NCBI RefSeq assembly: GCF_947568905.1
Contig: NC_079170.1
Span: 21,762,001-21,826,000, forward strand
DNA: 64,000 nt
Source of the DNA: Ostrea edulis
Lineage: Eukaryota
Direction of reading: 5' to 3'
In this document: positions 1-64,000 of the stretch, one piece after another
Layout: each line of letters opens with the position of its first letter
Numbering within the stretch: position 1 is the stretch's first letter
Notes under the pieces: model-generated
What the model was told of the DNA's origin: nothing
Databases searched by the model: none
Seen by the model: the letters and a program-made list of their open reading frames with translations, nothing else
Translations under genes and position numbers: made by a program

Positions 1-622
1 CCATTCTATTTAGATATACGTAGATTGTATTCTCTGCAAATTTCAATTTCAAGGATTTTGATGTACAGTGAAAATAACGAAAATCAAACTGTGGCGAAAA
101 TAAAACTGTATACAGTATGATAGAGAGCAAATCTAAGTTTGGTAATACTTTAACTCGTTGTCTTAAAATTGAACAAAGAAGATTTTCCAATTCAAACGTT
201 GTTAAATAGTGTAAGTCCAAGCTTCAGATCAGAGGTCGATGAGGGGGGGGGGGGGTGTGTGTGTGTTTTAATTCAGGGGGAGGGTGATCAGTCGGTTGCT
301 GTTTTAGGTGACATGTGGACATACTTTTTTCTCTCTCGGAAAGTCTTGAACAGGTTGCTGTCGTCATTTGTTCTACCCGGCTCCGTCGAACTTCTCTCTA
401 AACACCGTGATATTTCAGGCAAATTAGATTTTGGAACACAGTTTGCTATTCACAATGCAATAGTGAACTGTATTATAGAATGCAGTTAGATATTCAATAT
501 TTTTCAGTGCAAAATAGAGAAAATTAGACAGCACTGCAAACATCAAAGACCCCCTATCCCATGGTCTGGGATTCTGAGAGCGGGGTTCTAATGGCCAACT
601 ATCACTACTGTGAAAAAAAAAA

Positions 623-880
623 TGGATGGTAGTAAATTGTTTAACGTCCAGCTCAAGAATCTGCACTCATATGGAAACGTCATCATTGCCGGTGAAGAGT
701 TGCAAAATGTAGGCGCTTATGCATGTTATGGCCTTTGGGCAGCCTAGGAATCTTTATCGTGCTACACCTGCCGTAACACGGGCCTCGATTTTTGCGGTGT
801 CATCCGAAGGACCCCTCCCATCTAGTCGCTTTATACGAGAAGTAAGGGGCACTGATGACCTATTCTAACACGGATCCCCG
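623..880 (-). mobile_element. tRNA-derived SINE (family with the GGGGATCCGGGTTAGAATAGGTCC head), diverged copy
   Basis: Reverse complement matches the + copy at 62353-62612 along its length (tgtttaacgtcc...atcgtgc.acacctgc...catccgaagga...ctattctaac..ggatcccc). Confidence 0.8.
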
Positions 881-1510
881 GGTGTGGGGTACTGAGGACC
901 TATTCTGTTCTATCCTTACAAATGGTGATGGTACCACCTCTTTTCTAGATCCGCCTCGATATTTCACCTCAAGGCGAAATTTTAAATTGCAAGACCGAAC
1001 AACAGAATGACCACCCTGATAATGAATTAGTCGATTATTTCTCATATCCACCACCTATTTCACCCATCCTTCAGAATTTTCAAAACTCCCAGCTAACGAA
1101 TTTGGTATTCCAAGCTTAGGAAGTTATGCTATTATTTGAAGTCCATGAGATATTAATTAGAAATCAATTTGTTTCTGTCAAACATCGATCTCGCACTCAT
1201 TTGCCAGAGCGGAAGCACGACATTTCTCTGAAGTTATACGATATTTACCTTGAACAAATAGATAGGTATACAGGAGGACTCACGGAGTCTGTGAGCGGAC
1301 ATAGGATATCAATAATTATCCTTTTATAGTCATGTTTACTGTTTGATAATTAGCAACACTGATTAATTTGTCGAAGTTGTGTTACAAGCAAAATTTCAAT
1401 ATACACAAAGAAATATTGCAACACCAAAGTTACTGTTTTATAAAAAAAAAAATTGAAAACAGAGCAATAATTTTGAATTCATTCTAAACCTTTGTTTACA
1501 ATATACCTTA

Positions 1511-2342
1511 GCTGCAATAATGTAGCCCTCTCTGATTTTTTTTTTTTTTTTTTTTTTTTTTTAGGGAGAGGGCTACAACTCCTTAGGATCTCCGTAATGG
1601 TGCAAATGCGGGAGTGATTCACTCCCGCAACATTTGCGCTCATTCTAAACATTTCCTGACTTTCTTTACGTAAATAAAATAATATTCTATGTTTCTTAGT
1701 CAATATATAAATTTACAACCTGCAACTTTAGATTTGTGAGGCTCTATTCTACCGTTTTCAACAATTTCGATACATTCCAATTCCTCGATTCATATTTGTG
1801 CGCCATGTTTGATGTACTGAAGTTTCAACTTCCGATTGCCAAGTCATTTGCATATGCCATATAAGGTAGTATTTACATCAATGGACAAGTATGGAGGCGA
1901 AAGTTATTTCGTCGGTATTGAAAAGGTTTGAATTAAATATCAAGTTAAAAACCGAACAGCAGAGTGTAAAATCTTTCTGCAACAATATGATTTCCTTTCT
2001 TTGTCGAAGTGGCTCGAGTAACTACATTTTCGCGCTGATTGTCAATGTTTAGGCTTTCATTAGATCCACCTACGAGATCTCGCGATAACAAGCATGGCGG
2101 AGCAGACGAAGAATTTTGCATGCTGTACATTATATTTAATGAAAAACACCTTTATTAGACATGCTCGAGCACAAAGTTGGTACTCCTTTTGGTGTAAACA
2201 ACATTTGGGACTAATACACAGAGTTTATTATCGGTTATTCATACAATTATTTTGCACCATTACGGAGATCCTATGGAATTGTAGCCCTATCCCGAAAACG
2301 TCAAAATAAAAAAAAAAATTGGATAGGGCTACATTATTGCAG
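1511..2342. mobile_element. Non-autonomous DNA transposon (MITE)
   Basis: TIR GCTGCAATAATGTAGCCCT at 1511 and AGGGCTACATTATTGCAGC ending at 2342, flanked by TA on both sides. A second inverted pair (ggatctccgtaatggtgcaa / ttgcaccattacggagatcc) lies inside. No coding capacity. Confidence 0.75.
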
Positions 2343-2355
2343 CTAAATATACCTG

Positions 2356-3510
2356 TATTCAACTGTTTATTGTTCACGAATCGTCCGTGCGACTATTGTA
2401 CTCAGGTCTGACAGAATTGCAAGTTTTGTACACATTGCTTTAGCTCTTTGTTTAACTTGTGCAGTTTGACAGATTAGGTTGACTTTTCTTGCATCATCGA
2501 AATTATGGGTCCTCCACAAGTCTCAAATGTAATCTGATGACAGATTATTGGAATGAGGGAAGGCAGGTCTGTCATCGAGACAAATCGGTCATCAATTAAG
2601 TGGGTCATCATCATTCAACTATCTGTAGAATTGTCAGAGAGAACCAGTTCACAAATGGCGTTCAAGATCGTGAAAGATCTGGAAGGCCCCGTAAAACATC
2701 TGTTCATGAGGACATTGCACTCAGAAGGATGGTTAGACGAAACGTTTTTACCAAAAGCTCAATTTTTAAAAACCACATCGTTTGTTTTGAACGAGAACAA
2801 ACCAAAATCGACTGAGGTTATCCGGTTATTTAGCTATTGTGCAAGAAGATCCATAAAGAGGTCGTTGCTCACACCCAACCAGAGGAGCAGCACGAGGCAA
2901 TGGTGTCTCGATCACCAGCATCGGAACCTAGCCTCGTGGATGAAAGTCCATTGGTCAGCTGAAAGCCGCTATTTGCTACATATTACAGATGAACGAATGC
3001 GTGTATGACGGCAACTTACAACTGATATGATGAACGGAATATTGTAGAGAGGACTCCGTTTGATGGTGGATCGGTTATGGTGTGGGACTGTGTTTGGCGG
3101 TGGATCGGTTGTGGTGTGGGACTGTGTTTGGTGGTGGATCGGTTATGGTGTGGGACTGTGTTTGGCGGTGGATCAGTTGTGGTGTGGGACTGTGTTTGGT
3201 GGTGGATCGGTTATGGTGTGGGACTGTGTTTGGTGGTGGATCAGTTGTGGTGTGGGACTGTGTTTGGTGGTGGATCGGTTATGGTGTGGGAATGTGTTTG
3301 GTGGTGGATCGGTTGTGGTGTGGGACTGTGTTTGGTGGTGGATCGGTTGTGGTGTGGGACTGTGTTCCCTACGACTGTAAGCTGGATCTTATCACAGTTA
3401 GGGACAATCTTAATGCACAAAATTACCAAAGGGCCATTTTTGCTGCAGGTGTGCCTTATTTTAACAATCGTCGTTTTCTATTAAGGCCAGTGTTCATGGC
3501 TGACAATGTC
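2356..3510 (+). pseudogene. Tc1-family transposase relic (frameshifted, 3' truncated)
   Basis: Fragments STICRIV..RERSGRPRKTS (HTH), VHWSAESRYLL (W(S/T)DESRF-like), FGGGSVMVWDC and LNAQNYQ..VFMADN in shifting frames. Confidence 0.85.
3059..3365 (+). repeat. 34-bp minisatellite, 9 copies, inside the Tc1 ORF
   Basis: gga(c/a)tg recurs at 3085, 3119, 3153, 3187, 3221, 3255, 3289, 3323 and 3357; the unit encodes the GGGSVMVW motif. Confidence 0.95.
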
Positions 3511-4529
3511 AATATCTCGCGTCCTCTGTTTTTTTGAAAAAGAATGACAAATGAATGCATTTACTGATGACGTTTTCACGTTTATAGAGATCAAGTGATG
3601 CTAATAAAAACGTCAAACATGAAAACTTATTCATCTTATAGTATAAAGTTAATCATCATACTTCGGCTAAGAGGAAAAAGGCTGGTGTTGCGATTTTCTA
3701 ATCAGTGTGTGTATATGAAACGGCGAAGTGGGTACCTACCGTCTTTCAAAGTCAATGACTCCTCCCTCCCAATATCATGAAACTTTTAGATTCAAATTTT
3801 TAAATAATGTGTTAGACATTTTGTACACACCATTAAACATAGAATCCGCACCCATGTTGGTGTCATACATTAATATGTAAATTATAAAAAAGCAAATTCC
3901 ACTTGCCATGCTTTTACTATTCAGAAAGCCTTTTTATGCACCACTTTTGTTTTCAGTAAAGATTCATTTGTATTATATCACATTTGGTTAAAATATTGTG
4001 ACTGAGAGGACGCTGTTCATGTTATGTAATGCTTTTATATATTGCATTTCTAGTCAAGATGTGGGTATGTCTCCCAGCCAATTTCGCTCTGTATTTTTAG
4101 GACTCGCATGTTTCGTCCTTCTAAATAAATGACAAACTTTTATACTTATCATGTCTTTCTGTTATGATTTACATGGAAACAGAGCTGCAATGTTGCCTTG
4201 GATTTGTCCGCCAGTCTATGGCACGCGATAATTTAAGTTTTTTAAAGAAATATTTTCATGATTTTTATATAAATACTTGAAATAGGCAGACGAGAGACCC
4301 ATTTTGATTTTCAGATTTATTGGCTTTGTTGTTACATTGTAGCTGAGGTATGGAACTTGGAATTTTTATATCAAACTACTTTCTGACTTATCAGTGTTCT
4401 AGGGTGAAATACAACCCTTTTCGTAAGATAGACGTGTTTTAGACCTCTCCCCTTCATGAAAGCCATATCAAAATTGATTGTAGCAATCGCAATCATATAC
4501 CATAATCTTTTTCATGAACTGAAGGTTGG

Positions 4530-4560
4530 GTGCGCGCGTGTGTGTTGGTGGGGGCGTGCT

Positions 4561-4625
<65 letters not shown>
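4530..4625. repeat. (GC)n(GT)n microsatellite
   Basis: Direct reading; a poly(A) tract follows at ~4748-4790. Confidence 0.95.
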
Positions 4626-4627
<2 letters not shown>

Positions 4628-4744
4628 GTCCCACTTTGCTTTTCTCTTGTCCAACAAGAGAACTTAGCAAACCGAAAAAGAATTCTTTACACAAAAGAAC
4701 GTTATTCCATTTATCAACAGATCGTTTCGTGGTAGTACGACAGA

Positions 4745-4792
<48 letters not shown>

Positions 4793-4897
4793 ACCAAAAA
4801 AACTCCCCAAAAAACAACCAACTAATCACTCAGTGCATCAGTAGAGAAGAGGAATAACAGGGACCAGCGATTTATACTTCATAACAAACAGCATTTA

Positions 4898-5147
4898 TCA
4901 ACATGATGGAGGCGGCATATCTGGACGTTGAACAGGAGCTGTCGGGGGAAATACTGGCGGGGGCGGACCGTTAACTCCCCCTGGCGGTATTCCAAACTGC
5001 TGGTTCAGCGGGGGTCGAGCCGGTGGTGGGTACATGTTTGTGCTGGGATAGGCCGGTCGGGCTCCGTATGCAGGGGGTGGTGCCATTCCGGGATAGTGAC
5101 CTGTAACATACATGTACACAGGAATCACAGTTGTGGTCTTTATTTAG

Positions 5148-5208
<61 letters not shown>

Positions 5209-8200
5209 GAACAGACCTGGTGGTGCTGGTGGGGGGTGGACAGTAGTCATGGCGTGTATCTGTGTGGTGCCGTTACTCCGGATTTCTACCACGCGAGTAT
5301 GACTCTTCTCCTTCTTTTTACAGTAAATGACGAGCGCTACGATAACAACGATGGCCACTACACTGCCTACTACTATACCGGCGATACTCCGACTGTCTCT
5401 GAAAAAAGTCAATTATTGTGTGTACATTTTAATCAGGAGGTAGTTTATACTCTTATGAAAAGGTGAAGATAACGAACAGTGATCAATCTAATGACTCCTA
5501 CATGGAATATAAAATAGAGAGTTGGACAAACACGGGCTGTTGGATATACTGGAGGTGGGATCAGGTGTCTAGGAGGAGTAAGCACCCCTTGTCCACCGGC
5601 CACATCCGCCGTGAGCCCTATATCTTAATCAGGTAAACGGAGTAGTCCGTAGTAAGAATCAGTGTGCCATTAACGGCCTAACAATCGGTTTGAAACAAGT
5701 CAGACAGCATTTGACCCATTGATACGAGTAGGTTGTATTGGCAAACTAGATAATTATAACGACCATAGACTTTGCGAAATGCTGAATTTAAACGAGATTG
5801 TTGAAACCCCTGTAACATGAACTTGTTTGTCAGTATCCCGACTCAATTTAAAAACTGATCATACGCAGAACATGCTTTTGCGTATCGAATCAGTTGAGAG
5901 ATACAAACACCATATGCAGATGATAATGGAATATTGCTACATAAATATGGATGTTGACGATGAAGAAACTGAAATCATACCGTTTGTCATAAAGTTGAGT
6001 TGTTAGTTTGCTGTTGACATTTATTTTCAATAAAATATCCAAGTACGAAGTAGATGTGGAGGACTCTGTAGTGTATTTTATTTCGAGTTACAGGAATATA
6101 TCGAATCGACATAAACACCGATTTTAGGCCTAGATATTGATCCTTTAAGTATACTAGTATTATACGGAAGCGTAACTATATAGTGCCGCAGTCAATTTCT
6201 TATTTTTTATTTCCCACACTTTAATCTGTAAAATTTACACATTAATCTGTAAATTTTACACAATTTTCGAAAGAATGAATAATTGTTTAATTATAGAAAA
6301 TATAAAGTTTTGAAATTCCTTTACTAAACCAAGTTATTTTATTATACACTTATTTATAAAGATTCTTCTAAATATTTAAATATATAATTCTAATGGACAT
6401 GCAGTTTTAATGAAAAATTTTGTACACATTGATGACATCACATGGGGTTGGTTGTATTTTGTTTAACGTCCCTCTGGAAAATTTTTCACTCATATGGCGA
6501 CATCACCATTGCTGCAAAATTTAGACCTAAGCTCGACGCTAATGGTCTTTGAGCAGGGAGGAATCTTTGTCTTGCCACACCCGCTGTGACACGGGACCTC
6601 GGTTTTGGGGGTCTCATCTGAAGGACCGCCCGAGGGTAGAGATACCTTAAAATATAATTTATTAGAATTCATATACATGTGGCCATGTATATGTAATGGA
6701 AATATTAAGTGTCAAATCAACAATAATTTCGATAATTGAAATTATAATTAGTTATTCAATATAATGTGAGCAACAAACCAATAACAAAGGTCTACCCTAA
6801 AAGTATCATATCTTTACGTCTTGTGCACAATCATTGCATCAATGGAGGGAGCAATTCAGATAATGAACGCAAAACAAATCATTACTCTTGTTACTTGAAT
6901 CAATTATAAATTATCATTAATTCAGTGACATACGCGCATGAATTTAATGGATGTAAGCAACAATTCGGTTACTTTCCATTTTCTTTTCTTTTTTTATTCG
7001 CTCAAACCACAATGAAAGTGGTACATAAGGTACAATACATAGATTTCATGTATTGATACAAGGTACATCACAGGAATATACAAACATAGTGAAATATATA
7101 CATAGAAATATGGAGGTATGTGTTGAGGAGAACAGGCTAATTAATAAACCTTTGAAATAAACATGCACAGGTTTTTAAAAAGGTTTTCTCGCTGACACTG
7201 GAAGCAATATTTCGATTAATGCGTGATTCATTTATGATATATTTCTTTCGAAGTCTGGGGAACATAGGTTTATTGGTTCTATGAATTGTGCAAAGGGCAA
7301 TAATTCTTACTCATAATTTCTAGAATAAAGTGTGTAAAGTTTACAGATTAAAATATAAAATTTACATATAAAAGTCAGTGTAATTTTTACAGATGAAAGT
7401 GTAGAATTTACAGATGAAAGTGTTAATTTGTAAATTCTTGGGATGAAAGTTATTAAATTTTACAAATTAATGTGCAAAATAAAACTTAGCATTTATCAGT
7501 GGCGGATTTAAGGGGGTGCCCACCCTAAAATTTTCAAATTTAAGGTAATTCGTAGTCTCTTGTTTAGAAAAATGTAAACAATAAAAGTAGCAATAATTTC
7601 TTCCCCTCTAAGAGCAATAAATGACAAAATCTTTTGATTTATTGAATTACTTTTATTGGTAGAACTTTCATTCCCCCCCCCCCCCCCCAAAAAAAAACCC
7701 TTTAAAATTATATTGATTTTCCTCTATCAAAAATGGCAGAAAATAGTAAAAATGACTACATAGAATACATATTTCAAGCCCTATAAAATCTGTAAAGTCC
7801 AGGAGCTTTCCGGGGTCCCCCCCCCCGGTTTCGCCTTGGACCCACTGGAGGCCTCAAGGCGGTCCCTAGACCCCCCTGCCTCATAAAGTTGCGCCCCACT
7901 AACCGCAATTCCTTGATCCGCCCCTGTTTATTACCATTTAGTAATAAATTCGATATCATTTTGTATAGGACATTGTCACCAGAGACAATTACACTGTATA
8001 TGTATTACACACCGTTTGTCAAGGAAGTTTGTAGGCGTAGTAAACACAGATGATACATGTATAGGTTATATTACATTTTATCATATTATATTTTATCATA
8101 TTACATTATATTATATTACATTATATCATGTTACATTATATCATATTATATTTTATCATATTACATTATATCATATTACATTATATCATATTACATTATA

Positions 8201-11200
8201 TCATATTACATTATATCATATTACATTATATTACATTATATCANNNNNNNNNNNNNNNNNNNNNNNNNNNNNNNNNNNNNNNNNNNNNNNNNNNNNNNNN
8301 NNNNNNNNNNNNNNNNNNNNNNNNNNNNNNNNNNNNNNNNNNNNNNNNNNNNNNNNNNNNNNNNNNNNNNNNNNNNNNNNNNNNNNNNNNNNNNNNNNNN
8401 NNNNNNNNNNNNNNNNNNNNNNNNNNNNNNNNNNNNNNNNNNNNNNNNNNNNNNNNNNNNNNNNNNNNNNNNNNNNNNNNNNNNNNNNNNNNNNNNNNNN
8501 NNNNNNNNNNNNNNNNNNNNNNNNNNNNNNNNNNNNNNNNNNNNNNNNNNNNNNNNNNNNNNNNNNNNNNNNNNNNNNNNNNNNNNNNNNTTACATTATA
8601 TTATATTACATTATATTATATTATACCACATTATATTATATTACATTACATTACATTATATTATATCATATTAAATTATATCATATTACATTACATCATA
8701 TTAAATTATATTATATTACATTATATCATATTACATTATATTATATTATATCATATTACATTATATCATATTACATCATATTACATTATATCATGTTACA
8801 TCATATTACANNNNNNNNNNNNNNNNNNNNNNNNNNNNNNNNNNNNNNNNNNNNNNNNNNNNNNNNNNNNNNNNNNNNNNNNNNNNNNNNNNNNNNNNNN
8901 NNNNNNNNNNNNNNNNNNNNNNNNNNNNNNNNNNNNNNNNNNNTATCATATTACTTTATATCATATTACATTATATCATATTACATTATATCATATTAAA
9001 TTATATCATATTACATTATATCATATTACATTATATTATATTATATCATATTACATCATATTACATTATATCATGTTACATTATATCATATTATATTATA
9101 TCATATTACATTATATTATATTAAATTATATCATATTACATTATATCATATTACATTATATCATATTACATTATATCACATTATATTATATTACATTATA
9201 TCATATTACATTATATCATATTACATTATATCATATTACATTATATCATATTACATTATATCATATTAAATTATATCATATTACATTATATCATATTACA
9301 TTATATCATATTACATTATATCACATTATATTATATTACATTATATCATATTACATTATATCATGTTACATTATATCATATTACATTACATCATATTAAA
9401 TTATATTATATTACATTATATCATATTACATTAAATCATATTACATTATATCATATTACATTATATCATATTACATTATATCATGTTACATTAAATCATA
9501 TTACATTACATCATATTAAATTATATTATATTACATTATATTATATTATATCATATTACATTATATCACATTATATCATATTACATTATATCATATTAAA
9601 TTATATTATATTACATTATATCATATTACATTATATCATGTTACATTATATCATATTACATTATATCATATTACATTATATCATATTAAATTATATTATA
9701 TTACATTATATCATATTACATTAAATCATATTACATTATATCATATTACATTATATCATATTACATTATATCATATTACATTATATTATATTACATTATA
9801 TCATATTAAATTATATCATATTACATTATATCATATTACATTATATTATATTACTGAGTGATATTACCTATTCATTCTGGTAAATCCAGGGGTCCGTGTT
9901 TGCCCAACTCTGTATTTTGTATTGCTTATAGGAGTTATGAGATTGATTACTGTTTGTTATCTTCGCCTTTTGTTTGCCTTTTTTACGACATTATATAGTG
10001 CTACTTGTTTGTTAGATCATGCATACACTGATCAATGTTTGTCCCATTCACTTACTAGAGGGAGATTCTTACTTATTAAGTACTGTATTCAATTGATAGA
10101 AGCTGTACTTATGTTAATCATACCACGTGAATCTCACTTATTACATGTATTCCCCCAATCTTTGGACTCCTATCCTGAATACATCAGCATCAAAGTAAAC
10201 AAACCTACGAGTCGAGAAAGAGCAAATGAAATAGCAGTTGAACGCTTCATAGGTAAGGCTGACTTTACCTGTGGAATAACTAGAGCTTGTCAGACTTAAA
10301 CTGTAACTAGTGCTATACAACAAGGCTGACTTTACTTGTGGAATAACTAGAGCTTGTCAGACTTAAATTGTAACTAGTGGTATACAACAAGGCTGACTTT
10401 ACCTGTGGAATAACTAGAGCTTGTCAGACTTAAATTGTAACTAGTGGTATACAACAAGGCTGACGTTCCCTGGGTAAGAACTAGAGCTTGTCAGACTTAA
10501 ATTGTAACTAGTGGTATACAACAAGGCTGACGTTCCCTGGGTAAGAACTAGAGCTTGTCAGACTTAAATTGTAACTAGTGGTATATAACAAGGCTGACGT
10601 TCCCTGGGTAAGAACTAGAGCTTGTCAGACTTAAATTGTAACTAGTGGTATACAACAAGGCTGACGTTCCCTGGGTAAGAACTAGAGCTTGTCAGACTTA
10701 AATTGTAACTAGTGGTATATAACAAGGCTGACGTTCCCTGGGTAATAACTGGAGCTTGTCAGACTTAAATTGTAACTAGTGGTATATAACAAGGCTGACG
10801 TTCCCTGGGTAAGAACTAGAGCTTGTCAGACTTAAATTGTAACTAGTGGTATATAACAAGGCTGACGTTCCCTGTGGAATAACTAGAGCTTGTCAGACTT
10901 AAATTGTAACTAGTGGTACATAACAAGGCTGACGTTCCCTGGGTAATAGCTGGAGCTTGTCAGACTTAAATTGTAACTAGTGGTATATAACAAGGCTGAC
11001 GTTCCCTGGGTAATAACTGGAGCTTGTCAGACTTGAATTGTAACTAGTGGTATATAACAAGGCTGACGTTCCCTGGGTAATAACTGGAGCTTGTCAGACT
11101 TAAATTGTAACTAGTGGTATATAACAAGGCTGACGTTCCCTGGGTAATAACTGGAGCTTGTCAGACTTAAATTGTAACTAGTGGTATATAACAAGGCTGA

Positions 11201-11724
11201 CGTTCCCTGGGTAATAACCAGAGCTTGTCAGACTAAAATTGTAACTAGTGGTATATAACTAGGCTGACGTTCCCTGGGTAATAACTGGAGCTTGTCAGAC
11301 TTAAATTGTAACTAGTGGTATATAACAAGGCTGACGTTCCCTGGGTAATAACTGGAGCTTATCAGACTTAAATTGTAACTAGTGGTATATAACAAGGCTG
11401 ACGTTCCCTGTGGAATAACTAGAGCTTGTCAGACTTAAATTGTAACTAGTGCTACACGTGTTTCTAGAAAGACCCCACACGTACATCACAAACTGTACGT
11501 CATATCATCTACAGGTTGTAACTGAAATCTGTCATCTTTTAGTTCCTCATAGATTACTTCAAAGCTGTTAATATTTATTTTTATACACATTAAAGCTGTT
11601 CATATTTATTTTTATACACATTACAGTCAGTTTATTTGTATTCACTAACGTGCTTGTCACTTTGCAATGTTGATTTATTGGAAGTGAAACTTTCTTAAAA
11701 CGCCCTCTGGTGAGAGAATGGGTT

Positions 11725-11807
<83 letters not shown>

Positions 11808-14800
11808 GTTACAGTCTTTTATTATTTTGGTACTTCCTCTTCAGACCCATCATGTCAATTTCAAACAAACTTGCAACAACACATGCTTAGTTAAAACCAA
11901 ATAATTCAAGATATTCGAATAAAGGGTCATAAAATCTTACAAGGGGAGGTAATTAGGGGAAAAAACTACAAATTGGGTGGGTGAATTAATGAACAAATAT
12001 TCTAAAGACCCATTGGGTCTGAGAAAGTCTCAATATACCATTTTATTTGAACTGCCAGTATGACACTCGTGTAGGGCTCTAATAACTTGATAGTTCAATA
12101 TATAAAAAGAAACCTCTTGTCAAGTACCTGTTTCTACCCCTCTAACGTACTATTCAAACATTATGTTCAAGGTAAACCTGATATTGTATGCCTACAGGTC
12201 ACCACTGTTTATGGACCTGATATGATGTTGATATACAGGTATACGTTGTTGTTGCTATTGTTGTTGGATATATTGTTGTTGGAGATTGTGTATACTTACA
12301 GGTACGTGTTGTTGTTGTTGGAGATTGTGTATACTTACAGGTGCGTGTTGTTGTTGGAGATTATGTATACTTAAAGGTGCATATTGTTGTTGTTGTTGAT
12401 TATTTATACATACAGGTACGTGTTGTTGTTGTTGGAGGAGATTATTTATACTTACAGGTACGTGTTGTTGTTATTGTTGATTATTTATACTTATAGGTAC
12501 GTGTTGTTGTTGTTGTTGGGGATTATTTATACTTACATTTACGTGTTGTTCGAGATTGTTTATACTTACAGGTACGCGTTGTTGTTGATTATTTATACTT
12601 ACAGGTACGTATTATTGTTGTTGTTGATTATTTATATTTACAGGTACGTGTTGTTGTTGATTATTTATACTTACAGGTACGTGTTGTTGGAGATTATGTA
12701 TACTTACAGGTACGTGTTGTTGTTGTTTATTTATACTTACAGGTACGTGTTGTTGATTATTTATACTTACAGGTACGTGTTGTTGTTGTTGTTGTTTATT
12801 TATTTATACTTACAGGTACGTGTTGTTGTTGTTGTTGTTTATTTATTTATACTTACAGGTACGTGTTGTTGTTGATTATTTATACTTACAGGTACGTGTT
12901 GTTGTTGTTTATCTATACTTACAGGTACGTGTTGTTGTTGATTATTTATACTTACAGGTACGTGTTGTTGTTTATTTATACTTACAGGTACGTGTTGTTG
13001 TTGATTATTTATACTTACAGGTACGTGTTGTTGTTGTTGATTATTTATACTTACAGGTACGTGTTGTTGTTGTTTATCTATACTTACAGGTACGTGTTGT
13101 TGTTGATTATTTATACTTACAGGTACGTGTTGTTGTTGTTTATTTATGCTTACAGGTACGTGTTGTTGTTGATTATTTATACTTACAGGTACGTGTTGTT
13201 GTTGTTTATCTATACTTACAGGTACGTGTTGTTGTTGTTTATTTATACTTACAGGTACGTGTTGTTGTTGATTATTTATACTTACAGGTACGTGTTGTTG
13301 TTGTTTATTTATACTTACAGGTACGTGTTGTTGTTGTTTATTTATACTTACAGGTACGTGTTGTTGTTGTTTATTTATACTTACAGGTACGTGTTGTTGA
13401 TTATTTATACTTACAGGTACGTGTTGTTGTTGTTGGAACAGTAGTAGTTGGAGTAGTAGTAGGAGTAGTAACAGTACTTGGCATCTGAGAATGTCCCTGT
13501 AGAAGAACAACAATGATTCTTACAAACATCAATCTATTATTAGGATTTACTGTGTTCAGAACTATAACAATGAATTCTAATTACTAAGACCGAACGCGAT
13601 GGCACATGGCTAAACTATTCGCTTTGTGACCGGAAGGCTGTGAATTCGAACTTGGCCCCGTCAAACCTTTCACACTGTGACGAGTTGATGCCACGAGTTT
13701 CGGCGAGTTATTACTCGCCATAAATTTCCAGGTGTTGTGTAGGACTCGAACACATATCTGTACACAACACATAGATGTCTCTACATGTCGCCATTAATCG
13801 ACAAGCTGCGGCGAGAATTTTAAACGGTTTGAAATTGCGCGAGTTTTAGTCTCAATGAAATGTTGAAGATATGTTGAATTGATGTCGTCCAGTCTCGTGT
13901 GCGTGTTATCACATGGCACCGCTTCTCGCCGTGTAGAAAGTAGTTCCACTTGTCACTGCTTCTCGCCGTGTAGAAAGTAGTTCCACATGTCACTGCTTTT
14001 CGCCGTGTAGAAAGTAGTTCCACATGCCACGAGGCGCGTAGCGAGTTCGGAGGACAATAATACAATCTCTGCTCAACATGTGCCCGACATGCAACAAGTT
14101 TACATTTGTACGATTTTATACGTGTTCTGTTCCACATTTCCTCGACATTGCTACGAATTTTGCAGTGTGATTGTATACAATCTTGTATCAGCAACAGTTG
14201 TCCTAGACACCTACTGACAGTCATGCCAAAGAGGAAGGGAACAAACAATAAGGTGGTCGATGAACAAGACATTGTACCACAGTTAATAACACCCCCATTC
14301 ACCAACACCACGTCTGAACGAGTCAGACGGAGAGAATCCGATGATGGAGATACAGTAAACTGAGATGTCAGTTACGTCAGCATTGCTGGTTAAAGTCTGC
14401 AAAAAAAAATTTAAGCCTATGCTCGGCACTTATGGCCTTTGAGCAGGGCGGGATCTTTATCGTGCCACACATGCTGTGACACGAGACTTCGGATTTTGTG
14501 GTCTCATCCGAAGGACAGAACTATTTAGTCGCTTTTTACGGAAAGCAAGGGGGTACCGAGGACCTACAGTATTTTGATACGTATGTCCACGGTACTATCA
14601 GTTCGAAAGGTAAACTAGTAAACAATAAATTTACAGACATACAAGAGACACTATTGGTGGAGTAGTTGCAGGGTAACCCTATATTGTATAACAAAGACAT
14701 GGAGGAATACAAAAAACAAGGAGAAGAAGGCTGTTGTGTGGACAGAAACTGCTGTACCCGGTATGTGGAATGTTGCTAAAAAGTAACTGTTGTTACATGT

Positions 14801-17800
14801 GTTTAACCTGAAATGTACCAGAAAGTACCTTTGTGTATCAAATAACATGTTTGTGAAATTGCTGTTTTATCATTAATGTATAATTGGCTTCATAAGTGAA
14901 TTATCATCATAATTAATAGTATTTTCCTAAAGGATACTTCAGAAGTCCTACTTCCCAAGTGGTGCAAGAAAATGAGAACTCGGTTTGGAAAGCTTATCCA
15001 GAAAAAAGTATGGTGGTGGCGCCCGTGAATAGTACACGGAGAAGTGGGTTGTGACTAACTTTTCTTTCCTGAAGTCACACCGTCCGGGTTGCCAGCAGAC
15101 AGTCGGGATTACAAAAGGGTAAGCTGCAATGTACCACCTCTACACTGCCCTCTGACGAGTCTGACATGGACGATGTGACATTCCAATCGACCAGAAGAGT
15201 AGATGTTGTTCCATTTACCGATTCTACCACTACAGCGCCTAGGAGGATGATAACGAAAATGACATCCACAGAGAGTTGCAAGAGCTGATAGACAAGCTTG
15301 GGTTGAAGGCAGCCGCGAAATACGTGAAAATGTTGTGGAGATGATCAAGGCAGTGGAGAACCCCCGTAATGCCTATGCTAACTAACTTGCCCCCATCCAC
15401 ACCACACAGACATATGGGGGATTATCATGGTCTTTGTGGCAGAGTCAAATCGCCTACGGAAACTAGAGGAACAACAACAAATGCAGCCACATATTCAGTT
15501 TTATAGGCTAACTTAGAGTCAGCTATAATCCATGGTTCCACAACAACTACTAAAGTCTAATTTTAGTCATAGCAGTCGTACTCAGACGTGTCGTTCTGAT
15601 CAGATATAGAACACAGTTGTACTCACATCTGGGAGTACAATGATGTCTACCCCATTTTCCACTAACTTGTCTTGGGTCTTTGGTGAGACAGCTAGAGGAT
15701 ATAGACGACACGACACAGAAATCAAAAAGATTTCCTGTTTGTTAACACTCATGTAATGTAATGGGAACTTTTCGATACCAGATTAATTTTATGTGACATA
15801 AATAATGTCTATTTTTTGTATTGTTAATATCATCAGTTTTTGTAATGATTTTTTCGTATTCAAATCTTGATCAGAAAAAAACCCCTAGAAAAACCAACCG
15901 GAAAATAAATGACCTTAATGATTACAAGTTGACCTTGTCTCAGTCAGTAAGGGATTATTTGATCAGCTTGATAATTAAAACAAAATGTATGATCAATGTA
16001 AATCCAATAATGACCATTCATTGTAGAGGAAAGACATTTCATTGTACACAATTCGTTTTAAATGTAGAACAGTTACTAAAATAGCAATATATTTATTATA
16101 TAGTAACAATATATATTTTATTGGTACCGTATAAGTTTTTCATATTTACTAACATTACTTCAAATCAGGTTAGTTACTAGTATATGAAGCAAAGTTCATA
16201 AAATATTATACTGCCAGGGAACCTCACCGAGTAACCAGCCTAATTTATTTCCAGTTGAGATCTACCTCTTCTTTTTCGATGTAATTGCCCTTTAGTGTGA
16301 TGCAATTGGACCAACTGTATTCAAGTGTCATCAGCCCAAAACTGAAAAAGTCACGGTCATTTCCATTGACCACCTCCTCAACTGCCGTCACGACTTTTTC
16401 GTCAGACCGGAAATGACGTCCATGGTATCTAGTTTGGGAATAGGAAGAAGGCGCTAGGAGCTAGGTCTGGCGAATAGGCAGGATGTGGTATTAATTCATA
16501 CCCGTTTCGCTCCACAGCATCCGTTGCAACTTTGCAAACGTGGACTCTCGCGTTGTCATGTAAAAACTTATACGGTACCAATTTTGATGCACCAGATGCG
16601 CATTTCGACAAAAAATGTCTCCTCAGTGATGCTCAACCGAAATGTTTGAAATCCGAAATAACAATGAAGTTTTAGAGCTATTATAGGGGGAAACACAGTG
16701 TGCCAAAAAAGAGGAGTCAAATTCGTCTAAGGATAAGAGCTATGTTGCAGCAAAACACCTTTAGAGAGTTTACCTCGTCGTTTTTCACGGATGGCGGTCA
16801 TCAGTTGTTCTAGCAAGTTTGCATGATGCACTCCTGTTATTGTTTTTCTCTTATTATTCCAACATAATAACGCTTTTTACGTCCCAGAATACTGTGGTCA
16901 TCACTAACCAGCAGATGATTGCGTCTTGAACTTCTTTGACCTCGGGGATCCAGGCCCTATCCACTGATGACTCTGAGCTTTATTCTCTGGCTCATAATAA
17001 TGAACCTAAGTCTCATCTACCGTCACCAGACGCAAAAGAAAATCATCTTTTGACCTAAAACGTTTCAACAAGGCGCTGCATACTGATGTTCTGGTCACCA
17101 TTTGCTCATCGCTAAGGGATTTGGGGATCCATTGGGCTGTTAACTTGTGCATACCTAAACGATCATGTAAGATTGTTGAAACGCTGCCATGTGAAATGCC
17201 TAATGTCTGCGCTATTTCCTCCACCTGAATTCGCCTATCAGGGTATACCAGATTCAGAACTTTCTTACACATATCCTCGTCAGTGGCATACAGTGGACGT
17301 CCAGACCTGGCTTCGTCTTCTAAAGACGTTCTACCGCGTTTGAATTCCCCATCCCAAAAATTAGCCTGAGCATAAGATGGTGCAGAAGACACATAAACAT
17401 CGGCCAACTCACCGTATATTTCCTTGCCTGTTTTACCTTTTAAATACAAGTACCGAATTATAGCACGATACTCAACTTTAGATGAAAAGCATGCCTTTGC
17501 ATCACGAGCCATGTTTTATATTTATGTAGCAATATTCCATTATCACCTGCATATGGTGTTTATATATCTCAACTGATTCGATATGCAAGAGCTTGTTCTG
17601 GGTATAGTCAGGTTTTAAATCGAGGTAAGCTACTGACAAACAAGTCGATGGTACAGGGATTTCAACAGTCTCGATTGAAGTCAGCACTTCGCAAATTCTA
17701 TGGTCGTTATAACGATCTAGCTCGTCAATACAACCTCGCATTGGGTCAAATGCTGTCTGACGTGTTTCATACCGATTGTTAAGCCGTTCTTGGCACACTG

Positions 17801-19949
17801 ATTTTGACTGCGGATAACTCCGTTTACCTGATCAGGATATGGGGCTCACGGTGGGTGTGACCGGTCAACAGGGGATGCTTACTCCTCCTAGGCACCTGAT
17901 CCCACCTCTGGTGTGTCCAGGGGTCCGTGTTTGCCCAACTATCTATTTTGTATTGCTTGTAGGAGTTATAAGATTGATCACTGTTCGTTATCTTCACCTT
18001 GCATTCAATATCTTATTAAAGAATGACTCGATTTGCGTGGAATTTTGTATCCAGGTATGAAACATGTATTGAAACAAGACATGAAAATCGTAACCGTCTC
18101 GGTCAATCGGAAATGAGATAGGCTGGTTACTTATTGACTCGTCCTTGTATCTTTGCTTATAGATGGCCTTCGTTCTGACATTCCCTTTATGGTTAATTTC
18201 CAAGTCGTGCATGACGAGACCATTTCTCAATTCACCTGGGACTGTGTTATTGTTGTTGTCAGCCCGGTCCATGACATCTGCTGCTGCAAATTCTATGTAA
18301 TAGTTTGTGGCAATGCTCAAAAATTCTGTTTAGTCGTATAGTGGCAGGACCCAGCTAAAAGTCGACCAAAAAATAACAGAAATTTTTCCGAATTCATTTC
18401 TGGATATCTTGGGAAATATATGGAATTTCGGTATGAACTTAGGTAGTAATGTAGATTGATTATGTATGAATATATTAGAATACAGAGTAAAATTTTATAC
18501 CATTTTGTTTATAGTATAATTCGTACATATCTCGTAAAACAATCGTCAGAACTCGTGAAGAACTCGTGTAAATGTCGACTAGACTCACTTGAGCTCGTAC
18601 ATTCTCGTAGAAAAGTATTCGATTCTGGTGAAAGGCACTGTCAACACATCATACAGATGTTGCCGAAAACTCGTGTTAAAAAGAAACCATCATCCTACTC
18701 TCGTGACAGTGTGGACGAGAACTCGGGCAGAGGTCGAACTGATGTCCCCTTCATCAAAAACCATCGCAAACTCCTTGAGTTTTTTACGAGTTAAACCCGC
18801 CAATACTCGTGATTACTCGTAGCTCCAAATCGTCACAGTGTGACTGGGGTTACAATATAGTGACCCAAATCGTCACACTGTGACCGGGGCTACAATATAG
18901 TGACCCAAATCGTCACACTGTGACCGGGGCTACAATATAGTGACCCAAATCGTCACATTGTGACCGGAGCTTGTAGTGACTTATTTGCCAAACGCCAACA
19001 ATTTAGATGCGACGTTCGTAATCTTTCGATAGCTTAAAACTGAGGTCCCATGTCATGGCAAGCGTTGGCAGGATAAAGAACCCTTCACCCTGAGCACCGT
19101 GCATATCTTTATTTGTGGGTCTTCACCTACAGCTGGCAACGTCTCTGTCAGTCAGAGGGGAATTCTCGAAAGGACGTAAAACCAACAAAAGAACTATACT
19201 GATTGGTTACTAGTGTTTTGAAGATAAGCTACCGGTACTATGTAAACTACCGGTACTATGTAAACTACCGGTACTATGTAAACTACCGGTACTATGTACT
19301 TTTGAACATCTGAAAATAAATCCCACTTATAACAACCATTAATCGAAATGTACTGTGTTCATATTAATAAACAAAAATGCTGAGGAGTGTACGAGGAGAA
19401 TAGAAAATCGTATTTACAATTAACAAAGGTATCAATTTACATAGTTTTATATTATAGAAATATCAGTGTTGTATATATTTTATTAATGAAAGTTTGTCTT
19501 TGTTTTAAGCGAATTGTTAATCTTTCTGTGAAATCGAGATAAGACCTTTTCTCGAAATGAATCAAATCTCGTGCTTAGATCTTTCCTCCAATAATTCTAA
19601 TTTAGAACTTTTGAGTTTGAGTTGTCCAATTGAGTTTCGAATTTACGAACATATACACGAGTCATATATAGATTTTTTTCCTGGAGGACATTGATTTTTG
19701 AAGAGGTGATTCGATGTTGTTTGGACGAATGAACATCAGACATTGCAAGCCTACTAGACACTTGTATGAAACGACCAAACCTAAATGATCGTTAAAGATA
19801 GGCACACATTACATCCATTCTTCACACATGAGATTTTCCTTAAAATGCACAATTTATCTAAACATGAGGAGGAGAAGGAAACAATGAATTGTCAATAGGA
19901 TATACTTACAAGAAATAAATATCAAACAAACGAAGAAAATTGTGTCCAT
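4898..19949 (-). CDS. CYYR1/Shisa-like single-pass membrane protein, paralog A (4 exons, 168 aa)
   Basis: Exons 19949-19910, 13496-13415, 5398-5217 and 5100-4898, all GT-AG, phases 1/2/1, 507 nt with no internal stop. Product: MDTIFFVCLIFISWTFSDA (signal-like), KYCYYSYYYSNYYC, TM IAGIVVGSVVAIVVIVALVIY, KKKEK, Pro-rich tail with PPAY. The same exon structure recurs in the paralog at 59498-60678. Confidence 0.75.
5150..5210. repeat. (GA)n microsatellite filling intron 3 of paralog A
   Basis: Direct reading. Confidence 0.95.
5458..6100 (-). mobile_element. Penelope-like element, 5'-truncated (RT C-terminus plus 3' UTR)
   Basis: The minus strand gives ESSTSTSYLDILLK..TTQLYDK..FSFFIVN, typical of the PLE RT thumb region. 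The 3' UTR is shared with 17520-18003 and 50282-50820 (ends ...cactgttcgttatcttcacct). Confidence 0.8.
6447..6630 (-). mobile_element. SINE fragment (same family as 62353-62612)
   Basis: gtttaacgtccctc...gagcagggag...ccacacccgctgtgacacgggacctcgg...tctcatctgaaggacc. Confidence 0.8.
7497..7926. mobile_element. MITE with CAGTGGCGGAT / ATCCGCCCCTG termini
   Basis: Imperfect TIRs; TTTAT directly flanks both ends. Superfamily not assigned. Confidence 0.6.
8060..9855. repeat. AT-rich pentamer-based microsatellite (ATTAC/ATTAT/ATCAT; 15-bp period) with N gaps
   Basis: Direct reading; gaps at 8244-8590 and 8811-8943. Confidence 0.95.
9880..9970 (+). mobile_element. Penelope-like 3' tip
   Basis: ccaggggtccgtgtttgcccaact...gagattgattactgtttgttatcttcgcct matches the 3' end of the other PLE copies. 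Confidence 0.75.
10255..11451. repeat. 67-bp minisatellite, ~18 copies
   Basis: aaggctgac recurs at 10255, 10322, 10389 and onward; unit aaggctgacgttccctgggtaagaactagagcttgtcagacttaaattgtaactagtggtatataac. Confidence 0.95.
11722..11802. repeat. (CT)n microsatellite
   Basis: Direct reading. Confidence 0.95.
12230..13432 (-). repeat. ~30-36-bp minisatellite built from the exon-2 3' end and 5' splice site of paralog A
   Basis: Minus-strand unit (CAA)nCACGTACCT|GTAAGTATAAATAA. The array degenerates away from the exon. Confidence 0.9.
14417..14590 (-). mobile_element. SINE fragment nested in the Harbinger element
   Basis: gcctatgctcggcacttatggcctttgagcaggg...tctcatccgaaggac...gtaccgaggaccta. 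Confidence 0.8.
16562..16743. mobile_element. ~180-bp insertion splitting the mariner LLQH/DNAR motif
   Basis: Flanked by ATGT on both sides; removing it restores LLQHDNARVH. Its end ggtaccgtataagtttt also occurs at 16123-16140. Family unassigned. Confidence 0.55.
17520..18003 (+). mobile_element. Penelope-like element 3' fragment nested in the mariner
   Basis: The + frame reads LCSNIPLSPAYGVYISQLIRYARACS..RLKSALRKFYGRYNDL..FHTDC*, followed by the shared 3' UTR. Confidence 0.85.
18826..18978. repeat. 40-bp x4 repeat containing the Harbinger right TIR
   Basis: Unit ccaaatcgtcacactgtgaccggggctacaatatagtgac. Confidence 0.9.
19035..19190 (+). mobile_element. Degenerate SINE fragment (second family)
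   Basis: aaaactgaggtcccatgtcatggcaagcgttggcaggataaagaaccc resembles the central domain of the other SINE copies. Confidence 0.55.
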
Positions 19950-20247
19950 CCCTTTCAGTTAAAAATTCGAAAACAAGCACTTCTTTAACTTCATGTTACT
20001 TCCACCAACACCTTAACTATATAATCATTTAGAAATGTACTTGTGAAATTTAACATTCATTGTTTCTGATATTGAACAAATACTGCAAATAAGTACCAAA
20101 GAATGCTGGAAAGTTTGTTCAGGCTATTGATTAATTTCGTCCGTCTTTGCAGCCCATTGGAATAATTGATTGAGAAATGTAACAGAAAGTTAACAATGTC
20201 ATTTCTTATGAAAGACGTACAGGACGCCTCTTCTGTCTTGTCAAGCA

Positions 20248-20870
20248 TTTAGTTACAAACGATCCCAGTATCTTATTATTTAGTTACAAACGTTCCCAGT
20301 ATCTTATTATTTAGTTACAAACGTTCCCAGTATCTTATTATTTAGTTACAAACGTTCCCAGTATCTTATTATTTAGTTACAAATGTTCCCAGTATTTTAT
20401 CATTTTAATAGTTACAAACGTTCCCAGAATTTTATCATTTAGTTACAAACGTTCCCAGTATTTTATCATTTTGATATTTACAAACATTCCCAGTATTTTA
20501 TCATTTAGTTACAAACGTTCCCAGTATTTTGACATTTAGTTACAAACGATCCCAGTATCTTATTATTTAGTTACAAATGTTCCCAGTATTTTATCATTTA
20601 GTTACAAACGTTCCCAGTATTTTATTATTTAGTTACAAATGTTCCCAGTATTTTATCATTTAGTTACAAACGTTCCCAGTATTTTGACATTTAGTTACAA
20701 ACGTTCCCAGTATTTTGACATTTAGTTACAAACGTTCCCAGTATTTTGATATTTAGTTACAAACGTTCCCAGTATTTTATTATTTAGTTACAAACGTTCC
20801 CAGTATTTTATTATTTAGTTACAAACGTTCCCAGTATTTTAACATTTAGTTACAAACGTTCCCAGTACAT
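20248..20870. repeat. ~30-bp minisatellite, ~20 copies
   Basis: Unit atttagttacaaacgttcccagtattttatc. Confidence 0.95.
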
Positions 20871-22462
20871 GTATTTTGTCATTTAGTTATGTTTGTCAGT
20901 TATGTAATTATGAAAGCCTTGTGGGGTCAAATCAAGGGCATGGCATTTTTTTTTTTTGCATAAGTAGATAAAAAGTCGTTATTACGACTTTCTGTCAAGA
21001 AAATAAGAATACATTTAAGATAGCGCTTCATGAAAAGTATGCTGTTCATAACCTAATGAATTTTAAAAAATGAAATATATCTTTCATATTTACACTTTAC
21101 TTTCATTTCTGTCGGATTCTTCCAAGCCGTTAAAATAGTCGTACTATATTCATCAAGATTCATACGCACGTTGTTTACATCCATGAAGTGGCTATCATTC
21201 CCATTGGCAGCGTCGGAAACCCATGGTCGGTCGGTTTCCGACGATGTTCCATTGGTAAAGATATCGAAGGTAAAACATTAGAAATCCAAATATTCGTCAG
21301 TGTATAAGAATGGAAAAACTGTTAAGACTGTGTTTTAACCATAGTGCAGTCATTTTACAAGAACCAAAATTGACTTGCACGACAAACCTTAAATTCATTT
21401 ATCAAATAAATCAACCCCTGTTCATCAGTTTAATTCTTTTATCAAATATTTTGATATTTTCCCTTACAGATTCTATAGAAGGTACCTGAGGTTTTAGTAA
21501 ATCAGAAATGCCTGCACTGTTAATTCACGGGGACTACTTTAACTCATTTCTGACGTCATGCCTGTTTACAAATAATAATGGACGGAAATCATTCATCTAC
21601 AATGGTACACGAATATGTGCCTCCAGAAATAGAAATGCATAATTTGAAAATTATGTAATGAAAAGGTCACGCATGGAATATAGGAAATTCTACCACGGTT
21701 ATCGAAAAGATCAAAGGAATGCCGCGATCATTATTCTGTGATATACCTTCATACGTAATAACTGATTATGAGAAAATTGATGCACATCTGCCTTGCACAT
21801 AAGAATACACTTCGAAATGTAAAATCCATCCTGCGCATGTCGATTTCACGCCGTTTTGTGTATTGCTTTGAATTAGATTAGACACACGCCATTGTTGACT
21901 AAAATCGAATCTCCTATTGGGTGTTTACATAACATTGCAAAATAGAAACCATCTTCTTATTTTCGTGGATGTTACAGAATAACCTCATCGGTGTCGAAAT
22001 GTTATTTGAAATATAAAAGCCTCGGCTAACATCTCAACTCGGCTAACATTTCAACTCGGCTAACACTTCGACTCGGCTAACACCTCGACTTCTATCCTTC
22101 AAACAACATTTCTTCACCTTGGAGGTTATTCAGCAAGACATTATTTCTTAAATATACCTGCCCTCGGTCATTCCTAATTTGACCTCACTTAGACTTTCGT
22201 AGGCGATAAATCGGACCGAACCTTTGGAATCCTCCTCCGCGGAACGACTGGATGATCTCTACAGAATCTGTACTGGAAAATAGCAAAATATGTAAGGAGA
22301 GAATGGTATTGATGAAAGGGTTGATCTACCTAATAAATGGATTCAGGTTTTGGTATGCACGTCAATCGTGGCTCTTCTAAAGTGACTGCACGGTTAAAAT
22401 TCAGCCTTAACACTTACTTCGTTCTCATACACTGATAATGTCATCACATTATATAGACTTAA

Positions 22463-22969
22463 GGTATTCAATGTATAATGACCATATTTCATATCTAATA
22501 AATGGATGGTGGAATTTTTGTAACCATGGTATCATTTTGAAGGGTTCATCAAATAAAAATAATCCACCATAGGAATTTTCAAAATTTTGTTTACTGCTTG
22601 ATTTATTTCACCTAGAATTTAACATTGAAGTATATGGGGAAAGCATGTTTTATTACAATATTTTAAAAAGAAATTATATTTCCATACAAATCTCTTGGTA
22701 GAAAGTTACATACACTTTCTCTTAATGAAAATATGAAATAAAATTAATCTTTGACCACACACAATTTTAGAAAATTAGATTTTTCTTATTTTTACAAATG
22801 GCAGACAACTCTTCCAAAAAGGCTTAAGTGCAAAAAGGTCAGCTTCTAATCATTTACCAGTCATATGAATTTCATCTGCTTCACTTTCATCATTATTAAA
22901 CAATAAACATTTATGTTGATTTAAATCCTTCAAAATTGTTTATTATCCTTTCATTATACATGGAATACC
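22463..22969. mobile_element. Kolobok-type non-autonomous element
   Basis: TTAA on both sides (22459-62, 22970-73); TIR GGTATTC(A/C)ATGTATAATG; RR termini plus a TTAA TSD are Kolobok hallmarks. Absent from unit B. Confidence 0.75.
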
Positions 22970-23239
22970 TTAAAACATGATTGTGACGTAAACCTTTTGT
23001 TTGAATTGTCCATTCTATAGGTTATTGTTGTGCTAACTCCATAAACGGACCATTAAGTTACCTGTAAGTCTCTGTTCTATTTTAATAACTGTCCATTCTT
23101 TTAAGAATGGACAATTACAACAAACAGAAAGGACAGTAACAATAAACAGAATGGACAGTGCCAGGTAAAGATTGGAATGTACCCAAAGTGGAAAAACAAC
23201 AAATACATTAAATGCAACATTTAATTTACGTGTCTTCAA

Positions 23240-24185
23240 AACTTGAACTCGAAGGAAACATTGCCAGATTTGATTTTAATTTCACTAGTGGTATTTCCAG
23301 TCCCTGGTACTTTCACTTGTTTCTCTTCATCTGTATTTTGTTTGTCACTACTTTTAACAGTCCCATGAATACCATAATCTTGCTGATGTCTCACTCATCA
23401 CTCATTTTCAAAATATCTTCTTTTGATGTAAATCCAAATGAATTCTGTCCCAAGATGTTTTTCCTGTTTTGCTGCCTAGTTTCAAACAATGATATAGCCC
23501 ACCTCACCTTTCCTTAACTTTTCTTTGATAGTCCTTTCTTCAGTAACTCGTCTAATTCCTCTCGATTTGAACAGCGGTTTAAGAAAGCGCTCAATATTTT
23601 CAATATCCTGGCCAGCATTTTAAATTTCTCATCAGAAATGTCCGAGAATGAGATCACCTTCAGGTCGAAGTTTGCCTTATTTTGTGTTTTACTATTTTTC
23701 GTTTCTAACATCAGTATTTTGCGTATCTTCAGTTTCCTTGAATTTTAACTGAGTTAAAAAAATCACTTTCTCCATCAGAGGAGGACATGCTTATCTTACA
23801 TAGGGGAACTTTCAATTGATTCAGAAACATCACATACACGTATAAATATTTACCAAATCCCACCTGTAAGTGTCCATAGACAAAGGCTTTTGTTATGTAG
23901 CATAATGTAACACAATAGCCATTAACAAAATGCCGAGCGCCCTTAACTTACCTGTAACTGTGTATTCTGTAAACAATGAACTTACTATTGCATGTATGCT
24001 ACCTGGAACAATTCATTCTGAATACAATGCAAGTTCTATACATTTTGTTTAACTGATTCCACCCCACAAAAAGAAAATCATGTTTTAAGTAGGAGAAAGG
24101 CCTCAAACTGTCCATTCTGTAAGAGAAAGAACTAATTTCGGGCCTACGGCCCTCGATCAGTTTTTTCTCTCACAGAATGGACTCT
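23240..24185 (-). pseudogene. Crypton-like (tyrosine recombinase N-terminal-like) relic with terminal hairpin
   Basis: Minus strand reads EELDELLKKGLSKKS*GKVRWAISLFETRQQNR, recalling the N-T-x-x-x-T-x-W-A-x-x-x-F motif of Crypton-derived proteins. A donor-like CAG|GTAAGT lies at ~23950 and a hairpin at 24113-24181. Confidence 0.4.
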
Positions 24186-24220
24186 CCGCGACTAAAAATA
24201 AACATTAATACTTAATATGT

Positions 24221-24232
24221 ACTTTCGTTTTC
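24221..24232 (-). promoter_or_regulatory. ISRE/IRF-type site upstream of LRAT copy 1
   Basis: The reverse complement GAAAACGAAAGT fits GAAANNGAAA(G/C)T and lies 64 bp before the ATG. Motif match only. Confidence 0.4.
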
Positions 24233-24295
24233 TAAAATTCGGGAGACCAGAGACAGGATTTTGTACAATATTAATATGAACAACAACTAAGATTC

Positions 24296-27200
24296 ATGGA
24301 TCAAGATGACAAAATAAGTGTAAGTAATGACAAATCTACATATTTGTAAGTCTTTTTTGTAAAAAAATTAATAAAAATAAAAATATATAAAGTGGCTTCA
24401 GCTGTTTTCATATCACTTCCGAGTTCGAATTCGATGATTGAGTGTTGTACGTTAATCTGGATGTCGATATTGGTCGGTTCTAATTGAAATAATAATTCAT
24501 AAAACGAAAGTCCAAAAGAAAAAAAAAGAAGAAAAAGAGTGATGTTCAATAAGAATGTGTCTTATATGGCCTAGTTGTTGTTTGTCCCATAGAAATAAGC
24601 TAATTGATGTCGTGTGAACGTGTTCGTTGTGCTGTTTCACTGTATCCGGAATGACAAAGGCCTGTGTTTACTGTATATTTTTTGGCTGGTATGCAGTTTA
24701 TACTTCAATGCCAAGAAATTGACGTTATCTGTTTGTTAGCATTTGTGTGTTGATGCATTTTTCAGTAAAGTTTGCCAGTTATGCTGGTAGTAGACATTGT
24801 CATTAATCACTGGCCATGTTGTCTTTCTCTTTAATGAAGAGCGTAATCTTACCGTGTGGATTTTTCTTTTGTTTGTTTCATTTTGTAATTGTCATAAACG
24901 TGTCTTGTTATAAATCTCGGTGATTAGGAATTAAAAATTGGAATGAATGAATTGTATAACAGAAAGGGAATTCACTTGTTGGTTTTTGTGTTTTCTCTTT
25001 ACTCAAACAAAAAAAAAGAAGAAGATTAAAACGCAAAACAATATAAAACAGGAAATTACTCTTGATACTTAGTGTTACATAATGTATTTATATCCATATT
25101 CAACCCTCCTGGTATTTCCGCCACTTTATGTTTTTCGGTTGTTAGTCATGCTGTAATAATATTTTGTGGTGTTTAGTATTCTGTGTTAGCTGTGGTTGAT
25201 TTGCTATTCTGTGGTGTTTAGTATTTTGTGTTAGCTGTGATTGATTTCCTATTCTGTGATGTTTAGTATTTTGTGTTAGCTGTGATTGATTTCCTATTCT
25301 GTGGTGTTTAGTATTTTGTGTTAGCTGTGATTGATTTCCTATTCTGTGATGTTTAGTATTTTGTGTTAGTATAGCTGTGATTGATTCGCTATTCTGTGAT
25401 GTTTAGTATTTTGTGTTAGTATAGCTGTGATTGATTGGCTGTGCTGTGCTGTTTAGTATTTTGTGTTATTTGTGGTTGATTTGCTATTGTTTGATGTTTA
25501 GCATATTGTGTTAGCTGTTGTTGATGTGCTATTGTGTGGTGTTTAGTATTTTGTGTTAGCTAGGATTGATTTGCTATTGTTTGATGTTGAGCATTTTGTG
25601 TTATATGTGGTTGATTTGCTATTCTGTGATCTTTAGTATTTTGTATTTAGTGTTTAGAATTTTGTGTTAGCTATAGTTAATTTGCTATTCTGTGATGTTT
25701 AATATTTTGTGTTAGCTATAGTTAATTTGCTATTCTGTGATGTTTAGTATTTTGTGTTAGCTAGAATTGATTTGTTATTGTGTGATGTTTAGTAATTTTG
25801 TGTTAGCTATAGTTAATTTGCTATTCTGTGATGTTTAGTATTTTGTGTTAGCTAGAATTGATTTGTTATTCTGTGATGTTTAGTAATTTTGTGTTAGCTA
25901 GGATGATGTTTAGTATATTTTGTTAGCTGTTTTTGATTTGCTATTCTGTGATGTTTAGTATTTGTGTTAGCTAGGATTGATGTGCTATGTTGTGACATTT
26001 AGTACTTGTGTTAACTAGGATTGATTTGTTATTCTGTGATGTTTATCATTTTGTGTTAGCTTTGATTGATTTGCTATTCCCTGATGTTTAGTAATTTGTG
26101 TTAGGTGTGGTTAATTTGCTATACTGTGAGGTTTAGTATTTTGTGTTAGCTATGATTGATTGGTTATTCTGTGATGTTTAGTATTTTGTGTTAGCTGATA
26201 GATTTGCAATTCTGTGATGTTTAGTATTTTGTGTTAGCTAGGATTGATTTGTTATTCTTTGATGTTTAGTATTTTGTATAAGCTGAGATTGATGTGCTAT
26301 TCTGTGGTGTTTAATATTTTGTGCTAGCTAGGATTGGTTTGCTATTCTGTGCTAGCTGGGGGTGATTTGCTACTCCTTGCGAAAACGATTTTTTCATTCC
26401 TATATTGTTGATAACGATCTATGAATCCATTCCAGGGATGTTTATTACCAGTAGTCATTTCTTTAATATGGTATTGAATTGAGGATTGAATATCAGGTAG
26501 TAAGGGAAATGTCATTGGATCATAGCTTGTCAGAAAGTCAATACATCAAACAACTTATATACTATTTGATTGATATTTGACCCTTTTGTGGGCCTTCTAG
26601 TTACAGGGAGACGACCGTAGGAGACAAACCTTGTACAGGAGCATGTCATTTGACCCTGCCACCTTACAAAGGCCTCCTTCTATTCATTCTATTCGTTCTC
26701 TGAAACGTGCGCAATCTTTCAAATTCCAACCTGAACCCGCCGGAACAGTAACTGAGGAAGAAAGATATGCAGAATATTTCGTCCCTTCTAATTCTGGTCA
26801 AGGCCATGCAAACGTTCAAGACGTACCTGAGATAAAACAGACCAGGAACCTATCTGCAGCTGAGAGGAAGGAGCTAACCGATGAATATAAAGAAGCTGAT
26901 TCAATTGAAGAAAGCTCAGATGACATATCGGAACATGGAGGGTGCATAGAGTGTGTTAAGGCAATTCCAGTAATCTCGGGTGAGGAAATAGAGGAGGGCG
27001 ACCACATTGTGTTTGCTGGAGCAGTATATGATCATCATGGAATTGTCGTTTCGAAAAGGAAAGGCGGTAATGAAATTGAGATAGTGGAAGCAACCAACTC
27101 CATTTCCGGAGCAACTGCAAGTATTTTTTTCGGGGGGAAAGCAAACGTTCAACGTACCATCAAGACGTTTAACTTTATAACAGATCAAATACGAGTAGTT

Positions 27201-27914
27201 GTGTACAGAAAACCAAGATTTTCCAAGCAAGAAATCGTATGTCGTGCAAAGAAGTTTATCAATGAAGCTGACCCAAATAGGAAGAATTTTGATTATCATT
27301 TACTAGGGAATAATTGTGAGCATTTCGCAACCTTCTGTGTCACAGGAAAAAGATTCAGTATTCAGGTCAGAAAATTTGTAATGATTGCATCAATTTTCGT
27401 TCGACGTGGATTTCGAGGAATCAGTGATGAAAAGCTTCGAAATGAGAAGGAATTCGAAAATAATATCATATGCAAGAAATGTTATGAAGTCAACAAGAAG
27501 CTCCTCGGTGCAAAAGTTACACCGATATTGCGTCATGATGACGTAAATGTAGGTGATGTCATCAGATATTCTTATTGGAATCTCTGGCACGATGCTGTAG
27601 TTCTGAGGATTGTCAAGAAAGAGAGTAAGTTTGTGCTCTGTGAAATAGCTCATTATTGTTTTCGTGGCCCCTTCTCTCATAGAGAAATTATCAGAGAGGA
27701 ATTGAAAATTTATTTCAAGGGCAGTGTCAGTGTTCTTCATTACGAACCCCCGAATTATGATGTTTACGACCCGGAAGTTGTAGTTCACCGGGCAGAACAA
27801 CGAATGGAAGAGAAATGCTTTGTCTTCTTCTCCAATGATTCCAGTCACTACGCCCGCTGGTGCAAGTTAAAACTAGTACGGCAATCTTCAATGGTGATGG
27901 AGACTGCGGTGTAG
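24296..27914 (+). CDS. Tandem double LRAT/PLAAT-like (NlpC/P60 H-box/NC) protein, copy 1, 443 aa
   Basis: Exon 1 24296-24319 (MDQDDKIS|gtaagt) plus exon 2 26607-27914 (ttacag|GDDRRR...). Motifs GDHIVF..YDHHGIVV..RA..DYHLLGNNCEHFATFC, then a second module GDVIRY..WHDAVV..RA..SNDSSHYARWC. Confidence 0.9.
25150..26370. repeat. 45-bp intronic minisatellite, ~27 diverged copies
   Basis: Unit ttgctattctgtgatgtttagtattttgtgttagctgtgattgat; orthologous to 37880-40900. Confidence 0.95.
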
Positions 27915-28325
27915 AAGGTATCGGCGTCAGAATGTGATTTTGAGATAGTGCATTCTCCACAAAACACAAACAGAATATTTTCCATGCATGATTTTACTGC
28001 ATGATGTGTAAATGATATTCGGTATGCTATTTGTAGATTATGGTGTGCAGATGCATATTGACTGTGAGTTTTATATGAAGTGGGTTTTTTTCTAATTGAC
28101 ATATATTATATTTTCGGCAAAATTAAGGGCTCAAGAATTTGATATTTTTATGTAATTAATAGATTTGCAGACTTTTTCACCATGCTTGCACATATTAGAC
28201 TGATTTTAAGTTTGTAGATGTGTATTATAATTATTTGATGTGTATTATGATTATTTGATGTGTATCATGATTATTTGACTTTCTAGGCTGTCAGTCCTTT
28301 GTTTAATGAGTTGATCCATTTATTT

Positions 28326-29038
28326 TGTACTGGCCAAGTATGAAATGAAGTAGGAAACAACTTGTAAATGCGTTTAACGACGATTTACTACAAAAAATAC
28401 AAAGAAAATATACAATAAATACAAGATATTTTAGATTAAATCACACATGATAACACATCCTAGCAAATCAATTATAATGTATTACATGTACTAGAAAATA
28501 ACAGACACTGCAGTATAGATAAGAAAAATTGCCGACATAATGTAAACAAAAGAGGCATAACTCTAGATTATTACAGATCAAGAATGAAAAACATGATGAA
28601 AATGGAGTTATCTCCCGTATATGATAAATGTGCACGTATCCATCGATATCACATACATGTCAATAATATTACCTGACTTCCTAATTGCATTATAAATAAT
28701 GAACTTGAATATAATTGCACAAATACTAAAAGCAATTACTTTATACTGAAATTACTAAGTATGCAAAATTTACCGAGATACATAAATGCACAGTTTATAC
28801 CTAAATAAAAACAATAATACACTCACCAATTCAGAAGTTTCCTCTAGTGAACATAATTATCAGTACAAACCTGACTGGTAAGTTAACTAGTAAAATTTGA
28901 CTGGAAAACTGGTAATGCAGGTATGCCACTTGCCGCGTCCTGCCATAATAGAATTACGGGCTTTACACTGTGCCCCAAAAATGATGACATCACATTACAA
29001 CTCCAGAGAGAGCACTAATTAACGAAATGGCCGTAACA
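28326..29038 (-). mobile_element. Solo LTR (713 bp)
   Basis: Minus strand TGTTACGGCCA...CAGTACA, flanked by tattt/ttttt. Absent at the homologous site of unit B (~42875). Internal donor-like G|GTGAGT at ~28825. Confidence 0.7.
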
Positions 29039-29364
29039 TTTTTAATTTTTTTTTGGGGGGGGGGTTACTTTCTTTTGTCTATTTTACTCCATGTTTTATT
29101 CACAGTGCTTGATGAGGAATATTTCCGGGTAGGAGTTAATTCTTGCACTGATTACCATCTTTAATCAACTCGTCCTCGTTTGAGAAGAATTACGTCACCC
29201 ATTATCACTTCCCGCTTCAGCCCATTGGACAATTAGGAGTTGATTACTCCCTAGAAAACATTGATTATTAAGCCAAAACAATAAACATGTAACTTGCAGA
29301 GTATATACAACTGTACCTTTCTAAATTTAGTGTTATGTACTTTGTATATATTATCTGACGTTTT

Positions 29365-29512
29365 TGTTTATTCATATATCGTGCCACACCTGTTGTGGAA
29401 CGGGACCTTGTTTTTTGTGGTCTCATCCGATCGAAGGACTGCCCCATTTAGTCGCCTCTTACGACAAGCAAGGGATACTGAGGACTTATTCTAACCTGGA
29501 TCCCCACGGGAA
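29365..29512 (-). mobile_element. SINE, partially deleted; orthologous to 43195-43465
   Basis: atcgtgccacacctg...ctattctaacctggatccccacggg, with the same downstream flank as the unit B copy. Confidence 0.85.
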
Positions 29513-30601
29513 TCCAGATATTGAAATATTTTTTCCCCCACATGTTTACATTGGTATCTTACAGTTTAATTTCAACAATGTGAACTGTTCTTGACAATCT
29601 TGCACTTTGTTAATCGTCTGNNNNNNNNNNNNNNNNNNNNNNNNNNNNNNNNNNNNNNNNNNNNNNNNNNNNNNNNNNNNNNNNNNNNNNNNNNNNNNNN
29701 NNNNNNNNNNNNNNNNNNNNNNNNNNNNNNNNNNNNNNNNNNNNNNNNNNTAACAATTTTTTGAAATGTCAAATTTCTGATACTGATAAATTGTTATGAT
29801 TTAATGATCAATGTTATTCAATAAAATAAAGATTTGAATATAGTTTGTTTTGTGTATCAAGGAGGAATGATGATGCATAAAAAATACATTTTCTAAATCT
29901 TTATTATATCATAATACATGACAGTGAGAAGAAGGCATTTTGGTCAACTTCCAACATCAAATTGTGATTTATGAAATGAATTATGCTGTGGCAAATAGCT
30001 AATCAATGAAGCAGAGGTCCTACAGTACATTACTATATATAGTAATCTATCTAGCTTTAAAAGGAGTCATTCTTATATATTCTATATTACTTATAAACTA
30101 AGCATAAATGTATAATGTCTTATTCTACTTTGGACATTATCGAACAAACATTCAAATGTTTGGTTGAACATTTTGAAGACAATTTTCAACATAACATATC
30201 CCATGTAAAATCCCACCACTCAATACTATTCACAATGTTTGTTTCTTTTATGAACAGGACATTGTTAAACCATGTCCTATGTGAAATCCCACCACTCAAT
30301 ACAATTCACAATATTTGTTTCTTCTATCTGGACATTGTTAAATCAAAATAATTAAATCAATCGAGGTTGAATTCAATATAGGTGTAATTGAAAGGAGTGG
30401 GTCATCGAATTAGGCAATGGTTAAGTAAATTGTTCTTCAATAATCTACTTTACATAATTCAATTCAACAACCTATTCTAAGATGAGTTTTTAAAACACTT
30501 ACAATCTGGAATACAGAGAGACAAAACAACATTTAAAACATAATTTATGTAGCAATAACAACTAACATCAAAATATATAACCAACAAACAAAAAACCCCA
30601 A

Positions 30602-30633
<32 letters not shown>

Positions 30634-31872
30634 GTGGTATACCTTCATACGTAATAACTGATTATGAGACAATTAATGCACATCTGTCTTGCACATTAAG
30701 AATACAGTTATGGGTTCGAAATGTAAAAACCGTCATGCGCATGTCGATTTCACGCCGTTTTGTGTATTGCTTTGAATTAGATTAGACACATGCCATATTA
30801 AGTTGACCAAAATCGAATCTCCTATTGGGTGTTTACATAACATGGAAAAATAGAAACCATCTTCTTATTTTCATGGATGTTACAGAATAACCTCATCGGT
30901 GTCGAAATGTTATTTGAAATATAAAAGCCTCGGCTAACATCTCGACTCGGCTAACACCTCAACTTTTATATTTCCAACAACATTTCTTCACCTTGGAGGT
31001 TATTGAGCAATACATTATTTCTTAAATATACCTGCCCTCGGTCATTCCTAATTTGACCTCACTTAGACTTTCATAGGCGATAAATTGGGCCGAACCTTTG
31101 GAATCCTCCTCTGCGGAACGACTGGATGATCTCTACAGAATCTGTAGGGAAAATAGCAAAATATATAACGAGAAAATGATATTGATATACGGGTTGATCT
31201 ACCTAATAAATGGATTCTGGTTTCGGTATGCAAGTCAATCGTGGCTCTTCTAAAGTGACTGCACGGTTAAAATTCAGCCTTAACACTTCGTTCTCAAACA
31301 CTGATAATGTCGTCGTATTATATAGACAGAAACTTAAAATAACGGCTTTTCCCCCCTCTTGTTATTACGACTTTTTATCTCGGTATTACGACTTTAGAAA
31401 ATCTCGTTATTACCGGTACGACTTTCGAAAGTCATAATATACACATCTAACGACTTTATGTCTTGCTATTAGGATTTTTTTTATTTCGTCATTATGACTT
31501 TTTAGCGACTCTCTGTGACTAAAAATAAACATTAGCATTTTGTATATGTACTTTTGTTTTGTACAATTCGGAAACCAGAGACAGGATTTCGTACATATAG
31601 TGTATATACAAATTAGAATGTAATAAACTTTGATGGTATATTAGTAAAAGAAAGATAACTCTATGATTTATTGAAATCTAATGTCATTACTAGTTGTCTC
31701 CCTTATATTGGTTGTTTTGTAAGTACACATCCTTCGGGTAGTAAAATACAATGATGAACTTTGAATGGACTTTGTAGTAAATACGGCCATTAATCGGTTT
31801 AATCCGCGCAGTGTATAGTTCGATACACGACATTTATCTGGCGACGAGTGTAAAAGAACATCTCTTAACACG

Positions 31873-34800
31873 ATGGCTGACGTTTTATTGCCAGATTTAC
31901 ACGGAATTCCGAATTCTAACATTTCTGAGGCGACGGGCTTATCGGAAAGATGGAAACGATGGCTGCGTGCTTTCAAACTATATGCTGCAGGGAAAGGAGT
32001 TACTCATCCTGATCAAAAGCAAGCTCTGCTACTGCATACAGCAGGGATGGATGTGCAAGTCATTTATATACCTTACCAGAAAGTGAAGGAGATAATGCGT
32101 ATGATAAAGCGGTGGGAGCTCTTGACACTTATTTCACCCCCAAGCAAACATACCGTATGAAAGGTCCGTGTTTATAAGTATGACACATATGCCAAACGAA
32201 AGAATTGAACAATATATAACGAGGCTACGCCAAAAATCTGAAACGTGATTTTGATAATCGTGAAGCTGTCGACGAAAGTATACGGGATCAAATTATAGAC
32301 AAGTGTTTGAATCATAATCTCAGGCGCAAAATACTTGAAAAGGGACGCAACCTTAACTTAACACAATTACGTGAAGTGGCTAAAGCTATGGAGGACTCTG
32401 GGCGACAAGCAAAGTCAATCGAAACCCAAGGTCAAAGTGTCAAAAGTGACATAAACAAAGTTAATTATTCAAAAGGTAAATTTGTGGACAAAATAGTTCG
32501 CAGTAGTAAGCCACAAATATGTTACAGTTGTGGTCTAGAGGGCCATATAAGGACTGACCCAAAATGCCCGGCACGTGGAAAAAAATGTCGGAAGTGTAAG
32601 CAAGTTGGTCATTTTGAACGTCAGTGTAAGACCAAGGACAAGCCAAAAACTAATTGTAAGCCGGAGAAAATTCGTCAAGTTTCTCAGCAACAGACACACA
32701 CTTCGAGTGATGATGACTATGCATTTAACATAAATCAGATAAATGCTGTATGTGAAAATATTGTGGTATCAGTTGGGAACGTCAACCTGAAGATGATAGT
32801 TGACTCTGGTGCATCCTGCAATATCATGGGAAGACGATTAATTATGGGAATATCTGAAGCGAAATCATATAGAGTGCGTTTCAACAAAATCATGTAAAGA
32901 ATTGTTTGCGTATGGATCAACCGAACCGTTGAAAGTAGTGGGAACATTCGTGTCACTATTGAATGTAACAGCAAAACTATTCCAAATGTTGAATTTGTTG
33001 TTATTGATGGGAAAGGATAGGCATTACTTGGTCGTGAAACTGCGTTAAAACTGGGTGTCCTTAAACTCGTACATCATGTCACCGAAGGAGCTGTTTGCGC
33101 TCCGAACAAGACAATTTTTGAGAAATACCCAGAATGTTTTACTGGAGTAGGAAAGTTGAAATCGTTTCAACTTGAAATACCGATTGATCCGGACGTGGAG
33201 CCAGTTATCCAGCCGATGAGACGTATACCGTTCAATTTGCGTAATAAACTTGAGAAGAAATTGAATGAACTCTTAGATCTTGATATAATTGAACGCGTTG
33301 AAGAACCTAGTTCGTGGGTATCACCGGTTGTGTGTGTACCGAAGCGTTCCAGTGATGATATTCGTCTCTGCATGGACACGCGTTTGGCAAACACAGGTGG
33401 GAAACGTGTCAGACACCCTATTCCGCCGATTGTTGAGTTACTTCAAGAAATGAATTCTAGTAAAGTGTTCAGCAAATTAGATGTCACCTGGGCGTATCAT
33501 CAGATTGAGTTAAAACCTGAATCGAGAGAAATAACTACTTTTGTAACACATAGGGGTCTTTTCAGATACAAACGCCTTATGTTTTGGTGTGAGTTGTGCC
33601 CCTGAATTATATCAAAAAGTCATGCAACAGGTCTTACAAGGGTGTGAAGGGGTTCATAATATTATGAATGATATTATTGTACATGCTAGTTGTAAAGCTG
33701 AACATAATAAATGTCTTGAAAATGTAGATATGGTATTGAGAGACAAAGGTATTACTTTGAACAAGGACAAATGTCAGTTTAACATGTCACAAGTCGTTTT
33801 TATGGGTCATGTTTTATCAGACCGTGATATCGGGTCGGCTGATGTAAAAGTAAAAGCCGTAGTTGAAGCGCGCGAGCCGAAGAACTCTGCTGAAGTTCAC
33901 AGGTTTTTTTAGGTCTTGCCAGGTACAGTGCGAGGTTTATTCCGGATCTAGCCACTGTCTCGGCTCCGCTTCGTGCGCTTACTCGTAAGAAGGCCATTTT
34001 CAAATGGGGTAAACCGGAGCAAGAATCATTTGACGAACTTAAGAAGCGCCTTGCTAATGCAGAAACATTAGGGTATTACGATAAAAACGCGCCGACTAAG
34101 GTCATTGCCGATGCTAGTCCGCTCGGTCTCGGGGCGGTACTCGTACAGGAACAAGGAAATGAATTGCGTATTATTTCGTATGCGAGTCGAAGTCTAAGCG
34201 ACACAGAGCGTCGATACTCTCAGACGGAGAAAGAGGCGCTAAATCTAGTATGGGCGTGCGAAAGGTTCCATATATATATCTATGGAAGTGAGTTTGAACT
34301 ATTAACAGATCACAAACCTCTCGAATGTATATACTCTCCAAAATCAAAGGTTTGTGCACGAATTGAATGTTCGGTCTTACGTATGCAAGCTTACAAGTTT
34401 AAAAGTTCGGTATATTCCAGGACCGAAAAATATCGCAGATGCGTTATCGCGTTTGATCAAGGAAAACAGAGTAATTCAGCAGACGACTATGTATGATTCG
34501 TTGCCAATGAGTCGACACCGGTAGTACTTACAACACGCGAGCTCGAGCGAGCATCAGAACATGATTCAGAACTCAAAGCGGCGGCAAGAGAATGTCTAGT
34601 CAATGGAAAATGGCATCGTATAGAATTCAAAGAGTATTTGCCGATTCGGAATGAGTTATGTGCAATAGGTAAATTGATATTACGCAGAACACGTATTGTG
34701 GTACCGATCGATTATCGAGAGCGTGTACTTGAGTTGGCACATGAGGGTCATCCCGGTATAGTTGCTATGAAAATCCGATTGCGTAGTAAAGTTTGGTGGC

Positions 34801-36765
34801 CTGGAATTGATAGGTGCATAGAAAAGTACTGTCGGAGTTGCTATGGATGTCAACTCGTGAGTCAACCTTGCAAACCCGAGCCAATGAAGCGTACCGAGCT
34901 ATCGTCTGCACCAAGGCAACATTTAGCGGCGGATCTGTTAGGTCCTTTGCCAAGTGACCATTACATGTTTGTATTAGTCGATTATTATAGTCGGTATTTC
35001 GAGGTCGCAGTCACTAAAACGATAACGTCCGAGAAAATTACATCTCTGATGTCAAAGTTCTTTTTAACCCACGGCTTGCCATTATCTATTCATAAAAATA
35101 ACGGACGTCAGTTTACTAGTCAACATTTTGAAAATTTCATGTCGGAAAATGGCATACTTCATCATAGGACAACGCCATTATGGCCACATGCGAACGGCGA
35201 GGTTGAAAGGCAGAATCGGTCGATCATGAAAAGAGTAAGAATAGCTCAAGTTGAAGGTCGCGACTGGAGGTCAGAGCTCGAAAAGTTTCTTATGATCTAT
35301 CGGAGTACTTCTCATACTGTTACCGGTGTAAGTCCGTCAGAGTTGCTTTTGGGCAAAAATTGAGAACAAAATTACCCGAATTAGCCGATTATAATGTTGA
35401 TGACCTTGAGGTACGCGACCGAGACTTAGAAAGGAAGGAGAAAGGATAACTATATGCTGACAAGCAACGTGGTGCATGCGAAACGGATATTCGCACTGGC
35501 GATAAGGTACTTGTAAAGCAAGACCGTGAAAATAAAATGTCGACACCATTTAATCCTTCACCCTTTAAAGTTGTTGATAAAACTAGCAATAGTGTAGTCG
35601 TTGAGTCTGATCAAGGTGTTCAGTACAGGCGAAATGTTACACATTTGAAAAAGTTTCATGAAAGAAATAATACAGCAATGTCAGAACCTGTATCTGTTGA
35701 AAAGTCAAAAGTTTCTCAAACTGAAATTATGCCAAATTCTAATATTGATTCTGAATTTATTCAGGGTAATTGTACTGATACCCCCAGTTCTGAGTCAACT
35801 CCATTGTAAATGCACACACTTTATTCATTTTAGCAAGCATAATCCAAACATACAGCATACATGTGTATGTGTGTGGTCGTGTGGTGTGATTAACTGCAAA
35901 TATACAAAAACAAAAATAAGTAAAGTATTTCATAGCAAAGACAAATTACCTAACATTTGATAAATGTTATACTAGTACACAAATACCCTATCAATCTCAG
36001 TAAGTAACATTGTTTACAGTAAATACTCTACATTTGTACTCTAAAAAACCAGTGCATAATGTACAAAAACAATTTCATCAGACTAGAAAGTGAAAAATTT
36101 ATGTTCCTAGAAACTACATAATATTACACATAAATAGCTAAAGGAAAACATTCCTATCAATACATGAAAATTGCAGAGTGCACAGAAAATTCACACCAAA
36201 AGTTTCACAGCATAATTCTATGTCCTTCAATACTATGACAATTAATATGAACCATATTATCATATACTTTGCAAACATTACGATTAAGCTATGAATTTTC
36301 TAACAAACGTGCACTCTAAACATGCTACCAAAATGAACTTTCGCAAGTAAACACGCTGTAAACATTCAGTTAACAACATTGTGTACATAAATTCTCTTGT
36401 AGAATAATTTGCATATAAAATGTCAGGTTTAACTTACCATCTTAGAAGCTTCTCTCATAGGAAAAGTATAGAGTCTTCAGCACAGGTGACTAGTAATCTA
36501 GAAATGACTTGCAAATTGTACTAAAGCTCGTGCACCCGCGAAAAATGTAAAAATCCAAGCTAAACCGGATATTGAAACATTCAAATAAATCCGGAAAGAT
36601 ATGGAACTGAAAAATCCGGAAAAATGTTTGGTACAATGTTAAATTGGCCATAACAGTAATAATGTTAATGAATCTGTTGAAAATGCCCAGAGTTCAGGTG
36701 TACTTTCTAGACCAGTTAGAGAGAAAAAATTGCCATCAAAATTTGATGAATTTGTAATGAACTGA
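31873..36765 (+). pseudogene. Gypsy gag-pol (zinc knuckles, protease, RT, RNase H, integrase) with frameshifts and stops
   Basis: ERWKRWLRAFKLY; CYSCGLEGH..C and CRKCKQVGHFERQC; MIVDSGASCN; FSKLDVTWAYHQI..YKRLMF; ADASPLGLGAVL..YASRSLSDTERRYSQTEKEAL; HEGHPG..C..C, DYYSRYFEV, NGEVERQNR; C-terminal RPVREKKLPSKFDEFVMN* after the solo LTR. Confidence 0.95.
35771..36655 (-). mobile_element. Solo LTR (885 bp) nested in the Gypsy integrase tail
   Basis: Minus strand TGTTATGGCCA...CAGTACA with a perfect 5-bp TSD GTAAT (35766-70, 36656-60). Removal restores the frame QGN-NVNESVENAQSSGVLSRPVR. Confidence 0.85.
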
Positions 36766-37362
36766 TTAAATGTTATTCACAAAAATACTTGTAATGAAAT
36801 TTTAAACAGCAGTTTCTAAGGAAAGAACATTATGTTGATATATGTGCTGTAATCTAGCATTGATATTACTTTGGGATTCTATGTGTATTGAAATGTGTTA
36901 TTTTTCAATTATTGTTTGTGTGTATTAATTTGCTTATTTCATTCTTAGGCAAATGAAATTTCAACTGCCAATTTATTTTCAACTTTATATTTGTAGTTAT
37001 TTTCATCAGTCAAAATAATTTTCAAGGTCATACTTTTTGGACCATCATATTAAAAAGAAACATAAACATTTCATTTCTTTATAAAGGAAGGAAGGGATGT
37101 AGTATATATGCAAGTTAGAATGTAATAGACTTTGATAGTATGTTAGTAAAAGAAAGATAACTCTATGATTTATTGAGATCTAATGTCATTACTAGTTGTC
37201 TCCCTTATATTGGTTGTTTTGTAAGTACACATCCTTCGGGTAGTAAAATACAATGATGAACTTTGAATGGACTTTGTAGTAAATGCGTCCATTAATCAGT
37301 TTAATCCGCGCAGTGCATAGTTCGATACACGACAGTACAAATATGGACAACAACTAAGATTC

Positions 37363-40300
37363 ATGGATCAAGATGAAAGAATACGTGTAAGTAATGGCAA
37401 ATGTACAAATATATGCAATTCTTTATATTAAAAAATATGAGGGGAATTCAGCTGTTTCCATATCATTGCACTTTCAAATTCGATGATTGAATGTTGTACG
37501 CTAATTCTGATGTCGATATTGGTAGGTTCGAATTGGAATATTAATTAATCAAAAGAAATTCTTGAATAAAGAAGTAGGAAAGAAACAGGGTGATGTTCAA
37601 TAAAAATGTGCTTTAGATGTGGCCTAGCTGTTTGTCCCATAGAAATAAGCTATTTGATCATGTCCTACATGCCCTGTGAACGTTTTCGTTGTATTGTTTA
37701 ACTCAATGCTGATTGACAAAGGTCTGTGTCTATTGTATATTCATTGGATGATATGCAGTTTCTACCTCAATGCCAAGACTTAGTAATAGATAATGTATTT
37801 ATATCCATATCCTGTCCTGTCTATTCATCCCTCCGGGTATATCCGTCACTTTATGTTTTACGTTTCCTAGTCATGCTGTAATAGTATTTTGTGTTAGCTA
37901 TGATTGATTGGCTATTCTGTGATGTTTAGTATTTTGTGTTAGCTATGATTGATTGGCTATTCTGTGATGTTTAGTATTCTGTGTTAGCTATGATTGATTT
38001 GTTATTGTTTGATGTTTAGTATTTTGTGTTAGCTGTGATTGATTTGTTATTCTGTGATGTTTAGTATTTTGTGTTAGCTATGATTGATTTGCTATTCTGT
38101 GATGTTTAGTATTTTGTGTTAGCTATGATTGATTTGTTATTGTTTGATGTTTAGTATTTTGTGTTAGCTGTGATTGATTTGTTATTCTGTGATGTTTAGT
38201 ATTTTGTGTTAGCTGTGATTGATTTGTTATTCTGTGATGTTTAGTATTTTGTGTTAGCTGTGATTGATTTGTTATTCTGTGATGTTTAGTATTTTGTGTT
38301 AGCTGTGATTGATTTGTTATTCTGTGATGTTTAGTATTTTGTGTTAGCTGTGATTGATTTGTTATTGTGTGATGTTTAGTATTTTGTGTTAGCTGTGATT
38401 GATTTGTTATTGTGTGATGTTTAGTATTTTGTGTTAGCTGTGATTGATCTGTTATTGTTTGATGTTTAGTATTTTGTGTTAGCTGTGATTGATTTGTTAT
38501 TCTGTGATGTTTAGTATTTTGTGTTAGCTGTGATTGATTTGTTATTCTGTGATGTTTAGTATTTTGTGTTAGCTATGATTGATTTGTTATTGTGTGATGT
38601 TTAGTATTTTGTGTTAGCTGTGATTGATTTGTTATTCTGTGATGTTTAGTAATTTGTGTTAGCTATGATTGATTTGTTATTGTTTGATGTTTAGTATTTT
38701 GTGTTAGCTATGAATGATTTGTTATTGTTTGATGTTTAGTATTTTGTGTTAGCTGTGATTGATTTGCTATTCTGTGATGTTTAGTATTTTGTGTTAGCTG
38801 TTGTTGATGTGCTATTGTTTCATGTTTAGTATTTTGTGTTAGCTGTGATTGATTTGTTATTGTGTGATGTTTAGTATTTTGTGTTATCTGTGATTGATTT
38901 GCTAATCCGTGATGTTTAGTATTTTGTGTTAGCTGTGATTGATTTGCTATTGTGTGATGTTTATTATTTTGTGTTAGCTGTGATTGATTTGTTATTCTGT
39001 GATGTTTAGTATTTTGTGTTAGCTGTGATTGATTTGTTATTGTGTGGTGTTTAGTATTTTGTGTTAGCTGTGATTGATTCGCTATTCTGTGATGTTTAGT
39101 ATTTTGTGTTAGCTGTGATTGATTTGTTATTGTGTGGTGTTTAGTATTTTGTGTTAGCTATAATTGATTCGCTATTCTGTGATGTTTAGTATTTTGTGTT
39201 AGCTATAATTGATTTGCTATTCTGTGATGTTTAGTATTTTGTGTTAGCTGTGATTGATTTGGTATTCTGTAATATTAAGAACTTTGTGTTAGCTATAATT
39301 GATTTGCTATTCTGTGATGTTTAGTATTTTGTGTTAGCTGTGATTGATTTGGTATTCTGTAATATTAAGAACTTTGTGTTAGCTATAATTGATTTGCTAT
39401 TCTGTAATGTTTAGTACTTTGTGTTAGCTATAATTGATTTGCTATTCTGTGATGTTTAGTATTTTGTGTTAGCTATAATTGATTTGCTATTCTGTGATGT
39501 TTAGTATTTTGTGTTAGCTATAATTGATTTGGTATTCTGTAATGTTAAGAACTTTGTGTTAGCTATAATTGATTTGCTATTCTGTAATGTTTAGTACTTT
39601 GTGTTAGCTATGATTGATTTGCTATTCTGTAATGTTAAGAACTTTGTGTTAGTTGTCATTGATTCGCTATTCTGTAATGTTTAGTGTTTTGTGTTAGCTA
39701 TAATTGATTTGCTATTCTGTGATGTTTAATATTTTGTGTTAGCTATGATTGATTTGCTATTCTTTGATGTTTAGTATTTTGTGTTAACTGTGGTTGATTT
39801 GCTATTGTTTGATGTTTAGCATTTTGTGTTAGCTGTTGTTGATTTGCTATTGTTTGATGTTTAGTATTTTGTGTTGGCTGTGGTTGATTTGCTATTCTGT
39901 GATGTTTAGTATTTTGTGTTAGCTTTGATTGATTCGCTATTGTGTGATGTTTAGTATTTTGTGTTAGCTGTGATTGATTTGTTATTCTGTGATGTTTAGT
40001 ATTTTGTGTTAGCTGTGATTGATTTGTTATTCTGTGATGTTTAGTATTCTGTGTTAGCTGTAATTGATTTGTTATTGTGTGATGTTTAGTATTTTGTGTT
40101 AGCTGTGATTGATTTGTTATTGTGTGATGTTTAGTATTTTGTGTTAGCTGTGATTGATTTGTTATTCTGTGATGTTTAGTATTTTGTGTTAGCTGTTGTT
40201 GATGTGCTATTGTTTGATGTTTAGTATTTTGTGTTAGTTATGATTGATTTGTTATTCTGTGATGTTTAGTATTTTGTGTTAACTGTGGTTGATTTGCTAT

Positions 40301-42470
40301 TGTTTGATGTTTAGCATTTTGTGTTAGCTGTTGTTGATTTGCTATTGTTTGATGTTTAGTATTTTGTGTTGGCTGTGGTTGATTTGCTATTCTGTGATGT
40401 TTAGTATTTTGTGTTAGCTTTGATTGATTCGCTATTGTGTGATGTTTAGTATTTTGTGTTAGCTGTGATTGATTTGTTATTCTGTGATGTTTAGTATTTT
40501 GTGTTAGCTGTGATTGATTTGTTATTCTGTGATGTTTAGTATTCTGTGTTAGCTGTAATTGATTTGTTATTGTGTGATGTTTAGTATTTTGTGTTAGCTG
40601 TGATTGATTTGTTATTGTGTGATGTTTAGTATTTTGTGTTAGCTGTGATTGATTTGTTATTCTGTGATGTTTAGTATTTTGTGTTAGCTGTTGTTGATGT
40701 GCTATTGTTTGATGTTTAGTATTTTGTGTTAGTTATGATTGATTTGTTATTCTGTGATGTTTAGTATTTTGTGTTAACTGTGGTTAATTTGCTATTCTGT
40801 AATGTTTAGTATTTTGTGTTAGCTTTGATTGATTCGCTATTGTGTGATGTTTAGTGTTGTGTTTAGCTGGGATTGATGTGATATTCTGATGTGTTAGCTG
40901 GGGATGATTTGCTACTCCCTGACAAAATGATTTGTTCATTCCTATATTGTTGACAAGGATCTCTTAATTCAACTCAGGGATGTTTATCACCAGTAGTCAT
41001 TTCTTTAATATGATAGAGGATTAAATATCAGGTAATAAGGGAAATGTCATTTGATCATAGCTTGTTAAAAAGTCAATCGAATTTTCAATGCCACTCTTGG
41101 GTATATACATCAAACAACTTATGTACTATTTGATTGATAATTTGTGAGCCTTCTAGTTTCAGGGAAACGACCATAGGAGACAAAACTTAAACAGTAGCAT
41201 ATCATTTGACCCTGCCACCTTACAAAGGCCTCCTTCTATTCATTCTATTCGTTCTCTGAAAAGTGCGCAATCTTTCACATTCCAACCGGACCCCGCAGGA
41301 ATAATAACTGATGAAGAAAGAGATGCAGAATATTCTGCCCCTTCTAGTCCTGATCAAGGCCATTCAAACGTTCACGACGTACCGGAAACAGAACAAGTCA
41401 GGAACCTTTCTGCATCTGAGGGGAAGAAAGTAACCGATGAATATAAAGAAGCTGATACAATTGAAAAGAGCTCAGACGACATATCGGAACATGGAGGGTG
41501 CATAGAGTGTGTTAAGGCAATTCCAGTAATCTCGGGTGAGGAAATAGAGGAGGGCGACCACATTGTGTTTGCTGGAGCAGTATATGATCATCATGGAATT
41601 GTCGTTTCAAAAAGGAAAGACGGTAATGAAATTGAGATAGTGGAAGCAACCAACTCCATTTTCGGAGCAACTGCAGGCATTTTGTTCGGGGGAAAAGCGA
41701 ACGTTAAAAGTACTATTAAGACGTTTAACTTTATAACAGATCAAATAAGAATAGTTGTGTACAGAAAACCAAGATTTTCCAAGCAAGAAATCGCATGCCG
41801 TGCCAAGAAGTTTATCAATGAAGCTGACCCAAATAGGAAGAATTTTGATTATCATTTACTAGGGAATAATTGTGAGCATTTCACAACATTCTGCGTCACA
41901 GGAAAGAGATTCAGTGTTCAGGTCAGAAAATTCAGAATGATTGCATCAATTTTCGTTCGACGTGGATTTCGAGGAATCAGTGATGAAAAACTTCGAAATG
42001 AGAAGGAATTCGAAAACAACATCATATGCAAACAATGTTATGAAGTCAACAAGAAGCTCCTCAGTGCAAAAGTTACACCGATATTGCGTCATGATGACGT
42101 AAATGTAGGTGATGTCATCAGATATTCTTATTGGAATCTCTGGCACGATGCTGTAGTTCTGAGGACTGTCAAGAAAGATAGCAAGTTTGTGCTCTGTGAA
42201 ATAGCTCATTATTGTTTTCGTGGCCCCTTCTCTCATAGAGAAATTATCAGAGAGGAATTGAAAATTTATTTCAAGGGCAATGTCATTGTTCTTCATTACG
42301 AACCCCCGAATTACGATGTTTACGACCCGGAAGTTGTAGTTCACAGGGCAGAAAAGCGAATGCAAGAGAAATGCTTTGCCTTTTTCTCCAATGATTCCAG
42401 TCACTACGCCCGCTGGTGCAAGTTAAAACTAGTACGGCAATCTGCAATGGTGATGGAGACTGCGGTGTAG
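37363..42470 (+). CDS. Tandem double LRAT/PLAAT-like protein, copy 2, 443 aa
   Basis: Exon 1 37363-37386 (MDQDERIR|gtaagt) plus exon 2 41163-42470 (tttcag|GNDHRR...). Exon 2 is open for 435 codons with no early ATG, so splicing is required. NCEHF and NDSSHY are both retained. Confidence 0.9.
37880..40900. repeat. 45-bp intronic minisatellite, ~67 copies, with a 495-bp block duplication
   Basis: gatgtttagt at 37921, 37966, 38011 and onward; the variant block starting aactgtgg recurs at 39786 and 40281. Confidence 0.95.
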
Positions 42471-43194
42471 AAGGTATCGGTGTTAGAATGTGATTTTGAG
42501 ATCGTGCATTGTTCACAAAACACAAACAGAATATTTTTCCATGCATGATTTTACTGCATGATGTGTAAATGATATTCGGTATGCTATTTGTAAATTACGG
42601 TGTATAGATGCATATTGACTGTGAGTTTTATATGAAGTTTTTTTTTTTTTTTTTTATAATTGACATGTATACATTGTATTTTCGGCAAAATTAAGGGCTT
42701 ATGAATGCGATATTTTTATGTAATTAATAGATTTCCAGACTTTTTACCATGCTTGCCGAGACTGATGTTTGTAGATGTGTATTATGATTATTTGATGTGT
42801 ATTATGATTATTTGATGTGTATTATGATTATTTGACTTTCTAGGCTGTCAATCCTTTATCTAATGAGTTAATCCATTTTTTTTATTTAAAAGATTTAAAT
42901 TTAGTTTCTTTTGTCTTTTTTACTCCATGCTTTATTCACAGTGCTTGATGAGAAATATTTCGGGGTACGAGTTAATTCTTGCACTGATAATTACCATCTT
43001 TAATCAACTCGTCCTCGTTTGAGAAGAATTACGTGACCCATTATCACTTCGCGCTTCACCCATTGGACAATTAGGACTTGAATGCTCCCTAGAAAACAAT
43101 GACTATTTTAAGCCAAACACAATAAGCATGTAACTTGCAGAGTATATACAGCTGTACCTTTGTAAATTTAGTGCTATGTGTTTTGTTTATTCAG

Positions 43195-43465
43195 ATATTG
43201 ATTGATTGAATATTGTTTAACGTCCCTCTCGAGAATATTTAACTCATATGGAGACGTCACCATTGCCGGTGAAGGGCTGCACAATTTAGGCCTATGCTCG
43301 GCGCTTACGGCTATTGAGCAGGGAGGAATTTTTATCGTGCCACACCTGCTGTGACACGGGACCTCGTTTTTTGCAGTCTCATCCGAAGGACTGTCCACAT
43401 TTAGTCACCTCGTACGACAAGCAAGGGATACTGAGGACTTATTCTAACCCGGATCCCCACGGGAA
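43195..43465 (-). mobile_element. SINE, near full length
   Basis: Reverse complement of the 62353-62612 family, with a (TTGA)n tail. Confidence 0.9.
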
Positions 43466-43567
43466 TTCAGATATTGAAATATGTTTGCCCTAGATGTATC
43501 TTGCAGTTTAATTTCAACAATGTGAACTGTTCTTGACAATCTTTCACTTTGTTAATCGTCTGATTAT

Positions 43568-43598
<31 letters not shown>

Positions 43599-45530
43599 TA
43601 ATAATAAAAAAAACAAAAACCAATAGCGGTTAATACATGTAATACGTATAATTTTTGTTTAATTGTCAAATTTCTGATACTGATAAATTGTTATGATTTA
43701 ATGATCAATGTTATTCAATAAAATAAAGATCTGAATATAGTTTCTTTTGTGTATCAAGGAGGAATGATGATGCATAAAAATACATTTTCTAAATCTTTAT
43801 TATATCATAATACATGACAGTCAGAGGAAGACATTTTGATCAACTTCCAACATCAAATTGTGATTAATGAAATGAATTATGGCAATACGATTAAATGACC
43901 TAAGTTCTCTCAGTGGTATGAATGACAAATTCAAAAACATAGTTTGAAAATGTATTTACAAAACTTGGCACAATTCAGCGTAACACATGAAATAGGCTAA
44001 ATCAACTCATCTCCTCTCCATCCTTGTCAGATTTTGAAATTCCTGTGATGTGGCAAATATCTAATCAATGAAGCAGAGGTCCTACAGTACATTACTATAT
44101 ATAGTCATCTATCTAGCTTTAAAAGGAGTCATTCTTATATATTCTATATTACTTATAAACTAAGCATAAATGTGTAATGTCTTATTCTACTATGGACATT
44201 ATCGAACAAACATTCAAGTGTTTGGTTGAACATTTTGAAGACAATTTTCAACATACCATGTCCCATGTAAAATCCCACCACTCAATGCAATTTACAATAT
44301 TTGTTTCTTTTATGAACTGAACATTGTTAAACCATGTCCTATGTGAAATCCCACCACTCAATACAATTCACAATATTTGTTTCTTCTATCTGGACATTGT
44401 TAAATCAAAATAATTAAATCAATCGAGGTTGAATTCAATATAGGTGTAATTGAAAGGAGTGGGTCATCGAATTAGGCAATGGTTAAGTAAATTGTTCTTC
44501 AATAATCTACTTTACATAATTCAATTCAACAACCTATTCTAAGATGAGTTTTTAAAACACTTACAATCTGGAATACAGAGAGACAAAACAACATTTAAAA
44601 CATAATTTATGTAGCAATAACAACTAACATCAAAATATATAACCAAAAGAAAAAAAATTAAATATAAACAACCATGAAAATAATTGCAGCTATTCATTTG
44701 TATCAAAAACACAGCAACATTACAGTTGATCAATTAGGCTTGGACGAAGGTTACAAACAGTCAACAAAATAATTACCAAACAGAGTATCAAATTCCATGT
44801 CCTTTAAATCAATGAATGAAGGTCAAACAATTAGCAGTATTTTGTTTTCGGAATCCTATTTCTTACTACCCTTACTGAAAATTATATAGCAAACCAAATA
44901 GTTTTACCAAAACCTTCCATGAAATCGTTGATAGTCTGAATAAGTTTCCATATTTCAACATAATAAGCATTAAAAACTTTTGCTTTTTTACGTAATAACC
45001 TTGGCTTCATTAGAGTAAATCGTTGATACTGTTGTTAACTTTTCAGTCATATGGTAAAAAACTTTGATACTTTCATTTTCCGTGGATACTTTCATTTTCT
45101 GTGGACACTTTCATTTTCTTCAGTAAAAACTTTGATACTACAGTTAGCTTTTGGTTAAGGTCATGTGATATCATGATGCCATTGCTGAACCGAACACATG
45201 CTATGCCATATCCATAGTGTGTCGCTCTTGTAGTGTTTTATCATAATGGATGTAATTAATTATCTCAATCTGAAAGAATAAAACATGTACAGAGATTAAC
45301 ATGGAGAGAGAGATAGAGAGTTGGGTCAATCAATACATTTGTAGATCCAACTGTTTTTGATCCAATAGAATTATATCGAACCATATCGGATGCTGTTTAC
45401 TGAAGGGTGTACTTTACATGCAAACATTTTGACGCATGGATGTATAACCTGTTGATTATAAACAATACTCGTGTTATGCAGATAAATGTTTGGGGAAACA
45501 GCCGATCCTGTACGGATGTAACATTGTATA

Positions 45531-46637
45531 CTTACATGTATTAGATGTACTCTATGCTGATCACTGTCATTCTCGTGTTCCTCTGAACATTTTGCACACG
45601 TGATCTTTTATACTTGGCTTTGATGATATAGACTATAACAATGGCTAGCACCAAGGCAGCAGTAATTCCAGCTATCCACCCTCCAATTTCATATCTGTCA
45701 AATATAAGAAAATTATATCAACTCCAGCTATCCACCCTCCAATTTCATATCTGTCAAATATAAGAAAATCGTAACGCCAGCTACCCACCCTCCAATTTCA
45801 ATTCTGTCAAATATACAGAAAATTGTAACACCAGCTACCCGCCCTCCAATTTCATTTTTGTCAAATATACAGAAAATCGTAACGCCAGCTACCCGCCCTC
45901 CAATTTCAATTCTGTCAAATATACAGAAAATCGTAACGCCAGCTACCCGCCCTCCAATTTCATTTTTGTCAAATATACAGAAAATCGTAAATCCAGCTAC
46001 CCACCCTCCAATTTCAATTCTGTCAAATATACAGAAAACCGTAACGTCAGCTACCCGCCCTCCAATTTCATTTTTGTCAAATATACAGAAAATCGTAACG
46101 CCAGCTACCCGCCCTCCAATTTCAATTCTGTCAAATATACAGAAAACCGTAACGTCAGCTACCCGCCCTCCAATTTCATTTTTGTCAAATATACAGAAAA
46201 TCGTAAATCCAGCTACCCACCCTCTAATTTCAATTTTGTCAAATATACAGAAAATTCACAGAATTATGTTTTCGTGTGACTTTGGATACTCAAAGTTTAC
46301 ATATGTTTTATTACTACCAAATAGAATGTCAAAAATCCCTTTTTTCTATGTACCTGTTGTCAGTTATGCACAAACATCCCTTCTTGTGTGCATATGATAC
46401 AATAAAACTGTAGTGTAACGCCGTGGTTTCGTATTCTAAATGTACTCACTTTTATCGACAATTGACAATACATTTACACTGTACTTTCTTCAATATATAG
46501 TTAGAAATATAAGCTCGAATTATGACACCCCCCCCCACCAAAAAAAATCTGAAAAATGTGTAACTTACGGCATTCTGTAATGCAAATCTATGTCATGTAA
46601 CCCGAAAAGTACCGATCCTCATTGACCGCTTGAAAAT
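45531..46637 (-). pseudogene. CYYR1/Shisa-like paralog B, probably pseudogenised
   Basis: TM exon from 45694 (ttgacag|A TAT; phase 2 as in A and C): YEIGGWIAGITAALVLAIVIVYIIKAKYKRSRV, compared with IIRAKYNRSRV in C. A candidate exon 2 at 46637-46569 has good splice sites but an in-frame TAG and the wrong phase. A TAA precedes the donor at ~45535. Confidence 0.6.
45668..46255 (-). repeat. 54-bp minisatellite (11 units) built from the TM-exon 3' splice site of paralog B
   Basis: Minus-strand unit TTTTCTGTATATTTGACAG|AATTGAAATTGGAGGGCGGGTAGCTGGCGTTACGA. Confidence 0.9.
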
Positions 46638-48674
46638 CTGCGAAAGAAAGTTTTATATTTAAAAAAAAAAACAACAACTTTAGATCTAAAGTTACACCAA
46701 AACGTACCATAGTGTAACGAAGCTCATTTTATCGTTGTATGCAGGTTTATTACAGTCTGATTAAAACCAGCCCCCCTCCCCCTCTTCTCCTATCGTCAGA
46801 CGACGATAGGACAAGAGGAAGTGGTTTTGATNNNNNNNNNNNNNNNNNNNNNNNNNNNNNNNNNNNNNNNNNNNNNNNNNNNNNNNNNNNNNNNNNNNNN
46901 NNNNNNNNNNNNNNNNNNNNNNNNNNNNNNNNNNNNNNNNNNNNNNNNNNNNNNNNNNNNNNNNNNNNNNNNNNNNNNNNNNNNNNNNNNNGTTGATGTA
47001 TGTATAATACAAGAATATAGATTTTCGTTTAACTAAAGGAACCAAATTGATATTCCGACTGCTATAGAAAAAATGTTTTCGTTATGGGTTTATTAGTATA
47101 ATAAATTATTCTTATTCGTTTTGTAGATTATCATATGCTCTCAGGCATGCATTTTCGGAGTGCAAACCATTCACAAAATATTCAGATATAAACCCCCGTG
47201 AAATGACTTACCCCTGATGAAATCGTTCCCTATAGTGTAATCAAGTGGATATAAGAAATCCCCAAGAAATTATGCAATTTCTACTAAACATCTTTCTATT
47301 AAACGCATCGAAGATGAACGTTATCCAATAACGGGCACATTTAAAGTTAGAGTACCTGGGACACTAAACCATTGTTCTCAATCTTTGTTTCAATCTCATT
47401 GGGATCATTGGCATGTTTTGATTGGTGACCTCAATCTTAACAATAAGATAGCCCGTACTGAAGACGTTAATATTTTATTAATATAAACTTAATACACGCA
47501 CCGTAACAATAAACGAAGGAATCGTTAAAGAATGATTGTTTACACGAAACCGCATGTATATAGAGAACAGTCTTTCTTGGCCGCCGTAAAACTGATCATT
47601 TTAAGAAATAGTCATTTAGATGTCAATTCATAACGATACCATGCACATGTACATTACAATACAGATTGCGTGATTTGTCTTTGATAGACATGATCATTTG
47701 GAGCTTATGTCATTAAAGTGATGGCATTTCTCAATTTTTACCCAAATCTAGCTAAAAATTTTTTTATAATTTCGCAAACGTTTTCCTTTACAAAAACATT
47801 AAGAGTATCTCCAGAAGATTAGACAAAGTTCCAAAAGAGAAAAACAAATACATGTGCGAAAGGATTTTTAAGCAATAGGACGACTCTGGAATTTTGGGAG
47901 CCAAATAGAACCCTTATCATACAGTTCTTTTGACAATAATAGTATGAAAATTGACATACAGTAAGGTAAAAGAACAAAAGTAAAATAATCGATTCAAAAA
48001 AAAAAAAAATGTTCATCGTTTTCATAGTTTTCACTTTATTTATTTAATAAAATACTCCATCAAATCTGGGGATGGCCACGAGGTACAGCATTGATGTCAC
48101 CAGAAGATTAGCCTAGTGATAGGATGTTGGTTGTTTTACGTGCCTTTAGATATGTCATTGGCTTTAGGAGAAGTACCACGAATTTTGATCAATGCATGGC
48201 GATTACCAGTGTAGCAGTGAGAGTTCTTTAAAGAATGAGAGTACCAAAGCCCCGGGTGCGTAACCCGGACGCAGTTTATCCAAGATTTGAGCAAAGGAAT
48301 ACATGTTTAAGCGTTGTGTGGTTAGCTAATATCAAGAGAGAAATTATTTGGAATTGAAATACAATGTAAATGTTATAGAAGTCGAAATCAATTGTCAGGA
48401 TGAACAATTATTGCATAAAATCGCGGAAATTACCATGGTAGGGGTGTGTTTGAAATGAAAAGTGTCGTTATGTGTTGTAAAAAGAAAGCACAAATTTTAC
48501 CTACAAAAGCAACGGGATTTATTCAATTATTGTCGGTTTGTTTTCCCCATTAGTACTTGGAATGAACTTTCAAAAGTTGGCAGTCATTTGTCTAAAATTA
48601 ATATAGTAAATTAGTGAGAGGGCCAAAGGCTAGTATTGATGTCTATTGGAACTGTTGCTTTTCCCTTCTATTGA

Positions 48675-49137
48675 TCGGACGCCTGCCGTGACACAGTACC
48701 TATGATCGGACGCCCACCGTGACACAGTACCCTATGATCGGACGCCTGCTGTGACACAGTACCCTATGATTGGACGCCCACCGTGACACAGCACCCTATG
48801 ATCGGACGCCTGCTGTGACACAGTACCCTATGATTGGACGCCCACCGTGACACAGCACCCTATGATCGGACGCCTACCGTGACACAGTACCCTATGATCG
48901 GATGCCCATCGTGACACAGTACCCTATGATCGGACGCCTGCCGTGATACAGTACCCTCTGATCGGACGCCTACCATGACACAGCACTCTATGTTCACAAG
49001 ACCCGCGCCTTTCACTTCTAATACCGGGTAGCCAAGGAACAGTCACTACTCATGTTGAACGTCTTTGGTTTGACGCGACTCCGGGACTGAGAATCGTAGC
49101 CTGGTCTCTGGATCCTTAACCACTAGGCCACCGCGTC
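48675..49137 (-). mobile_element. tRNA-derived SINE head followed by a 32-bp minisatellite (~10 copies)
   Basis: Minus strand GACGCGGTGGCCTAGTGGTTAAGG (A-box-like), then a unit containing GTGTCACGGCAGGCGTCCGATCATAGGG. Confidence 0.65.
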
Positions 49138-49342
49138 AGGTAAGAAAGGAAGAATTGACGCTACGAGATGGTTTGCCTAGTAACAATGCTAACGAATGTG
49201 TAAATGAAAGAAGATAGATCTGGGTTGCATGAGTAATCCTTTAAGGTAGCTCACTACACTAAAGCTTATACTCTGTATGACACCACGTCACAGATGGCGA
49301 TTTAAATGTTTTGTGAAATTATTTGTATCGATCGATTTGTTT

Positions 49343-49462
49343 GTTTATCATCGTAGCTCAGTGGTTAAAGCATTGGGCTGTATGAAGATTATCAATAAAA
49401 GAGAAGAAAAAAAGCATTGGGCTGGTAAACCGCAAATTTTGAGTTCAAATATCCCAGCGTCT
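49343..49462 (+). other. tRNA-like or SINE-head relic with a short A-rich insertion
   Basis: GTAGCTCAGTGGTTAAAGCATTGGGCTG..GTAAACCG..GAGTTCAAAT; aagcattgggctg is duplicated around ~30 nt. Confidence 0.4.
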
Positions 49463-50281
49463 TTTGTTCATATGTGTTGAAATAATTTTTTTTTTGAAAA
49501 TCATGTTTTTATCCAAATTTGTATTTTTTTCCTCGCTTTGATATATATACGTATTGTATATCATCATATCTTTTATAATTAAATCAATTCGTACTGATTC
49601 GAGAAACTATTTCTGGGTGTAGTGAGCCACCTTAATTAAATATTATAATGTTAGAATCATTCTTCGATCGCGTATCGCTGCACACTGTTAATACCAGCAG
49701 GTTTGATTGCACACGTTGCAGACCATTGAGTTTTGTTGAGAGGTTGCCAAAGAAAGAATATCAGCCCGGGATTTAATTCATCAACCTTACCTAAATGTCG
49801 TCCTGTGTCTTCTACAGGGCTAAAACTGCACGGTCACTCTCACCAATTACAGGATTTACCACGGTTAACTTCAGTGTATGATTGCATGTACGGTTACTCC
49901 ATGGATATCTGGACTTGTAACAAATTGTTTTACGCGCTCAAATTAATGACCGTACATTAACCTTTGAAATGAATGGAGTGCCACGGATACCATTCATCTT
50001 TAAATGATATCATGTACATTAATGAACAATGTGGGTACGCGTGTTTTAATACCTGGTCACAAAAAGACTGCGAGGCGATGAAGAATTCAGATCGGCCGTT
50101 TAGCCGCTTGTACACTTTTCCATTAAAGTACTCTGTTAATTCATATGTACCCCGGATTAGACAGCGGAGTGCCCTTTACTAATCTAGAAGTGAAAATGCA
50201 AAATTTGTATATAAATATAAGAATAGTTAGTCATGTACTGGTCATTAATTACTAGAATGATTAGGAAACGACACAAGGAGA

Positions 50282-50820
50282 TTTCATACCGATTGTTAGG
50301 CCGTTCTTGGCTTACTGATTTTGACTACGGATAACTCTGTTTACCTGATCAAGATATAGTACTCACGGTGGGTGTGACCGGTCGACAGGGGATGCTTACT
50401 CCTCCTAGGCACCTGATCCCACCTCTGGTATATCCAAGGGTCTGTGTCTGCCCAACTCGCTATTTCGTATTGCTTATAGGAGTTATGAGATTTATCGCTG
50501 TTCGTTATCTTCACCTTTATAGGAGTTATGAGATTGATCACTGTTCGTTATCTTCACCATGATAGGCGCTATGAGATTGATCACTGTTCGTTATCTTCAC
50601 CTTTATAGGCGCTATGAGATTGATCACTGTTCGTTATCTTCACCATTATAGGAGTTATGAGATTTATCGCTGTTCGTTATCTTCACCATTATAGGAGTTA
50701 TGAGATTGAACACTGTTCGTTATCTTCACCTTGATAGGCGCTATGAGATTGATCACTGTTCGTTATCTTCACCTTGATAGGCGCTATGAGATTGATCACT
50801 GTTCGTTATCTTCACCTTTC
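50282..50820 (+). mobile_element. Penelope-like 3' fragment with its terminal 43 bp repeated 8 times
   Basis: The shared PLE 3' UTR; gagat recurs at 50487, 50530, 50573, 50616, 50659, 50702, 50745 and 50788. Confidence 0.9.
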
Positions 50821-51089
50821 ATGCTGTTTTCAAATAAACACGGGTACTGGTGAATGATGGTTGTCTGTAACTACAGCTCTTCTCATTTCATTTACTTCAT
50901 TTTCTTTTTTCGAAGTTTAAATTTCATTTTTTTTTTTTTTTAATTTTAGATCGGTAAACGTTTTTGAGTAGAATCGTTATCGTATATTGGATTTGAGTTA
51001 TTAATTTCATTTGGTTTATTCATAATTGATTCTGCACGACCAAGCTGATTGATAATCATTGTGTATACCACCTTTACCCTCCATCTTAT

Positions 51090-51820
51090 ATATCTACATA
51101 CAGACAAATTTGAATTTTTAAAAAATACAATTGTCTTTCCTCATTTTAACTACTGTTGTACTGTTTGGGGGCAATATGAAAAACGGACGGTCTACACAAA
51201 TTGTGCAAACTTCAAGAGCGAGCTACTAGAGTGATTTTGAAGACAAATTTTTATACACCTACAACAGAAATGTTGCAGCAACTTAGGTGGATACCTCTGT
51301 CAAACTATTTTGTATATAGAACTATCATTCTTGTCTTCAAAGTTTTACATGGTCTACCCCCCGATTATTTAGATATTTTTCAGTATATATATGTTCACGA
51401 AATCAGCAATAGATCTACCAGATTAAGTCAAAGTAATTCATTACATATCCAGAGGGCAGAGACGCACTATTTTGGAAGATCTTTTACAATTTACGGTTCA
51501 CAGTTATGGAGTAATATGCCAGAATTTTTAAAATATCACCCAACATTGAAAACTTTTAAATGCGCTTATCTTAGAAATTATTTTCATTCTGGAAATAAAA
51601 AAACATATACATGTAGATTTTTTTTTATTCATTCTCAGTTTTAAGTATGTAAAAAGCGTATGTACATGTAACATACCTTCATATAATATTTTATATTGTA
51701 TCTGTATAATACTGCTGTCTGTATATATGTTTTCATAACCGTAATGTAAACTAGCTTTTAAAAAAAAGAAAACTAATTGTGCTATCCTGTTTAAATAAAG
51801 GACATTATTATAATATAATT
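51090..51820 (+). mobile_element. CR1/L2-group LINE 3' end (RT C-terminus)
   Basis: PHFNYCCTVWG..KLQERATRVIL..MLQQLRWIPL..VFKVLHGLPPDYL..RSFTIYGSQLWSNMP..TFK, followed by AATAAA and an ATT-rich tail. Confidence 0.85.
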
Positions 51821-52029
51821 ATTTTTTAAAAAAAACCTTCAATTTCCTAGATCTTTTCAACTTTTTCATAAAGAGTTTCAAAATTTCATTCATTCAATTT
51901 ATAAAAGGAGAAATACTAGAATTCACCCCGAATCATTAGAGGGAGGGAGAAATACTAGTATGACTAGAATTTACAGTAACCACCCCGGATCATTGGAGGG
52001 GGGGGGGGGATACTACAGTTATGAAATTA

Positions 52030-55000
52030 CTTTTGTTTCGTGAAATCTGTGAGGATTTACTTTTGTTTTGTGGAATTTGTAAGGGTTTAACTTAGTTTGT
52101 AGATCTGTGAGGATGTTGTTTTGTTTTTATAGAACCTTAGTTTGTAGATCTGTGAGGATGTTGTTTTGTTTTTATAGAACCTTAGTTTGTAGATCTGTGA
52201 GGATGTTGTTTTGTTTTTATAGAACCTTAGTTTGTAGATCTGTGAGGATGTTGTTTTGTTTTTATAGAACCTTAGTTTGTAGATCTGTGAGGGTGTTGTT
52301 TTGTTTTTATAGAACCTTAGTTTGTAGATCTGTGAGGATGTTGTTTTGTTTTTATAGAACCTTAGTTTGTAGATCTGTGAGGGTGTTGTTTTGTTTTATA
52401 GAATCTGTAAGGGTTTAACTTAGTTTGTAGATCTGTGAGGATGTTGTTTTGTTTTATAGAATCTGTAAGGGTTTAACTTAGTTTGTAGATCTGTGAGGAT
52501 GTTGTTTTGTTTTATAGAATCTGTAAGAGTTTACCTTAGTGTGTAGATCTGTGAGGATGTTGTTTTGTTTTTATAGAACCTTACTTTGTAGATCTGTGAG
52601 GATGTTGTTTTGTTTTATAGAATCTGTAAGGGTTTAACTTAGTTTGTAGATCTGTGAGGATGTTGTTTTGTTTTATAGAATCTGTAAGGGTTTAACTTAG
52701 TTTGTAGATCTGTGAGGATGTTGTTTTGTTTTATAGAATCTGTAAGGGTTTAACTTAGTTTGTAGATCTGTGAGGATGTTGTTTTGTTTTATAGAATCTG
52801 TAAGGGTTTAACTTAGTTTGTAGATCTGTGAGGATGTTGTTTTGTTTTATAGAATCTGTAAGGGTTTAACTTAGTTTGTAGATCTGTGAGGATGTTGTTT
52901 TGTTTTTATAGAATCTGTAAGAGTTTACCTTAGTGTGTAGATCTGTGAGGATGTTGTTTTGTTTTTATAGAACCTTAGTTTGTAGATCTGTGAGGATGTT
53001 GTTTTGTTTTATAGAATCTGTAAGGGTTTACCTTTAGATCTGTGAGGATGTTGTTTTGTTTTTATAGAATCTGTAAGGGTTTACCTTAGTTTGTAGATCT
53101 GTGAGGATGTTGTTTTGTTTTATAGAATCTGTAAGGGTTTACCTTTAGATCTGTGAGGATGTTGTTTTGTTTTTATAGAATCTGTAAGGGTTTAACTTAG
53201 TTTGTAGATCTGTGAGGATGTTGTTTTGTTTTTATAGAACCTTAGTTTGTAGATCTGTGAGGATGTTGTTTTGTTTTTATAGAATCTGTAAGGGTTTAAC
53301 TTAGTGTGTAGATCTGTGAGGATGTTGTTTTGTTTTATAGAATCTGTAAGGGTTTAACTTAGTTTGTAGATCTGTGAAGATGTTGTTTTGTTTTTATAGA
53401 ATCTGTAAGGGTTTAACTTAGTTTGTAGATCTGTGAGGATGTTGTTTTGTTTTTATAGAATCTGTAAGGGTTTAACTTAGTTTGTAGATCTGTGAGGATG
53501 TTGTTTTGTTTTTATAGAATCTGTAAGGGTTTAACTTAGTTTGTAGATCTGTGAGGATGTTGGTTTGTTTTTATAGAATCTGTAAGGGTTTAACTTAGTT
53601 TGTAGATCTGTGAGGATGTTGTTTTGTTTTTATAGAACCTTAGTTTGTAGATCTGTGAAGATGTTGTTTTGTTTTTATAGAATCTGTAAGAGTTTACCTT
53701 AGTTTGTAGATCTGTGAGGATGTTGTTTTGTTTTTATAGAACCTTAGTTTGTAGATCTGTGAGGATGTTGTTTTGTTTTATAGAATCTGTAAGGGTTTAA
53801 CTTAGTTTGTAGATCTGTGAGGGTGTTGTTTTGTTTTATAGAATCTGTAAGGGTTTAACTTAGTTTGTAGATCTGTGAGGATGTTGTTTTGTTTTATAGA
53901 ATCTGTAAGGGTTTAACTTAGTTTGTAGATCTGTGAGGATGTTGTTTTGTTTTTATAGAACCTTAGTTTGTAGATCTGTGAGGATGTTGTTTTGTTTTTA
54001 TAGAACCTTAGTTTGTAGATCTGTGAGGATGTTGTTTTGTTTTTATAGAATCTGTAAGAGTTTACTTTAGTTTGTAGATCTGTGAGGATGTTGTTTTGTT
54101 TTATAGAATCTGTAAGGATTTACCTTAGTTTGTAGATCTGTGAAGATGTTGTTTTGTTTTATAGAATCTGTAAGAGTTTACCTTAGTTTGTAGATCTGTG
54201 AGGATGTTGTTTTGTTTTTATAGAATCTGTAAGGGTTTAACTTAGTTTGTAGATCTGTGAGGATGTTGTTTTGTTTTATAGAATCTGTAAGGGTTTAACT
54301 TAGTTTGTAGATCTGTGAGGATGTTGTTTTGTTTTTATAGAACCTTAGTTTGTAGATCTGTGAGGATGTTGTTTTGTTTTATAGAATCTGTAAGGGTTTA
54401 ACTTAGTTTGTAGATCTGTGAGGATGTTGTTTTGTTTTTATAGAACCTTAGTTTGTAGATCTGTGAAGATGTTGTTTTGTTTTTATAGAACCTTAGTTTG
54501 TAGATCTGTGAGGGTGTTGTTTTGTTTTATAGAATCTGTAAGGGTTTAACTTAGTTTGTAGATCTGTGAGGATGTTGTTTTGTTTTATAGAATCTGTAAG
54601 GGTTTATCTTAGTTTGTAGATCTATGAGGATGTTGTTTTGTTTTATAGAATCTGTAAGAGTTTACCTTAGTGTGTAGATCTGTGAGGATGTTGTTTTGTT
54701 TTTATAGAACCTTACTTTGTAGATCTGTGAGGATGTTGTTTTGTTTTATAGAATCTGTAAGGGTTTAACTTAGTTTGTAGATCTGTGAGGATGTTGTTTT
54801 GTTTTATAGAATCTGTAAGGGTTTAACTTAGTTTGTAGATCTGTGAGGATGTTGTTTTGTTTTATAGAATTTGTAAGGGTTTAACTTAGTTTGTAGATCT
54901 GTGAAGATGTTGTTTTGTTTTATAGAATCTGTAAGGGTTTAACTTAGTTTGTAGATCTGTGAGGATGTTGTTTTGTTTTATAGAATCTGTAAGGGTTTAA

Positions 55001-58000
55001 CTTAGTTTGTAGATCTGTGAGGATGTTGTTTTGTTTTTATAGAATCTGTAAGAGTTTACCTTAGTTTTTAGATCTGTGAGGATGTTGTTTTGTTTTTATA
55101 GAATCTGTAAGAGTTTACCTTAGTGTGTAGATCTGTGAGGATGTTGTTTTGTTTTTATAGAACCTTAGTTTGTAGATCTGTGAGGATGTTGTTTTGTTTT
55201 TATAGAACCTTAGTTTGTAGATCTGTGAGGGTGTTGTTTTGTTTTATAGAATCTGTAAGGGTTTAACTTAGTTTGTAGATCTGTGAGGATGTTGTTTTGT
55301 TTTATAGAATCTGTAAGGGTTTAACTTAGTTTGTAGATCTGTGAGGATGTTGTTTTGTTTTATAGAATCTGTAAGAGTTTACCTTAGTGTGTAGATCTGT
55401 GAGGATGTTGTTTTGTTTTTATAGAACCTTAGTTTGTAGATCTGTGAGGATGTTGTTTTGTTTTATAGAATCTGTAAGGGTTTAACTTAGTTTGTAGATC
55501 TGTGAGGATGTTGTTTTGTTTTATAGAATCTGTAAGGGTTTAACTTAGTTTGTAGATCTGTGAGGATGTTGTTTTGTTTTATAGAATCTGTAAGGGTTTA
55601 ACTTAGTTTGTAGATCTGTGAGGATGTTGTTTTGTTTTTATAGAATCTGTAAGAGTTTACCTTAGTGTGTAGATCTGTGAGGATGTTGTTTTGTTTTTAT
55701 AGAACCTTAGTTTGTAGATCTGTGAGGATGTTGTTTTGTTTTATAGAATCTGTAAGGGTTTACCTTTAGATCTGTGAGGATGTTGTTTTGTTTTTATAGA
55801 ATCTGTAAGGGTTTACCTTAGTTTGTAGATCTGTGAGGATGTTGTTTTGTTTTATAGAATCTGTAAGGGTTTACCTTTAGATCTGTGAGGATGTTGTTTT
55901 GTTTTTATAGAATCTGTAAGGGTTTACCTTTAGATCTGTGAAGATGTTGTTTTGTTTTTATAGAATCTGTAAGGGTTTAACTTAGTTTGTAGATCTGTGA
56001 GGATGTTGTTTTGTTTTTATAGAACCTTAGTTTGTAGATCTGTGAGGATGTTGTTTTGTTTTTATAGAATCTGTAAGGGTTTAACTTAGTGTGTAGATCT
56101 GTGAGGATGTTGTTTTATTTATAGAATCTGTAAGGGTTTAACTTAGTTTGTAGATCTGTGAAGATGTTGTTTTGTTTTTATAGAATCTGTAAGGGTTTAA
56201 CTTAGTTTGTAGATCTGTGAGGATGTTGTTTTGTTTTTATAGAATCTGTAAGGGTTTAACTTAGTTTGTAGATCTGTGAGGATGTTGTTTTGTTTTTATA
56301 GAATCTGTAAGGGTTTAACTTAGTTTGTAGATCTGTGAGGATGTTGGTTTGTTTTTATAGAATCTGTAAGGGTTTAACTTAGTTTGTAGATCTGTGAGGA
56401 TGTTGTTTTGTTTTTATAGAACCTTAGTTTGTAGATCTGTGAAGATGTTGTTTTGTTTTTATAGAATCTGTAAGAGTTTACCTTAGTTTGTAGATCTGTG
56501 AGGATGTTGTTTTGTTTTTATAGAACCTTAGTTTGTAGATCTGTGAGGATGTTGTTTTGTTTTATAGAATCTGTAAGGGTTTAACTTAGTTTGTAGATCT
56601 GTGAGGGTGTTGTTTTATTTTATAGAATCTGTAAGGGTTTAACTTAGTTTGTAGATCTGTGAGGATGTTGTTTTGTTTTATAGAATCTGTAAGGGTTTAA
56701 CTTAGTTTGTAGATCTGTGAGGATGTTGTTTTGTTTTTATAGAACCTTAGTTTGTAGATCTGTGAGGATGTTGTTTTGTTTTTATAGAACCTTAGTTTGT
56801 AGATCTGTGAGGATGTTGTTTTGTTTTTATAGAATCTGTAAGAGTTTACTTTAGTTTGTAGATCTGTGAGGATGTTGTTTTGTTTTATAGAATCTGTAAG
56901 GATTTACCTTAGTTTGTAGATCTGTGAAGATGTTGTTTTGTTTTATAGAATCTGTAAGAGTTTACCTTAGTTTGTAGATCTGTGAGGATGTTGTTTTGTT
57001 TTTATAGAATCTGTAAGGGTTTAACTTAGTTTGTAGATCTGTGAGGATGTTGTTTTGTTTTATAGAATCTGTAAGGGTTTAACTTAGTTTGTAGATCTGT
57101 GAGGATGTTGTTTTGTTTTTATAGAACCTTAGTTTGTAGATCTGTGAGGATGTTGTTTTGTTTTATAGAATCTGTAAGGGTTTAACTTAGTTTGTAGATC
57201 TGTGAGGATGTTGTTTTGTTTTTATAGAACCTTAGTTTGTAGATCTGTGAAGATGTTGTTTTGTTTTTATAGAACCTTAGTTTGTAGATCTGTGAAGATG
57301 TTGTTTTGTTTTTATAGAATCTGTAAGGGTTTAACTTAGTTTGTAGATCTGTGAGGATGTTGTTTTGTTTTTATAGAATCTGTAAGGGTTTAACTTAGTT
57401 TGTAGATCTGTGAGGATGTTGTTTTGTTTTTATAGAATCTGTAAGGGTTTAACTTAGTTTGTAGATCTGTGAGGATGTTGGTTTGTTTTTATAGAATCTG
57501 TAAGGGTTTAACTTAGTTTGTAGATCTGTGAGGATGTTGTTTTGTTTTTATAGAACCTTAGTTTGTAGATCTGTGAAGATGTTGTTTTGTTTTTATAGAA
57601 TCTGTAAGAGTTTACCTTAGTTTGTAGATCTGTGAGGATGTTGTTTTGTTTTTATAGAACCTTAGTTTGTAGATCTGTGAGGATGTTGTTTTGTTTTATA
57701 GAATCTGTAAGGGTTTAACTTAGTTTGTAGATCTGTGAGGGTGTTGTTTTATTTTATAGAATCTGTAAGGGTTTAACTTAGTTTGTAGATCTGTGAGGAT
57801 GTTGTTTTGTTTTATAGAATCTGTAAGGGTTTAACTTAGTTTGTAGATCTGTGAGGATGTTGTTTTGTTTTTATAGAACCTTAGTTTGTAGATCTGTGAG
57901 GATGTTGTTTTGTTTTTATAGAACCTTAGTTTGTAGATCTGTGAGGATGTTGTTTTGTTTTTATAGAATCTGTAAGAGTTTACTTTAGTTTGTAGATCTG

Positions 58001-59215
58001 TGAGGATGTTGTTTTGTTTTATAGAATCTGTAAGGATTTACCTTAGTTTGTAGATCTGTGAAGATGTTGTTTTGTTTTATAGAATCTGTAAGAGTTTACC
58101 TTAGTTTGTAGATCTGTGAGGATGTTGTTTTGTTTTTATAGAATCTGTAAGGGTTTAACTTAGTTTGTAGATCTGTGAGGATGTTGTTTTGTTTTATAGA
58201 ATCTGTAAGGGTTTAACTTAGTTTGTAGATCTGTGAGGATGTTGTTTTGTTTTTATAGAACCTTAGTTTGTAGATCTGTGAGGATGTTGTTTTGTTTTAT
58301 AGAATCTGTAAGGGTTTAACTTAGTTTGTAGATCTGTGAGGATGTTGTTTTGTTTTTATAGAACCTTAGTTTGTAGATCTGTGAAGATGTTGTTTTGTTT
58401 TTATAGAACCTTAGTTTGTAGATCTGTGAAGATGTTGTTTTGTTTTATAGAATCTGTAAGAGTTTACCTTAGTTTGTAGATCTGTGAGGATGTTGTTTTG
58501 TTTTTATAGAATCTGTAAGGGTTTAACTTAGTTTGTAGATCTGTGAGGATGTTGTTTTGTTTTATAGAATCTGTAAGGGTTTAACTTAGTTTGTAGATCT
58601 GTGAGGATGTTGTTTTGTTTTTATAGAACCTTAGTTTGTAGATCTGTGAGGATGTTGTTTTGTTTTTATAGAACCTTAGGTTGTAGATCTGTGAGGATGT
58701 TGTTTTGTTTTTATAGAACCTTAGTTTGTAGATCTGTGAGGATGTTGTTTTGTTTTTATAGAACCTTAGTTTGTAGATCTGTGAGGATGTTGTTTTGTTT
58801 TTATAGAATCTGTAAGAGTTTACTTTAGTTTGTAGATCTGTGAGGATGTTGTTTTGTTTTTATAGAATCTGTAAGAGTTTACCTTAGTTTGTAGATCTGT
58901 GAGGATGTTGTTTTGTTTTTATAGAATCTGTAAGGGTTTAACTTAGTTTGTAGATCTGTGAGGATGTTGTTTTGTTTTATAGAATCTGTAAGGATTTACC
59001 TTAGTTTGTAGATCTGTGAAGATGTTGTTTTGTTTTATAGAATCTGTAAGGATTTACCTTAGTTTGTAGATCTGTGAAGATGTTGTTTTGTTTTATAGAA
59101 TCTGTAAGGATTTACCTTAGTTTGTAGATCTGTGAGGATGTTGTTTTGTTTTGTTTTATGAAATTCGTAGGATTTACCTTTCCTTTGTAAAATCTGTGAT
59201 GATTTACCTATGATT
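52030..59215. repeat. 7-kb satellite of interspersed 45-bp and 58/59-bp units (BglII site in each) with higher-order blocks
   Basis: Units agatctgtgaggatgttgttttgtttttatagaaccttagtttgt and ...atagaatctgtaagggtttaacttagtttgt; rare variants recur at 2784-bp and 1134-bp spacing. Confidence 0.97.
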
Positions 59216-59497
59216 TGTTACGTAAGAAAATGTCAATACCGTGAAAAATCCTAAACATCGCTTTAATTGCATAATGTTTGAGAAAATCAATATATTATAC
59301 TCTGGAGCATGAAGTAAATGAAGAACACCAACTCATTATCACAAGTAACAGTTTTCTATTTCACTGTCCTTTCAAATATCTACTTCCTCTCTTGACATCT
59401 TTCATACAGAATACATCACATATAAATGATTCAAACACGATTCGCTAATAATGATGTCCTGGCGGGTAAGCCGGGTAAATGATTCAAACACGATTCG

Positions 59498-60520
59498 CTA
59501 ATAATGATGTCCTGGCGGGTAAGCCGGGTTTCCACCTGCATACATGGGCTGGTTGGGTTGCGGAGCAAATCCATAGTTTGGCTGTGGATAATGTTGAGGA
59601 GGAGGCGGAGGAGCTGGAAAAGAGACGTTAATCCAGAATTAAAATTAAAACCCGCCGAGTATTCATTAATACGAGAGATATATATGAATATAGTATACTG
59701 ATACCAAATTGTTCAACACAGAGCTCTGCTCATTATCATTATGGTTCTGTGTGGTATCAACCACTTTTACGATGTATCCCAAAATCAGCACTAATCAATT
59801 ATGATTTGATACTGTTTGTAACGTGCAGTCTTATTGGTCGAGCAACATACTGTATTTTTCATAACACAACTTGTTGTACGTAAAGCAATGTGATGTCATT
59901 ACAGCTTTACGTTTTAGTTCAAATGGATCTTCAGCCTAAAAGCGTATTTAAAATCAAATGATAAAATGAAACAAAGCAAAAAATGTTATTAGATCATACG
60001 ATATCTTGGTGCATATTACACATTATATAATGCGTACCAAGCCGTGTTATAACCCAACACCAAAGTTTGCTTATTTGGAGTATTTTCATAGCTGTGTTTA
60101 CTGACCGTGACTAACAGTATTGACGCTTGTGACGTTGACCGAGGTTCCGGTGTTACCACTAATCGCTACCACCCTTGATCTGTTGTATTTGGCTCTGATG
60201 ATGCAGGCTACCACACCAATGATTATCAGGAGGGAGATGACCCCGCCTATTATTCCTGACAGTGAACCACTGAAGACGAATACAGAAAAAAAAAAGACTT
60301 GTAGGAATGTTTCTGTTCAATACGTGAAAAAGCAGGAAACCATCAATGTATCTATTTATCTGTCTGTATAATCTGTTTCACTCATATTCCTTTTATTACG
60401 CGAATACCAAATTTGGTGTAATCGCTTGCATATCCTAGATACTAGTACATCGCTTTATATACGGATATAAATTAGTGAAAGATAGAAGCGAAACAATTGA
60501 TTACCGCCCATATACTTACG

Positions 60521-60577
<57 letters not shown>

Positions 60578-60678
60578 TAGCGATACTTACTTGTCCACTG
60601 TGTAGGTGTAGTAACAATAGTAATTCTGGTAGTAGTACCTATAGTAACAGTAGGCCTCTCCATCAACGAATCGAAAAC
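59498..60678 (-). CDS. CYYR1/Shisa-like paralog C, exons 2-4 (exon 1 not located)
   Basis: Exons 60678-60591 (FRFVDGEAYCYYRYYYQNYYCYYTYTVD), 60269-60106 (TM GIIGGVISLLIIIGVVACII-RAK) and 59613-59498 (PPPPPQHYPQPNYGF..PAYPPGHHY*); GT-AG, phases 1/2/1 as in paralog A. Confidence 0.8.
60513..60574. repeat. (TC)n microsatellite in intron 2 of paralog C
   Basis: Direct reading. Confidence 0.95.
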
Positions 60679-60807
60679 CTGGAATCAAAAGTTACGTCAT
60701 ATAGCTATATTTTGTCAACGATACAGACTTCTCCGGATCAGAACACTACATAACAGAAAACGTGTCCACGTGCTCATTCGAGATACCCCCCCCCCCCCCC
60801 CAAAAAA

Positions 60808-63430
60808 AACCTGTCACACTGTCATGATTTATACTACGATTTCCCACTAATTATACTAAGTTAAAATCGCCGTTATGCGCCAGGTTTGTGTTGCGATTCT
60901 TCTATAGACGGTACAATTTTCAAATCAAGAACATTACAAATATGATGTCTGTTAAACAATGTACGATGTTTGTGCGATAATAGGTCGATATATGGCGATT
61001 CTTGTACGAATTACGTAACGAACAAGTTGAGATCTTTCTACGACTTTGTAAGATAAAAGACGAATTAATACGATACTCTTACGAATGACCGTGGAATCGT
61101 TCGAAACTTACACGATATTCCTATGAATTGTTACGAGTTGAAACGAATATATATATATGGTGTAAGTATATATATATAGGGTTGTTTGAAATTCTATATT
61201 AATGCATCGAAGTTGATGATTGTGATAGAGACAGTGAGGAGGCTGGCATTGCAGCGCAATGTTTGGTGGAATTTGAACAAAATGGTGCTGAAAATGACGA
61301 GATAATTGTCCAATTATTACACATTGAGCACACACAAAGACAAGGAAGGGACGATATTTGATAAGACCTTGGATCTCCAGACGCACTCAGTGTGGATATT
61401 TTGATTGTTTGCTGAGAAAACTTGAAACTGAGGACGAACTATCATTCAAAAACTTCCTTAGGGTTGAGCCAAATATTTTTCCCGAGCTTGTCGACAGACT
61501 GAATGCCAGATTACAAAGAAATGACACATGGTTCCGAAGGGCTTTGGAACCTGGATTAAAGTTAGCCATAACACTTTGGTATTTAGCAACAGGAGAGTCA
61601 TACACAAGTCTAATGTACGGATTTCGAGTTCCACACAGAACGATTTCTTTGCTCGTTCGAGAAGTTTGTGAAAGTATAATAGCAGAATATGCTGATTAAG
61701 TAATCGCATGTCTATATCGACTACACAGGAGTGGGAAGAGATAGCTGTGAAGTTCAGAGTTAGATGGAATATATCAACTACACAGGCGTGGGGGCAGATA
61801 CTGAGAAGTTCAGAGTTAGATGGAATATATCTACTACACAGGAGTGGGGGCAGATACTGAGAAGTTCAGAGTTAGATGGAACTTTGGTCATGTTCTTGGT
61901 GCTTTGGATGGGAAGCATATTGCTGTAAAAGGCCGCGAAATGGAGGTACACTCTATCACGACTACAAAGGGTTCCACTCTCTCATTCTTGTAGGGCTTGT
62001 TGATGCTGATTTTAAGTTATTTGGGTTGACGTACATATATAGTGTAGGTACAAATTGACGGCTCTGCAATAGAACTAAAATATGCAACTGAAAATAAAAA
62101 TATTGAATTTTCAGAGGCTGTCCCTCTTCCATATGATGACAGAGACATCCCCTATTTCGTTATTGGTGATGATGCCTTCTCTCGCAGAGCATGGCTCATG
62201 AAACCATTTGCAAGAAGGAACTTAACCAATGAAGAGCTTGTATTCAACTATAGACTTGGAAGAGCAGTTCGCTGTAGAAAATGCTTTTGGAATACTCGCC
62301 AAAAGATGGCAATCCCTTGCGCCAACATTTCATCTATTGTACATGATCCTTTGGGGATCCGGGTTAGAATAGGTCCCCGGTGCCCCTTGCTTGTCGTAAG
62401 AGGCGACTAATTGGGGCAGTCCTTCGGATGAGACCGTAAAAACCTAGGTCCCATGTCACAGCAGGTGTGGCACGATAAAAATCCCTCCCTGCTCAAAGGC
62501 CGTAAGCGTCGAGCATAGGACTAAATTTTACAGCCCTTCACCGGCAATGATGACGTCTCCATATGAGTGAAAGATTCTCGAGGGGAACGTTAAACAATAT
62601 AAAATCAATCTATCAATTGTGTTAGCATGTTGTTGTCTGCACAATTTGATAAGATTCCTATTACGGAAATCTTGATCAAGAAGACAATAATTACCATGTG
62701 GTCCCAGGGGCCTGGAGATATTATGCTAACCTTACAGATTTGGACAACACTGTTGGATGCAATCTAGCATCTAAAGCAGCAAAAACACAGAGGCTGTATT
62801 TAAACCACTACTACAATTCAGCAATAGGGGCGGCTCCCTGTGAAAGGTGAAGATAACGAACAGTTTCTTTTTGTTTTCTCTTATTTCCATTCTTCCTTGA
62901 TGACATTTTTATTTTTGACGAGGTTTAGACAACTTTCTATAATTCAACGCGTCCATTCATTGGTCGTACAGACTCGTATTGCACTCGTCATCAATCGTCT
63001 GTTTACGTAGCGTATTCGTCATCAATCGTCTGTTTACGTAGCGTATTCGCCATCAATCGTCTGTTTACGTAGCGTATTCGCATCAAATCGCATTGCAATC
63101 CTATTTATTCGAGGAAATATTCGCAGTACGTTCGAGGTGACTCGAAGGACATTCGCAGTGTCACAAGTACTACGAATTTCCGCGAGTGTTCTACGAATGT
63201 TGAAGATTAGCTACGAATATGTGTACACGAGTGCAGTGCGAGTGTATCTCGATGATTTACGATTGCTAACAACTCGTACAGTGAACATGCTCAAAACAAT
63301 TGCCGCGTCTGCCGATTTGCTGCGATGTAGGAAGCTGGCCAACGGCGATCTCTACGATAAACCTCGAATTACTGCGATTTTTGAATTCGTAAGCTAACGT
63401 ATCTCAAAATCCTGCCACCCAGTGAAAGTT
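60808..63430 (+). mobile_element. PIF/Harbinger element with a pseudogenised DDE transposase
   Basis: FKNFLRVEP..LEPGLKLAITLWYLATGESY..FRVPHRTIS; GALDGKHI; YHDYKGFHSLIL..VDAD; YFVIGDDAF..LMKPF..FNYRL; VENAFGILA; PGAWR..QRLYLNHYYNS. Left TIR aacctgtcacactgtc; the right end is degenerate. Confidence 0.88.
62353..62612 (+). mobile_element. tRNA-derived SINE, full length, inserted in the Harbinger transposase
   Basis: GGGGATCCGGGTTAGAATAGGTCC head, central GGTCCCATGTCACAGCAGGTGTGGCACGATAAAAATCCCTCCCTGCTC, (ATCA)n-like tail. From memory this resembles the Meta/MESC domain of mollusc SINEs; unverified. Confidence 0.9.
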
Positions 63431-64000
63431 CGTATAATATAAGATATTTTTGCCACGGAGTAACATATGTAAGGTAAAAATGTGCAAGACGGAGAAATCT
63501 TAGTAATTTAAAAAAAATATATAAAAAAAATGGAAACCTGCATACTACGTAGCGGCGCCAACAGGATAGAAATTTCGTGTAATTACTGACAAATGATATG
63601 ACTGTACAAAATTATTAGTCATTTATTCTAATATATTTATGATTTTTCTCATTTCTCGACATCTTTAGATCAGGTTAAGGATGCCTTTAGCATGCCAGCA
63701 ATTCTTTATTATTAATTTTTTATCAACGACGATCAAAAAGGCAAAAACCACAATGAATATGCCAGAAATAACATGTGCAACCAACGCATGCAGGTTTTAA
63801 CGAAAAATCATTTCACACTGCAGACAAAAATATGTACAGAACATCAGCTGTCAACGAATGGAATTCATATCTCTAATGTAATTTTTCTGTTGAATATGGT
63901 GACAGATTTGTGCCATTTTACAATTTGTCGTGTTTTTATTACTCCGAGGCGAAAAGACGACAAAACGATAATTAGCGACTTTTCGCCTCGAAATTAAGAA

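What the first reader, a model, noticed from the sequence alone, without database searches (positions are those of the whole stretch)
26607..27914. Double LRAT/PLAAT enzyme with complementary active sites (His/Glu/Cys module plus His/His/Ser module)
Seen: the protein is an internal duplication. Each half is CxxC, GD(H/V)I, an H-box, RA, an NC-box and a terminal C. Half 1 has YDHHGIVV, EIVE and NNCEHF (Cys codon 27315). Half 2 has WHDAVV, EIAHY and NDSSHY (Ser codon 27840). Both paralogs keep this exactly. There is no C-terminal hydrophobic anchor. Known: PLAAT/LRAT enzymes use a His-His-Cys triad with NCEHF, usually as one domain with a membrane anchor; relatives include picornaviral H-box/NC 2A proteins and immune-linked PLAAT3/4. 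Inference: half 2 is a selected pseudo-enzyme, a lipid-binding module or a serine-nucleophile acyl acceptor. The two CxxC pairs may bind zinc. Residue equivalences are assigned by motif position, not by alignment.
Basis: partly seen in the sequence, partly recalled or inferred. Interest (0 to 1): 0.75.

Follow-up and report, generated by a model that had tools for sequence, protein, structure and literature searches.

The report
Oyster double LRAT/PLAAT-domain protein gene
This flat-oyster gene encodes a soluble protein with two copies of a lipid-enzyme fold, one with a complete cysteine active site and one conserved serine variant, belonging to an uncharacterised family seen so far almost only in bivalves.

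Summary
Window 26601-27914 (+) is the large second exon of a two-exon Ostrea edulis gene. Exon 1 is 24296-24319, and a public run holds the spliced form. The product is 445 aa, and an 89% identical tandem paralog lies at 37363-37386 plus 41157-42470.

The protein has a disordered tail followed by two LRAT/PLAAT-fold domains from an old internal duplication (profile-profile E 5e-16). Both halves match solved PLAAT structures (Z 9.8-11).
- **D1** keeps all four LRAT-type catalytic residues: His, Glu/His, Tyr and Cys in NCEHF.
- **D2** keeps both His and has Ser for Cys in 109 of 115 close relatives.

D2 is at least as conserved as D1. There is no membrane anchor.

Most likely D1 is a thiol acyl-enzyme and D2 is a selected, non-catalytic binding or regulatory module. 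A Ser-nucleophile or acyl-acceptor role is not excluded. Zinc binding by the two CxxC pairs could not be tested.

Relatives with membrane segments and up to eight D2 modules occur in other bivalves. I found no paper on this family. I rate it a new variant of a known kind, of moderate interest.

The parts
24296..24319 (+). Exon 1 of copy 1 (8 codons, MDQDDKIS), followed by a GTAAGT donor
   Evidence: It is homologous to exon 1 of copy 2 in the NCBI model. A contig in run X4 joins exactly these letters to 26601.
25160..26351 (+). 45-bp minisatellite (26 copies) inside intron 1
   Evidence: Tandem Repeats Finder. The same array has 67 copies in copy 2, at 37882-40888.
26601..27914 (+). Exon 2 of copy 1: the rest of the CDS (437 codons plus stop) of the 445-aa double-LRAT protein
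   Evidence: Open frame. The acceptor is at 26600/26601. In run X4 contig depth steps from 9 to 60-110 at the acceptor.
26601..26927 (+). N-terminal tail that is variable across the family, with the conserved short motif RSxS[FL]D(P)..LQR[PAS]PS (here RSMSFDP...LQRPPS)
   Evidence: The motif recurs in oyster and mussel relatives. Selection is relaxed here (omega 0.70 between the two copies).
26928..27428 (+). D1: LRAT/PLAAT domain with a complete catalytic set. Codons: CxxC 26943/26952, GDH 26997-27005, His 27033, Glu 27087, Tyr 27294, Cys 27315 (NCEHF), second Cys 27336. A helical extension follows.
   Evidence: Pfam LRAT scores 65 bits. PDB profile hits to PLAAT2/3/4 reach E 1.7e-5. VIA gives Z 9.8 to H-REV107 over model residues 16-142.
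27444..27887 (+). D2: second LRAT/PLAAT-fold domain, a Ser variant. Codons: CxxC 27471/27480, GDV 27552-27560, His 27588, His 27651, RA 27789, Phe (in place of the catalytic Tyr) 27819, Ser 27840 (NDSSHY), Cys 27861.
   Evidence: hhalign to D1 gives E 5e-16. The AF2 model of D2 alone has pLDDT 90.6. The Foldseek top 9 are all PLAAT/LRAT-type folds, TMt up to 0.69. VIA gives Z 10.4-11 to PLAAT2/3/4. 85 of 87 D2 domains hit Pfam LRAT.
37363..37386 (+). Exon 1 of the tandem paralog (copy 2)
   Evidence: tblastn with the NCBI model P0002.
41157..42470 (+). Exon 2 of copy 2: the same 445-aa architecture with all motifs kept, 45 differences over 423 aligned residues (89% identical)

Best explanation
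A two-exon Ostrea edulis gene, present here as two tandem copies, encodes a soluble protein with no signal peptide and so is presumably cytosolic. It has a disordered, probably phospho-regulated N-terminal tail followed by two permuted NlpC/P60 (LRAT/PLAAT) domains that arose by an old internal duplication.

D1 carries the full catalytic equipment of LRAT-type thiol enzymes: His, a Glu/His that orients it, the Tyr seven residues before the nucleophile, and Cys in NCEHF. It most likely attacks a lipid ester, forms a thioester acyl-enzyme, and passes the acyl group to water or to an acceptor (inferred by homology).

D2 keeps the fold, both His and a near-invariant Ser at the nucleophile position, but has lost the thiol and the catalytic Tyr. 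It is most likely a selected non-catalytic module that binds a substrate, product or partner and positions or regulates D1 (inferred). The two near-invariant CxxC knuckles, one before D1 and one in the D1-D2 linker, probably stabilise the unit, perhaps through zinc (a guess).

Shown here: gene structure, splicing, the duplication, both folds, the residue states and their conservation. Inferred: the chemistry, the role of D2, and zinc.
For: - **Gene and expression:** open frame, splice sites and a spliced contig.
- **Two LRAT domains:**. The two-domain AF2 model has pLDDT 85.7 and pTM 0.81.
- **D1 residues are nearly invariant in the compact class:** His131 116/117, Glu/His149 114/118, Tyr218 125/125, Cys225 126/127.
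- **D2 residues:** His316 123/127, His337 122/123, Ser400 109/115, but Phe 101/114 where LRAT has the essential Tyr154. PMC3142127 states that Cys, His and Tyr are the essential residues.
- **Selection:** D2 has omega 0.27 against 0.24 for D1 and 0.70 for the tail. The D2 alignment is more conserved than the D1 alignment.
- **Same pattern in divergent relatives:** the D1(Cys)/D2(Ser) pattern holds in relatives with long linkers and with 2-8 D2 modules.
- **No transmembrane segment**.
Against: - No biochemical data exist for any member.
- Joint conservation of His-His-Ser over deep divergence is also what an active serine site would show.
- One clade has Cys at the D2 position, so Ser and Cys interchange there.
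- Solved PLAAT enzymes use a C-terminal membrane anchor that this protein lacks, so the substrate may not be a membrane phospholipid.
Confidence: 0.55

Rival explanations
1. D2 is chemically active. Either it is a Ser-His-His hydrolase or transferase in its own right, or its Ser is the acceptor of the acyl group carried by the D1 thioester (an intramolecular Cys-to-Ser acyl relay).
For: His316, His337 and Ser400 are conserved together in three divergent architectural classes. A clade of three relatives has Cys at this position while keeping both His, as expected if the position acts as a nucleophile. Papain-like families with a conserved Ser for Cys exist, and some Cys-to-Ser mutants keep partial activity (PMC10318531). 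D2 is at least as conserved as D1.
Against: The Tyr regarded as essential in permuted NlpC/P60 enzymes is Phe or Trp in most D2 modules (PMC3142127). No acidic third residue is present to activate a Ser. Whether the Cys clade is a reversion is unresolved (AU p 0.11). From memory, unchecked here: Cys-to-Ser mutants of LRAT and PLAAT3 are reported inactive.
Confidence: 0.22
2. The protein does not act on lipids. D1 is a thiol peptidase, deacylase or de-modifying enzyme acting on proteins or small molecules, as in PPPDE/DeSI enzymes or the viral 2A H-box/NC proteins, and D2 recognises the target.
For: There is no membrane anchor. The NC-box gives a weak Peptidase_C97/PPPDE hit (E 0.002-0.006, below cut-off). 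D2 matches Aichivirus 2A at Z 7.3. The NlpC/P60 superfamily includes peptidases and amidases.
Against: The best sequence and structure matches of both domains are PLAAT/LRAT lipid enzymes, well above the PPPDE match. The exact NCEHF box and the Tyr seven residues before the Cys are LRAT-family signatures.
Confidence: 0.12
3. D2 is a decaying relic of the duplication without a function of its own.
For: It has lost two of the four catalytic residues, and it falls below the Pfam cut-off in this protein.
Against: Omega is 0.27 between the paralogs. Mean column identity is 57%, higher than D1. The module is retained, and even multiplied up to eight-fold, in relatives.
Confidence: 0.03

Closest known systems
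Human PLAAT1-5 (HRASLS, H-REV107, TIG3) phospholipase A/acyltransferases
   Same: Both domains have the same permuted NlpC/P60 fold: Z 9.8-11 and TMt 0.6-0.69 to 4dot, 4dpz, 7zom, 7zot and 2kyt. D1 shares the H-box His, the NCEHF box, the Tyr seven residues before the Cys, and the SxQV motif after the NC-box.
   Different: The human proteins have one domain and a C-terminal membrane anchor. They have no CxxC knuckles, no second Ser-type domain and no long N-terminal tail. In D1 the third triad residue is mostly Glu rather than His.
LRAT (lecithin:retinol acyltransferase)
   Same: Pfam family PF04970. The catalytic Cys161, Tyr154 and His60 pattern and the second Cys seven residues downstream (Cys168) are all mirrored in D1. 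The downstream Cys is also kept in D2.
   Different: LRAT is a single-domain membrane protein specialised for retinol and restricted to vertebrates (PMC5133064).
LRATD1/LRATD2 (FAM84A/B)
   Same: These are LRAT-domain proteins described as not yet characterised as enzymes (PMC5133064). That they are soluble is from memory.
   Different: They have a single LRAT domain. I made no direct comparison here.
Picornavirus 2A H-box/NC proteins (Aichivirus A 2A, 7zv1)
   Same: Same fold family: Z 7.3 to D2.
   Different: They are viral single domains, and the match is much weaker than the match to PLAATs.
Serine-bearing papain-like families and tandem active/inactive domain enzymes (for example receptor tyrosine phosphatases D1/D2)
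   Same: A conserved Ser in place of the catalytic Cys is a rare but recorded theme in papain-like folds (PMC10318531). An active domain followed by a conserved inactive copy parallels the tandem RPTP domains (abstract listed).
   Different: This is an analogy only, with no homology. No LRAT-family case was described in the papers I could search.

Membership tests
LRAT/PLAAT family (Pfam PF04970, permuted NlpC/P60) | Match to the family HMM above the curated cut-off | tested here: met
   D1 scores 65.2 bits against a cut-off of 24.3. D2 of this protein alone scores 21.3 bits, below the cut-off. However, 85 of 87 family D2 domains match at E<=0.01, the best at 1.5e-8.
LRAT/PLAAT family (Pfam PF04970, permuted NlpC/P60) | Permuted papain-like fold with the nucleophile helix near the C-terminus | tested here: met
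   AF2 models have pLDDT 85.7 and 90.6. D1 gives Z 9.8 to 2kyt. D2 gives Z 10.4-11 to 7zot, 4dpz, 4dot and 7zom. The Foldseek top hits for D2 alone are PLAAT structures.
LRAT/PLAAT family (Pfam PF04970, permuted NlpC/P60) | Catalytic His (H-box) and Cys in the NCEHF box | tested here: met
   This holds for D1 only: His131 and Cys225 (P0001 numbering; codons 27033 and 27315) are nearly invariant. D2 does not meet it, because Ser replaces Cys (codon 27840; Ser in 109/115).
LRAT/PLAAT family (Pfam PF04970, permuted NlpC/P60) | Essential Tyr seven residues before the nucleophile (LRAT Tyr154) | tested here: met
   D1 has Tyr218 in 125/125. D2 does not meet it: Phe in 101/114, and Trp or Phe in the long-linker relatives. 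The role of the Tyr is taken from PMC3142127.
PLAAT1-5 / LRAT subfamily (tail-anchored enzymes) | C-terminal hydrophobic membrane anchor | tested here: not met
   No 19-residue window reaches Kyte-Doolittle 1.6 in either copy or in oyster and mussel orthologs. Only a short hydrophobic remnant follows the SxQV motif of D1.
PLAAT1-5 / LRAT subfamily (tail-anchored enzymes) | PLA1/2 or acyl-transferase activity through a thioester intermediate | not testable with these tools
   This needs recombinant protein and lipid assays.
Zinc-knuckle (CxxC...CxxC) metal site | Four ligands within bonding distance of one metal | not testable with these tools
   Both CxxC pairs are nearly invariant: 107/109, 111/111, 121/121 and 123/123. 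Relatives keep a CxxC before D1 and one after it.

The most novel reading that the evidence does not exclude
D2 is the first LRAT-fold domain that works with a serine. Either it is a Ser-His-His acyl-hydrolase or transferase, or it is the built-in acceptor of the acyl group from the D1 thioester. In the second case the protein would be a two-station Cys-to-Ser acyl relay, and its membrane-embedded relatives with up to eight D2 modules would be multi-site acyl carriers.
Probability: 0.18. Interest if true: 0.75.

Novelty: new variant of a known kind. Interest (0 to 1): 0.5.

Why it matters
PLAAT/LRAT enzymes remodel phospholipids, make N-acyl-PE and retinyl esters, degrade organelles, and act as host factors or restriction factors for viruses. 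All characterised members are single-domain, Cys-dependent and membrane-anchored.

This family adds a soluble form in which a complete Cys domain is fused to a strongly conserved Ser variant that Pfam does not call at its cut-off in this protein. It has sister architectures in other bivalves that insert membrane segments and multiply the Ser module.

It offers a natural test of what a Cys-to-Ser, Tyr-to-Phe LRAT pocket still does: bind, regulate or catalyse. It also offers a handle on lineage-specific lipid or immune biology in commercially important bivalves. If D2 is simply a regulatory pseudo-enzyme, this is a tidy but unsurprising example of a common evolutionary theme.

Tried and rejected
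- **Pairwise BLASTP of the two halves:** nothing (E 9.1). Family profiles were needed.
- **phmmer of the whole protein against PDB sequences:** no hit.
- **Complex prediction with D1 and D2 as separate chains:** no verdict (score 0.02; controls not run; my alignments were not used). This is not evidence either way.
- **Word-based homolog search with the D2 region of a long-linker relative:** only two proteins returned.
- **Paper searches** for the locus names, LRAT or PLAAT with oyster, mussel or bivalve, and tandem LRAT or pseudo-enzyme: nothing on this family. Anantharaman and Aravind 2003 is not held in the library.
- **Run search:** no run on record as RNA. Expression rests on one spliced contig and a depth step in run X4, whose kind is not on record.
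- **Secondary reversion in the Cys-bearing D2 clade:** the quick tree nests the clade, but the AU test does not reject a sister position (p 0.11).
- **C. bovis protein P0197** (17 weak stretches): rejected as a repeat artefact.
- **Strand-register reasoning on the triad geometry** from secondary structure alone: inconclusive, so I did not use it.
- **The 152-aa antisense ORF at 27390-27848:** a mechanical by-product of the coding frame.
Full report
**What is in the window**

The window is eukaryotic. It has sparse ORFs, transposon ORFs and masked N runs. The best protein hits name Ostrea edulis.

The finding lies in a single long open frame, 26601-27914 (+). A second copy with the same frame lies at 41157-42470.

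The NCBI model of copy 2 (P0002, 445 aa) starts in an 8-codon exon at 37363-37386. Copy 1 has the homologous mini-exon at 24296-24319, with a GTAAGT donor and a ...ttctag acceptor ending at 26600.

I laid contigs of four public runs on 26352-28500. One contig of run X4 carries exactly the exon-1 letters fused to position 26601. Contig depth there steps from 9 in the intron to 60-110 in the exon. The spliced form therefore exists, and the product of copy 1 has 445 aa. The kind of that run is not on record, so this is partial evidence of expression.

Residue numbers below are those of P0001, the 423-aa model that starts at 26643. Add 22 for the full-length protein.

**Checking the observation**

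- Pfam LRAT (PF04970) matches the protein at 65 bits, with two stretches.
- The second half alone reaches 21 bits, just under the 24.3-bit cut-off.
- Pairwise BLASTP of the halves shows nothing.
- Profiles built from 84-88 relatives (A1-A3) align D1 to D2 with probability 98.6% and E 5e-16. CxxC, GD, the His box, RA, the N(C/S)xHF box and the trailing Cys are all in register.
- Of 87 D2 domains scanned singly, 85 hit Pfam LRAT at E<=0.01.

The structure predictions agree.

- An AF2 model of residues 96-415 has pLDDT 85.7 and pTM 0.81. D2 alone has pLDDT 90.6.
- VIA-align matches D2 (model residues 201-317) to PLAAT4, HRASLS2 and PLAAT3 at Z 10.4-11, with rmsd about 3.1 Å over about 99 residues.
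- VIA-align matches D1 (model residues 16-142) to H-REV107 at Z 9.8.
- For D2 alone, the nine best Foldseek hits are eight PLAAT/HRASLS entries and one Euglena respiratory-supercomplex subunit, 8iuf_E7.

The internal duplication and the two LRAT domains are therefore confirmed.

**Residue states and conservation**

In 93 relatives found by the word search, and in 232 proteins after the exhaustive profile search, I assigned domains with my own D1 and D2 HMMs.

In the compact class, to which the window genes belong:

| Domain | Position | State |
|---|---|---|
| D1 | His131 | 116/117 |
| D1 | Glu149 | Glu 84, His 30 of 118 |
| D1 | Tyr218 | 125/125 |
| D1 | Cys225 | 126/127 |
| D2 | His316 | 123/127 |
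| D2 | His337 | 122/123 |
| D2 | Ser400 | 109/115 (Cys 3, Thr 1, Pro 1) |

HMMER's alignment of the D2 profile to HRASLS2 is weak (E 0.17). It puts His316 on the catalytic His, RA on RA, Ser400 on the catalytic Cys, and Phe393 on the Tyr seven residues upstream.

That last position matters. The literature on permuted NlpC/P60 enzymes treats this Tyr (LRAT Tyr154) as essential alongside Cys and His (PMC3142127). D1 keeps it without exception. D2 has Phe in 101 of 114, and Trp or Phe in more distant relatives.

D2 has therefore lost two of the four catalytic residues, not one.

The 'terminal C' seven residues after the nucleophile is the known second Cys of LRAT, described as buried and probably structural (PMC3142127).

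**Selection**

Between the two window copies, omega is 0.24 for D1, 0.27 for D2 and 0.70 for the N-terminal tail (the counts are small). Across the family, the D2 alignment has higher mean column identity (57%) than the D1 alignment (41%). D2 is not decaying.

The exhaustive search gave 733 representatives at E<=1e-10. Among the best 150, plus the first 93, I find three architectures.

- **Compact D1-D2:** 128 proteins.
- **Long linker:** D1, about 150 residues, then D2. 35 proteins.
- **Multiple D2:** D1 followed by two to eight D2 modules. 32 proteins. Examples are P0094 (1391 aa, Potamilus), P0114 (Sinanodonta) and P0123 (Mytilus).

The D2 His/His/Ser set holds in all three classes: Ser in 33/34 and 76/87 of the non-compact classes.

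The non-compact classes carry two or three strongly hydrophobic segments and a conserved CxxC between D1 and the first D2. The window protein and its close orthologs have none. The oyster gene is therefore the soluble form of a family that also has membrane-embedded forms.

Every D1-D2 member that carries an organism name is a bivalve: Ostrea, Saccostrea, Crassostrea, Mytilus, Mya, Pinctada, Mercenaria, Potamilus and Sinanodonta. A flatworm protein has D2-like modules. A halibut protein has about seven weak tandem LRAT domains. Many members are unnamed.

In the ESM Atlas, only one cluster shares the two-domain shape. It is molluscan, with 51 members and TM 0.88.

The O. edulis genome has four full D1-D2 loci and about 19 single-LRAT loci.

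**The Cys exception**

Three unnamed compact proteins (P0122, P0129, P0141) have Cys at the D2 nucleophile position while keeping both His and the Phe. They form one clade nested among Ser forms in a quick tree rooted on long-linker proteins. An AU test does not reject placing them as sister to all other compact proteins (p 0.11).

With Ser in the outgroup, parsimony favours a secondary Ser-to-Cys change. This is not settled.

**Mechanism**

D1 has everything a PLAAT/LRAT enzyme needs except the membrane anchor. I take it to be a thiol acyl-enzyme acting on a lipid ester (inference by homology).

For D2 two facts pull in opposite directions. The loss of the thiol and of the Tyr hydroxyl argues against catalysis. 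The tight joint conservation of His-His-Ser argues for a pocket that still does something.

The reading I favour (0.55) is a selected non-catalytic module that binds a substrate, product or partner and positions or regulates D1.

A chemically active Ser, as nucleophile or as acceptor of the D1 acyl group, remains possible (0.22). Ser-based papain-like families are on record (PMC10318531).

A non-lipid substrate (0.12) and a functionless relic (0.03) are the other rivals.

The two CxxC pairs are nearly invariant. In all classes there is one before D1 and one after it, which fits a single clasp around D1, perhaps with zinc. Juxtamembrane S-acylation is an alternative for the relatives that have membrane segments.

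The N-terminal tail carries a recurrent motif, RSxS[FL]D(P)..LQR[PAS]PS. It looks like a phospho-dependent docking site. This is a lead only.

**Comparison with known families and novelty**

The protein is a member of the LRAT/PLAAT family by HMM, by fold and, for D1, by catalytic residues. It fails the tail-anchor feature of PLAAT1-5 and LRAT. D2 fails the Cys and Tyr features.

Databases call all members 'uncharacterized' or 'LRAT domain-containing'. I found no paper on the architecture. The foundational 2003 superfamily paper could not be read here.

Tandem active-plus-inactive domains and Cys-to-Ser variants are both known themes. I therefore rate this a new variant of a known kind, with moderate interest (0.5). 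If the Ser proves chemically active, the interest would be considerably higher.

Noticed in passing
window 25160-26351 and 37882-40888: Intron 1 of both LRAT copies holds the same 45-bp minisatellite, with 26 copies in copy 1 and 67 copies in copy 2. It is strongly G-over-C skewed.
   Followed up: partly
window 32307-35363 (+): Retroelement ORFs (gag-like zinc knuckle and protease, then integrase) lie between the two copies. An earlier first-reader note (s1-279372) puts the element's end just 5' of copy-2 exon 1 at 37363. I saw the ORFs and the exon position, but I did not map the element's ends.
   Followed up: partly
window 17006-17512 (-): A mariner-type transposase-like ORF of 168 aa.
   Followed up: no
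window 26658-26720 (copy 1) and 41214-41276 (copy 2); relatives P0004, P0006, P0007, P0015, P0054: The N-terminal tail has a recurrent short motif, RSxS[FL]D(P)..LQR[PAS]PS, conserved between oysters and mussels. The first part resembles a phospho-Ser docking site. Copy 1 has RSMSFDP, while copy 2 has SSISFDP.
   Followed up: partly
proteins P0155, P0156, P0174, P0205 (long linker); P0094, P0114, P0123, P0125 (multi-D2): Relatives in clams, mussels and freshwater mussels insert 2-3 hydrophobic segments and a CxxC between D1 and D2, and carry up to eight Ser-type D2 modules. The membrane topology is unknown.
   Followed up: partly
proteins P0122, P0129, P0141: A clade of unnamed compact relatives has Cys instead of Ser at the D2 nucleophile position, giving His/His/Cys in D2. 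They were seen on many transcript-sized contigs.
   Followed up: partly
protein P0195 (Hippoglossus hippoglossus, 1125 aa): A fish protein with about seven weak tandem LRAT-like domains, so tandem LRAT arrays are not confined to bivalves.
   Followed up: no
PDB 8iuf chain E7: A subunit of the Euglena gracilis respiratory supercomplex is the best VIA match to D1 plus its helical extension (Z 11.5, 159 residues aligned, rmsd 5.0 Å). I did not establish its identity.
   Followed up: no
G000 C1:105368798-105369751 (-) and C7:33092628-33093581 (-): Two further full-length D1-D2 loci in the same genome, each in one open frame. A cluster of single-LRAT loci lies on C7 around 10.05-10.38 Mb.
   Followed up: no
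window 27819 and 27849, run X4/X5 contigs: Contigs with loose ends inside D2 carry letters that do not match this copy. They probably come from another paralog or allele joined by the assembler.
   Followed up: no
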